This document shows positions 1-43,624 of a DNA stretch of 43,624 nucleotides, in pieces. Made by a program: the position numbers and the translations under genes. Where the stretch lies: positions 1 to 43,624 of the forward strand of contig CAITPB010000255.1 in the NCBI GenBank assembly GCA_903894145.1. The letters run 5' to 3'. The notes below the pieces were generated by a model. That model was not told where the DNA came from. It was given only the letters and a program-made list of their open reading frames with translations, and searched no databases. The stretch is from Candidatus Firestoneibacteriota bacterium. Lineage in GTDB: Bacteria > Oederibacteriota > D2-FULL-39-29 > CAIOVX01. Each line of letters opens with the position of its first letter. Positions within the stretch are counted from its first letter, which is position 1.

Positions 1-495
1 AAAATAGGGAATAATCTTAAAACAATCATCCACATCAAGTTCCGGAACAAGCCCCAGTTCTTCGACATGAAGAAGAAGCCCGTGTTCCCGCCTCCACTTC
101 ATAACTCCGCGCGCCTTGGTTGCCGCGTCTTTTAGTCCAAGTTCCTCGAACATCCTGCGCATCAGAAATTCCGAAGCGGTATTTATATTTGCCTTGCTTT
201 TCTCGTCCTCTATAGTAGCGGTGTAGACTCCCTCCCCGAATTTGACCTCCTTTTTTCCGCTGTTAAGCGAATTTATGCCGAGGAGATTTGAATACCTGTT
301 CTGAGCGCGGTTGGTTTCAAATACCATTGTATTGGCGCCGGCCTTGGCAACATAGAAGGCTTTTACCCGAAGCTCATAGTTTTTAACCGCCCTCTGTTGG
401 AGCTTAACGTAAACTGTCAGCCCGGCCGAAACCACCATAAGTATTGCGGATATCCAGAGAGCGGCCATGGCTATGTAGCCTCTTTCGTTCTTCAA
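1..495 (-). CDS. gspK: Type II secretion minor pseudopilin GspK-like; runs off the left edge of the window
   Basis: Not in the ORF track; translated by hand from TTG at 495 (after GGGGG RBS): MKNERG|YIAMAALWISAILMVVSAG...KAFYVAKAG...IEDEKSKANINTAS...VEELGLVPEL. It has a prepilin-like leader lacking Glu5, the GspK 'IxDExxKxNIN' motif, and follows gspJ. Confidence 0.85.
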   Translation of the reverse strand, partial: MKNERGYIAMAALWISAILMVVSAGLTVYVKLQQRAVKNYELRVKAFYVAKAGANTMVFETNRAQNRYSNLLGINSLNSGKKEVKFGEGVYTATIEDEKSKANINTASEFLMRRMFEELGLKDAATKARGVMKWRREHGLLLHVEELGLVPELDVDDCFKIIPYF

Positions 496-510
496 AAAGC
501 CCCCTAGACC

Positions 511-767
511 AAAATTCGAAAAAGCAAACTCGAAATTCGAATTACTCTGCGTCTTGTGATCAAGAACGCCAAGAATAAGCACCAGATCTCAAATCGCAAG
601 CACCAAATAAGCATCAAAAAAACAAAACAGCAAGAAGCAAAAAACAAAACTACCCCGAAACGAGCCAAAACTTTCTTCTTTTATGTTTATGTGTTTATTT
701 GTGATTTGGAGCTTGGGATTTGGTGCTTCCTCCCATTTCGAATTTCATGTTTCAGACTTCGGATTTG
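511..767. repeat. Two nested inverted-repeat hairpin cassettes with 7-nt periodic arms
   Basis: Outer arms ~511-543 (aaattcg aaaaagc aaactcg aaattcg) and ~735-767 (revcomp aaatccg aagtctg aaacatg aaattcg). Inner arms ~578-616 (aagcacc agatctc aaatcgc aagcacc aaataa) and ~695-728 (revcomp aagcacc aaatccc aagctcc aaatcac aaataa). Confidence 0.85.
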
Positions 768-769
768 CT

Positions 770-1468
770 TTATCTCTCGTATGCCACCAGATTAACACAC
801 GATTCCAGGACCGCGTACACCGGCTTAACACCATAGCTTTTCGCCGTAACCTTAAAATTGACAATCTGAGGGAGCAAGTTATGATAATTATTGCCTCTCG
901 CTTTCATAAGAGAATAAGTGTCCCAGCTGTCAACCCAGGACTGCTTTTTTCCGTCGTAATAGGAAAACACTATCGCGGTAATATTCTCCAGAACTTCATT
1001 TTCCTCGTTTTTCCAGGGCGCGGTCGCGAAATCCCAGACTGAGCTTCTTTGAAAACAGGCCTCAACCCCTTCAGACGTCGAAGCCGGGCCATACGTAACT
1101 TTGGCCCTATACGACCTTCTGGGGAAATACTCCGGCCAGTAAAGAGTGACCGGTCTGGAATAGGTCATTACTTCCACAGAAACCGCCGTACCTTTAAATC
1201 CGAAATAATTCCGCTTAATCAGCGCCGATGTATAACCGGAGTTTTTGCTAAAAAAGACCGGTTCCGAAGCTCCGGTGGACCTTAAGTCCCTGGTTAAGTT
1301 TTTTACCATGTTGCGTGCCGAAAGATAGGCCTCACATTCTTTGCGATAATTGTCGTATGCACCCAGCCCCGCGGAAAAAGCGGCGTACACCCCGGACATT
1401 ATTATAACTATAATCCCCAGGCCTACCATCAGTTCAAGTAACGTATAGCCGCGCTCTCTCAGTTCCAA
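770..1468 (-). CDS. gspJ: Type II secretion minor pseudopilin GspJ-like
   Basis: N-methylation motif RG|YTLLELMVGL; C-terminal 'FSYYDG...WVDSWD...LPQIV' is typical of GspJ; position in the H-I-J-K order. Confidence 0.8.
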   Translation of the reverse strand: MELRERGYTLLELMVGLGIIVIIMSGVYAAFSAGLGAYDNYRKECEAYLSARNMVKNLTRDLRSTGASEPVFFSKNSGYTSALIKRNYFGFKGTAVSVEVMTYSRPVTLYWPEYFPRRSYRAKVTYGPASTSEGVEACFQRSSVWDFATAPWKNEENEVLENITAIVFSYYDGKKQSWVDSWDTYSLMKARGNNYHNLLPQIVNFKVTAKSYGVKPVYAVLESCVNLVAYER

Positions 1469-1851
1469 TTCTGCACCGCCGGCTGCCTCGTAACAAAGAG
1501 GCTTTCCAGGCTTAAGGAACGGTCAGCCCCCCGCGCCTTATAGGCAACCCTCAGTTTAATGTTTATAAGCGAATAAAAATTGGTCCTTTGAACAACTGCT
1601 GATTGCTGTGACCAGGAAAAGCCCGGCCAGTCAGCCCCGAAGTCTCCTGACTCTGAAGCCTTGAACGCGTCCCGCCCGCCAAGCTGCTCCATCTCTTTCT
1701 GCGCGAGCGTTACCGCTATGCTTTGCTTTTTTATCTCTTCGACCGCAGCAAGCCCTGCCGCGACAGATTGAAGAGCCGCGACTATCACAATGCTCAGTAT
1801 CGCCACTCCGACAAGAGCCTCCAGAAGTATGTAGCCATGATTATTTTTCAT
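1459..1851 (-). CDS. gspI: Type II secretion minor pseudopilin GspI-like
   Basis: HG|YILLEALVGVAIL leader; 'LAQKEMEQL...ESGDFG..WPGFSW'; 130 aa. Confidence 0.8.
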   Translation of the reverse strand: MKNNHGYILLEALVGVAILSIVIVAALQSVAAGLAAVEEIKKQSIAVTLAQKEMEQLGGRDAFKASESGDFGADWPGFSWSQQSAVVQRTNFYSLINIKLRVAYKARGADRSLSLESLFVTRQPAVQNWN

Positions 1852-2365
1852 AGTTCAGTAATTTTACCGTCCCGGTTGTTGCCGCGAAAACCAGTGTATA
1901 AACTTCCCCTTTTGCTCCTGAGAGCACCACGAAACCGCTTTCAGAACTTCCATCCGGGTAGAAAGTTATGTAATCCGGCGCACCTGATGCGGCTGCCCCG
2001 GATAAGGATCTCGGCGTATTCAAGCTCTTAATGGCTACTTCGCTGATTAGAACTATCTGCTTTACATCAGCCGTCACTTCGTACTGCATAGTAGCCGGGT
2101 TCATTCCGGATAGCGTTACGGTGTTTGCTCCCGGGTCAAAAGTCACGCGGTAATTTACCCCTTTTGCTTCTGCCAAGTTTCTAGCCAGGTCAGACATCCC
2201 TGCAGATTTCACAGCCTCTAAATAGGCCTTTTTCGAGGCATAGAAATTCCCGAACCAGATTGCGAGCACGGCCGTCATCGATATTATTATCGATACGACG
2301 ATGAGCATTTCAACAAGCGTGAATCCGGGGTTATTTGTTCTCTGACCAGTTCGTAATATCCGCAT
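1841..2365 (-). CDS. gspH: Type II secretion minor pseudopilin GspH/FimT-like
   Basis: PG|FTLVEMLIV leader; 'ITFYPDGSS' motif near the C-terminus; directly follows gspG. Confidence 0.8.
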   Translation of the reverse strand: MRILRTGQRTNNPGFTLVEMLIVVSIIISMTAVLAIWFGNFYASKKAYLEAVKSAGMSDLARNLAEAKGVNYRVTFDPGANTVTLSGMNPATMQYEVTADVKQIVLISEVAIKSLNTPRSLSGAAASGAPDYITFYPDGSSESGFVVLSGAKGEVYTLVFAATTGTVKLLNYEK

Positions 2366-2768
2366 CAGGCCCCTGCCCGCCTTCCTTTCCGTCTCTGCCG
2401 TAAGAGCAGAGATCGTATCCGTTGGGATTATTCAGGCCGGGACACATATAAATGTATGTACCGTTCCAGGGATCGTTTCCGACCCGTTTCTTTATATATG
2501 GACCTTTCCAGCTGGTTGGAACCGGCTGGCTGGTCGGGGCGTTATAGAGCGCGTCCAGTCCTTGCTCGGTCGTCGGGTAAAAACCGTTATCCGCCTCATA
2601 GGCGTCGAGGGCCAGCTCCATCGTGGCAATATCAGACTTTGCCGCCGCTATCCTCGCGTCTTCGGTCCTGCCGAAGAACCGAGGGGCAAGGGTTGAGGCG
2701 AGGATGACGATAATTACGACGACTGTAAGGATTTCGATTAAGGTAAATCCTTTTTCCTTCTTAAACAT
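2331..2768 (-). CDS. gspG: Type II secretion major pseudopilin GspG
   Basis: KG|FTLIEIL leader; YPTTEQGLDAL, WKGPY, DPWNGTYIY, and the SYGRDGKEGGQGPDADITNW Ca-binding tail; GGAGG RBS. Confidence 0.97.
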   Translation of the reverse strand: MFKKEKGFTLIEILTVVVIIVILASTLAPRFFGRTEDARIAAAKSDIATMELALDAYEADNGFYPTTEQGLDALYNAPTSQPVPTSWKGPYIKKRVGNDPWNGTYIYMCPGLNNPNGYDLCSYGRDGKEGGQGPDADITNWSENK

Positions 2769-2784
2769 ATGGCCTCCAAATTTA

Positions 2785-2880
2785 CGTTTATAACGTTTGT
2801 AACGTTCTTAACGTTTATAACGAATAGCACAAATGCTTTACGTTACAAACCTTACAAACGTTATGAACGTTATAAACCGC
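2785..2880. repeat. Hairpin cassette with 9-nt periodic arms (copy B1)
   Basis: Left arm cgtttataa cgtttgtaa cgttcttaa cgtttataa cg (2785-2822); 18-nt spacer; right arm cg ttacaaacc ttacaaacg ttatgaacg ttataaacc gc (2841-2880). Confidence 0.9.
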
Positions 2881-3989
2881 TATTTAACAATCGAACTCAA
2901 TCCCAATATCGGAAGCAGCACCGCGATTACTACAAAACCCACGCCCACCGCCATGACCAGTATCATGATAGGCTCCAGAAGAATTACAATCCTTCGCGTG
3001 GTCATCTCCATCTCTTTCTCGTAGTAAGCGGCTACCCTGCTCATAACATCCTCAAGTTTACCGGTTTCTTCCCCGACCTGAATCATCTGGATGATAGTTT
3101 TGGGAAAGAACGGTACATCTTTCAAGGCCAGGGAGAGACTGGACCCCCTCTCCACGCTTTTTGCCGCCGCCTTTATGTGCTTGGAAAGGACCGCGTTGCC
3201 GATAGTCTCGCCGGTAATTGAGAGCGCCTGCAGCATAGGGACCCCGCTTCCGGCCATTATGCTCAGAGAAAAGGAAAACCTCGTCAACAGGGCCTTCCGC
3301 ATTGCCGTGCCGAAAAGCGGAACATAGAGTACTGCCGTGTCAATTACCTCTCTTCCATTTTCCGTGCGTGAGTAGCGCGAATAAAATATTGCTCCGGCCG
3401 CAACTGCCGCAAGAATCACCCACCAGTAACCCGTAAAGAATGAACTGATGCCCATAAGTATCACGGTCGGAAGAGGGAGCGCCTGTTTGAATTCCGCGAA
3501 GAGCGTAACAAAAGTTGGAAGTATAACGGCCAGAATGAAGACCAGCACGGAAATTCCGACAAATAGCATTATCATCGGGTAGATCATCATCGTGGATATC
3601 TTAGACTGAAAATCCTCTTCCCATTCAAGCTGGTCGGCATACTTGGCCAGCGCCTTCTCGAACATACCGGTGACTTCTCCAACTTTGATGAGCCCTACCA
3701 TAAGCGGCGGAAAGGTTTGCGGATATTCGGACAAACATTCCGAGAAAGGAGTCCCGCCCTTTATCTTGTCTTTTATCTTTCCAACTATGCCTTTAAGCCT
3801 GGACTCTTCCATGCTATCCCAGAGTGTATTCATCGCCTGGTATAGCGGAACCCCTGCTCCGGACATAGTTGCCAGCTGCCGCGTGAAGGCGCTCAATTGC
3901 CCCACGCTCACCTTAGGAACATACAGGGAATTAAGCCGTTTGACGGCGTCTTTTATGGTAGCAAGCGCGCTCTCAGCCAACGTCTTCAT
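2880..3989 (-). CDS. gspF: Type II secretion inner-membrane platform protein GspF/PilC
   Basis: FTRQLATMSGAGVPL, VGEVTG, MIYP, MIQVGEETGKL, LLEP. The start may be TTG at 3980, which is better spaced from AGGAGG. Confidence 0.95.
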   Translation of the reverse strand: MKTLAESALATIKDAVKRLNSLYVPKVSVGQLSAFTRQLATMSGAGVPLYQAMNTLWDSMEESRLKGIVGKIKDKIKGGTPFSECLSEYPQTFPPLMVGLIKVGEVTGMFEKALAKYADQLEWEEDFQSKISTMMIYPMIMLFVGISVLVFILAVILPTFVTLFAEFKQALPLPTVILMGISSFFTGYWWVILAAVAAGAIFYSRYSRTENGREVIDTAVLYVPLFGTAMRKALLTRFSFSLSIMAGSGVPMLQALSITGETIGNAVLSKHIKAAAKSVERGSSLSLALKDVPFFPKTIIQMIQVGEETGKLEDVMSRVAAYYEKEMEMTTRRIVILLEPIMILVMAVGVGFVVIAVLLPILGLSSIVK

Positions 3990-5487
3990 CCTCCTGCGTG
4001 ACCTTTATAACTTCGTCAATGGTAGTAATGCCTTTTCTCACGCGCTCAAAACCATCGTCGCGCAGGGATCTCATACCGAACTCTCTCGCCTTATTCTTTA
4101 TATCACCTGTCATTGAGTGTTCCATCACCATTTTTTTCAGCTGCTCGTTCATCGTAAGCAGTTCGTAAATCCCGCTCCTTCCGTAATAGCCGGTGTTAAG
4201 GCATTTCTCGCAGCCCGTTCCTTTCATAAACTTGTCGCCGGGTTTTCTCTCAAATCTAAAATCCGCCAGATGGTCGTTGCCGGGATCATAGGGCTTGCCG
4301 CAGCTGTCGCACACAACGCGTACCAGCCTTTGCGCCATTATCCCTATGACTGAAGAAGCGACAAGATAGGGTTCTATCCCCATGTCAATAAGCCTTGTTA
4401 TTGAGCCCGCCGCGTCATTGGTGTGGAGTGTGGCAAAAACCAGATGGCCTGTAAGCGAAGCCCTTATAGCTATCTCCGCAGTCTCAAGATCCCTGATTTC
4501 TCCAATCATTATGATATCCGGATCGTGCCTCAGAATGTGGCGGAGTCCCTTTGCAAAGGTCAACCCGATTTTTGAATTTACTTGTATTTGGTTTATGCCT
4601 GAGAGGTGATACTCAACCGGCTCCTCAACAGTTATTATCTTCACGCTTGCCGAGTTAATCCTTGAAAGAGCCGTATAGAGGGTGGTGGTCTTGCCGCTGC
4701 CTGTCGGGCCTGTCACAAGGAAGATTCCGTGAGGCCTTGCTATAATGTTCTCAAAAGCTTTGTGCGTGTCGGGAAGCATGCCGAGCTGCTCCATACCGAA
4801 CAAGATACCTGCCTTGTCAAGTATCCTCATTACAACTCCCTCTCCGTAAAGGGTCGGGATAACAGAAACACGGCAATCAATCTGTTTGCCGCCTGCTTTA
4901 AGCTCTATCCTTCCGTCCTGCGGCAGCCTGCGCTCCGCAATATTCATCTCTGACATAATCTTGATTCTGGAGACTATCGCCCCGCGAAAATACTTTAGTT
5001 CCGCCGGCATCGGGACATCGCGCAACACGCCGTCAACGCGGAATCTGACCTGAAGCTCCCTCTCGAAGGGTTCCAGGTGAATATCGGTAGCCCTTTCTTT
5101 CAGGGCTTCCAGGAAAAGCTGGTTAACAAACTGGATGACTGAGGCGTCCTGAGCCATAGCGGTCTCGTCTATCTGCTCCGCTTCAGGGCCGGATCTGTCA
5201 AGAGACGCCCCGCTTTCAGCTATCATTCTCGCGACAGTATCGGCCCCGACCCCGTAATGTTTCTTTATGGCAAGCGTAATTTCTTCTTCCGGTGTTTCAA
5301 GAGGGGTTACCGGCTTATTAAAGATGAGTCGAATTTCATCAAGGACCTGAAGATTGTGACGGTCTGTTACGGCTACAACTACCGCGCCGTTTTCTTCTTT
5401 GACAGGAATTGCCTTGAATTTATTCGCGAACTTCAGGGGAAGCTTGGCGATAAGCCTTGTGTCAATCTCGATGTTGGAGAGCTTCAT
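3973..5487 (-). CDS. gspE: Type II secretion ATPase GspE/PilB
   Basis: ATDIHLEP, RRLPQDGR, Walker A GPTGSGKTT, EEPVEY, LRHDPDIIMIGEIRD, TGHLVFATLHTN, and a tetracysteine motif. Confidence 0.97.
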   Translation of the reverse strand: MKLSNIEIDTRLIAKLPLKFANKFKAIPVKEENGAVVVAVTDRHNLQVLDEIRLIFNKPVTPLETPEEEITLAIKKHYGVGADTVARMIAESGASLDRSGPEAEQIDETAMAQDASVIQFVNQLFLEALKERATDIHLEPFERELQVRFRVDGVLRDVPMPAELKYFRGAIVSRIKIMSEMNIAERRLPQDGRIELKAGGKQIDCRVSVIPTLYGEGVVMRILDKAGILFGMEQLGMLPDTHKAFENIIARPHGIFLVTGPTGSGKTTTLYTALSRINSASVKIITVEEPVEYHLSGINQIQVNSKIGLTFAKGLRHILRHDPDIIMIGEIRDLETAEIAIRASLTGHLVFATLHTNDAAGSITRLIDMGIEPYLVASSVIGIMAQRLVRVVCDSCGKPYDPGNDHLADFRFERKPGDKFMKGTGCEKCLNTGYYGRSGIYELLTMNEQLKKMVMEHSMTGDIKNKAREFGMRSLRDDGFERVRKGITTIDEVIKVTQEDEDVG

Positions 5488-5492
5488 ACTTC

Positions 5493-5503
5493 TTTATACC
5501 ACA
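5493..5503 (-). promoter_or_regulatory. Extended -10 promoter (TGTGg-TATAAA) 5 nt upstream of the gspE ATG; probable leaderless start
   Basis: Minus strand reads ttaTGTGgTATAAAgaagtATG; no SD at normal spacing. Confidence 0.55.
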
Positions 5504-5632
5504 TAAGAGGACGCTCCTTTTGACACAAAACAGGAAGTCTTTGTCATTAGACCATTTCTAAGCTGCAAAGTTTCAAAAGACCTTACAGGACCTAAACATT
5601 AAACAATTGGAGGGGAACTTCCTTCAAGCTAT

Positions 5633-5755
5633 GCGGTTTATAACGTTACTAACGTTTGTAACGTTAATAACGAAAACAAAAGGCACCACTACCCCACAAC
5701 ATCTGAATACCAAACACTGCTTTACGTTATAAACGTTAAGAACGTTAAAAACGTT
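5633..5755. repeat. Hairpin cassette with 9-nt periodic arms (copy B2)
   Basis: Left arm gc ggtttataa cgttactaa cgtttgtaa cgttaataa cg (5633-5672); right arm cg ttataaacg ttaagaacg ttaaaaacg tt (5725-5755). Confidence 0.9.
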
Positions 5756-5763
5756 ATTTTGCT

Positions 5764-5829
5764 ATGCCGGACGAAGTACGGCATTATCAATATCCTACCT
5801 CACAAAACAGGACACACGAAGTGTGGCCT
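5764..5829. repeat. Two 21-nt REP-like palindromes sharing the core ACGAAGT
   Basis: ATGCCG-G-AC-GAA-GT-A-CGGCAT (5764-5784) and AGG-A-CACAC-GAA-GTGTG-G-CCT (5809-5829). Confidence 0.55.
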
Positions 5830-5853
5830 ATAAACCTTAAGAACTTTTGTCTT

Positions 5854-8055
5854 TTACTTTATCCCTTTCTTCCACACCCCTCCGCCAAAAGTCGCCACAT
5901 ACATATCTCCGCCTTCGTAATCAAAAAATATCCGCTGAGGGGAAGCAAACGGGAAGTCAGTTTCGGACCACGAGGCTCCGCCGTCAACACTTTCCAGCAT
6001 ACCTCTTCCCTCTGTGGTCAGCAGGATGTGTTTTGTATTCCGCGGGTCTATGCAGGGCTTGAACGGATATATTACTTTTGGGGAAATATCCTTGGTCAAA
6101 TTCTTCCAGGTCTTCCCGCCGTCAACAGTCTTAAAGACGCCTCCATAATTCACACCTTTCAGACTGCCCATTGCGGTTAAATAAATAGTATCAGGATCAT
6201 TCGGGTCTATGTCAAATTCTACTGGCCAGAGAAGCAAAGTTCCGTCGCACTCGCTGGCTACCAGTTCCCAGTTTTCGCCGCGGTCTTTTGATCGGAAGAG
6301 CCCCCCGGGCACCGGATAATCGTTCGTGCCCTTGATCCTGTGCGCAGTTATGAGGCAATAGAGAGTTCCTTTCCTGTCTTTCGCTATCGTGTATACATCC
6401 GTATTGTCTGAAGCCATTTTGTGGTCAGACCTATTTTTCACAACCAGACCGTTGGACTTCTTAACCCAGGTCTTTCCTCTATCCAAGGACTTATAAACTC
6501 CGTCGGAATACATCACCGCGTAGAGCGCGTTATCCGTCCGGTCAAACAGCAGTTTGGTACAGGCCACCTTGGGAAGACCGTCCGAGACTACTTTCCAGGT
6601 CTTCGCGTAGTCGTCGCTTCTTAATACGCCGCCTGGATATTTTGCGCCTTCGCAGTTTGACCAATGGGGAATATCGTGCTCGTTGGAAGCCGCACCGTAG
6701 ACAACACCGGGGGTGTCAGGGTCAAAAGCCAGGTCATAGACCGTGTTCAGCCAGGCGCTCCCGGTTATCGCGATAGACCAGCTCTTACCAGAATCTTCGC
6801 TCCTCGCAAAACCTATATCGGTATAGCAGATGTAATGAATATTCTTTTTATTAGGATCAATATAATAATTCCAACTGGAGGATTCTTCCAGACCGCGCGT
6901 CTGCCATGCGGCCCCTTTTATCGGGGTTCCTTCCTGCATCAGTTTCGTGTAGGAGTAGTTCCAGCTCTTTCCCCCGTCAAGCGTAACCATAAGTTCGCCC
7001 ATCCCGCAGCCCGCAAGAATGTCAGGATTAGAGGGGCAAATGTTTGTACCCTGTGTAAGCGGCCCTGAATAGCCCTTGCCGAATTCGTAGGTTATCCAGC
7101 CAAGTTTGACATTCTTGTAATTGTCAGGTTTGAAGACGTTCTTCCAGGTATTCCCGGAATCTGTTGACTTGTAAATATCGAAAATATCCCTGTTTGTGAC
7201 ATAGACGGTATCAGGGTCGGATTCCGCCGTGTATAACGCGAAAGGGTTTGGCGCGGTTCTTGCCCCGGCAGGAGCAATATCCCAGTTTTCACCCCTGTCT
7301 AAGGAACGCCAGAGGTCAGTTCCCGCAAGACAATAGAGCGCGCATTTTCCCGCAATACTGCCTCCCGAGAAACTTTTCATCTCAGGTTTTTTGAGCTTTG
7401 AAATCCAGGTCTTTCCTCCGTCATCCGAACGGAAGATGCCATTCCTGGTGGCGGCAAATATCGCTTTGCCGAATTTGCTCCCGCTCTGATCAATAAGGAA
7501 ATTCAGCGTGCTGCCGGAAACGCCTTCGCAGGCTGCCCAGGTCGTACCTCCGTCCGCGCTTATAAAAGATCCCTTATCTGTTCCAAAAAGCATGGTATCC
7601 GGAGTTTCCCTGTCCAAGTAGATCTTAAGCACCCGGTCGACTGAGGGCATTTTTTCCGCAAGGATGCTCCAGGAGGAGCCGCCGTCTCTGCTGACTCTGA
7701 TACCGTAGGCGTCTTTAAAACTTCTTCCGGCGCAGTAAATTGTTCCGGCTTCCTTAGGGTGAAACACGGGAGTTCCCGGCAGTATGCCGTTCAACTCTTT
7801 CCAATCCACAGTTTTCCAGGACTTCCCATAATCAGCGCTGACATAGAACCCTGACATATCCCCGCCAAGAACCATTCGTGAAGGATCAACCGGAGAAATT
7901 GCCAGGGTTTGCATTCCTGCGGACTGTCCTATCCCTGTCTCGACCCACGCCGGCCCGGATTGCGCGGACGGCGAAATGCAGCACTTATTGCCGGCGCAGC
8001 CTGAGAGGAAGAGAAGTACAATAACCGGGAAGAGCAGGGACATTTTCGTAAACAT
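5854..8055 (-). CDS. BNR/Asp-box repeat double beta-propeller lipoprotein, GH74/VPS10-like putative glycoside hydrolase
   Basis: Lipobox LSG-C; 13 (S/T)xDxxxxW Asp-boxes; GGDMSGFY and YTDIGF resemble the two GH74 catalytic-Asp motifs. Start chosen at ATG 8055 after GGAGG. Confidence 0.75.
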   Translation of the reverse strand: MFTKMSLLFPVIVLLFLSGCAGNKCCISPSAQSGPAWVETGIGQSAGMQTLAISPVDPSRMVLGGDMSGFYVSADYGKSWKTVDWKELNGILPGTPVFHPKEAGTIYCAGRSFKDAYGIRVSRDGGSSWSILAEKMPSVDRVLKIYLDRETPDTMLFGTDKGSFISADGGTTWAACEGVSGSTLNFLIDQSGSKFGKAIFAATRNGIFRSDDGGKTWISKLKKPEMKSFSGGSIAGKCALYCLAGTDLWRSLDRGENWDIAPAGARTAPNPFALYTAESDPDTVYVTNRDIFDIYKSTDSGNTWKNVFKPDNYKNVKLGWITYEFGKGYSGPLTQGTNICPSNPDILAGCGMGELMVTLDGGKSWNYSYTKLMQEGTPIKGAAWQTRGLEESSSWNYYIDPNKKNIHYICYTDIGFARSEDSGKSWSIAITGSAWLNTVYDLAFDPDTPGVVYGAASNEHDIPHWSNCEGAKYPGGVLRSDDYAKTWKVVSDGLPKVACTKLLFDRTDNALYAVMYSDGVYKSLDRGKTWVKKSNGLVVKNRSDHKMASDNTDVYTIAKDRKGTLYCLITAHRIKGTNDYPVPGGLFRSKDRGENWELVASECDGTLLLWPVEFDIDPNDPDTIYLTAMGSLKGVNYGGVFKTVDGGKTWKNLTKDISPKVIYPFKPCIDPRNTKHILLTTEGRGMLESVDGGASWSETDFPFASPQRIFFDYEGGDMYVATFGGGVWKKGIK

Positions 8056-8111
8056 CGTACCTCCGCAAAACATGACACCTTGTTTATATTATACAACCGG
8101 GAAGGGCCCAT

Positions 8112-8149
8112 TAAAAGAAAAAAGGGGGCGGATTTCTCCGCCCCCTTTT
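8112..8149 (-). terminator. Rho-independent terminator after degP (possibly bidirectional)
   Basis: GGGGGCGGA-GAAA-TCCGCCCCC followed by TTTTTTCTTTT on the minus strand. Confidence 0.9.
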
Positions 8150-8164
8150 AGGGATATCGACGAA

Positions 8165-9673
8165 TTATTCTTTGACAAGCACAACATACCTGCTGGTCTC
8201 TTCCCGCTCAACAAGCATAAGAATTCCTGCTTTAAGGTCGGCATCTTCAATTGCTTTGTCGAACTCCGCCGCGCTCTTTACGCCTTTCCTGTCTACTTCC
8301 TTTATAATATCTCCTTCCGCTATCTCAGCGTTATCCGCTATGCTGCCGTCTTCCACGCCGGTAACCACGACGCCGTCGCCGCTCTTTAGGCCATACAGCT
8401 TTGCTGTTTTATCCGTAAGCGTCTTTACGGTCACGCCTATGCTCGAGGATTTCTTCGTGCCTTCTTCTTTTTTCACAACTCCGTTCTCACCGGCTGATTT
8501 CTCGCCCCAGGGCGCAAGAACTATTTTAATATCTTTTTCCTTGCCGCCGCGGTTGACGGTCATGACAACAGGGTCTCCGACTTCCTTCGAAGCCACAGCC
8601 CCCGCCAGCTGCTTGCCGTTGCTTATCTCTTTGCCGTCCAGCTTTACGACAACATCCCCGGAGAGCAGTCCCGCCGCCTTGCCAGGCCCTTTTTCATCAA
8701 CTTCCGGAATAAGAACGCCGCTCTGTATCCCCAGCTTCTTAGCGAGCTTCGTGTCAATGTCTTGAAGCCGTATGCCGACCCAGGGTGTCTCTGCCACGCT
8801 CTTTTTCCCTTTTATCAGGCTTTCAAGTATCTTCTTGATATCCTTTATGGGAATAGCAAATCCAAGCCCCATGTTTCCTACATTTCCGGTGCTAAAATCT
8901 CCGGCGATCGCCATATTTACCCCGATTACCTCGCCGCTTATATTGAGGAGCGGCCCGCCGGAATTTCCCGGATTAATAGCGGCGTCTGTCTGTATTATGT
9001 TAGGTATCCTCTTTATAGCCCCATTAAGCTCGGGATTATCAAAGAGCCTGCCCTTCGCGCTCACAATTCCCATCGTAACGGTATTTGAATAGCCGAAGGG
9101 GTTGCCGATAGCGATGACAATGTCGCCGACCAGCGTCTGATCGGAATCACCAAGCTCAGCCGCGCGGAATTTCTTGTCTGATTTTATCTTTACAACCGCG
9201 ACATCATGCCGCTTGTCGTACCCCTTGACCTCCGCGTCGTAGGTGGTTTCGTCAAACATAGTTACCTTCACGCTGTTCGCGTCCTCAATTACATGATAGT
9301 TGGTAATAACATACCCGTCAGCGGTTACCACGAACCCGCTTCCCATTCCCGAAGATTTATACTGCGGCATTTTTTGTCTCTTTTTCGGAGTGTCTTCGTC
9401 ATCACCGCCGTTATCGCCTTTGAAGAACTTTCTCAAGTCATTCGGGAAATCAAAATTGAAACCGTATTTCCCTCCGGAAGTCTTCTCTGAAGTTTTTTTC
9501 TCGACAACAATAAGCACAACCGACGGATTGACCTGTTTAGCTATCTCTCTCAGGTTGTCCTGCATTGCCTTGAGCTCGCCCGCTGCCTCAACCTTCGCCG
9601 AGACGGGAAGTGCCAGCCCGGCTGCCAGAACCGCGCCCGCAAGGCAAATCAACATTCTTTTTACGGCATTCAT
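8165..9673 (-). CDS. degP: Do/DegP/DegQ (HtrA) periplasmic serine protease with two PDZ domains
   Basis: GSGF, TNYHV, DVAVVK, QTDAAINPGNSGGPL; signal peptide from ATG 9673 (after GGAGG); two PDZ domains. Confidence 0.96.
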   Translation of the reverse strand: MNAVKRMLICLAGAVLAAGLALPVSAKVEAAGELKAMQDNLREIAKQVNPSVVLIVVEKKTSEKTSGGKYGFNFDFPNDLRKFFKGDNGGDDEDTPKKRQKMPQYKSSGMGSGFVVTADGYVITNYHVIEDANSVKVTMFDETTYDAEVKGYDKRHDVAVVKIKSDKKFRAAELGDSDQTLVGDIVIAIGNPFGYSNTVTMGIVSAKGRLFDNPELNGAIKRIPNIIQTDAAINPGNSGGPLLNISGEVIGVNMAIAGDFSTGNVGNMGLGFAIPIKDIKKILESLIKGKKSVAETPWVGIRLQDIDTKLAKKLGIQSGVLIPEVDEKGPGKAAGLLSGDVVVKLDGKEISNGKQLAGAVASKEVGDPVVMTVNRGGKEKDIKIVLAPWGEKSAGENGVVKKEEGTKKSSSIGVTVKTLTDKTAKLYGLKSGDGVVVTGVEDGSIADNAEIAEGDIIKEVDRKGVKSAAEFDKAIEDADLKAGILMLVEREETSRYVVLVKE

Positions 9674-9674
9674 G

Positions 9675-10379
9675 TCATTTCCCTCCCTGAATTGCGCCAT
9701 AAGCGGCATTGCCTGCCGTAAGAGTGTCCTCTTCAAGCTCAAATTCCAACCTTGCGCTTTTTGCGCCGCTGACGTAGCCGGCCTTCATTCCGTAGGGAGA
9801 ACCGTTCCTGACAGCCCCTACACTCTTCAAGTCGTCCATAAACATATCCATGCGGTTCGGGTTGAGAACGACCACATATCTTTTCGGCGTTATACCCGGG
9901 ATGTTGGACTGCGCGTTGTTGTCTGTCACGGCGGCCGACGCGGTATCATATTTTTTCCTGATCTGTTCTATTTTCAGACCGGCCTTTGCCATCTCTCCGG
10001 CGGGGATGACAACCTTTGTGACTGAGAGTTTTTCGCTGCCGGGCGTACCCGCGCGGAAGATCACGCCTCCTGCAATAAGGCCTATCAAAACCCCGGAAAC
10101 CAGCGCAGCTCCGTTGCGGAAAGTGAGAAACTGGCCAAACCACTTAACCGCAGACCGAGACGCGCCGTCAAGTTTTTCGTCCAGCCCCCGGTAAAATTCC
10201 TCCGGAACTTCCTCCTCAGCCAGGTTTGAGAGTACCGCGGAATTTTCCTCCATCTGCTTTAGCGCCAAGGAGCAATTCGAACACTTTAAAAGGTGCAGGC
10301 GCACGCTCTCTGCCGAGCCGCGGGAGAGCTCTTTGTCCATATATTCGCTCAACAACTTCCTGGTCTCGTTACAGTTCAT
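9675..10379 (-). CDS. Membrane-anchored zinc-binding anti-sigma factor (zf-HC2)
   Basis: MNC...HLLKCSNC (HxxxCxxC) plus one TM helix; overlaps the upstream ECF sigma gene. Confidence 0.88.
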   Translation of the reverse strand: MNCNETRKLLSEYMDKELSRGSAESVRLHLLKCSNCSLALKQMEENSAVLSNLAEEEVPEEFYRGLDEKLDGASRSAVKWFGQFLTFRNGAALVSGVLIGLIAGGVIFRAGTPGSEKLSVTKVVIPAGEMAKAGLKIEQIRKKYDTASAAVTDNNAQSNIPGITPKRYVVVLNPNRMDMFMDDLKSVGAVRNGSPYGMKAGYVSGAKSARLEFELEEDTLTAGNAAYGAIQGGK

Positions 10380-10992
10380 ATTCTCTCACCCCCGGTTGTT
10401 TTCCGGTAAGCATCAGCCTGAGTTCTTGCCTTCCACGGGATAATCTTGATTTCACAGTGCCTATTGATACGCCTGTCATCCTTGCTATCTCCTCGTATTT
10501 GTAGCCTTCAATGTCGCGGAGAACCATCACTGCCCTGAAGGGATCATCGAGCCGCATAAGGGCGCTCCTGACCTGCCTGTCGCGCTCGGCAGACTCCACA
10601 ATCTCCTCCGGACCGCAGGTCAGCTTGCGCTTGTCCTGCGAGACATCATCCAAAATCTCTCCGGCATTCGAGAGGCAGTCGCTTTTCCTTGAACGCAGCC
10701 GGTTCAAGCTGGTATTCACCGTTATCTTTCTGAGCCAGTATTTAAACGGAACCTCTCCGCGATACTGCCGTATTTTGGTAAAGGACTTTACAAAAGCGTC
10801 CTGCGCTGCTTCGAGCGCGTCCTCGCGGTTTCCCAGAATACGGAACGCGGCGGAGAACGCCAGGCCGCTGTAGAGCTTCACAAGAGCGTGAAAGGCCTCG
10901 CGGTCCTTTGAACGCTTTACCTTTTGGACAAGCCCCTTTTCGTAATTTGCCGAGGCTTCCTCAAGTATGTCCTGCTTTTTTTCTGCCGTCAA
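10369..10992 (-). CDS. ECF RNA polymerase sigma factor (RpoE/SigW-like), no. 2
   Basis: EDALEAAQDAFVK, WLRKITVN, LRDIEGYKYEEIA, GTVKSRLSRGR; TTG start overlaps the lepB stop. Confidence 0.93.
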   Translation of the reverse strand: MTAEKKQDILEEASANYEKGLVQKVKRSKDREAFHALVKLYSGLAFSAAFRILGNREDALEAAQDAFVKSFTKIRQYRGEVPFKYWLRKITVNTSLNRLRSRKSDCLSNAGEILDDVSQDKRKLTCGPEEIVESAERDRQVRSALMRLDDPFRAVMVLRDIEGYKYEEIARMTGVSIGTVKSRLSRGRQELRLMLTGKQPGVREYEL

Positions 10993-11918
10993 AATATCTT
11001 AAACCTCGGGAGGGGCCAGAGCCGGATCAGCGGCGTTCCTACTATATCCTTTGAAGAGACAAATCCCCAAAACCTTGAATCATCGCTCTCATCCCTGTTG
11101 TCGCCCATCATAAAATAGGCGTTGTATTTGACTTTGACCGGGCCGAAATTCTTAGGAAGGAGGGGCTGATGCCCGCCGTATTCAGTCTCCCTGATTTTCT
11201 TCAATTCCTCGGGCAGTATGTTCCCGTACACCCGCTGTATGAACCATTTCTGCTCGTCAGTCTTTCCGGGCGCAACGTTTGCGCCGTTTAAAAAGACTTC
11301 CCCGTTCTTTATCTCAAAAACGTCGTCCTTCTTCGGCACGATGACCGGCCCGAAAACATCCCTGTTGCCGTAGTAAGAATAATAGGGGGAACCTTTTTTT
11401 ATGATATTCTTGCCGTCAAAATACTGAACATACTCCTCTTCCTGCTTTACGCCGTTAACAAAGAGGGCCTTATCCTTGAGTTCAATCGTGTCTCCGGGCA
11501 GCCCGACACACCTTTTCACAAAATCCCTCTTTGCCCTTGTGGCCTTAATTTCTCCGGTTGACCGGTCATTCAAAACATAATGCTCCTGCCCGTTTTCATC
11601 TTTCTGCTTAACGGGGTTCAGTTCATGGTGAAAGAAAATAATAATATCGCCGTGTTTAAGCTCCCTTACCGGCAAAACCTTGGTGTCCGTGAAAGGCAGG
11701 CGAGTTCCCAGCACAAACTTGTTTGCAAACAGGTAATCCCCTACCAGAAGCGTTGACTCCATTGACCCGGAAGGTATGCTGTAAGCGGAAACCACAAAAT
11801 ACCTGATCAGGAGTGCTACTACCACCGCCCAAACAATGTCTTTTGTGTGCTGTTTAAGCACTCCTTTAACAGTATCCGGCGTCTGAGCCTTATCTTTAGT
11901 TTTTATTTCTTCGGACAT
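10989..11918 (-). CDS. lepB: Signal peptidase I
   Basis: IPSGSM (catalytic Ser), DFVKRC (catalytic Lys), MMGDNRDESDDSRFWG; start at ATG 11918 after AGGAAGG. Confidence 0.95.
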   Translation of the reverse strand: MSEEIKTKDKAQTPDTVKGVLKQHTKDIVWAVVVALLIRYFVVSAYSIPSGSMESTLLVGDYLFANKFVLGTRLPFTDTKVLPVRELKHGDIIIFFHHELNPVKQKDENGQEHYVLNDRSTGEIKATRAKRDFVKRCVGLPGDTIELKDKALFVNGVKQEEEYVQYFDGKNIIKKGSPYYSYYGNRDVFGPVIVPKKDDVFEIKNGEVFLNGANVAPGKTDEQKWFIQRVYGNILPEELKKIRETEYGGHQPLLPKNFGPVKVKYNAYFMMGDNRDESDDSRFWGFVSSKDIVGTPLIRLWPLPRFKIF

Positions 11919-11935
11919 TTGACCTTCCTTTCCGT

Positions 11936-11964
11936 ATTGACACGGATAGCCGCGAGTTTGTTCC
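11936..11964 (-). promoter_or_regulatory. ECF (sigmaE-type) promoter upstream of lepB-sigma2-antisigma2-degP
   Basis: GGAACAA-N16-GTCAAT on the minus strand, 17 nt upstream of the lepB ATG. Confidence 0.7.
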
Positions 11965-12042
11965 ATACGTCCCTATCAAACCAGAAATAGCCTTAATATT
12001 CAAGTATTCATTGGGAAACAAGCCTATCGGGGAAAACCGCTT

Positions 12043-12450
12043 TCAACGGTGCGGAGCAAACAAATTGAAAGGAAAATACGGAATATTCCGGAGAATCATA
12101 AAGACCAGAGCCAAAGCCGGGAGGATAATAAAGAACCTCGGGCTAAACCTTACTTCCGGAAGAATTTTCCTGCCTGAATAACCGTTAATCAGCAATGCCG
12201 CGGAGGCGTAGAAAAGCAAAATTATCCCGGGCAGAACGAACAGGTTCATCGAAAGAGATTCAACCGGCTTTCCGCGGGAAATAAGCCAGACAGCCCTCGT
12301 TCCTCCGCAACTGAAGCAGAAAAAACCGGTAAACCTGTGAAACAAACATGGCGGGAGAGAATCAAAATAAACCCTTGGGGTAATTACGGACAAAAGAAGC
12401 GCTGCAGCCGGCGCAGCAAAAAGAGTCCACCCTAGCGCCCGTTTGTTCAT
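12043..12450 (-). CDS. DUF2752 family membrane protein
   Basis: CLFHRFTGFFCFSCGGTRA motif, C-terminal ILRNIP, three hydrophobic segments. Confidence 0.85.
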   Translation of the reverse strand: MNKRALGWTLFAAPAAALLLSVITPRVYFDSLPPCLFHRFTGFFCFSCGGTRAVWLISRGKPVESLSMNLFVLPGIILLFYASAALLINGYSGRKILPEVRFSPRFFIILPALALVFMILRNIPYFPFNLFAPHR

Positions 12451-12453
12451 CTC

Positions 12454-12984
12454 TTAGTCCATCAGCTCGGAAGTCATCTCGGCTAATAGCCGGTCTTTCT
12501 CTTCCGCGGACAGAATTTCAGACATGTTAGAAGCGTCAGAGCCGATTTGGTATTCTTCTATGGCTGTTGCAAACCACTCCGGGTTAGAACTCATCTTCCC
12601 TATAATCGCTTCGAGGCTGGCAGTGCTTGCCTTCCTGACTCTCACAGCGCGGCTAATTCTGCCGGCAGCCAGCGGAGCAAGAATCATCAAAAGAAGCAGG
12701 ATAACGGAAACAGACGCGGTAAGCGGCTTCCGCAGGAAGTCATACCAGGGTGAAGGTACAGACATTTTTTCGCGGAGTCTCGGCAGATAACCAGCCCAGA
12801 ACTCTTTTCCCGGATCTGAAACTCCGATAGTTCCCGCCGTATCTATCAATTCGCGGTAGAATTTTAATTCAGCCGCGCACTCCGCGCAGGAAGCCAGATG
12901 AGACTTCACTTTTGCGGCGGTTTTTTCTTCGAGGCACCCTTCGGCGTACTCCTCGATGTATTTGCCTGCCATTTTACAGTTCAT
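12454..12984 (-). CDS. Membrane-anchored zinc-binding anti-sigma factor (zf-HC2)
   Basis: MNC...HLASCAEC plus a TM helix; overlaps the upstream ECF sigma gene. Confidence 0.88.
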   Translation of the reverse strand: MNCKMAGKYIEEYAEGCLEEKTAAKVKSHLASCAECAAELKFYRELIDTAGTIGVSDPGKEFWAGYLPRLREKMSVPSPWYDFLRKPLTASVSVILLLLMILAPLAAGRISRAVRVRKASTASLEAIIGKMSSNPEWFATAIEEYQIGSDASNMSEILSAEEKDRLLAEMTSELMD

Positions 12985-13546
12985 ATTTTGTCCTCATGCC
13001 CTTTTTTATCTTCTGCACCGCGTTGAAGAAGTTGGCTTTGGCGCCGCCGGTGGTGAGGCCGGTGGCCTGGGCGATTTCTTCGAATTTCATTTCATCGTAT
13101 ATCCTCATTACAAAGACGGCTCTCTGCTGGCGCGGAAGCGCGCACATCATTTCTTTCACGGCTTTTTTTAGCTGGTCCTTCTCTACGGACTCCTCACCCT
13201 GGCCTGCAGAGGAATCGCGAAGTTCAGCGGCCGAATCCAGCGGCTCCGTAAACCTGGCTGCTTTCTTCCTGGTCATACACACATTAAAAGTAATCCTGTA
13301 AAGCCAGGTAAAAAAATACTTTCTCTCTTTTAATTTCCTGAGCGCCTTGTAAGCTTTTATAAAAGCTTCCTGAGAAGCTTCCTCTGCATCGTGATGGTTT
13401 CCGAGAACGCGCAGGGCCAGGAAATATATTTTTTCTTTGTGCTTAAATACCAATCTGTTAAAAGCCTCTTCTTTACCCTGCAGGAAAAGCCCAATTAATT
13501 CAGCGTCTTCCTGCCCGCTATTTCCCTTCACTACTTCATTAGACAT
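12974..13546 (-). CDS. ECF RNA polymerase sigma factor, no. 1
   Basis: DAELI, AFNRLV, DAEEASQEAFIKAY, FTWLYRI, FEEIA, GGAKANFFNA. Alternative in-frame GTG start at 13531. Confidence 0.93.
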   Translation of the reverse strand: MSNEVVKGNSGQEDAELIGLFLQGKEEAFNRLVFKHKEKIYFLALRVLGNHHDAEEASQEAFIKAYKALRKLKERKYFFTWLYRITFNVCMTRKKAARFTEPLDSAAELRDSSAGQGEESVEKDQLKKAVKEMMCALPRQQRAVFVMRIYDEMKFEEIAQATGLTTGGAKANFFNAVQKIKKGMRTKYEL

Positions 13547-13567
13547 CTTGCTCCGCCAAATGGTTCA
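13539..13567 (-). promoter_or_regulatory. ECF promoter overlapping the annotated start of ECF sigma 1
   Basis: TGAACCA-N16-GTCTAA on the minus strand; in-frame GTG 7 nt downstream of the -10. Confidence 0.65.
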
Positions 13568-13586
13568 AATGACGCTCACACGCCCA

Positions 13587-13615
13587 ATTATAGCCATAGA
13601 ACATGGAAATAACAA
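13587..13615 (-). promoter_or_regulatory. Sigma70-type promoter for the ECF sigma 1 operon
   Basis: TTGTTA-N17-TATAAT. Confidence 0.7.
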
Positions 13616-13633
13616 GGAATGATGAGCCTTCCT

Positions 13634-14500
13634 TCAATTGAGCTTTGCGAAAAGCGAAACGTAATGAGTATTCCCGAGCATGTCATTGAGTTTCGCGCCG
13701 TAGGTTAACGAGAAAGCGGAGACATTCAACTCAAGGCCGAAAGAGACGCAGTTTAGCAATCCATACTGGGCAGCAGTGTCGTATCTGTATCCAAACATCA
13801 GGGCAAGGAATTCTTCAGGTTTTACTGAAATGCCCGCGGAATAAACCGGTGAATATTCATTACTGAGTTCGGCGTCAATATCTGCCTTAAAACCGGAGGC
13901 AGAAACACCCAGCCCCGCGCGCAGCATTTCAGGCAGCCCCGGATAAGTGCCGGCATTTACAAGACAGGCGCCGAAAGAAATATTGTCCGAGAGCTGCACA
14001 AACCCCGAAACATCATAGAGGACGTGAAAAGAACAACTTTCGTCCAGATTTTCATAAGGGAATTTGATATTCAGCCCGGCCGCGGCTGTTTTGGAGAGGC
14101 CCTGCGCTATCGACAGCACCGGTACAGCTTGAAACGGAGAAAAGCCCCCCTCGGAAACCCCGAATCCGTCCCTCCTTTCCTGCGTGCCGGTCCAGAGATA
14201 CATAGCTGAGATGCCGAGCGCGGATGAGTTCCCCATTTGTCTCATTGCCGTGACAGTCTCATACCTTGCCCCTGCGAAGTATTCGGTGTGTGAAAAATTA
14301 AGAAATGTTCCGCTGGACCAACATAGACTTGAAGGCGAGAAGAATACCGTATCCGGCTCTCCCGGCAGTCCTGTCAAAGCGCCTCCCATGGCCGCGTATC
14401 TCGAGCCGGGAAAGACTTCCATGAACGCCAGTTCAGTCGTTCCGGCAGCACTGGATGCAAACCGGAGAAGAAGCACAAAAAATATAATTGCCTGCCTCAT
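13634..14500 (-). CDS. PorV/PorQ-like (FadL superfamily) outer-membrane beta-barrel
   Basis: Signal peptide, then FMEVFPGSRYAAMGGA...TVFFSPSSL (GARxxxMGxA...NPA motif); amphipathic strands; LGNTHYVSL near the C-terminus. Confidence 0.75.
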   Translation of the reverse strand: MRQAIIFFVLLLRFASSAAGTTELAFMEVFPGSRYAAMGGALTGLPGEPDTVFFSPSSLCWSSGTFLNFSHTEYFAGARYETVTAMRQMGNSSALGISAMYLWTGTQERRDGFGVSEGGFSPFQAVPVLSIAQGLSKTAAAGLNIKFPYENLDESCSFHVLYDVSGFVQLSDNISFGACLVNAGTYPGLPEMLRAGLGVSASGFKADIDAELSNEYSPVYSAGISVKPEEFLALMFGYRYDTAAQYGLLNCVSFGLELNVSAFSLTYGAKLNDMLGNTHYVSLFAKLN

Positions 14501-14514
14501 ATATGAAACCCCCT

Positions 14515-14544
14515 AAAATAAACGCGGGCGCCTTAAGGCACCCG
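14515..14544 (-). terminator. Possible terminator after ligA
   Basis: CGGGTGCC-TTAA-GGCGCCCG followed by CGTTTATTTT. Confidence 0.45.
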
Positions 14545-14574
14545 TTAGATTTCCTCTATGACTCGGAGCGTGCA

Positions 14575-16602
<2,028 letters not shown>

Positions 16603-16740
16603 CTGAAAAATGATCAAAGGATTAGAAGAAAATATTACGCGGATTAATAGCGTGCAGATGTGAAAGACTGTAAAGTATCAGACAATAACAAGAAAATATT
16701 TCCACCGGAGTAATTAGCCATTAGTTATCAGCACGTGCTC

Positions 16741-18312
16741 TTAGCCGTATACTTTATAATCTATCTCCGGAAAGATATTATCCTTATATTCTATCTCCGA
16801 CAGATAGGTTTGGTCTATCTTTCCGCTGCTTAAACTGTCATAGAGCCGCGTGAACCTGACGATATGCTCCTTCGTGCGGCGCACGGCGTAATTGACATTT
16901 GTGCCGGTTTTCATTATAAAGGCCCAGTCCGAAGACTGCGCGAGCAGAAGTTCCCTCGCCGCCTGGTTGAGCGCGCGCCTTTCAAGGTCGCCCGGAGAAT
17001 TAAATTTCTCCGCTAGCTCGCACATCCTGTCAGCCGCTTTGTGAAGGTGCCTGTAAACCCAGTCGTTCCCGCCTTCCAGCCAGACCTCGTGATAGCCCTT
17101 GTAGCCCCAGCTGGATTCGCAGGGAGCAGAGACCTGGTTTACGGGATACTCCGCGAGATATTCCGACGGGGTTATCATTTTGATTATATCCTGGTCATAA
17201 TGCATCTTTCTGAAGAGGAAGTTCAGGAAATCAGGCCCCTCATACCACCAGTGACCGTAAAGCTCGGCGTCGTAAGGTGAAATTATTATAGGTTTTCTGT
17301 CCATGCCCGAAGCAAGCCATTCAATCTGCTTCCCGCGGTTAAACAGGAAGTTGCCCGCGTGCTCGGCGCTTCTCTCAAGGGCGAACTGCGGATCGTAAGG
17401 CTCCTTGTGCGCGGTCTCACCGGTTATCTTGTAATATTTAACCCCGGTAAAGGTCCTGGTCCCGTTTGAATTGATGTAGGGTTTTATGTACTCATACTCA
17501 AGGTCAAAGCCGACATCGCGGTAGAAGTCCCGGTAGTTGGTGTCTCCGGGATAACCTTCCTTCGCGCTCCAGACCTGCTTGCTCGATTCCACGTCCCTCC
17601 CGAAGGCCGCAACTCCCGACGGGCAAAAGACCGGCGCGAAGATGCCGTACTTCGGGCGCGGCACTCCATACATTATGCCGTGCGTATCAACAAAGAAGAA
17701 TTTAATCCCGTGGTCTTTTAGCGTGTAGTCAACTCCCGGAAAATACGCGCACTCGGCAAGCCAGATGCCGTTAGGTTTCCTTCCCAGGTGTTTTTCGTGC
17801 GTGTCCACGGCAACCTTTATCTGGGCGTTGATGGCCTTCTGGTTTATCATCAGCGGCAGGTACCCGTGCGTGGCGCAGCAGGTGATAATTTCAAGTTTTC
17901 CGGCGTCCTGAACCTTTCTGAACGCGTTGACAAGGTTCTTGCCGTAACGAAGGAAATAATCACGCGCCTCAACGAACTTCCAGTTATACATATCGGCGGA
18001 TTTTTTAAACTCCTCCTGATACTCAGTCCTCTTCTTCTCTTTTGACGTAAGATCTATCAGTTTTTCTATATAGTTCAGGGCCCGGTCCTGAAGCAGCGGG
18101 TCTGAAAGCATCGACAGCAATGGAGGGGTAAGCGACATCGTAACCCTGAAATCTACTCCGTCCTTGAGCAATCTTTCATAAACAAGTAGGAGCGGGATAT
18201 AGGTCTCAAAGATTGCTTCGTACAGCCAGTCTTCTTCAAGGAAATCCGCGTGTTCAGGATGCCTGACATACGGCAGGTGGGCGTGGAGGACAACTGACAG
18301 GTAGCCTTTCAT
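16741..18312 (-). CDS. GH57 1,4-alpha-glucan branching enzyme (DUF1957)
   Basis: LHAHLPYVRHPE, EEDWL, ATHGYLP, WLAECAY (nucleophile), PYDAELYGHWWYEG (acid/base), LAQSSDWAF. Confidence 0.93.
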   Translation of the reverse strand: MKGYLSVVLHAHLPYVRHPEHADFLEEDWLYEAIFETYIPLLLVYERLLKDGVDFRVTMSLTPPLLSMLSDPLLQDRALNYIEKLIDLTSKEKKRTEYQEEFKKSADMYNWKFVEARDYFLRYGKNLVNAFRKVQDAGKLEIITCCATHGYLPLMINQKAINAQIKVAVDTHEKHLGRKPNGIWLAECAYFPGVDYTLKDHGIKFFFVDTHGIMYGVPRPKYGIFAPVFCPSGVAAFGRDVESSKQVWSAKEGYPGDTNYRDFYRDVGFDLEYEYIKPYINSNGTRTFTGVKYYKITGETAHKEPYDPQFALERSAEHAGNFLFNRGKQIEWLASGMDRKPIIISPYDAELYGHWWYEGPDFLNFLFRKMHYDQDIIKMITPSEYLAEYPVNQVSAPCESSWGYKGYHEVWLEGGNDWVYRHLHKAADRMCELAEKFNSPGDLERRALNQAARELLLAQSSDWAFIMKTGTNVNYAVRRTKEHIVRFTRLYDSLSSGKIDQTYLSEIEYKDNIFPEIDYKVYG

Positions 18313-19449
18313 TTATTTGCCCTCCTTTGTACATTTTGAAACATCAATTGTGAAGGCTTTCGTGAATTTTCCATCCGCGGACCTGGCCTCTATGGCAACA
18401 AGATGTTCGCCTTCATTTAAGTTGAACCTTGTACCGAAAGTTCCGTCGCCCGCGAGTTTAACGGGCTTGCCGTTCATAGTCACGGAAGCGTCGGGCTCGG
18501 TAGCCCCGTAAATAATTATCTCGGTTCCTACGCGAAACCAGAAAATAGGAGTTTTCTCCTTGCCGCTTCCCGGGCTGGACCAGCTCGAAAGCCAGCCTGA
18601 TGAACCGCCGTGAACTCTCTCGGAACCGCCCATAGTGTTTAGAGTTCCTGCCGCGGCGGCTGTCCCGGATTCCGCCGCGTTTTCGTTCCAGTCACCCTGC
18701 ATATGCCATTCTTTGGGATAGGCCCTTTTCATCAATTCTTCCGAGATAACCCATTCTTCATCCATAACCGAAGCGATGCAGTCGGCGGGAGTTTTTATGG
18801 TATTTGACCTCGCGTACGGAATAAATCTTCCGTCATGAAGAAACATTCCTATCTCCGCCAGCCAGCGCCTGTTTGGGTCTCCCGCGTGCAGGTACCAGGA
18901 CGACGCGCCTTCCGAGATCCTTACATCAAAATATCTGTTGGCGTTCCTGCCGTCAAAAATAACATTTGTAACATCATAGACGCGCAGCATAACGGTTCCG
19001 GAATTAAAACTTTCGCCGAGCCTTTCTTTCATTGAGGCGACGGAATCCCGGGTTACCTCCCAGTAAGTGAAGAGCCAGTGGGAATCCCTGGCCAGAAGAA
19101 CAATACAGGTTTCGTTGTAAAAAGACGGAAAAAGCGCGTTATAGTCTTCATCAGGTATGAAAACAGAGAAAGGCTTTTCTGTTAATATTTTGGAAGGCAA
19201 ATCCTGCTTTTCTTCCTGCTTTTGCTTTGACTCCGCAGGCTTCGCCGGCTGCGAGGGAACAGCCGTTTCGGGGTCTTTCTTAACAACCGGTTTCACGGGC
19301 AGCAACGGTTTATTCTTTGAGAGCTTCGCCCTTGCTTTCGCAAGCGGGCCCGCTGCCGGCTTCTTCACCTTCTTTCCGGAAGAAAGTTTTATTGTGTCGT
19401 CGCCCGAGGCGCCGGGAGGTCTTTTAGGATTTTTACTGATTGGCCCCAT
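18313..19449 (-). CDS. DUF4912 domain protein
   Basis: LLARDSHWLFTYWEV, LRVYDVT, ARSNTIKTP, C-terminal IIYGATEPDASVT..G.PV.L..DGTF; Lys/Pro-rich N-terminus; adjacent to GH57. Confidence 0.88.
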   Translation of the reverse strand: MGPISKNPKRPPGASGDDTIKLSSGKKVKKPAAGPLAKARAKLSKNKPLLPVKPVVKKDPETAVPSQPAKPAESKQKQEEKQDLPSKILTEKPFSVFIPDEDYNALFPSFYNETCIVLLARDSHWLFTYWEVTRDSVASMKERLGESFNSGTVMLRVYDVTNVIFDGRNANRYFDVRISEGASSWYLHAGDPNRRWLAEIGMFLHDGRFIPYARSNTIKTPADCIASVMDEEWVISEELMKRAYPKEWHMQGDWNENAAESGTAAAAGTLNTMGGSERVHGGSSGWLSSWSSPGSGKEKTPIFWFRVGTEIIIYGATEPDASVTMNGKPVKLAGDGTFGTRFNLNEGEHLVAIEARSADGKFTKAFTIDVSKCTKEGK

Positions 19450-19458
19450 AATTTCTCC

Positions 19459-20688
19459 TTAAAACAACTCAAGTTGAGAGTATCTGGCGAGCTCGCCTTC
19501 GTCAAAAAGCACTACTTTTCCCGGAACTCCGTCATAGCCGGGAAATACCCTGACATCAGACTTTCTGGACTTCAGTATTCCTTCGGCGACGGGTACCGGA
19601 GCAAGCCTTCTGACTTCTTCTTCAGGCAGGTCCAGGAGAAGAGAAAACTCGCTCCCGGCCTTTTCAACAAGTTTCAGGTACGCTTCCCTTACCTTCTGCG
19701 ACTCCGTGCCGGCGTTCATGCAGAAAGCCAGTATCTCATCCAGCGGCATAATGTTCCTGAACGGCAGATATTTTCCTTTGGCCTCATTCTCCGTCCTGTC
19801 CGAGAGATCCTCTACGCGCTGTAGAACGCCGCGTCTTACGGGTCTCCCGCAGGCAGTGCAAATATGCCCGAGATTAGCGCTTTCGAGCGGAGAAAAGCAG
19901 AGCCCGCACTCCTTATGCCCGCTCAGATAATTTCTTCCCTCTTCGGGGTAGAATTCTATCGTGTAGAGAAGTTCATCCCTGCGCTTATATTGCAGGGCGT
20001 TTTTAATCTCATAATAGTGGAGCGCGGCGCTAAAAACGCAAGCCTCTCTGCCGATGGTCCCGGGCATGTGGGCGTTCGAACCCGAAATCATCGTGATGCG
20101 GTCGAGGCATGACAGCCTCGCGCACATCTTCGGATCCGCTGAAAGCCCGGTCTCCGCCGCAAAGACATATTTCGCGTACTGCCCGAAACATTCCTCGAGC
20201 GTGCCATAGCCGCCGGTCCCCAGCACAGAAAACCCAGGAGCAAAAATGTGCGACGGCACCACAAAACAATCCATGGAAATATCACAAACAATCCGCACCA
20301 GCTCGGACGCTTCCAGATTAAGGAGCGGCCTCCCGCCGGCGGTCAGATCACCGTACTTTGAAAGAGCTTTGTTTATTCTCTCTATATGCTCAAACCCGGG
20401 AGAAAATATCTGAAGCTGTACCTTCCGGCTACCGTTCATCCCGATGTAAACGCAATTAACTTCTCCTGAAAGAATAAAATGAGTGTCATTAAATTTAAAT
20501 AGCCCGTTGCCCTGCGGTTTCAGCTTCCTGCGAAGCTCCGAAAGCCAGAGAGGATGCGTGATATCTCCGGCGGAAAGAAGATCAAGCCCTTTATATTTCG
20601 CCCACCGGGAGAGCGTCTCAAGGTCCATATCGCGGGTAGCTCCCAGGCTGAATTTACTGTGAATGTGAAAGTCCGCTCTAAAGTTCAT
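19459..20688 (-). CDS. Endonuclease Q family (PHP domain) protein with degenerate metal ligands
   Basis: ADFHIHSKFS, GDITHP, ETGLSADP, IGREA, EFYPEEG, HKEC..CTACG, PGYDG; C-terminal QLELF. Start at ATG 20688. Confidence 0.85.
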   Translation of the reverse strand: MNFRADFHIHSKFSLGATRDMDLETLSRWAKYKGLDLLSAGDITHPLWLSELRRKLKPQGNGLFKFNDTHFILSGEVNCVYIGMNGSRKVQLQIFSPGFEHIERINKALSKYGDLTAGGRPLLNLEASELVRIVCDISMDCFVVPSHIFAPGFSVLGTGGYGTLEECFGQYAKYVFAAETGLSADPKMCARLSCLDRITMISGSNAHMPGTIGREACVFSAALHYYEIKNALQYKRRDELLYTIEFYPEEGRNYLSGHKECGLCFSPLESANLGHICTACGRPVRRGVLQRVEDLSDRTENEAKGKYLPFRNIMPLDEILAFCMNAGTESQKVREAYLKLVEKAGSEFSLLLDLPEEEVRRLAPVPVAEGILKSRKSDVRVFPGYDGVPGKVVLFDEGELARYSQLELF

Positions 20689-20798
20689 ATGGAATCCCAG
20701 CTTGAGTGATTCATCCGCTTGATTATATAACATTTAGATAGAAAGAAAAAATGATTTTTTAAAAAAGGGGGCCATTTGAAGAATATTGCGGCGTCCGG

Positions 20799-22013
20799 CT
20801 AGAACTTATTTATCACAACTCCGGCAGGAAGTTTCGGGAAGAAATATGTCGATTTGTGGGGCATCCTTTCAAGTTTTACCGCTGTCTTTCTTATGTCAGA
20901 AGGTGAAATTGCCGGAACGAGAAAAACGGAGTCAAAACTGCCGGAATCCGCGGCCAAAAGAGCTTCTTCCGGATTCCTGATATAAGCGATGTTTTTAACC
21001 GGCGGGAGAGCTTTTAAAATGATATGGTGCAGAACGCTGGTTGATAATCTTTTCCAGGCAGCGGATCTTTTAAGAGGTATAGAGAGCGCAACACCCGCGC
21101 TCTTTGGAACAAGCGCATAAAACTTATGCCCGGAGTAAAATATTATATTTTCCGCGGAAGCCTCTTTTTTGCATGGGATTACGTTGAATTTACCCTCAAG
21201 CCTGTCTGCCAGCATTTTGGCCGAGACAGGGCTCGAGAACTTCACGGCCCTGTGCGTAGGGTAAACGATCAGCCCGCTGTCCTGCATTGAAACCAGAGCA
21301 AAAAGCGTGAAATTCCAGAGCGCTTTCGGGTCTCTCCCGTACTTTTTTTCGTTCTCTTTTTTGTAGGCCAGCGCTGTCTCGTATCTGTGATGCCCGTCGG
21401 CGATAAAGATCCGGCGCCTTTTAGTAAACGAGACAATCCGGTTAACCGCCGCCTCATCCGCAATCTTCCAAAGCTTTCCTTTCACGTTCTGTCCGCCGTC
21501 GCGCAGAGCGAATTCCAGGTCAGGTTTCATCTTTTTAAACTCTGACCAGTCAAATTTGCCGTCGTACACTCCGAATATAGGGCTGGTGTGCGCCCTGCAT
21601 GCCCTGAGCAGGTTCAACCGGTCCTGCTTGTGTTTTGGAAAAGTCTCTTCGTGAGGCAGCACCGATTTTTCCGAGAATTCTTCCGCCTTTACAAGAGCAT
21701 AAAACCCGGTCCGCTTAAGCAGGCGGCCGTTCATTTTGAAAGACTGTTCCAGAAGATAAAAAGAAGGGAGGGAATCCCGCGTCAGCGCGCCTTTCGCAAT
21801 CCATTTTAAAAGTTCTGTCCCTGAAGCGGAATACCTTCGCGCATCTTTTCCTTTTCTGAAATCCACCCGCACAATGTTATACGGGGAGGACTTGTAATAA
21901 TCCTCCCTCATCTCAGGGGAAATGACATCGTAAGGAAGCGTTAACTGACTGCTCAGGCTTCCTGTTTTTTCCGTGTTGTATGTTAGCCCTTTGAAAGGGA
22001 TTACTTCCGCCAC
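20799..22013 (-). CDS. DUF1015 family protein
   Basis: PFKGL, PYDVIS, PHEET, IADGHHRYETA, PTHR, MPHKSTYFFPK; GTG start after AAGGAG. Confidence 0.9.
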   Translation of the reverse strand: MAEVIPFKGLTYNTEKTGSLSSQLTLPYDVISPEMREDYYKSSPYNIVRVDFRKGKDARRYSASGTELLKWIAKGALTRDSLPSFYLLEQSFKMNGRLLKRTGFYALVKAEEFSEKSVLPHEETFPKHKQDRLNLLRACRAHTSPIFGVYDGKFDWSEFKKMKPDLEFALRDGGQNVKGKLWKIADEAAVNRIVSFTKRRRIFIADGHHRYETALAYKKENEKKYGRDPKALWNFTLFALVSMQDSGLIVYPTHRAVKFSSPVSAKMLADRLEGKFNVIPCKKEASAENIIFYSGHKFYALVPKSAGVALSIPLKRSAAWKRLSTSVLHHIILKALPPVKNIAYIRNPEEALLAADSGSFDSVFLVPAISPSDIRKTAVKLERMPHKSTYFFPKLPAGVVINKF

Positions 22014-22024
22014 TCTTACTCCTT

Positions 22025-22052
22025 AAAAAAACTCCCTTGGTTAGCAAGGGAG
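22025..22052 (-). terminator. Rho-independent terminator after trxA
   Basis: CTCCCTTG-CTAAC-CAAGGGAG followed by TTTTTTT. Confidence 0.75.
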
Positions 22053-22078
22053 CAGTTTTTACTTTCTATTACCCGTTC

Positions 22079-22399
22079 TTATACAACCGCGGCGTCTATT
22101 CTTTTCTTTAGAGATTCCTTGGGCTGAACGCCGACCAATTGCTCCACCACCTGCCCGCCTTTGAAGATCATAACCGTCGGAATGCTCCTTATGCCGTACT
22201 TAGCCGCTATCCCGGGATTGTCATCTACATTGACTTTTCCAACCTTTACCTTGCCCGCGTATTCCTTGGCGAGTTCTTCGATAGTAGGACCTAGCATTCT
22301 GCAGGGCCCGCACCACTCTGCCCAGAAATCAACCAGCACCGGAGCCGCTGATTTCAGCACATCCGCTTCAAAATTCGCATCCGTAAAAGTTAACGCCAT
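22079..22399 (-). CDS. trxA: Thioredoxin
   Basis: [19 protein letters not shown]; start at ATG 22399 after GGAGG. Confidence 0.97.
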
Positions 22400-22459
22400 T
22401 TTTATACCCTCCAGTTTATTATATCCGGCCACTCAGGCCGTCAGTATGACACTAATCAG

Positions 22460-23221
22460 TTACTTCTGTTTTACGGCTTTTGCTTTCTCTAGAGCGTCTT
22501 TCGCAAGCTGGCACGCCTTATCAGCCCCTTCCCTGGCTTTCTGAAAGTTAGCGTTATCCATATCTAGCTTTGCCATGGCAAGCGCGTCTTCCGCGCTCTT
22601 TAAGATATCGGCAACCGTGGATTCGGCCCCGGCGTCTTTTGCGTCAATAACGGCAGTCTTCGCTTTTGCCATTGAATCATTAGCTTTCTCCACATCTTCT
22701 ATGGCCTTTCTGGTCTCGTTGTAAGCGTTCGCGGCCATGGATTTTGCGGCGGCAAACCTCCGGAGGCGCACGTTATTGTTGGCGTCCCAAAGGGTGTCCT
22801 TTATTTCCTTTATCTTCTTTCCGTAGGACCTGTCCAATCCTACTTCTGTCGCAAAGACAAGGCTCTTTTCTGTTTCGGCTATCAATTTCTGCACCTCGCC
22901 CGGAAGTTCTTTCACATCCCTGGCAAGCAGAGAAGCTTTCTCCGCCGAATCCTGCGCGCCGGCGTAATCATCCTTACTTAGGTATTCTTTCGCGCCGGCA
23001 AGTTTTGATCTTGCGTCGTTGTATGTTTCCTGCATATTGTCTTTATTGGGAGAAGCCTCAGCAGATTTCAGGTCTTTCTCAGCCTTGTCTACCGCCGCTG
23101 TCGCGGAACTGTAAGCCGCCTTGTCCGAAGGTTTTATGTATTTTGAGCAGCCGGCGCAGATAAAAACGACTGCGAGAGCCGCAACAATGAGCTTACGTGC
23201 CGCGTCTGTCTTATTAAACAT
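22460..23221 (-). CDS. Alanine/lysine-rich all-helical lipoprotein (DUF4398-like repeats)
   Basis: Lipobox CAG-C; three repeats of helix-A(x)-helix...Y/F..A...A..A; start at ATG 23221 after GGAGG. Confidence 0.65.
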   Translation of the reverse strand: MFNKTDAARKLIVAALAVVFICAGCSKYIKPSDKAAYSSATAAVDKAEKDLKSAEASPNKDNMQETYNDARSKLAGAKEYLSKDDYAGAQDSAEKASLLARDVKELPGEVQKLIAETEKSLVFATEVGLDRSYGKKIKEIKDTLWDANNNVRLRRFAAAKSMAANAYNETRKAIEDVEKANDSMAKAKTAVIDAKDAGAESTVADILKSAEDALAMAKLDMDNANFQKAREGADKACQLAKDALEKAKAVKQK

Positions 23222-23245
23222 CAATTCCTCCATCATGAAAACAGG

Positions 23246-24121
23246 CTATTCTTTTGTCTTCCTTAAACCCTGCTCAAGGTTTGAGACCAGAGGCCGAAGC
23301 ATTGTCGTAAATTCCATCGGAAAAATATACTTCGTGGAAGGCGAGTTGCCCAGCGCCTTGAGCGTTTCAAGGTACTGCAGGCTCATGGTTTTTTCGTCTA
23401 TACTCTTCGCGGCGCCGAAAATGTTCGCGAGAGCCTGCGCGTAGCCTTCTGCTTCCAGCATCTGAGCCTGTTTCTTGCCTTCCGCTTTTAAAATGGCGGA
23501 TTGTTTCTCGCCTTCGGCGATTGTTATCGCGGCCTGCTTGGTGCCGTCGGATTCCGTCACAACCGCTCTTCTGTGCCTTTCCGCCGCCATCTGCTTGGTC
23601 ATCGCTGTCTGGACTTCTACGGGCGGCTGGATTTCCCTTATTTCCACGGAAGTCACCTTAACGCCCCACCTTCCGGTAACTTCGTCAAGTTTTGTCCGCA
23701 GTATATCGTTTATCTGTTCCCTCTTTGCGAGCACATCGTCAAGCGCGATATCGCCGACAACAGCGCGAAGAGTCGTGGTAGCGATGCCTTGCGCAGCTCC
23801 GGCGAAGTTCCTTACCTGAATGACCGAGGCGGAAGGATCTATTACCTTCCAGTATATAAGAAAGTCAACCGAGATCGGAGCGTTGTCTTTGGTAATGCAG
23901 GTTTGTTCCGGTATCTCGAGATAGGATTCCCTAAGATCCACTTCAACCACTTTGTCTATGATCGGAACAACTATTACAATTCCGGGTCCTTTCTCGCCCT
24001 GGGTCCTTCCCAGACGGAAAAGCACGAGCCTCTTATACTCCGGGACTATCCTTATTATATTTACAACCATTACGAAAACAGCGACCACAAGCACAATTAT
24101 CATGAAGATTCCCGGCGTCAT
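23246..24121 (-). CDS. SPFH/band 7 (stomatin/QmcA-like) membrane protein
   Basis: N-terminal TM helix; FRLGR, GPG, ITKDN, TTLRAVVG, WGVKV..VEI, QMAAER. Confidence 0.93.
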   Translation of the reverse strand: MTPGIFMIIVLVVAVFVMVVNIIRIVPEYKRLVLFRLGRTQGEKGPGIVIVVPIIDKVVEVDLRESYLEIPEQTCITKDNAPISVDFLIYWKVIDPSASVIQVRNFAGAAQGIATTTLRAVVGDIALDDVLAKREQINDILRTKLDEVTGRWGVKVTSVEIREIQPPVEVQTAMTKQMAAERHRRAVVTESDGTKQAAITIAEGEKQSAILKAEGKKQAQMLEAEGYAQALANIFGAAKSIDEKTMSLQYLETLKALGNSPSTKYIFPMEFTTMLRPLVSNLEQGLRKTKE

Positions 24122-24133
24122 AACCCCTCCTGC

Positions 24134-25420
24134 TTACTTAACTTTAGCGGACTCTCCGGTTCGTTCCACTATAAGTTTTATGCCTTCCAAACGCAGAACC
24201 TTTACTTTTTCCCCTTTCAATACCGGTTTCCCGTCGGCAGAACCGGCAGACCAGTCTTCTTTGTTTACAGAGACAATTCCGACAGGGTCTATTGCCACAC
24301 GCACATCTCCGGAAGCCCCCACAAGGCTTTTAATCCCTATCACAACTCTGTTCTTGAGCGCTTTTATTCCGATGGAAATGATTATAGCAAAAAACGCCGA
24401 GCTAATCACTACCATTGTAATTACCACGGCAAGGGACATTTTAAAATAGGGAATCATCGGGGAAAAGAGCAGAAGAGAACCTAGGAAGAGCGAAACCACT
24501 CCACCCGCGGCAAGAGCCCCGTGCGTTGTCGCCTTTATTTCCAAAATAAACAGCGCGACCGCAAGAACAAGCAGGGCGACTCCCGCGAAACTTATGGAAA
24601 GGCTGTTGAAAGAAATCAGCGCCAGTATCATGCAGATAACGCCTGCTGTCCCGGGAAACACAGCGCCGGGCGAAGCCAGCTCGTAGATAAGACCGTAGAT
24701 GCCGATCAAAAAGAGCACATAGGCGATTGTAGGGTCGTTAAGAGTGTTAAGCAAACTCTCCCGCCAGGTCATCTTCAGCCTGAGGATAGAAGCCTTGTTC
24801 GTGTTAATAACCGCCTCGGAACCGCTTAAAAGCCTGAATTTTTTGCCGTTCAGTTTTTCAAGCAATACCGCGGTGTCATCGGCGATGGCATCCGATATGC
24901 CGAGCTTTGCCGCCTCTGTCTCGGTTATTGACACGCTCTTCCTTACCGCGTCGTCCACCCAGGAAATATTCCTGCCGCGTTTTTCCGCCAGAGTTCTTAT
25001 ATAGGCCGCCGCGTCGTTGGTAATTTTTTCGGATGCCAGCTTGCCGTCCATATATACCGGATGGGCCGCGCCCATGTTTGTGCCTGAGGCCATCGCCACA
25101 TAATCAGCAGCCATCGCGATGAAGAGGCCTGCCGAAGCCGACCTCGCGCCCTTGGGAGCCACATGGACAACAACCGGAATTTTTGAAGCCAGAATTTTCT
25201 GCACGATATCGCGCATTGAATCGTTCATGCCGCCCGGCGTGTCGAGTTCAAGCACCACGCACTCCGCTTTCATCTTCTCGGCGTCAGAAATGCATCTTGT
25301 CAGGTAGGCAGCGGAGGACTGATTTATCGCTCCCCTAAACTCCACTATTGCAACGCTGCCCGCAAATACCCGGGACGCCGCGGCCAGCAGGAGCAGAAGG
25401 ACTGTAGTTCTTATTCTCAT
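24134..25420 (-). CDS. nfeD: NfeD long form (membrane-bound ClpP-class serine protease, stomatin operon partner)
   Basis: LDTPGG, ARSASAG (Ser), MGAAHPV, EKITND (Lys), TM bundle, C-terminal OB fold. Confidence 0.93.
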   Translation of the reverse strand: MRIRTTVLLLLLAAASRVFAGSVAIVEFRGAINQSSAAYLTRCISDAEKMKAECVVLELDTPGGMNDSMRDIVQKILASKIPVVVHVAPKGARSASAGLFIAMAADYVAMASGTNMGAAHPVYMDGKLASEKITNDAAAYIRTLAEKRGRNISWVDDAVRKSVSITETEAAKLGISDAIADDTAVLLEKLNGKKFRLLSGSEAVINTNKASILRLKMTWRESLLNTLNDPTIAYVLFLIGIYGLIYELASPGAVFPGTAGVICMILALISFNSLSISFAGVALLVLAVALFILEIKATTHGALAAGGVVSLFLGSLLLFSPMIPYFKMSLAVVITMVVISSAFFAIIISIGIKALKNRVVIGIKSLVGASGDVRVAIDPVGIVSVNKEDWSAGSADGKPVLKGEKVKVLRLEGIKLIVERTGESAKVK

Positions 25421-26139
25421 GCTGTTATCCTCTTGACGGCGGCAAGATAGGCCCCGTAAACTGCCAGCGAAGGATCGAATATGTCCGCTGCAGGTATATC
25501 ACCTGCCAAAAGAGGGGCAAATCCTCCGGTCAGAACAGCCTTAGCTTTAAACTTTTTCTTGGCGCGCGACAACACCCCGTCTGCCATCGAACTCAACCCC
25601 CAGTAGGCCCCGTTTCTGATGGCCGCTTCGGTCTCAAGCGCCGCGAAACCGGCGGGTTTGCCATATTCCACGAGGGGAAGAAGCGCGGTCTTTTTCTCAA
25701 GATACTCCGTGAATAAAGGCGCTCCCGGCATTATGAGACCGCCGGCATATTCGCCTTTTCTGTTAATAATATTTAAAGTAGTTGCAGTGCCAAGGTCCAG
25801 AACTACCGCGGGAGAACCGTATTTTTCCCGGGCCGCGTAAGCCGCGAGAATACGGTCCACTCCGAGCGTTTCCTTTTTCTTGTAAAGGTTTTCCATGGGA
25901 ACATCGCGGGTGGTAAGCTCCAGAGCCAGCGGTACAGCCTTTCTCACAACAGCGGAAAGAGCCGGGACCACGGAGAAATAAACAACCGGGAGTTTTTGTG
26001 CCTTCGCGAATTTAGCGGAAAGAACCGCCCCTTTTTGCGTTGCGGGGAAAACTTTGAGCGACTTCTCTTTTCCGTTGCCGGCAAGCCAGACCTTCACTGA
26101 AGTGTTTCCAATATTGATTATAATGAGCCTAAGAGACAT
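25417..26139 (-). CDS. coaX: Type III pantothenate kinase
   Basis: NIGNT, SVVP, LGVDRI, VLDLGTATT, GGLIMPG, LTGG; follows birA. Confidence 0.88.
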   Translation of the reverse strand: MSLRLIIINIGNTSVKVWLAGNGKEKSLKVFPATQKGAVLSAKFAKAQKLPVVYFSVVPALSAVVRKAVPLALELTTRDVPMENLYKKKETLGVDRILAAYAAREKYGSPAVVLDLGTATTLNIINRKGEYAGGLIMPGAPLFTEYLEKKTALLPLVEYGKPAGFAALETEAAIRNGAYWGLSSMADGVLSRAKKKFKAKAVLTGGFAPLLAGDIPAADIFDPSLAVYGAYLAAVKRITA

Positions 26140-27106
26140 CGCCCGTCACCGCCCTCTTCACCGTGCCGTCCGCAAGCCGCACAAGGAGTGCGCAATCTCC
26201 GTCAATATCTTCGGCGATTCCTTCAACAAACTCGCCCCCGGACTGTATTTTAACCTTCCTTCCGAGGGTCGCGCATTTTCGTTTCCATTTCCGAATTATC
26301 GGTTCCGGCCCTTCCTGCTTGAAAAGCTCGTAATACTCCTCCAGGCTCTTCAGGGTTTCCGCAAGCAGCTTCACCCTTTGCACGTCTCTCTTCAATTCTA
26401 TTTTCAGCGAGGTGGCCCTACCGCGGACAGAATCCGGAAGGTCGTTCTTTGAAAGATTAACATTAATACCTATTCCGATTATGAGGTAATTTACAATATC
26501 CATCTCCGCCTTCATCTCGGTCAATATTCCGCAGAGCTTTTTTCCGTGAAACATTACGTCGTTTGGCCATTTGAGCTCCGCGTCCTCTCCGGTGACCTTC
26601 TTTATAGCGTCATGCACGGACAGTCCTGCGATAAAAGTGAGTTTGGGAGAATGGTAAGGGCTTATTTTCGGCCGGAGTATCACCGAGAACCAAAGACCTG
26701 ACCTCTCCGGCGAAAACCAGGTCCTTCCGAGCCGTCCTTTGCCCGCGGTCTGTTTTTCCGCGGTAACCACCGTGCCTTCAGGAACTTCTTTTTCGGTAAG
26801 CCGGGCCGCCATATCATTTGTGGAACCAATCTCATTAAAACAGTAGAGTTCCCTGCCGACATATTTTGTGCCCAGGGCGTTCTCTATCTCCGCCGGAAGA
26901 AGCAGGTCAGGCACCGACTGCAGGCGGTAACCGAGGTTAGTGTGACTCTCGAACTCGTAGCCCTGATCCATCAGCGAATGAATATGCTTCCAGATAGCGG
27001 TCCTGCTGACCTTAAACTTTTTACTGAGAGCTTCGCCGGAGAGGTACTTTTCCCCGGAAGTTCTTAGCAGCGAGAGTATTTCTTCTTCCGCCCCGCCTTT
27101 TCTCAC
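26129..27106 (-). CDS. birA: Bifunctional biotin-protein ligase / repressor
   Basis: HTH SGEALS...SRTAIWKHI, STND, QTAGKGRLGRTW, KWPND, KLCGIL, GIGIN. Confidence 0.96.
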   Translation of the reverse strand: MRKGGAEEEILSLLRTSGEKYLSGEALSKKFKVSRTAIWKHIHSLMDQGYEFESHTNLGYRLQSVPDLLLPAEIENALGTKYVGRELYCFNEIGSTNDMAARLTEKEVPEGTVVTAEKQTAGKGRLGRTWFSPERSGLWFSVILRPKISPYHSPKLTFIAGLSVHDAIKKVTGEDAELKWPNDVMFHGKKLCGILTEMKAEMDIVNYLIIGIGINVNLSKNDLPDSVRGRATSLKIELKRDVQRVKLLAETLKSLEEYYELFKQEGPEPIIRKWKRKCATLGRKVKIQSGGEFVEGIAEDIDGDCALLVRLADGTVKRAVTGDVS

Positions 27107-27363
27107 GCCTTGATCTCCCCGAATTGCTCTTCGTATTTCCTGATGTTGTCCGCGAGCGCGGCGGCAAAATTCTTCATATGGGAAGGCGAGGTTATTATCC
27201 TGGCGCTGACCTTGTTTTTGCTCTGTTGCGGCAGGACAAAGGCGAAATCTATCATGAACTCCGCGGGAGTATGAGCGATTGCCGCAAAATTTGCGTACAT
27301 GCCCCTGGCTGTTGCTTCATCTATGTCCAGGTTTATAGGTGAATTTCCGTTGCCTCCTGCCAT
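27103..27363 (-). CDS. DUF3467 family protein
   Basis: GMYANFAAIAHTPAEFMIDF...ARIITSP.HMK...YEEQFGEI. Confidence 0.88.
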   Translation of the reverse strand: MAGGNGNSPINLDIDEATARGMYANFAAIAHTPAEFMIDFAFVLPQQSKNKVSARIITSPSHMKNFAAALADNIRKYEEQFGEIKA

Positions 27364-27395
27364 AATGCCTCCTGAATAGTTTTTGGGCCTTAAAC

Positions 27396-28454
27396 TTAGA
27401 CCGCCCTTTGTCTGTTAATTTTCCAGATTTCCCTAACCTGTTCCCCGCCGGACACATAGACATTATCATATAAATTGACGGTAGTGCAACAATGGCTTGG
27501 CAATATCTTTATCCTGTCTCCAGGCATAAGAGAGCCCTGCGCCAACTTAAGTCTTGTGTGCTCTTCGTTCAGGTTCTCAATGCTTCCTGTTTTATCAAGC
27601 AACAGAGGCATGCCGTTCTCCGTCGTCAAGGCCTTGCGCCCCGCGTCAGCTGTGTACTCCCCTTTTCCTCTGGAGGCAAGGATTGTCGCGTGCACGCACA
27701 ATGAGGGAATAAATTCTTTCTTTATTGCCAGGTATTTAGTATCCATAAAAACATATGACCCGGGCTGAATATCCGTTATGTCTGAATTCCTGCCGGTAAG
27801 GTCATAAGTACCGGTGCCGCCGCCGGAGACAATTCCGCATTTAATATTAATCCCGGAAAGCAGTCTTTTCGTTCCGACAAGCAGTTCCATAGCGGCTGCC
27901 GCCGTTTTTTTCCTTTCTTCCGGATCGGAAAGCAGCACGGCATGCCCCTCATAGCCCTGCAGTCCTTTGAATTCAATATTTGGACAGGCCAGGACCTTTT
28001 TTACAAAATGAACGGCATCCTCTCCGGGTTTTCTCCCGGCCCGGTTCAGGCCTATGTCAACCTCGACCAACACTTTTAATTTAACTCCTGCCGCTCCGGC
28101 GAGCTTGTCAAGCAGCCTGAGGTTATTTTCCGAATCGACACAGAGCAGGACTTCGGAAGCAATGTCGCAAAGATTTAGAAATCTTTTTATCTTAGCCTGC
28201 TCAATCAGTTGGTTCGCGAGCAGCACGCTTTTGATTCCGCCTTTGACCAGAGCTTCCGCTTCATCTATAGTCTGCGCGGTAATTCCCACGGCTCCGGCTT
28301 TCATCTGCAGGCTGGCAATCTCAAGACATTTGTGGGTTTTAAAATGCGGCCTGATGCCGACATGGTTCTTCCTGCCGAAATCAGCCATCAGTTTAATGTT
28401 TTGCTTTAGCAGTTCAAGGTCCAGTACCAGAGCAGGCGTTACGATTTCGTTCAT
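27396..28454 (-). CDS. DSD1/D-threonine aldolase-like fold-type III PLP enzyme
   Basis: TPALVLD, RPHFKTHK (PLP Lys), GLQGYEGH, SGGGTGT, QPGSYVFMD, EEH, HCCTTVN. Confidence 0.9.
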   Translation of the reverse strand: MNEIVTPALVLDLELLKQNIKLMADFGRKNHVGIRPHFKTHKCLEIASLQMKAGAVGITAQTIDEAEALVKGGIKSVLLANQLIEQAKIKRFLNLCDIASEVLLCVDSENNLRLLDKLAGAAGVKLKVLVEVDIGLNRAGRKPGEDAVHFVKKVLACPNIEFKGLQGYEGHAVLLSDPEERKKTAAAAMELLVGTKRLLSGINIKCGIVSGGGTGTYDLTGRNSDITDIQPGSYVFMDTKYLAIKKEFIPSLCVHATILASRGKGEYTADAGRKALTTENGMPLLLDKTGSIENLNEEHTRLKLAQGSLMPGDRIKILPSHCCTTVNLYDNVYVSGGEQVREIWKINRQRAV

Positions 28455-28975
28455 TTTTGCTCCAGGGCGGCTATAACAGCCCTGCAGAAGGCCGGCAGGT
28501 CATCCGGATTTCTTGAGGTTATGAGGTTGCCGTCAATTGCAACTTCTTTGTCCACAAAATTCGCGCCTGCGGCGGCCATATCATCTTTTATGGCCATGAA
28601 AGCCGTCGCGGTTTTCCCTTTTAGGATACCGGCGGAAACCAGCACCGAGCCCGCGTGGCAGATTGCGGCGATTACTTTACCCGCTTTAAAAGCGTCTGAC
28701 ACGAGCTTGACCGGCGCTTTGAAGCGCCTGATGAAATCGGGGGCCCAGCCGCCGGGAATTATTACGGCGTCAACGTTCTTGAAATCAACTTTATCAGCCG
28801 TGGTTGTCGTCTTTACCGGATAGCCGAACTTTCCGTGATAGAGTTCCGCGCTTCCGGTTCCCGCGACTATCACTTCGGCGCCTTCTTCCTTGAACCTATA
28901 GTACGGATACATTACTTCCATGTCCTGGAACTGCTCGGCGACAAGAATTACAACCCGTTTTCCTGTTAGAGACAT
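28451..28975 (-). CDS. pfpI: PfpI/DJ-1 family intracellular protease/glyoxalase
   Basis: IPGGWAPD, AAICHAG, DGNLITSRNPDDLPAF. Confidence 0.92.
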   Translation of the reverse strand: MSLTGKRVVILVAEQFQDMEVMYPYYRFKEEGAEVIVAGTGSAELYHGKFGYPVKTTTTADKVDFKNVDAVIIPGGWAPDFIRRFKAPVKLVSDAFKAGKVIAAICHAGSVLVSAGILKGKTATAFMAIKDDMAAAGANFVDKEVAIDGNLITSRNPDDLPAFCRAVIAALEQK

Positions 28976-28992
28976 AAAGCCTCCTCATTAAT

Positions 28993-29132
28993 CAAATCTC
29001 AAATCACAAGCACCAAACCCCAAATAAAAACAAAAAAAACAAACCACAAACTGACCCTATAATTACTTGTATTTTATCCTTTTTTGTTCTTTGGTGCTTA
29101 TCTGGCGCTTGGTGCTTGTTATTTGGTGCTTG
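28993..29132. repeat. Hairpin cassette with 7-nt periodic arms (same family as inner element 578-728)
   Basis: Left arm aaatctc aaatcac aagcacc aaacccc aaataa; right arm revcomp aagcacc aaataac aagcacc aagcgcc agataagcacc. Confidence 0.88.
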
Positions 29133-29137
29133 TTTTA

Positions 29138-30208
29138 TTAATACTTACCCAATTCCTTCGCCAGCCTCATAAACTCCTGAAACTGCGTCAGGGACACGCT
29201 GTCAGGAATAGAATGATCGGTTGCGACAATATAGCCGCCGTTCTTTTTCATCATCGGAATTAAGTGCCGCATTTCGTCCCACATCACCTGCGGTATTTTG
29301 TAGGACATCGCGTTTAGCCCGCCCATAAAGGTCAGCTTATCGCCAAACTCTTTCTTGAGCTTCTCCGGATCCATGCCGGCCTTGACTTCAAGCGGATTGA
29401 GAATATCAAGACCCATTCCGACAAGATCCGGAACAAACGGCATTATATCTCCGCAAGAATGCAGGTGCGCTTTCATTCCGTTGGCATGCGCGAAATCGAT
29501 GCATTGCTTGTGGAAAGGTTTGAGCAGTTCGCGGTACATGTCCAATGAGAAAAACTGATTGTACTTGTAGCCCATATCATCATACCAGAATACTTCGTCA
29601 AACTTATAGCCTTCGTCCAGAATGAGCTTTATCTGGCTCAGGTTCAGTTCAAGGTGTGTCTTAAACATATCCTGCATCCATTCAGGGTCCTCAACGAGCG
29701 CCATAAGAACCCGCTCCGTGCCTACCATCCATGAATGCGTCACATCAAATCCAAACCAGTTTACAAGCCCCATCCAGGCCCCTGCTTCCCGGTTCTTCTT
29801 ATAATTGGTCTTCAAATAACCCCATTCTATACGGTCCCTTGACGGCGTCATCCGCGCCTTTGCTTTTTCCCACGCATCGCGCGAGGTTATTGTAAAGTCA
29901 ATAAACTCGGGGGTGCTGCCGGCGTGCTTCCAGTTTTTCATAGTAACGCCCCATTTTGATTTCTTTATTATGTATTCCTCAGTTTCTTCAACCACTTCCT
30001 GCGGGTAACTCGGTGAATTGTCACAGATATGCCAGCGGCAGTATTTGTCCATACCAAAGAAGTCCTGAAAATCAGCGCCTTTCGGCATGCCTTCCCTTTC
30101 CCATCTCTCTACGGCTGTCGGCCAGGGATTGTCGATTATCGGGCAACGGTCAGCTTCCTTATGTTCAACTATCAATTTCACTCTCTCTCTTGTTGTCAGT
30201 TCTTTCAT
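29138..30208 (-). CDS. Uroporphyrinogen decarboxylase (URO-D)/MtaA-like family protein
   Basis: TTRERV...EADRCP, YDDMG, HLHSCG, LNPLEVKAGMD, FMGG, GGYIVATDHSIP. Not canonical HemE. Confidence 0.85.
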   Translation of the reverse strand: MKELTTRERVKLIVEHKEADRCPIIDNPWPTAVERWEREGMPKGADFQDFFGMDKYCRWHICDNSPSYPQEVVEETEEYIIKKSKWGVTMKNWKHAGSTPEFIDFTITSRDAWEKAKARMTPSRDRIEWGYLKTNYKKNREAGAWMGLVNWFGFDVTHSWMVGTERVLMALVEDPEWMQDMFKTHLELNLSQIKLILDEGYKFDEVFWYDDMGYKYNQFFSLDMYRELLKPFHKQCIDFAHANGMKAHLHSCGDIMPFVPDLVGMGLDILNPLEVKAGMDPEKLKKEFGDKLTFMGGLNAMSYKIPQVMWDEMRHLIPMMKKNGGYIVATDHSIPDSVSLTQFQEFMRLAKELGKY

Positions 30209-30217
30209 GGGAAACTC

Positions 30218-31486
30218 CTATAATGCCGAATGTTTTAGTAATGCCAGGCAGAATGCTATTGCCGGCAGGAACGGAACTAGCATAAAAAGGTAAGGATAGC
30301 TTTCAGTAATCTCAACCTCAAAATACCCGCAAGATAGAACATAACACAGGTGCACGGGTGAAAGCAACACTCCGGCATAACCGCTGATAAAAGCGAAGGA
30401 AAGCATCGGGATGTTTATGGAAGCCCCCTGCGCGAGGAACGGCAGTATGAGCGGGAAGGTAATGCCCACATAGGCCTGTACCACGCCGGTTAGAAGTCCC
30501 GCGGTAAAAGGCAGAGCGAAGACCACCAATAGCGGGCTTATCCCGGCGAAAATGAAATATTGATTCAGTTCGGTTATGGCGCCGGAGATATCCAGCATAT
30601 TCTTAAAATACATTACCCCGAATATCAGCAGGAGTATTTCCGGGGAAAGCGCTCTTTTCAGCAGTCCGGGCAGCAGTTTAAGCTCCATCCTGTAACTTAA
30701 CTGCATTGTGATTATCACGGCAAGCAGCGCCGGAATAAAAAGCCTGTTGTTTAACAGGACCGCGGCGGCAATGAAGAGCACAGGCAGAGTTCCTTCCAGC
30801 AGGTTAAGAATATGAGCCTTAAGGCTGTTGCCGTCTTTTGGCATGTCAGCGGGTTTTGGCACCTTATGGAAGGAAACAAACCAGCCCGCGGCCAGCATAA
30901 AGACCACGAGCGGCCACTGGCAGGAAACAAGAGATACAATGGCCACTCCAGTAATTGCCGAGGCCAAAAGCAATCCCGGGTAAAGCGGAAGTATCGGTTC
31001 CCAGATATGCCTGAACCAGTAATTTGCGAAGGCTTTTTTTGAGGCCTTCATATAGGAGCCCTTTAGAGCTTCTCCGACCATCGGAGCCGAAAATCTCGCG
31101 CCTCCGGCGGAGGGCAAGACCCCAAGAAGCACGGGAAAGAAGACCGCCACTTTTCTTGGGTCGCGGAGAAGGTGCCCTGCTGAAGCTATCATCCTGTCGA
31201 AAACTCCCGCCTTTCTCATAACAGATTCAAGCAGGCCGATGAGGTAAAGAATCAGCATAAGTTCCACGGTTATGAAAGAGCCGGTCTTAGGGTCCGGCTC
31301 AAAGACGGTGCGCAGAATATTGCGGAAGATTTCGACCGGGTCAATACGGAACATCAAAACAAGGAAGAACGCGGAGATAACGAGCGAAAGTCCAAGAGAG
31401 AGTTTTAAGCGCAACGCAAGGATTATCAGGACAAAGATGAAACCTACCTTGAAGATTATCCAGAAGTCGGGAGCGGCAACCGGCAT
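30218..31486 (-). CDS. DUF401 family multi-pass membrane protein (putative transporter)
   Basis: GVLPSAGGARFSAPMV, NYWFRHIWE..LPLYPG, GVLLSPVHLC..LS..YF. Confidence 0.88.
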   Translation of the reverse strand: MPVAAPDFWIIFKVGFIFVLIILALRLKLSLGLSLVISAFFLVLMFRIDPVEIFRNILRTVFEPDPKTGSFITVELMLILYLIGLLESVMRKAGVFDRMIASAGHLLRDPRKVAVFFPVLLGVLPSAGGARFSAPMVGEALKGSYMKASKKAFANYWFRHIWEPILPLYPGLLLASAITGVAIVSLVSCQWPLVVFMLAAGWFVSFHKVPKPADMPKDGNSLKAHILNLLEGTLPVLFIAAAVLLNNRLFIPALLAVIITMQLSYRMELKLLPGLLKRALSPEILLLIFGVMYFKNMLDISGAITELNQYFIFAGISPLLVVFALPFTAGLLTGVVQAYVGITFPLILPFLAQGASINIPMLSFAFISGYAGVLLSPVHLCYVLSCGYFEVEITESYPYLFMLVPFLPAIAFCLALLKHSAL

Positions 31487-31489
31487 GGA

Positions 31490-33202
31490 CTACATCCTTG
31501 ACGGGGCTGATACACCAAGCAGGTCCAAACCCCTCTTGATAACTTTGCGCACGGCGTTGATTAGAACAAGCCTTGCAAGCGAAAGTTCCCTGTCTTCGGT
31601 GACAACCCTGTGCTTATTATAGAAAGAATGGAACAGCCCTGCAAGCTCCTCAAGGTACTTTGGCACCAGGTGCGGGGAGCTTTCCAGCGCGGCGTGAAGC
31701 AGCGTATCCGGGAGATTGTTTATCTTTTTCAGCAGTTCCAGCTCTTCCGGTTCCTTTAGCAGCGAAAGATTCACTTCGGACGCCTTCTTGGGTTCTATTC
31801 CCGAGACTTTCGCGTGCTCAACGACATTGAAGATTCTCGCGTGAGCGTACTGCACATAATACACAGGATTCTCATCAGTGTGTTTTTTTGCCAGGTCCAT
31901 GTCAAAATCCAGGTGACTTTCCAGGCTGCGCCGCAGAAAGAAATACTTTGCCGCGTCCGGCCCGACATCCTCAACGAGTTCGTCCATAGTAATAAAACTG
32001 CCTTTGCGCTTGCTCATCTTGAACGGCTGTCCGTCCTTAATGAGATTTACCTGCTGGGCAATAAGCACCTGAAAGTCCTCGGCTTTATGGCCGAGAGCCA
32101 TAACAGCGGCTCTCATCCTCGGTATGTACCCGTGGTGGTCAGGACCCCAGATATTTATCAGTTTGTCGGCCCTGTCGAATTTCTCCTTATGATAGGCAAT
32201 GTCGGCCGACAGGTAGGTAAGCTCGCCGTCTTTCTTGATAAGCACCCTGTCCTTGTCATCCCCGGCGTTTACCGCGGTCGACATAAACCAGACAGCGCCG
32301 TCCTCTTCCTTGAGCAATCCTTTCCCGGCGAGTATTGCCGCGGTCTCTTTGACTTTGTTGTTTGCCGGATAGCGCTTCAAGACTTCCAAATCAGGGAGCT
32401 TTTTTTCTTCCGGCGCGTGAAGCAGGAGTTCGGAGTACCACAAATCGAATTCCACGCCGTAGGAAGAAAGGCTTTTTGCCTGATCCATAACCATCCAGGC
32501 AAGACCTTTGTGCTTGAATATTTTAATCCTTTCCTCTTCCGGGAAAACAAAATATTTATCCCCGTCTTCGTTCTTAATTCTTCCGGCAAGCTCTTTCACG
32601 TATTCCCCGGCGTAACAATCTTCAGGGAAAACAATCTTTTTGCCGAATAGTTCTTCATAGCGAAGGCTTATTGATTTTCCAAATATATTGGTCTGATTCC
32701 CGACATCGTTGATGTAAAACTCTTTTGTGACAGAAAACCCCGCATTCTTCAGTAAATTGGCCAGGCAATTCCCTACGGCGGCTGCCCGCGCGTTCACAAC
32801 ATTTAGAGGCCCTACCGGATTTGCGCTGACAAATTCAATGTTTATCCTGACACCCTTGCCGGCTGCTGAAGAGGCAAAATTCTCGCTTTCATCGACCTTG
32901 AGGAGCAGGTCAAAGAGATGTCCTTCGCTCAGGAAAAAATTTATAAAACCGGCGCCTGCTATCTCGGCTTTTGAAACCATTGTTTTATCAATTTCAAGGC
33001 GCGCGAGTATCTTCTCCGCGGCTTCGCGGGGATTCAGTTTGGCTCGCTTCGCAATCTGCATAACGAAATTGGTCGACAGGTCCCCGAACTTCCCGTGCCT
33101 GGGGACATCGAAGCCGATCTCTACGCCTTCCGGGTCAAACCCCGCTTCACTTGCGGCTTTTTTTAGCGCGTTTTTTAGGTTTTGCCTTACTTTTTCCAGC
33201 AT
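31490..33202 (-). CDS. argS: Arginine--tRNA ligase
   Basis: FGDLSTN, AGAGFINF, EFVSANP, EFYIND.GNQ, GDDKDRVL, WGPDHHGY, KMSKR, YVQYAHAR, GVSAPSRM. Confidence 0.97.
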   Translation of the reverse strand: MLEKVRQNLKNALKKAASEAGFDPEGVEIGFDVPRHGKFGDLSTNFVMQIAKRAKLNPREAAEKILARLEIDKTMVSKAEIAGAGFINFFLSEGHLFDLLLKVDESENFASSAAGKGVRINIEFVSANPVGPLNVVNARAAAVGNCLANLLKNAGFSVTKEFYINDVGNQTNIFGKSISLRYEELFGKKIVFPEDCYAGEYVKELAGRIKNEDGDKYFVFPEEERIKIFKHKGLAWMVMDQAKSLSSYGVEFDLWYSELLLHAPEEKKLPDLEVLKRYPANNKVKETAAILAGKGLLKEEDGAVWFMSTAVNAGDDKDRVLIKKDGELTYLSADIAYHKEKFDRADKLINIWGPDHHGYIPRMRAAVMALGHKAEDFQVLIAQQVNLIKDGQPFKMSKRKGSFITMDELVEDVGPDAAKYFFLRRSLESHLDFDMDLAKKHTDENPVYYVQYAHARIFNVVEHAKVSGIEPKKASEVNLSLLKEPEELELLKKINNLPDTLLHAALESSPHLVPKYLEELAGLFHSFYNKHRVVTEDRELSLARLVLINAVRKVIKRGLDLLGVSAPSRM

Positions 33203-33551
33203 CTTTTTTCTTTGTCTCCTTTAGAAATAATGCGTCGCCCCAGAGCCGCTCGAGCGCGTAAAACTCCCTCGTAGTCTGTTCAAAAACATGCACGACGACA
33301 TCGCTGTAATCAAGCAGAGACCAGTTGCTGCCGCGGTCCTGCTCGCGATGCGTAGCCCAAACACCTTCGCGCCTAAGTTCCTTTTCTATATTATCAGCGA
33401 TAGCTTCACAATGCGGAGACGAGTCCCCGCTAATTATCACAAAATAATCCGCGATGTAATTGAGGCCTTTCAGGTCCAGTATGGAAATATTTTCGCCTTT
33501 CTTGTCGTCCGCGAGTTCGACGATCCTGTCAACAAGCTTTTTGCCTTCCAT
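33147..33551 (-). CDS. rsfS: Ribosomal silencing factor RsfS
   Basis: DKKGENI..LD, ADYFVI, WSLLDYSDVVVHVF...REFYALERLW. Confidence 0.95.
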   Translation of the reverse strand: MEGKKLVDRIVELADDKKGENISILDLKGLNYIADYFVIISGDSSPHCEAIADNIEKELRREGVWATHREQDRGSNWSLLDYSDVVVHVFEQTTREFYALERLWGDALFLKETKKKDAGKSKAKPKKRAKKSRK

Positions 33552-34402
33552 TATTCCTCCTTGAATTGCTGCTGTTTTCTAAGCGCGGTTCTTGTTTCCC
33601 GCGTGTCGGTTTTCCAGTAACTTTTCCCGCTGACACTAACCGGCTCCCCGGGGAGGGTCAGCATCCTTGCGTCGCTCAGGCTGTAGTTTTTGAAAACACC
33701 GTAGAGCCTCAGAATTGTTTCCACGGGGACATTTGTTTTCAAATTCCTTTTAACTATTGAATACACCCTGGGAATTTTCTCGAGAGTCAGGTGCGTCTTT
33801 GCCTTGTCCAGAAACGCCGCCATAAACTTTTGCTGGCGCTCTATCCGCCCGATATCCGCTAACGGGTCGCTCCTGAACCGCAGGTATTTAACGGCCGCCT
33901 TTCCGTCAAGTTTTTGAAGCCCGGGCTTAAAATCAATATAGAGTCCGCCGGCAACATCGGTATAATGCATATTTTTCTTTATCTCAATTTTGATTCCGCC
34001 GAAAAGATCGACCAGCTCTTCTACAGCGCCGTAATCAACAAGAAAATAGTATGGAATAGAAAGCCCGGTGAGGCGCTCAACTTCTTTCCTGACTTCGTCC
34101 GCAGCGGCCGCGTGCCCGCTCTTAATGAAAACGGAAGCGTAGATGGTGTTTATCTTCATGTCGCGCCCACCGTATTTCACCAGGGTGTCCCTGGGGACAG
34201 AGAAGAGGGTTATCTTCACCGCCTTCACATCAATTATCGCCGCCATAATCGTATCGGAGTGCCGGCTGTTCTTCTCAACCTCATCGACGCCCAGCAGCAG
34301 AATATTCGAAAAGCTCTCTTTGGCCGTGAAATAATACCGGCTGACAACCGCCGTTCCGGCCAGAAGCGCGACTATGACCAACCATTTTATCAACTTGAGC
34401 AT
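33551..34402 (-). CDS. LCP (LytR-CpsA-Psr) family protein
   Basis: N-terminal TM; NILLLGVD, SDTIM, SVPRDT, KIN, YLRFR, DIGRIERQQ. Confidence 0.92.
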   Translation of the reverse strand: MLKLIKWLVIVALLAGTAVVSRYYFTAKESFSNILLLGVDEVEKNSRHSDTIMAAIIDVKAVKITLFSVPRDTLVKYGGRDMKINTIYASVFIKSGHAAAADEVRKEVERLTGLSIPYYFLVDYGAVEELVDLFGGIKIEIKKNMHYTDVAGGLYIDFKPGLQKLDGKAAVKYLRFRSDPLADIGRIERQQKFMAAFLDKAKTHLTLEKIPRVYSIVKRNLKTNVPVETILRLYGVFKNYSLSDARMLTLPGEPVSVSGKSYWKTDTRETRTALRKQQQFKEE

Positions 34403-34968
34403 TTTTTTACAAATGATTCCAACACTTTCACCGACAGGGGATGAAGTTTCTTGCCTTTGCGGGCTATATAGGTGAAATTGTTCGCCAGGGCCAGGACCAT
34501 TGCGGCATCAAGGTCTTCGCGTGAGATGGCGCGCAACTCAGCTACACCCTTATACGAGCGGCCCGGCTCTATCTTATCGGCCAGGAAGACAGCCTTGCTT
34601 AAACCGTCCATTTGAGGGCTTCCTGTCACATGATTCCTTATTGCCTTGAGTACCGAGGGATCCTTAACTTTAAAAACGCGCCTCGCGACCTCTTCCCCCG
34701 CTTTCGCGTGCCAGAGCGCCGGGATATTTTTCTCTTCGTCGCTATAACTTATATAGCGGAGCAGCGGGGCCACCTCCGCCGCTTTCATGTTCTTCCCCGC
34801 ATCGTGAAGCAGCCCTGCCAGTTTGGCCTTCTTTTCCGGCAGGCGGTGCCGCCTGGCAAGCCCGGCAGCAGTTTTTGAAACGCGCAGGACATGCAGGTAT
34901 TTTTCCCGCGGCAGAGACCTCTTCAGGAAAGCCTTTATCTCAGTGTTTATAGAGTTTTTCGTCGGCAA
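34390..34968 (-). CDS. yqeK: HD-domain symmetrical Ap4A hydrolase YqeK
   Basis: HVLRV, LLHDAGK, WHAKAG, HVTG, FLADKIEPGR; lies between nadD and rsfS. Confidence 0.9.
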   Translation of the reverse strand: MPTKNSINTEIKAFLKRSLPREKYLHVLRVSKTAAGLARRHRLPEKKAKLAGLLHDAGKNMKAAEVAPLLRYISYSDEEKNIPALWHAKAGEEVARRVFKVKDPSVLKAIRNHVTGSPQMDGLSKAVFLADKIEPGRSYKGVAELRAISREDLDAAMVLALANNFTYIARKGKKLHPLSVKVLESFVKKCSS

Positions 34969-35521
34969 TGTATTTCTCCACTTCTCTCGGGACCATATAA
35001 TGAATGCTCTTGCCTGCCCGTATCAGATTCCTTATCTCCGTTGAAGAAACTTCAACATCCCGCACGTTCAGGAAATGCCCGACATTTCGGACCGCCTTCT
35101 CGATGGTATCATGTTCCGGACGCGTCATGACCACAAACTCACATTCGTTTATTAGAATATTTATGTCCTTCCAGGTGTGAAGCGCCGGCAAGATGTCGGC
35201 GCCAATGATAAAGAATATCCGCGCGTCCGGGTATTTCCCTTTAAAATGGCGCACGGTGTCTATGGAATAGGATTTACCCTTTCTCTTAAGTTCAACATCC
35301 GAGAGCGTGAACCCCGGGTTATCGCGTATTGCCAGCTTGACCATCGCCTGCCTGTGCCTCGCTTCAAGCATATCGCTCCCGACTTTGTGGGGAGGAGTGC
35401 CGCAGGGGATGAAGTACATTTTCTCAAGCTTGAGCTTGTTCAGTATGTCCTGGGCCACAACCAGGTGCCCAATGTGCACCGGATTAAAGGTTCCGCCAAA
35501 CAATCCTATCCTTCCGCTCAA
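34940..35521 (-). CDS. nadD: Nicotinate-nucleotide adenylyltransferase
   Basis: GGTFNPVHIGH, PPHK, SYSIDT, IIGAD, VSSTEIR. Confidence 0.96.
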   Translation of the reverse strand: MSGRIGLFGGTFNPVHIGHLVVAQDILNKLKLEKMYFIPCGTPPHKVGSDMLEARHRQAMVKLAIRDNPGFTLSDVELKRKGKSYSIDTVRHFKGKYPDARIFFIIGADILPALHTWKDINILINECEFVVMTRPEHDTIEKAVRNVGHFLNVRDVEVSSTEIRNLIRAGKSIHYMVPREVEKYIADEKLYKH

Positions 35522-35560
35522 TTTGCCCCCTATGTTTCAAGCATCAGGCTTTTAGTTAAT

Positions 35561-38341
35561 CTAGAACAGATGCCCGACACCAATATAGAATATTCCCTGC
35601 GAAGCCGTATCCGTCCTTCTGCCGAGGTCCAGCCGGAGCACCACAGGCGCGCTCATGAGAGGGAAAACGTGGACACGCAACCCGAATCCGACGCTGTTTT
35701 TTAAACTGCCCAGAGGAAAACTGCCATAGCCGTCCCAGACGGCGCCGGTGTCAGAAAACAGCCCGAGCGCGATCTTTTTCAGCAGCAGCCAATTTAACGG
35801 GGCAAAACCGTAATCAATATTATCTATCAGCGTTATCCTTGCTTCAATGTTCCAGAGGAAAATATTGTTTCCGAGCATATCATTTTTCGGATAACCTCTG
35901 AGGGTCAGAATACCTCCCAATCCATAATCTCCCCTTTCCGTGTCTGCCGAAACACCCGCAAAAAGCCTGTTGGCGAGCACAGTCTCCCTATTAACGCAAA
36001 TATAGTCCCTTCTTTCAAGGTCAAGTTCTGTGTATCTTTTCGCGCCGCCAAAAACATAGTCCCCGTGAATAAGCTGGGCGGCAAATGCGCTTCCTGCGCA
36101 GGGCTCAGTGACATTGTAAGAAATACGGTCCTCGGTCCAGGCAACCCCAACAGAGTTGACCGGCCGTTCATACTGGTCTCCGGGAACGCCGTCAAAATAA
36201 CTTCTTGTCTCAATGCCGGCGCTTATGAAGAATTCCAGCCGCCTAAATCTGTCCACCGGAAAATATAGCGGCAAAGTCAGCGCTGTATCCTCTATCCAGT
36301 AGCTCGCCGGATTTCCGTCTGAACCTGTCTCCCCGTAAAAATTACGCCAGGAAGAAAATATAAGCCCAAATCCTGGAATCCCGGAAGTATTCTGGTAGGC
36401 TGCTGTTATGCCTGTCTGCAGGCCGCTGACATCCAAGCCGTAAAGACTAATACTGTTCTCCCCGAGCAGGTCGCTCGCCTGGGTGATACCGCCGCCCATG
36501 AGCCCCGCCGAAGAGTCATAGCCCAGAAGGAAGAAGAGCACGTCCGGGGTGAGCGCGGGTTCATATTTCCGGGATATTAGATTGCCAAACTTCACTTCCG
36601 GAAGCTCTTCCGCAGGCGCCTTTGAATCCGGCGGAGCAACACTCTTTAGAAGGTTCTCTTCCGGGTATTTCATCTGATAAAGGTTGTAACAGCCCTGCTC
36701 ATAATATGAGAAAACCAGGTTCTTTGAAACAACAGAAAAATCAGGCGAGAAACACCCGCCTGAAACCGAGGTAACCTGCAAGAACGATCCCGCTTCCGGG
36801 TTAAAGATATAAAGATCAAAGATGCCGTTCATGTCGCTTGAACAGAGAAACTTCCCTCCCGGCACAACACAAGGATTTATAGTGTCAAAAGATGCCGGTG
36901 TCAGAACCTTCTCAGACTTCTTCCCTGTCAGCAGCCCGGAGAGCCTGACAAGCACCCTTTTGCCGCCCCGTCTTGACACATAAACGACGGAATCTCCGCC
37001 GTCCAGCGGGGCCGGATCTGCGTCATCGTAGCGGTCATCAGTCAGCTGCTCCAACCCGCTCCCGTCTATCCGGGATGAATAAAGGTCTGATGTTCCCCTT
37101 GCTTCCCCTGCGAAGATGATTCTGTCCCCGGAAAAGGCAGGTGAATATACCGCGTCAAGCCCGCAGTCAAAAGAGGCTATTGGGCTTCCGCCGGCAGTTG
37201 AAAATATGCGAAGCATCTGCTTGCCGGCTATTTTCCCTGCAAACGCCAGGTGCTTCCCGTCCGGCGACACGGCAAGGCCCCCACCCGCGCCCGCGATGCT
37301 GTCGAAATCATACCCAATTAGCTCATAATCACTTCTGGTCTTAAGCTCTCTGCACCTTATGCTTTGATAATTGTTCCTGTCTGAAATATAAAAAAGCTTC
37401 CCGCCGTCAGGGGAGAACACCGCGCCTGTATTATGCACCTGCATCTGCTTTGTATCAGCGGTCACGGGAGAAGCAAAATCACCGGCGCGTTTCCTTCCAA
37501 CCGCCTGAGCCCAGTACTTGTCCTTGAGCCAATACTGCCATTTGGTATTCAACTCGTCTTGGGTAACGCCTGTCGCGTTAAAAAGCGCCTGGTCGCACGT
37601 CATGGATAAAATGTAAAACTCGCGCATTATTGCGCCTATCTTATCTTCTCCGTACTTTTCTGCGATAAAGTCAAAGAAAGACTTCGATTCCTTGTACATC
37701 TCCACTACATTCCTGCCGTCTGAATAAGAAAAACCTCCGAGCATATCCACCGGATGGGTCATATTGTTGGTTACCGCGTCGCGCAGAAGCATGTCGGTGA
37801 CAGATTTGTCCTCGTCAAAGGGCTCGTGGTCCGCCATTCCTTCCATGAACCACTGAGGCAGCAGCACAGACCTTACAAGTTTGTAGGATTTGCCGAAACC
37901 GCTGTAAAGGATCTCAAACTGAAACCTGTGAGTCAGCTCGTGCTCGATGACATGGGCAAAATAATCGCGGTTCGTAAAGACCGGAAGCACCACCCTGTCT
38001 TTGAGCGGCTCCGTAAAACCGCCGACTCCTTCGGTGATAATCTCGGAAGTAATGTTCGTCTGTTCAAAATCTATCCTGTTGCGGTAAATGAACAACTTTA
38101 TTTTTTCTTCGGGAATGACTTTGAATCTTTTGGAGAGCCTTGTATAGGCGCCTTCAGCTATAAGCGCCGCTTCCCTTGCCGGAGATTCGGAACCAATGGT
38201 GTAATAGACGAGAAAATTATTTGTTTCCAGCACCTGCCATTCCAGTTTCCTGTAGACAACTTTGTTTTTTCCAAAAGAGAAAGCAATAACCGGGAGCGCG
38301 AGCAGAAAAACCGCGAGGAAGAGCAGAATATTTTTTTTCAA
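35561..38341 (-). CDS. Omp85/BamA-TamA family outer-membrane protein with N-terminal gluzincin metallopeptidase and PD40 beta-propeller
   Basis: TTG 38341 (after GGGGG) gives a signal peptide; FGKNKV, GGFTE, HELTH + PQWFMEGMA, FSPDG/VSPDG repeats, LRGYP barrel motif, terminal Phe. Confidence 0.85.
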   Translation of the reverse strand: MKKNILLFLAVFLLALPVIAFSFGKNKVVYRKLEWQVLETNNFLVYYTIGSESPAREAALIAEGAYTRLSKRFKVIPEEKIKLFIYRNRIDFEQTNITSEIITEGVGGFTEPLKDRVVLPVFTNRDYFAHVIEHELTHRFQFEILYSGFGKSYKLVRSVLLPQWFMEGMADHEPFDEDKSVTDMLLRDAVTNNMTHPVDMLGGFSYSDGRNVVEMYKESKSFFDFIAEKYGEDKIGAIMREFYILSMTCDQALFNATGVTQDELNTKWQYWLKDKYWAQAVGRKRAGDFASPVTADTKQMQVHNTGAVFSPDGGKLFYISDRNNYQSIRCRELKTRSDYELIGYDFDSIAGAGGGLAVSPDGKHLAFAGKIAGKQMLRIFSTAGGSPIASFDCGLDAVYSPAFSGDRIIFAGEARGTSDLYSSRIDGSGLEQLTDDRYDDADPAPLDGGDSVVYVSRRGGKRVLVRLSGLLTGKKSEKVLTPASFDTINPCVVPGGKFLCSSDMNGIFDLYIFNPEAGSFLQVTSVSGGCFSPDFSVVSKNLVFSYYEQGCYNLYQMKYPEENLLKSVAPPDSKAPAEELPEVKFGNLISRKYEPALTPDVLFFLLGYDSSAGLMGGGITQASDLLGENSISLYGLDVSGLQTGITAAYQNTSGIPGFGLIFSSWRNFYGETGSDGNPASYWIEDTALTLPLYFPVDRFRRLEFFISAGIETRSYFDGVPGDQYERPVNSVGVAWTEDRISYNVTEPCAGSAFAAQLIHGDYVFGGAKRYTELDLERRDYICVNRETVLANRLFAGVSADTERGDYGLGGILTLRGYPKNDMLGNNIFLWNIEARITLIDNIDYGFAPLNWLLLKKIALGLFSDTGAVWDGYGSFPLGSLKNSVGFGLRVHVFPLMSAPVVLRLDLGRRTDTASQGIFYIGVGHLF

Positions 38342-38351
38342 GCAACCCCCG

Positions 38352-38582
38352 TCAATGCCCGCATGCAGAGCAATGTTTTTTTTTGCAGGAGCCCCCGCAA
38401 TCGCAGGAGTGGCCGGAGGAACCGGAGAATACAGTTCCGGACTTGAAACCAAACACAGACATTTTTTTCTTCGCTTTGGAAGCGCCGCAGGCCGGACACC
38501 TCACCTTGGAAAGAGAATTCCCAAAGACCAGGTCCTCAAAATCAACGCCGCATTTTCCGCAATTGAATTCGAATAGCGGCAT
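38352..38582 (-). CDS. FmdB family zinc-ribbon protein
   Basis: MPLFEFNCGKCG..FE...CPACG...S.F; Cys-rich tail. Confidence 0.9.
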   Translation of the reverse strand: MPLFEFNCGKCGVDFEDLVFGNSLSKVRCPACGASKAKKKMSVFGFKSGTVFSGSSGHSCDCGGSCKKKHCSACGH

Positions 38583-38583
38583 G

Positions 38584-39567
38584 TCACTTACCGTACATGT
38601 AGCTCAAACCGTTCCCATGGAATATGCCGCGGAAACGTTCTTCGGCCGAATTATCGCCGAAGACCCTTTCCAGCAAGGACATTTCTTTCCGCGGTGTAAT
38701 AACTACCGGTTCCCCGCTGATGCCGCAGGCCTTTGCGGCCCAGTTAACGGCGTCTTCTTGGGTGCCCAGTTCGTCCACAAAACCGTACTGGAACGCCTGG
38801 CTGCCGGAGAAGATCCTGCCGTCGGCGTGCTTTTTAATCTCCGCGACTATCTGCTCCTTAGTTACGGCATCCTTGGAAACCGGAGTGCCCGTCTTTTTTA
38901 TCTTAGCCGCAAAAACCGCTCCCCTTCCTTCTGCTACGGCGTCCACGAACTGGGCGTAGACATCGTCTATCACGCCCTGCAGCAGCTGCCTTTCTTCTGT
39001 GGTCATCTTGCGCATAGAGGAACCGGTATCCTTGAACTTTCCGCTCTTTATAACTTCTTCTTTAACCCCAACCTTGTTCAGGAGTTCTTCGAGGTTCAGG
39101 TTCTCCATGATAACTCCTATGCTTCCCGTAAGCGTTCCCGGGTTTGAAAATATTCTGTCGCCGTAACAGCCTATATAATAGCCGCCTGACGCAGCCAGGG
39201 TCCCGAAAGAAACAACGACTTTTTTGTTATAGCCGTCTTTCTTTTTTACCTTCTTCAATTCCGCGACAATCTCCTGGCAGGCAGAAACCCCGCCTCCCGG
39301 AGAATCAATGCGCAGCACTATTCCCTTGATGCTCTGGTCCTTGCCGTATTTCTCGAGGATGTCAATTATCTTTGCCGAATAAAAGATAGGGCCTGATATT
39401 GTGACTAGAGCAAGTTTGTTGCCGGAGAAATTCCCGGTGAGTTTATGCGCGCTAATCGTCTGGCTGTCGCCGGCCGCGCCAATCAACGCCCTTAGAGAGA
39501 GAAAAACAACTAAAAGACAGGCAAAAACCAAAGCGGCCCTTATTATTGGTTTCCTGCTCTTTTCCAT
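38584..39567 (-). CDS. sppA: Signal peptide peptidase SppA (36K type)
   Basis: RIDSPGG, AASGGYYI, TGSIGV, KSGKFKD, FVDAVAEGR, ADGRIFSG. Confidence 0.95.
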   Translation of the reverse strand: MEKSRKPIIRAALVFACLLVVFLSLRALIGAAGDSQTISAHKLTGNFSGNKLALVTISGPIFYSAKIIDILEKYGKDQSIKGIVLRIDSPGGGVSACQEIVAELKKVKKKDGYNKKVVVSFGTLAASGGYYIGCYGDRIFSNPGTLTGSIGVIMENLNLEELLNKVGVKEEVIKSGKFKDTGSSMRKMTTEERQLLQGVIDDVYAQFVDAVAEGRGAVFAAKIKKTGTPVSKDAVTKEQIVAEIKKHADGRIFSGSQAFQYGFVDELGTQEDAVNWAAKACGISGEPVVITPRKEMSLLERVFGDNSAEERFRGIFHGNGLSYMYGK

Positions 39568-39586
39568 TTACGCCTCCGCTCCCGTC

Positions 39587-41266
39587 TTATGTTTTCTTTA
39601 GAATGTCGCCAAATGTTGACCTGCCGCCGGCTTCATCCTGATATTTTTTCATTTCGCTTTTATCCGCTTCATAGAGCGCCTCTTTGACGCTCAGGCTTAT
39701 CTTTCTACCTTCGAGGTCCAGCTTTATGACCTTTACTCGTTTATCCTCTCCCGGTTTCACGGCCGACTCGGCGGTCTCCACCGGCTCTGCGGCCAGTTCC
39801 GAGATATGAATAAAACCGTCCAGCCCCGCCTCAAGCTCCGCGAAAGCGCCGAAAGACACTACCCTGACAATCCTGCAATTAACTATAGTTCCTGCGGAGT
39901 ATTTTGACGGAATCTCTCCCAGCCAGGGATCGGCGGTGAGCTGTTTAATGCCGAGATGCACTTTTCTGTTTGCCTTATCAAGGTTCAAAACAACGGCCTC
40001 AAGCTTTTCCCCTTTACGGAAAAGCCCCTTGAGTTCATTTATGCGTTTTGTCCAGTAAATATCTTTCTTATGCAATACACCTTCTGCCCCGCCCTCCAGT
40101 TCCAGAAAAAAAGAGGAAACAGAGTATCCCGTCACTATTCCGGTTATTTTCGCTCCGGGAATAAATCGCTCCTCCGCGCCTGCAAAAGGGTCGGACTCAA
40201 GCTGTTTGAGCCCGAAGAGTATCTTTCTGTTGTTCTTATCAATGTTCAGGACTTTTACAGTGATGCTGTCGCCGATGGCTACAAGTTCCGAGGGATTCTT
40301 GACTTTCCTGGTCCAGGAAAGATCTGATACATGCAGGAGTCCTTCTATGCCTTCCTCTAGTTTGATAAAGGCTCCGTAATCAACGATGTTCACAATTCTG
40401 CCGTGTATCTCGGAACCGATAGGATATTTTTGTTCAATGGTTAACCAGGGATCCTCCTGCAGCTGCTTTAACCCGAAGGAGACCCTGTTCTTTTCACGGT
40501 CTATCCTCACCACCTTGACATCAACCTCGCTGTCAAGCGCGAGCAGTTCAGCCGGATGGTTAACTTTGCCCCAGGACATATCGGATATATGGAGCAGTCC
40601 GGTAACGCCGCCTATGTCGATAAAAGCGCCATAGGATGTAATGCTCTTAACAACGCCCTTCCTGATTTCGCCTTCGGCAAGCGAAGCCCAGATTTCCTGC
40701 TTTATACGGCGGCTTTTATCCTGCACCGCAAGTTTATGAGAAACTACTATCTCCCCGCGGTTTCTTCCGAACTTAATAATTTTGAAAAGGAGTTTCTTTT
40801 GGGAAGTCCCGGCGTTATCTTCCGGAAGATACTGGGACTGCGGAAGGAAAGCTTCGGCCCCTATGTCGGCCATGAAACCGCCTTTGACTTCCTGGACGAT
40901 TCTGCCTTCTACAAACTCGCGTTCCCTGAAAGCCTTTTCAATCACTGATAAGTAGTTGATCCTGTCTGCCCTGAGTTTTGAAAGTATTACGGTCCCGCTC
41001 CCGTCCCTGAACCTGTCAACAACCGCATCAACGACATCGCCGGGTTTAGCGGATAGGCTGCCGTCAGGCAGGAGGAATTCATTAACAGGGATAAGACCGT
41101 CAGATTTGTAACCGACATCTACTATTACGTGTTCTTTGCCTATCTGGAGGATTTTCGCTTTGACCTGCTTCCCTTCTTCAAGTTCCGCGAAGGATGAAGC
41201 CAGCATATCACCCATGGTTAAATTGTCTTCTGTCCCGCCGTTATTGATAATCTCTTCGTTTGACAT
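39587..41266 (-). CDS. rpsA: 30S ribosomal protein S1 (six S1 domains)
   Basis: VDVGYKSDG, AFLPQSQ, YGAFID..GLLHISDMSW, GLLHVSDLSW, repeated GLKQL..DPW; 559 aa. Confidence 0.96.
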   Translation of the reverse strand: MSNEEIINNGGTEDNLTMGDMLASSFAELEEGKQVKAKILQIGKEHVIVDVGYKSDGLIPVNEFLLPDGSLSAKPGDVVDAVVDRFRDGSGTVILSKLRADRINYLSVIEKAFREREFVEGRIVQEVKGGFMADIGAEAFLPQSQYLPEDNAGTSQKKLLFKIIKFGRNRGEIVVSHKLAVQDKSRRIKQEIWASLAEGEIRKGVVKSITSYGAFIDIGGVTGLLHISDMSWGKVNHPAELLALDSEVDVKVVRIDREKNRVSFGLKQLQEDPWLTIEQKYPIGSEIHGRIVNIVDYGAFIKLEEGIEGLLHVSDLSWTRKVKNPSELVAIGDSITVKVLNIDKNNRKILFGLKQLESDPFAGAEERFIPGAKITGIVTGYSVSSFFLELEGGAEGVLHKKDIYWTKRINELKGLFRKGEKLEAVVLNLDKANRKVHLGIKQLTADPWLGEIPSKYSAGTIVNCRIVRVVSFGAFAELEAGLDGFIHISELAAEPVETAESAVKPGEDKRVKVIKLDLEGRKISLSVKEALYEADKSEMKKYQDEAGGRSTFGDILKKT

Positions 41267-41323
41267 GGAAACTCTCCGTTGAACGGTAGCATGGCGCTCG
41301 GTTTGCGGCAGGAACAGGAAGGG

Positions 41324-42157
41324 CTAGAGTTTTTTAATTCTTTCCGCGACTTCTTTGATAATCCAGTCCGGAGTGGAAGCTCCGGCCGTGACGCCGGCCG
41401 TCTTTTTACCCCGGAACCAGGCAGTTTGTAATTCAGACGCGGCCTCTATGTGCCTGGTCTCTACACCCGTTGTCTCGCAAACTTCTGCCAAATGCTTAGT
41501 ATTGGCGCTGTTTTTCCCGCCTACCACAATCATTATATCAACTTCGCCCGCCAACTTCAAGGCGGAATCCTGGCGCTCATGAGTTGCGTTGCATATGGTA
41601 TTTAGTATTCTGAATTCCCTGGCTTTTCCGCTTAGCACTTTCATAATTGCTGAAAAATTGCCGTTAGACTGAGTTGTCTGAACAACTATTCCCATTTTCT
41701 TTACCGGATGCACCTTTTCCGCCTCGGCAGGGGTTCCCACAACAATAGCGACCTTTCCCGCATAGCCCTTAATGCCGATCACCTCAGGGTGGTCTGCTTC
41801 CCCTATTATTATAGGTGTATAGCCGTCGCGGGACAACTGCCTGACATATTCCTGCGGTTTTTTGACGAAAGGGCAAGTAGCGTCTATAATTCTCAGTTTC
41901 TTTAACTTAAACTGCCGCTCAACTTCAGGAGGAACACCGTGAGTCCTGATTATGATAGTACTGCCTTCTTTAACATTTTTCAGATTTTCAACAGCCTTTA
42001 TCCCTTTCAGGTCAAAATCTTTCACCACCTGCGGATTATGAATAATAGGGCCATAGGTATATACGCTGCCGGATATGCTGTTTGCTTTCAGAGCTGTATT
42101 TATTGCCCTTTTTACTCCGAAACAGAACCCCGCGTCTTTAGAAAGTTTTACTCTCAC
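41324..42157 (-). CDS. ispH: 4-hydroxy-3-methylbut-2-enyl diphosphate reductase
   Basis: GFCFGV, IIHN, THG, DATCPFV, HPEV, QTT, TICNAT..RQ, SANT, TAGASTP. Confidence 0.97.
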   Translation of the reverse strand: MRVKLSKDAGFCFGVKRAINTALKANSISGSVYTYGPIIHNPQVVKDFDLKGIKAVENLKNVKEGSTIIIRTHGVPPEVERQFKLKKLRIIDATCPFVKKPQEYVRQLSRDGYTPIIIGEADHPEVIGIKGYAGKVAIVVGTPAEAEKVHPVKKMGIVVQTTQSNGNFSAIMKVLSGKAREFRILNTICNATHERQDSALKLAGEVDIMIVVGGKNSANTKHLAEVCETTGVETRHIEAASELQTAWFRGKKTAGVTAGASTPDWIIKEVAERIKKL

Positions 42158-42786
42158 CGCGCCTCCACGAACTTCTTTATTCCCGCTATCCTATCCATAA
42201 CCCTGTCTACTGACAGCTGGTATGTCTGCTTTTCGTCCGGCAGCGCGTAGATATCGGAAAGATCTACAGCCGGCCCGAAGTTTACACTCATTTTCGTAAG
42301 AAGCTTGGGAATATTTTTTCCTTTGGGGAGTGCATCGGCGCTTCCTTGGATATAACAGGGGATAACGGCGGCGCGCGATTCATACATAAGCATGCCGACA
42401 CCGGCTTTTCCTCTCTGTAATGTCCCGTCCGGACTCCTTGTCCCCTCCGGGAAAGCAATTACGGCCCCGCCTTTGTTCAAGACCTGTTTCACCTTTTCAT
42501 AACCTCCGCGGAATCCTGTCCCGCGGTTTAAGGGTATCGCGTGGATGGACCGCAGCAGCGCGCCGGCAAGCGGATTCTTGAAAAGCGTATCCCTGGCCAT
42601 ATACCAGGTCGGCCTGGACCAGATAGAAAGACCAACGGCAGGAGGATCAAACATGCTCGCGTGATTGGAAAGTATCAACAGGCTGCCTTTCTTCGGAACG
42701 TTCTCCAACCCGGTCACGGAAAAACGGAAAAATGTCCTGTAAAACATTGCACTGACAAACCTTCCGATGTTGAACATGGTGTTCAT
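42154..42786 (-). CDS. plsC: 1-acyl-sn-glycerol-3-phosphate acyltransferase
   Basis: NHASMFD (HX4D) and FPEGTRS; start at ATG 42786. Confidence 0.92.
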   Translation of the reverse strand: MNTMFNIGRFVSAMFYRTFFRFSVTGLENVPKKGSLLILSNHASMFDPPAVGLSIWSRPTWYMARDTLFKNPLAGALLRSIHAIPLNRGTGFRGGYEKVKQVLNKGGAVIAFPEGTRSPDGTLQRGKAGVGMLMYESRAAVIPCYIQGSADALPKGKNIPKLLTKMSVNFGPAVDLSDIYALPDEKQTYQLSVDRVMDRIAGIKKFVEAR

Positions 42787-42792
42787 ATGAAA

Positions 42793-42821
42793 ATAATACA
42801 ATAAGGCGGGGAGGAATACAA
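42793..42821 (-). promoter_or_regulatory. Sigma70-type promoter directly before plsC; leaderless start
   Basis: TTGTAT-N17-TATTAT-N6-ATG; no SD. Confidence 0.7.
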
Positions 42822-42839
42822 TAACAATGCTGTCTTAAA

Positions 42840-42885
42840 AGTTTATAAGGTTCGTAAAGTTCATAAGGTTTGTAAGGTAAGAGCA
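42840..42885. repeat. Solo 9-nt periodic arm (copy B3)
   Basis: agtttataa ggttcgtaa agttcataa ggtttgtaa ggtaagagca matches the arm of B1/B2 including the inner (c/g)gtaa..agca junction; no partner arm nearby. Confidence 0.75.
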
Positions 42886-42890
42886 GAACA

Positions 42891-42920
42891 CAAAAAAGGG
42901 CCGCGGAAACCGCGGCCCTC
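42891..42920 (-). terminator. Rho-independent terminator
   Basis: AGGGCCGCGG-TTT-CCGCGGCCCT followed by TTTTT. Confidence 0.9.
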
Positions 42921-42939
42921 GTGTTTGAGAAATACTATT

Positions 42940-43542
42940 TTACTCTGCTTTCTTTTCTTTTTTCGCGTCCGGCTTTGCAGCCTTCTCATCTCCGCCGCCG
43001 TTGAGTTTCTCAAGATCATCCGCCCCAAGAAGCTGAACATTGCCTATGAAAAGAGGTCCTGTAAGTTTCCCGTTTATATTCCACTGTTTCAATTTCTTCT
43101 TCCAGTCTATCGCCGCGCCGTTATTGGCGCAGGCACCGGTAAGTTCAATCTCTATGGCATGCTTGCCGGGAGCAAACATAAGCGGCTGGTCAAACCTGCT
43201 CTGATAATCGCTTCCTTCAGGTTTTACAGTCAAAATAAGTCCCATCGGGGTTTTACCCGGGTTAACATACTCAAACCTTAAGAAATCAAAACCGTCCCAC
43301 ACGCCTTTTTTCGGCTGGTATTCTCCAAAGAACATATCTCCCGTAGGATAGGTTGCTGATTCGACTTTAAGGCTGACCCCGCCCTTGGTGAAAGCAGTCT
43401 CTTCGGAAAGATTTATGGTTATCGCGCCGCCCGTGTCATTCGGGAGTTCGCCTTTTTCAACATTCATTACATTCGCTTTTTTCGCAAAAGCCAAACCTGA
43501 AATCAGCAATATCGCCGCAAGAAAAACCATCATCTTTCTCAT
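42940..43542 (-). CDS. Secreted hypothetical protein, CBM/galactose-binding-like jelly roll, with a Lys-rich tail
   Basis: Signal peptide (AFA); 'GVSLKVE', 'WDGFDFLRFEYVNP' and 'LFIGNVQL' patterns resemble CBM-like domains; AGGAGG RBS. Confidence 0.55.
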   Translation of the reverse strand: MRKMMVFLAAILLISGLAFAKKANVMNVEKGELPNDTGGAITINLSEETAFTKGGVSLKVESATYPTGDMFFGEYQPKKGVWDGFDFLRFEYVNPGKTPMGLILTVKPEGSDYQSRFDQPLMFAPGKHAIEIELTGACANNGAAIDWKKKLKQWNINGKLTGPLFIGNVQLLGADDLEKLNGGGDEKAAKPDAKKEKKAE

Positions 43543-43584
43543 ACTGCCTCCTGTTTTAAATCATGACATTTAGGTAGAAACTAT

Positions 43585-43617
43585 TAACATGTTATACCAG
43601 TTCATTATACATTTCAA
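43585..43617 (-). promoter_or_regulatory. Sigma70-type promoter with a palindrome over the -10
   Basis: TTGAAA-N17-TAACAT; the perfect palindrome TAACATGTTA occupies 43585-43594. Confidence 0.5.
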
Positions 43618-43624
43618 CACCTTT

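Follow-up and report, generated by a model that had tools for sequence, protein, structure and literature searches.

Organization of the gspJ-gspK Intergenic Region

The window analyzed here, a contig of 43,624 nt, belongs to a 1.9-Mb metagenome-assembled genome (MAG) of Candidatus Firestonebacteria (G000) and starts with two minus-strand genes of a secretion-pilus operon (Table 1). The gspK-like gene encodes a leader (MKNERG) followed by a hydrophobic segment and yielded only a weak HHH_3 match in Pfam because the gene is truncated, while the gspJ-like ORF matched N_methyl above the cut-off and T2SSJ at 20.5 bits, under the cut-off of 28. Positions 496-772 between them form a long imperfect hairpin that directly adjoins the stop codon of the gspJ-like ORF at one end and the ribosome-binding site of the gspK-like gene at the other. 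Its outer arms consist of 7-nt words and enclose a small side hairpin; further inward, arms made of a different word set surround an A-rich/T-rich core. The initial annotation had described the 274-bp gap as filled by two concentric inverted-repeat pairs, and this was borne out by an inverted-repeat search and by self-alignment. The outer inverted repeat spans 30 nt (512-541/737-766) with 73% complementarity; the inner one includes an exact 11-nt pair (598-608/718-728) and extends by self-alignment to 573-627/679-732, with 38 Watson-Crick and 10 transition pairs out of 54. TTCGAA palindromes occur within the words of the outer arm at 509-545, the inner arm at 575-616 is one word longer than its partner, giving an 8-nt bulge in the consensus fold, and the spacer at 496-508 is unpaired in the sense-strand fold, just 3' of the hairpin base. 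The word formulas first proposed fit only loosely: AAAYYCG covers three of the four outer words, and AARYNCC describes AAGCACC, AAATCCC, and AAGCTCC, whereas AAATCGC and AAATCAC fall outside it.

Table 1. Coordinates of the genes and repeat components at the gspJ-gspK junction of the window.
Feature	Position	Strand	Details or basis
gspK-like gene, 5' part	1-495	-	Cut by contig end; TTG start at 493-495
Spacer and gspK ribosome-binding site	496-508	-	GGGGG, complement of 500-504
Outer arm (3' arm in gene sense)	509-545		Words AAATTCG/AAAAAGC/AAACTCG/AAATTCG
Rest of outer loop, including small side hairpin (~549-570)	546-574		Folding
Inner arm	575-616		Words AAGCACC/AGATCTC/AAATCGC/AAGCACC/AAATAAG
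Core, A-rich then T-rich (loop region of the inner element)	617-689		Sequence comparison with G002
Inner arm, partner of 575-616	690-730		Reverse complement AAGCACC/AAATCCC/AAGCTCC/AAATCAC/AAATAAA
Outer arm (5' arm in gene sense)	733-769		Inverted repeat
gspJ-like minor pseudopilin gene	770-1468	-	Stop codon TAA at 770-772

The absence of a credible ORF from the gap was likewise upheld. Two ORFs of 79 and 54 aa, plus one of 119 aa that extends out of the gap antisense to gspJ, had no Pfam match at E ≤ 1, and any reading frame across the gap is broken because the ortholog in G003, another genome of the genus, carries indels of 10, 2, and 1 nt and a further 1-nt gap. Rfam gave no match at the gathering score across the whole window and none at E ≤ 1 in 400-900, and a sigma-70 and terminator scan found no site within the gap. 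Elsewhere in the window, a 739-aa gene (5854-8073) that had been considered as a secretin was assigned by Pfam to a BNR/Sortilin-repeat protein.

Two Word Families in the Genome and Its Relatives

Short tandem arrays were abundant in the host genome, with 1003 detected by TRF in 1.88 Mb and leading periods of 9 (333), 7 (143), and 8 (96). Among arrays of period 6-12 and at least 2.5 copies, 321 of 425 lay in non-coding DNA, itself ~9% of the genome, as delimited by crude codon-score gene calls that missed at least two genes of the window. A hairpin scoring ≥40 was identified in 155 of 632 intergenic regions compared to 10 of 632 shuffled regions; in this self-alignment census five of 637 regions were left out as longer than 1500 nt, and loop lengths are not meaningful, the alignment often crossing the loop. 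The census was used in place of a TRF-pair screen, the strict scoring of which gave 65 array pairs.

Further copies had been expected elsewhere in the genome, and both arm families do recur there and in the relatives. The outer type was found alone as short hairpins (C199, C241, C64, C3, and C279), the inner type alone in the window (28987-29138) and at C150, C142, C220, and C190, and whole inner elements at 68-74% identity in the other three genomes of the genus (G001, G002, and G003). Since each arm set occurs alone elsewhere in the MAG and its relatives, the nesting is real, and the reading of one element inside another gained further support from the loops of orthologous hairpins, which differ between species by whole small elements. 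The reverse nesting order was seen at C225 and L087; both orders, together with side-by-side occurrence, could reflect modular rearrangement of word arrays and not discrete insertions. Loci with words in both orientations numbered ~9 for the inner and ~12 for the outer words in the genome. On a wider scale, the inner word pattern was identified in at least 119 stretches and the outer in at least 120, from many phyla, and word sets were shared across more than ten phyla.

Relationship to PF05635 Four-Helix-Bundle Cassettes

PF05635, the “23S rRNA intervening-sequence protein” and a small four-helix bundle, is a very large family for which we know of no role outside diversity-generating retroelements. 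Arms of the style seen at gspJ-gspK had been said to bracket such genes often in other genomes, and in this genome word-type arms do so for two of the three PF05635 genes (C270 and C189). Order-wide, 17 of 29 PF05635 cassettes had arms scoring ≥40 and five more had shorter word arms; the putative parent cassettes carry the PF05635 gene as their sole cargo and no transposase. Two Deltaproteobacteria MAGs have PF05635 genes between words of the inner set, intact at L234 (54.1 bits vs. a cut-off of 33.8) and frameshifted at L244, where the gene was recognized by eye and confirmed as frameshifted pieces. With an HMM built from 23 of 30 cassette loci (partial, weak, or stop-containing ones excluded), a four-helix-bundle hit was obtained within the locus in six of 80 inner-pattern loci and adjacent to it in L234 only. 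None of 80 outer-pattern loci had an adjacent PF05635 gene, the one four-helix-bundle hit being 1.6 kb off, and all 29 cassettes of the order lacked outer-type arms.

The proposal that the gene-less copies are decayed cassettes has to be divided. It is correct for a sister word family, in which the inner hairpin of C243 is the C189 cassette minus its ORF, i.e., a gene-less hairpin derived from a cassette. For the outer family, no cargo-bearing relative occurs in the loci examined and thus its cassette origin is unsupported. The inner element lies between these cases: the words shared with L234 and L244 and a weak core alignment (score 55 vs. a shuffle maximum of 41) hint that it may be homologous to the cassette.

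A search of the literature on these repeats and PF05635 found no description of tandem-word-armed PF05635 cassettes outside rRNA genes, and the hairpin-forming cassettes are apparently a widespread, undescribed kind of mobile element. Intergenic tandem heptamers are, to our knowledge, an old unexplained feature of bacterial genomes, and the present locus ties them to the PF05635 family within one genome. The same genome shows gene-less hairpins arising from gene-carrying cassettes and elements residing inside one another's loops.

Occupied and Empty Sites and a Model for the Insertion

The composite was identified at the gspJ-gspK site in all four genomes of the genus, with gap lengths of 274 nt in G000, 260 nt in G003, and 380 nt in G002, while the G001 contig ends within gspK just beyond the element. 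No element occupies the site in the sister genus (G004), which has a 45-nt gap without a hairpin, or in seven order-level genomes, in which the gspJ and gspK genes overlap by 11 nt or abut, so that the anticipated presence/absence difference was found. The edges of the element have no aligned counterpart in the empty sites, and a target-site duplication is therefore not definable.

The explanation we favor, at a probability of roughly 0.6, is that the gap consists of two nested, non-autonomous, word-armed hairpin repeats that were inserted in the ancestor of the genus and fold in the operon RNA. The inner element (~575-730) would be a gene-less member of an AAGCACC/AAATCNC/AAATAAA family that brackets PF05635 genes in other bacteria, and the outer element (509-545/733-769) a member of an AAATTCG/GAAATCT family otherwise present as short stand-alone hairpins. 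The ancestor of the Candidatus Firestonebacteria genus would have acquired the composite at the gspJ-gspK junction, which it would have split although the two genes overlap or abut in older relatives, and the composite would since have been inherited or exchanged. Co-transcribed with the operon, it is predicted to fold back into an imperfect duplex of ~90-110 pairs; the fold joins the gspJ stop codon and the gspK ribosome-binding site, and we propose that the insertion was therefore tolerated. The duplex would probably be cut or shielded by RNase III, as in 23S rRNA intervening sequences and the Correia elements of Neisseria, and an RNase III gene is present in the genome. How the elements move and why their words are repeated are, like co-transcription and RNase III action, matters that we infer: new elements would prefer the loops of resident hairpins as landing sites. 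No mobilizing enzyme was identified for the elements, the cassette protein being a small helical bundle. The locus provides a compact test case, in which two formerly overlapping genes of a secretion-pilus operon are separated by an insert of 274 nt that exceeds every gene of the window in conservation relative to G002, and RNase III processing and the question of selfish versus domesticated repeats are therefore directly testable.

Comparison With Known Intervening Sequences and Repeats

The 23S rRNA intervening sequences (IVS) of Coxiella burnetii and Leptospira are described as inserts with complementary termini forming a long stem, the full form having a PF05635 (S23p) four-helix-bundle ORF in the loop; excision of the Coxiella IVS by RNase III takes place at the terminal stem of 28 bp, this removal keeps the host transcript usable, and horizontal transfer between species is suggested for ORF-bearing IVS (PMC4990558). 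Complementary termini capable of a stable stem occur in the gspJ-gspK element as well (outer arms of 30 nt at 73%, inner arms of ~54 nt). In contrast, IVS are located in helix 25 or 45 of 23S rRNA and not between protein genes, the PF05635 ORF of their loop is lacking in the gspJ-gspK gap and present in the C270, C189, and L234 cassettes, and their unique 28-bp stem has as its counterpart degenerate 7-nt words and two nested elements. The 23S rRNA gene of G002, the only one assembled among five genomes, leaves no room for an ORF-bearing IVS (2994 nt vs. a 2925-position model).

The Correia repeat-enclosed elements of Neisseria, an example of MITEs that fold in mRNA, are reported as short, gene-less, multi-copy sequences with inverted ends that lie next to or between genes, are co-transcribed with their neighbors, bind RNase III with cleavage or protection, and differ in presence between strains (PMC2649163). 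Terminal inverted repeats, many copies, and presence/absence at orthologous sites characterize the gspJ-gspK element too, and co-transcription would be a further likeness by analogy. It differs in that MITEs have a transposase-bearing parent and a target-site duplication whereas the putative parent here carries a four-helix-bundle gene, and in that its ends are tandem word arrays with a sequence varying by family.

Intergenic runs of a 7-nt unit, abundant in some genomes and common to distant phyla, are also described for the TAACTGA repeats of Beggiatoaceae, in which a single invariant heptamer is repeated directly, mostly a short way ahead of start codons (169 direct sets vs. one inverted; PMC4679880). 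The gspJ-gspK arms are instead inverted pairs of degenerate words forming a hairpin. Elhai et al. reportedly treated the cyanobacterial STRR heptamers in 2008, along with small dispersed repeats found nested within other repeats.

Conservation of the Element and the Question of Host Selection

The element is 94-96% identical to those of G001 and G002 compared to 74-76% for gspJ, the third codon positions of which are only 48-53% identical to G002 and G001. Against G002, identity reaches 37/37 in the outer left arm (509-545), 28/29 in the side-hairpin segment (546-574), 70/71 in the core (617-689), and 40/41 in the inner right arm, beside flanking values of 0.83 for gspK and 0.74 for gspJ. The interval 446-768 is the longest run of 100-nt windows with ≥0.92 identity to G002 in the entire 43.6-kb window (maximum 0.98), for which the mean identity is 0.763 (sd 0.087). 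The arms of the gspF-gspG hairpin are similarly near-identical to G002 (37/39 and 36/36). In addition, four metagenome runs from four studies contained gspK-flank variants with 31-40 differences joined to a near-invariant element; record X6:20 spans flank and element, and one and zero differences were counted in X7:28 and X1:5, respectively, which are confined to the element. A purely selfish relic does not predict a core with 70 of 71 positions shared with G002 beside flanking genes at 74-83%, which counts against that form of the favored explanation.

These data, and the position of the hairpin flush with the stop codon and ribosome-binding site, suit a domesticated RNA spacer, which we regard as possible but rather doubtful. 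The composite hairpin would be selected for processing, stability, or translation control, uncoupling gspK from gspJ and, with the gspF-gspG hairpin, setting the relative amounts of the secretion-pilus proteins. The same spacer is nevertheless poorly kept in G003, the nearest relative by its flanks (gspJ 87.5%, gspK 91.5%), where the element is just 82% identical (214/260), bears indels, and has a broken side hairpin. One outer arm (733-769) has decayed in G000 specifically, matching G002 at 29/37 positions in a segment that is alike in the remaining three genomes. Among the four orthologs compensatory change was found in none of 93 consensus pairs, which counts against the favored explanation as well. 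The inner-family member at 28987-29138 is not conserved either (arms 0.81-0.83 and middle 0.58, with adjoining genes at 0.88), and the sister genus and order-level genomes lack the element altogether. At 5757-5853, a multi-copy element of 97 nt matches G002 at 96/97 positions yet is absent from G001 and G003, and near-identity therefore also arises in elements that come and go. Finally, blocks of 99% identity between G000 and G001 occur within coding sequence and show recombination among these lineages. Selection and recent exchange may fit the near-identity of the gspJ-gspK element alike.

Loop Inserts and a Possible Active Cassette System

Hairpin loops are hot spots of change, several hairpins differing between the genomes by inserts in their loops. 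At gspJ-gspK, G002 alone has ~108 extra nt in the inner loop at the left edge of the core, and the loop of the gspF-gspG hairpin is also ~100 nt longer in this genome alone. In G001 and G002, but not in G000 and G003, the hairpin upstream of gspE encloses a nested heptamer hairpin in its loop. The loop inserts are multi-copy in G000, where non-orthologous sites match small inserts of G002 with 97-100% identity.

An active cassette system exchanged across phyla is unlikely in our judgment. Its arms would be homing or recombination sites, and a four-helix-bundle protein subfamily would recognize its own heptamer words on an RNA or single-stranded DNA hairpin and promote copying into resident loops; the near-identical allele in three species and the loop mosaic would then be traces of ongoing homing and not of host selection. 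The inserts shared by G002 and G000 and the many stretches with the inner and outer patterns (at least 119 and 120, respectively) fit such a system. So does the word vocabulary, which tracks the protein subfamily across two phyla, the C189 protein sharing 44% identity with that of L234 (E 1e-30) and only 26% with the C270 protein of its own genome. Metagenome-contig joints at 610->694 and 619->694 (sides of 23-29 nt, 80% likeness) that were considered as excision products were set aside as paralogous copies or sequences of other organisms.

Folding, Strand Preference, and Periodicity

Folding better than shuffled sequence had been predicted for the gap, which held clearly for the plus strand of 490-780 (-73.2 kcal/mol, z -5.41, none of 200 shuffles as good) and modestly for the gene-sense strand (-79.2 kcal/mol, z -2.02, three of 200), the latter margin weighing against the favored explanation. 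The relatively better fold of the plus, i.e., antisense, strand is what would be expected if the arms acted at the DNA level, in duplex or cruciform form, for instance as repeated binding sites for a protein reading their palindromic cores or as sites of loop-swapping recombination between genomes, with RNA folding incidental. Palindromic hexamers recurring within the words of several families (TTCGAA here and AACGTT in a 9-mer family) and loops exchanged from species to species within preserved arms, at odds with gene relationships, point the same way. Wobble pairs are also only slightly in excess on the transcribed strand (pooled 450 vs. 362, p 0.002; per element 61 vs. 42, p 0.076), which could be explained by strand-biased mutation. 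We nonetheless consider an exclusively DNA-level element quite improbable: the inner words (AAGCACC, etc.) and many other families have no palindromic core, and hairpins are rarer between divergent genes (8/63) than between co-directional (132/528) or convergent ones (15/41), as fits transcribed spacers.

Repeats of the REP type stabilize upstream mRNA. REP, BIME, and REPIN sequences are described as extragenic palindromes in operon spacers, often in clusters and mosaics (PMC3116915). The gspJ-gspK element is likewise intergenic, palindromic, and multi-copy, and the genome has one Y1_Tnp-like gene (C71:3926-4477; 31.8 bits vs. a cut-off of 23). Mobilization by such a RAYT (Y1 transposase) is, however, very improbable, as this single RAYT-like gene is flanked by a different repeat of the GCATCAGCACTGC type without word arms, and the arms at gspJ-gspK are AT-rich strings of degenerate words and not short GC-rich palindromes.

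Periodicity at lag 7 reached an autocorrelation of 0.43 over the entire gap (none of 2000 shuffles) and 0.57 in the outer arms (equalled by 29 and 8 of 2000). The inner left arm alone was not significant (0.43; 752 of 2000), and the inner right arm peaked at lag 8 (0.55; 83 of 2000). An AT-rich, low-complexity spacer that merely resembles a palindrome by chance is scarcely credible: some pairing is expected from an A-rich then T-rich composition and sense-strand shuffles fold well too (mean -69.2 kcal/mol), but no shuffle matched the plus-strand fold or the lag-7 periodicity of the gap, both arm families recur genome-wide and in relatives, and the composite is kept in four species.

The gspJ-gspK Spacer Holds Two Nested Hairpins

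The window belongs to a metagenome-assembled genome (G000) of 1.88 Mb in 283 contigs (49% G+C, 87% complete), and the runs containing its DNA were freshwater and lake metagenomes. The spacer lies in a minus-strand series of gsp genes, and Pfam identified no secretin among the six genes at 1459-8073; a secretin identity for the gene upstream of gspE was ruled out as Pfam assigned it to BNR/Sortilin-Vps10 repeat proteins. The nested inverted-repeat hairpins described in the initial annotation were confirmed by two arm pairs, a stable + strand fold, and a 7-nt periodicity of the degenerate words that make up the arms.

Features of the gsp region and its hairpins (window coordinates)
Feature	Position	Strand	Remark
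gspK-like		minus	after the gap; truncated by contig end
gspK start	493-495	minus	TTG, GGGGG in front
Outer inverted arms	512-541 / 737-766		30 nt, 73% complementary
Inner arms	573-627 / 679-732		transition-tolerant self-alignment
Inner exact inverted pair	598-608 / 718-728		11 nt
gspJ stop codon	770-772	minus
gspJ-like	770-1468	minus	N_methyl above cut-off; T2SSJ 20.5 bits, below cut-off
Pseudopilin-like genes (n=3)		minus	after T2SSG; gspJ-like is the last
T2SSG	2331-2768	minus
gspF-gspG hairpin	2769-2879		fills the gap; arms of four 9-nt words each
T2SSF	2880-3989	minus
T2SSE	3973-5487	minus
Second 9-mer-armed hairpin	5631-5756		upstream of gspE
97-nt element	5757-5853		two small GC hairpins; wedged into word array
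BNR/Sortilin-Vps10 repeat protein	5854-8073		upstream of gspE

The + strand of 490-780 folded at -73.2 kcal/mol (z -5.41), a value equalled by none of 200 shuffles, whereas the gene-sense strand reached -79.2 kcal/mol with a z of only -2.02 and 3/200 shuffles as good; the G+U-rich gene-sense shuffles also gave stable folds. The suggestion that folding exceeds shuffled expectation thus held clearly for one strand and less so for the other. Period 7 was clear in the outer arms (0.57, equalled by 29 and 8 of 2000 shuffles) and across the whole gap (0/2000 shuffles reached the observed value), and was not significant in the inner left arm alone (752/2000). The consensus fold carried an extra 8-nt bulge, equal to one word, in one inner arm. 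ORFs of the gap had no Pfam match, in agreement with the earlier statement that it contains no credible ORF, Rfam gave no match, and no promoter-like or terminator-like site was found inside it.

Homologues of gspJ were present in 13 of 61 genomes searched, counting G000. The same composite occurred in all four same-genus genomes, with ~108 nt more in the inner loop of G002, and the empty-site alleles that the initial annotation had proposed to look for were found in the same-family and order-level genomes. The gspK start codon is TTG in G000, G001, and G002 and CTG at the same position in G003; in older relatives it is ATG, with an 11-nt overlap between gspK and the end of gspJ.

The gspJ-gspK junction in relatives (lengths from tblastn coordinates) and identity to G000
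Genome	Relationship	Junction	gspJ	Gap	gspK
G000	window	274 nt
G001	same genus	contig end inside gspK, just beyond element	528/696 = 76%	263/274 = 96%	11 nt up to the contig end
G002	same genus	380 nt	518/696 = 74% (third positions 48%)	255/272 = 94%	404/495 = 82%
G003	same genus	260 nt	87.5%	214/260 = 82%	91.5%
G004	same family	45 nt, without hairpin
7 order-level genomes	same order	overlap of 11 nt, or genes meeting within a few nt

Conservation of the Element

Identity to G002 over the whole window averaged 0.763 (sd 0.087) in 100-nt windows; the longest run at or above 0.92 was 446-768, and further top tracts were 5725-5918 and 43460-43624. The last of these, 165 nt 100% identical against a background of 76%, comprises a promoter and the first part of a gene whose N-terminus resembles a signal peptide. 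Within the element, identity to G002 was 37/37 in the outer left arm, 28/29 in the side hairpin, 38/42 in the inner left arm, 70/71 in the core, 40/41 in the inner right arm, and 29/37 in the outer right arm, where the agreement of G001, G002, and G003 indicates decay in G000. In G003 it was the side hairpin and the opposite outer arm that had diverged. Four metagenome runs, each from a different study, yielded contigs whose gspK flanks differed by 31-40 nt beside an almost invariant element (X6:20, X7:28, X1:5). For the inner-type hairpin at 28987-29138, the flanking genes were better conserved (0.88) than the arms (0.81-0.83) or the middle (0.58).

The near-identity of the gap element may reflect either purifying selection or recent exchange, and the evidence leans towards each in part. 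Exchange is favored by the divergence of the G003 element, by compensatory changes in 0/93 pairs of the consensus fold, and by the come-and-go 97-nt element being also 96/97 identical to G002. A function under purifying selection is favored by the conserved loop and by element ends that lie flush with the stop codon and the ribosome-binding site. Blocks of 99% identity between G000 and G001 in coding DNA (6701-7000) show recombination among these lineages. Relatedness to G001 is mosaic, at ~89% identity over 485-5654 yet 76% in gspJ, a pattern that points to recombination or to diversification of the minor pseudopilin.

Word Families, Nesting, and Loop Insertions

Short-word BLAST of the gap against G000 showed that the two arm sets match at different places. 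Outer-type words (AAATTCG, GAAATCT) formed short stand-alone hairpins on contigs C199, C241, C64, C3, and C279, and inner-type words (AAGCACC, AAATCAC, AAATCTC, AAATAAA) did so at window 28987-29138 and on C150, C142, C220, and C190, in keeping with the expectation of other copies genome-wide. The loop core of the copy at 28987-29138 is conserved in C150 and C142. Whole inner elements (68-74% identity) were also found at other places in G001, G002, and G003. Of 99 phylum genomes, the four from the same genus were the sole carriers of the full composite, in each case at the orthologous site alone. Inner-type arms enclosed outer-type words at C225 and at locus L087, and the two sets also occurred side by side. 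The simplest reading is that the composite arose by nested insertion; the stand-alone copies of each set fit the earlier proposal of one hairpin inside another, but modular shuffling of word arrays is a possible alternative.

Word arrays are abundant in G000. TRF reported 1003 short arrays, with leading periods of 9 (333), 7 (143), 8 (96), and 10 (89), and 321/425 arrays of period 6-12 and at least 2.5 copies fell in non-coding DNA, which makes up ~9% of the genome by crude gene calls. By the same calls, hairpins scoring at least 40 occurred in 155/632 intergenic regions versus 10/632 mononucleotide shuffles; 59 of the 155 had a single-period arm autocorrelation of at least 0.5 (period 9: 31; period 7: 16; period 8: 6). 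Hairpins were carried by 132/528 co-directional, 15/41 convergent, and 8/63 divergent spacers.

The gspF-gspG hairpin has words of the TAACGTTNN type with a palindromic core AACGTT; its arms match G002 at 37/39 and 36/36 positions, versus ~80% identity for the flanking genes, and its loop is longer by ~100 nt in G002 alone. Upstream of gspE, a heptamer hairpin is nested in the loop of the G001 and G002 copies of the 9-mer hairpin but not in those of G000 and G003, and the G001 copy is short of two words in its left arm. G000 and G002 carry the 97-nt element, which G001 and G003 lack; its family matches ~30 G000 contigs at 75-90% identity, with some copies in tandem. Parts of a third-level insert of G002 recur at C59 and C199 of G000 with 97-100% identity. 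The inserts are multi-copy families in G000, and hairpin loops are therefore recurrent landing sites; the pattern of insert presence and absence disagrees with gene relationships.

Proposed Mode of Action and Known Systems

By analogy with the Coxiella intervening sequence (IVS) of 23S rRNA and with Correia elements, the element would most likely be co-transcribed with the operon, fold on itself, and be handled by RNase III, a gene for which is present in G000. RNase III cuts mid-way through the 28-bp terminal stem of the Coxiella IVS (PMC4990558), and it binds Correia elements and cleaves or protects them (PMC2649163). Wobble pairs were more numerous on the transcribed strand than on the other (450 vs 362 pooled, p 0.002; 61 vs 42 per element, p 0.076), an excess that weakly favors the transcribed strand and that mutational bias could also yield.

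The gap element may work like an IVS but lies outside rRNA and lacks an ORF, and may work like a folding MITE, but no transposase parent or target-site duplication was found for it. Unlike REP/RAYT systems, the word arms have no cognate RAYT: the sole Y1 transposase-like gene of G000 (C71:3926-4477, 184 aa) has on either side a palindromic repeat of the GCATCAGCACTGC type, which forms a distinct family. The sole reverse transcriptase looks like a group II intron type when judged by eye from its sequence.

Four-Helix-Bundle Cassettes

Genes of the four-helix-bundle family PF05635 ("23S rRNA intervening-sequence protein") number three in G000, two of them bracketed by inverted word arrays (8-mers on C270, 7-mers on C189), and 47 matches were found in 11/12 genomes of the order. 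Among 30 order loci fetched, 29 had enough flank; arms scored at least 40 in 17/29, five had shorter arms of evident words, and seven had none, in support of the earlier statement that such arms bracket four-helix-bundle genes. Literature searches on these repeats and PF05635 found no description of such cassettes, with arms of tandem words, at sites other than rRNA; among the papers found, the nearest were those cited for the IVS and Correia elements and those on TAACTGA repeats (PMC4679880) and REP elements (PMC3116915).

A nested composite at C243:1780-1985 has 9-mer outer arms around a heptamer inner hairpin. This inner hairpin matches the C189 cassette at either end, past the arms and through the initial codons and the region around the stop codon, and is that cassette minus its ORF. 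The nested hairpin upstream of gspE in G001 and G002 is of the same kind, with arms resembling those of the C189 cassette.

Scanning 185,579 species genomes gave at least 119 stretches of the inner-family pattern AAGCACCAAATNNCAAGCACC, and at least 120 were obtained for the outer pattern AAATTCGAAATNNGAAATTCGAA, both in many phyla, versus arithmetic random-sequence expectations of ~4 and ~0.3, a null too generous for tandem repeats and most so for AAATTCGAAATNNGAAATTCGAA, which is nearly one heptamer three times over. Among the matches listed, an inverted partner scoring at least 40 lay inside 700 nt at 22 of 79 usable AAGCACCAAATNNCAAGCACC loci, and a partner of at least 36 accompanied 23/80 AAATTCGAAATNNGAAATTCGAA loci versus 0/156 shuffled flanks. 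Also among the matches listed, inner-type arms enclosed a PF05635 gene at two Deltaproteobacteria MAG loci, intact in L234 (54.1 bits vs cut-off 33.8) and frameshifted in L244, and 0/80 AAATTCGAAATNNGAAATTCGAA loci adjoined one. The proposal of decayed cassettes therefore gains from the C243/C189 ORF loss and the inner words at L234 and L244, but not from the outer words. The C189 protein is closer to that of L234 (44% identical, E 1e-30) than to that of C270 in its own genome (26%, E 0.016), which indicates that word set and protein subfamily travel together. The first codons of the L234 (1998-2030) and C189 (L075:1423-1470) cassette genes consist of arm words, giving Lys/Gln-rich N-termini, and the repeat array thus continues into the reading frame.

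Follow-up and report, generated by a model that had tools for sequence, protein, structure and literature searches.

A tandem-nonamer hairpin cassette between gspF and gspG of Candidatus Firestonebacteria, probably a gene-less miniature of a cassette that carries an S23p gene

The S23p-type intervening sequences (IVSs) of Coxiella burnetii, Leptospira, Xanthomonas and Brucella have inverted terminal sequences that form a long stem (28 bp in Coxiella), carry an S23p (PF05635) open reading frame (ORF) in sense orientation in the loop, and ride on the transcript of their host (PMC4990558). In the same source, RNase III is described to excise these IVSs from 23S rRNA, the excision to leave two flanking rRNA fragments at different levels, a variable number of heptameric repeats to lie on the 5' side of the Coxiella IVS, and the S23p of Xanthomonas is cited as a homopentamer (PMC4990558). 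The insert between gspF and gspG that is analyzed here shares the inverted ends and the long stem, its full-length relatives share the sense-oriented S23p ORF in the loop, and we propose that it likewise rides on the host transcript. Unlike the 23S rRNA IVSs, which lie in helix 45 or 25, the gspF-gspG copy sits in an operon spacer of an mRNA; it also differs in that it has no ORF, that its arms consist of tandem 9-nt units, and that its family numbers about 190 arrays per genome. The insert is probably a variant of the known S23p/IVS-like cassettes. Our search of the literature linking S23p or the intervening-sequence protein to tandem repeats gave the Coxiella IVS paper (PMC4990558) as the only relevant one, and the search for repeats of Firestonebacteria gave nothing relevant.

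Three groups of intergenic repeats are also comparable. The STRR sequences of heterocystous cyanobacteria are intergenic short tandem units with a hairpin in an operon spacer (hupS-hupL), as here, for which a role in transcript stability or translational coupling was proposed (PMC2670836); their period is 7, whereas the period in Candidatus Firestonebacteria is 9 and a link to S23p was found. The TAACTGA heptamers of Beggiatoaceae, Cyanobacteria and Bacteroidetes form about 170 sets in a genome, each with 2-6 tandem copies; they too are intergenic, near gene boundaries and suspected of a post-transcriptional role, and are described as direct repeats that immediately precede start codons, a single indirect repeat having been reported (PMC4679880). 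In contrast, inverted pairs dominate here, and it is to the upstream stop codon that the arrays are anchored. Stabilisation of the upstream mRNA is the role classically ascribed to REPs. The REP/BIME/REPIN elements of proteobacteria likewise occur in high copy number outside genes, as inverted doublets able to fold within mRNA (PMC3116915); unlike them, the present repeats have no RAYT association, their arms are tandem arrays and not a single imperfect palindrome, and their middles are unique.

The stretch of DNA that was analyzed (hereafter, the window) is 43,624 nt long and comes from a Candidatus Firestoneibacteriota bacterium (contig CAITPB010000255.1). All of gspE, gspF and gspG are on its minus strand, and the features around the insert are as follows.

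5487-3973, minus strand: gspE (ORF list; Pfam)
2880..3989, minus strand: gspF (T2SS protein F), stop TAG at 2882-2880 (Pfam T2SSF, E 1.3e-62)
2842..2877, minus strand: 5' arm in the transcript, nonamers GTTTATAAC GTTCATAAC GTTTGTAAG GTTTGTAAC, F-type on the minus strand
2822..2841, minus strand: 20-nt middle, GTAAAGCA TTTG TGCTATTC, with its own 4-bp apical stem
2786..2821, minus strand: 3' arm in the transcript, inverted nonamers GTTATAAAC GTTAAGAAC GTTACAAAC GTTATAAAC
2766..2777, minus strand: RBS (GGAGG, 2777-2773) and start codon (ATG, 2768-2766) of gspG
2331..2768, minus strand: gspG, major pseudopilin (Pfam T2SSG, E 3.9e-36; N_methyl)

Read on the transcribed strand from the gspF TAG to the gspG GGAGG, the spacer consists of CG, four nonamers, the middle GTAAAGCATTTGTGCTATTC, four inverted nonamers and GTAAATTT; on the plus strand, the units GTTTATAAC/GTTTGTAAC/GTTCTTAAC/GTTTATAAC occupy 2786-2821 and four inverted units occupy 2842-2877. 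The unit consensus is GTTYRTAAS (9 nt), present in 4 + 4 inverted copies, and the middle opens with GTAA, the inner-boundary motif of the nonamer family. Tandem Repeats Finder gave a period of 9 with 4.3 and 4.0 copies in the two arms, and an inverted-repeat finder gave arms of 44 nt that are 82% complementary and 4 nt apart. The minus-strand RNA (2895-2755) folds at -44.2 kcal/mol (mean of shuffles -24.9, sd 2.98, z -6.48), none of 200 shuffles folded as well, and the predicted stem is about 36 bp long with 30/36 Watson-Crick pairs. Thus, the hairpin of four units, a spacer and four inverted units that an earlier note on this DNA had described is borne out by the sequence, the repeat finders and the fold. 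The note had written the unit as CGTTYNTAA and the spacer as 18 nt; these are the same units, with the register one base off, and the corrected reading is GTTYRTAAS with a 20-nt middle. Its description of a cassette that fills the space from the gspF stop to the gspG RBS was accurate, the distance being 2 nt to the TAG at one end and 8 nt to the GGAGG at the other. A search of the window at the Rfam gathering thresholds gave no match, and a promoter scan found no sigma-70-like promoter in the cassette.

The closeness of the stem base to both the TAG and the GGAGG is what would be expected if the hairpin placed the gspF stop beside the gspG RBS, so that translation stayed coupled and the insert was translationally neutral; the same idea was proposed, without a test, for the STRR hairpin at hupS-hupL (PMC2670836). 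We consider this explanation very unlikely: the terminating ribosome would need to melt the base of the stem, lone arrays that have no partner are equally well anchored to stop codons, and the spacers of cassette-free relatives, described below, also speak against it.

The genome to which the window belongs (G000; 1.8755 Mb, 283 contigs, 49% G+C, 87% complete) was scanned as a whole for arrays, defined as at least three units of GTTYRTAAV. This genome-wide motif search, which the earlier note had proposed, gave 189 nonamer arrays, against 2 in the shuffled genome; the gspF-gspG insert belongs to a high-copy nonamer repeat family and is not a one-off. The modal array has four units (111/189), a further 22/189 have five, and the units number 737 in total. 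Among neighbouring array pairs within 600 nt, 34 are FR, 6 RF, 9 FF and 8 RR, and 30 FR pairs are non-overlapping. The arms have a polarity, AAAA-units-GTAA...TTAC-units-TTTT, with AAAA before the outer end in 102/189 arrays and GTAA[A/G/T] after the inner end in 115/189. Two sub-families, with an AACGTT core and an AAGGTT/AAAGTT core, respectively, were distinguished, and both arms of one cassette share the sub-family in 28/30 cases (Fisher p 1.8e-5). The middles are 14-291 nt long, and 20 of the 26 that could be searched have no second copy in G000. Comparison of the arrays with DNA contigs from four runs gave only cross-mapping from further copies of the repeat, with the contigs breaking where an array lies.

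Further members and related elements in the window are as follows.

5636..5752, minus strand: second nonamer cassette, between the BNR/sortilin-like ORF and gspE, with a middle of 54 nt
5745..5826, minus strand: two-hairpin module of about 72 nt, between nonamer units in the upstream arm of the second cassette
42841..42876, plus strand: nonamer array of four units with no partner, after which come GTAAG and a hairpin resembling a terminator
560..730, unstranded: heptamer-armed inverted cassette, with units of the AAGCACC/AAATCGC type versus the TTTGTGA/TTTGGTG type

Heptamer cassettes of the same build exist, as at about 560-730 of the window, and also genome-wide, in agreement with the common architecture that had been claimed. 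Note that the ORF upstream of gspE (8073-5854, minus strand) is, by Pfam, a BNR/Asp-box, sortilin-Vps10-like protein and not the secretin GspD. The module of about 72 nt had 40 BLAST matches in G000; its stems covary, its loops read TNC, and its first hairpin, taken with the T-rich tail, resembles a terminator by score. Every copy is placed within an F-oriented nonamer array, with a unit on either side, and some copies are in tandem; for 35 copies an upstream gene was called, and in 29 of them this gene shares the strand of the copy. Elhai et al. in 2008 reportedly described small dispersed repeats inserted in heptamer arrays, which the 72-nt module in a nonamer array would parallel. At the second cassette, the module is present in the window and in the congener L007 and absent in the congeners L005 and L006, and the middle of this cassette (window 5672-5725) is replaced in L006 and L007 by a sequence that itself holds a heptamer-armed inverted cassette, that is, a nested one. 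In G000, heptamer arrays of AATTAGC/AATCAGY lie directly upstream of tRNA genes (C23:17110, C65:2875, C70:326) and elsewhere are often followed by a CCGCGGAGCGG-type hairpin; further array families of 7- and 8-nt units are GACAGAG, AAATTCG, GGAGGGTT and GATGCGCA.

Hairpin-forming inverted doublets that occur intergenically in many copies, in a genome with one RAYT-like gene, could point to a REP/REPIN-type element that a RAYT (Y1) transposase mobilises, or else to a MITE of the classical kind. The RAYT-like Y1 transposase gene (G000 C71:3926-4474; L010:1423-1974) is a single copy with its own flanking hairpin. However, that hairpin differs from the nonamer arrays and occurs only at that locus, and RAYT-like homologues are found in 7/11 array-bearing and 14/30 array-free relatives. 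As for a MITE, the 20 unique middles among the 26 searched speak against it, a target-site duplication was not seen by eye in the listed flanks, and the search for autonomous candidates found no F-gene-R element with a transposase. This explanation is largely refuted, and we assign it hardly any probability. A phage origin was also considered and rejected: 15 viral contigs match three perfect units, but as monotonous iteron-like runs lacking the F-middle-R build.

Among the 99 genomes of the phylum, the three-unit pattern was found in 11, all in the sister families f1 and f3, namely in the window's genome, in the other 4/4 genomes of its family and in 6/6 of one sister family. The pattern was found in none of the other 88 genomes, and a control with the reversed pattern gave 0 matches in all 99.

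The position of the arrays was evaluated with crude gene calls, in which the longest ORFs of 80 aa or more were taken and 91% of G000 was covered. By these calls, only 10/189 nonamer arrays lie inside an ORF, and 66 more are either at the end of a contig or run over the edge of an ORF. The earlier note had asked whether copies are enriched between co-directional genes; they are not, since an array was found in 57/794 co-directional intergenic regions versus 15/108 convergent and 6/120 divergent ones. In 50 co-directional elements, the first unit follows the upstream stop codon at a median distance of 8.5 nt (IQR 5.5-32.5), and the median distance from the array to the next start codon is 46 nt; 30 of the 39 co-directional elements with both distances start within 15 nt of the upstream stop. 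The filling of the space between stop and RBS is a trait of the whole nonamer family, not of the gspF-gspG copy alone. In-frame back-up stop codons were considered as a function of the arrays and rejected: in a hand tally of 37 elements within 15 nt of a stop, the frame classes were about 16/16/5, with no single frame. Lone arrays between co-directional genes are in F sense in 20 cases and in R sense in 5 (p 0.004); the F arm faces the upstream stop codon, and the polarity is fixed. With regard to avoidance of Rho as an idea for this bias, arrays of the G/A type (14:3) and of the C type (6:2) are both biased, though in small numbers.

A family of this sort could be neutral or selfish filler, a member of which would have no effect on the operon and would lie between stop and RBS because only that stretch tolerates an insertion. 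We regard this as unlikely, though far from negligible. The many copies, the restriction to one clade and the intergenic position are consistent with it, whereas the bias of 20 to 5 in the orientation of lone arrays is not; comparison of orthologous sites bears on it in both directions. The gspF-gspG spacers of the relatives are as follows.

Own genus (4/4): nonamer cassette
G004 (L008): no array; spacer of 83 nt with its own RBS
G005 (array-free genome): no array; spacer of about 70 nt with its own RBS
G009: lone four-unit nonamer array, starting 6 nt past the stop
G007: decamer cassette with 16 units from 5 nt past the stop, then a middle and roughly 7 units in inverted orientation
G006: inverted cassette with heptamer arms

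In its own genus, the nonamer cassette is shared with the congeners L005, L006 and L007, and nonamer, decamer or heptamer arrays or cassettes occupy the junction in 4/6 genera. The cassette architecture at gspF-gspG persists across genera while the repeat unit changes. For neutral filler, it counts that a related genus does without the cassette at this junction, and against it, that the junction holds other arrays or cassettes in three further genomes. Because the cassette-free spacers of G004/L008 and G005 carry their own RBS, tight coupling of gspF and gspG through the stop and the RBS is not ancestral; given the 83-nt spacer of G004, the near-neutrality that the earlier note had inferred from the fold as its main idea need not be invoked.

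Between L007 and the window, the arms of the gspF-gspG cassette are identical at 72/72 positions, including all 24 that are variable in the family, whereas third codon positions are identical at only 189/369 (about 51%) in gspF, 73/145 in gspG and 266/504 in gspE. Such identity of the arms, with synonymous sites about 50% identical, argues against neutral filler. The middle differs in L007, where extra sequence is present. The mismatches of the stem are themselves conserved in L007, which would also fit binding of a protein. In G002, a 400-kb portion was examined, and 18 of its 28 array clusters have a colinear site in G000. At these sites the arrays are in the same places with units gained or lost, entire arms switch sub-family, and the middles are mostly unalignable; at one site, a nonamer array in one species corresponds to an octamer array in the other. 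The free change of unit number and sub-family at sites orthologous between G000 and G002 is in favor of neutral filler.

PF05635 was searched in the whole of G000 with E up to 0.01. Three intact genes were found, of which one is flanked by octamer arrays in inverted orientation and a second by heptamer arrays arranged in this way, and no PF05635 remnant was detected at this threshold in any cassette middle of G000. In five relatives, PF05635 had 26 matches. S23p is enclosed by nonamer arms in three of the relatives (G002:C42, G007:C132 and G006:C22); at G002:C42, seven nonamer units start 5 nt past the upstream TAA, and the downstream arm contains the 72-nt module. Decamer arms (GTCCGTAAAG) bracket S23p in G007:C76 and G006:C34. 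In L062, of the same genus as the window, seven GTTYRTAAC units precede S23p and nonamer units follow it, so that the arms of the gspF-gspG copy are of the same unit family as those of an S23p-bearing copy in the lineage. In the test of flanking regions, 16/24 S23p genes have inverted repeats at z of at least 4; the 8/24 below z 4 include L062, whose nonamer arms are visible by eye. Nonamer-armed S23p genes were not found in G000, G001 and G003 (87% complete and in 280-300 contigs each), and the G000 site orthologous to the nonamer-armed copy of G002 falls at a contig end. Of the 11 array-bearing genomes, 6 contain homologues of the nonamer-clade S23p at 50% identity or more, and homologues with 48-57% identity occur also in three genomes that have no nonamer arrays.

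In the S23p protein tree (n=23), the clades follow the arm family (unit of 7, 8, 9 or 10 nt): the nonamer and decamer genes group together (support 87/94), two heptamer families and the octamer family form clades with supports of 100/99, 100/100 and 100/98, and one further clade has no detectable arms. As judged from these sequences, the match of clade and arms shows a stable linkage and not proof of recognition, because related S23p genes share arm labels by descent. At one site, the arms of orthologous S23p genes are of the GATGCGCA type in one pair of genomes and of the GGAAGGTT type in another pair. Two other loci are recorded here. A 632-nt S23p cassette is present in G003 (L074:1344-1975) and absent in its congener G000 (C48:7535-7598), with flanks 98% identical, the empty site being a 64-nt spacer with a terminator-like hairpin. 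A repeat of about 116 nt (L078:1386-1512) interrupts an S23p pseudogene in G002; it has 15 matches in G000 (8 of full length) and none in the window, and its copies are 100% identical between G002 and G000.

No S23p ORF is present between the arms of the gspF-gspG copy, the middle of which is only 20 nt long. Since nonamer-armed S23p copies occur in G002, G006 and G007, we filed this copy as a gene-less derivative and not as a full member of the S23p cassettes. The insert is probably a gene-less miniature of a hairpin-ended cassette that, when complete, carries a gene for the S23p/23S_rRNA_IVP four-helix-bundle protein.

Pairing of the arms was evaluated in the G000 cassettes. Where the units vary, the match of an arm with its own partner is 3.8/9 and that with the partners of other cassettes 3.87/9 (p 0.61); overall, 756/972 arm positions are Watson-Crick paired. 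In 14 co-directional cassettes read on the sense strand, the transition mismatches comprise 31 G.U and 35 A.C pairs (p 0.71). Neither the comparison of own- and cross-arm complementarity nor the G.U bias gave a sign of selection for RNA pairing in these cassettes. A pairing covariation no greater than the family consensus gives is a point for neutral filler, and its absence agrees equally with the explanation that the units are DNA or RNA sites for an oligomeric protein, for example a pentameric S23p of the matching clade, and that the hairpin is a by-product of symmetry. The latter explanation, which we consider improbable, accommodates the exact conservation at gspF-gspG including the mismatches, the correspondence of S23p clades with arm units, and the modal arm of four units (111/189, and 22 with five) beside the S23p homopentamer cited for Xanthomonas (PMC4990558). 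It is at variance with the variable period (7, 8, 9 and 10 nt), with the exchange of unit families at one site, and with the two arm families that flank orthologous S23p genes at one site.

The reading that we prefer is stated here in full, and we hold it to be moderately probable: the insert would be a gene-less copy of the S23p cassette, the co-transcribed stem of which is cut by RNase III, separating the gspEF and gspG messages. The cassette would be transcribed together with gspE, gspF and gspG, and the transcript would fold into the stem of about 36 bp. RNase III would then cut this stem in the way it cuts the stems of S23p-type IVSs in 23S rRNA, and the gspEF and gspG messages thus separated could differ in stability. 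Because RNase III excises S23p-type IVSs, the likeliest effect of the cassette would by analogy be a cut between gspF and gspG. The alternative of the earlier note, an RNase III-type site, gains indirect support from this excision together with the nonamer arms around S23p genes of relatives. Genes for RNase III and Rho are encoded in G000, whereas a search for RNase E/G in the assembly, 87% complete, found none. We further put forward, tentatively and as a rather doubtful extension, that an S23p paralogue is a sequence-specific reader of its own arms, a pentamer torus on four to five units of RNA or single-stranded DNA, and that the gene-less hairpins form a trans-controlled network, which S23p would also spread. 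If so, the S23p clades would diversify in step with their units of 7, 8, 9 or 10 nt, and at least 100 gene-less hairpins per genome would punctuate operons right after stop codons.

Intergenic short tandem repeats (STRR, TAACTGA and others) and the S23p intervening-sequence protein are two old unexplained puzzles. In these bacteria, repeat arms and the S23p gene form one cassette in which the S23p clades follow the arm unit, the gene-less copies far outnumber the gene-bearing ones, and a cassette of this kind is retained, with a changing unit, at one operon junction in several genera. The repeat cassettes also account for the fragmentation of these assemblies into hundreds of contigs. The finding leads to a testable hypothesis, in which RNase III may process operon mRNAs at the stems and S23p may bind its own repeats.
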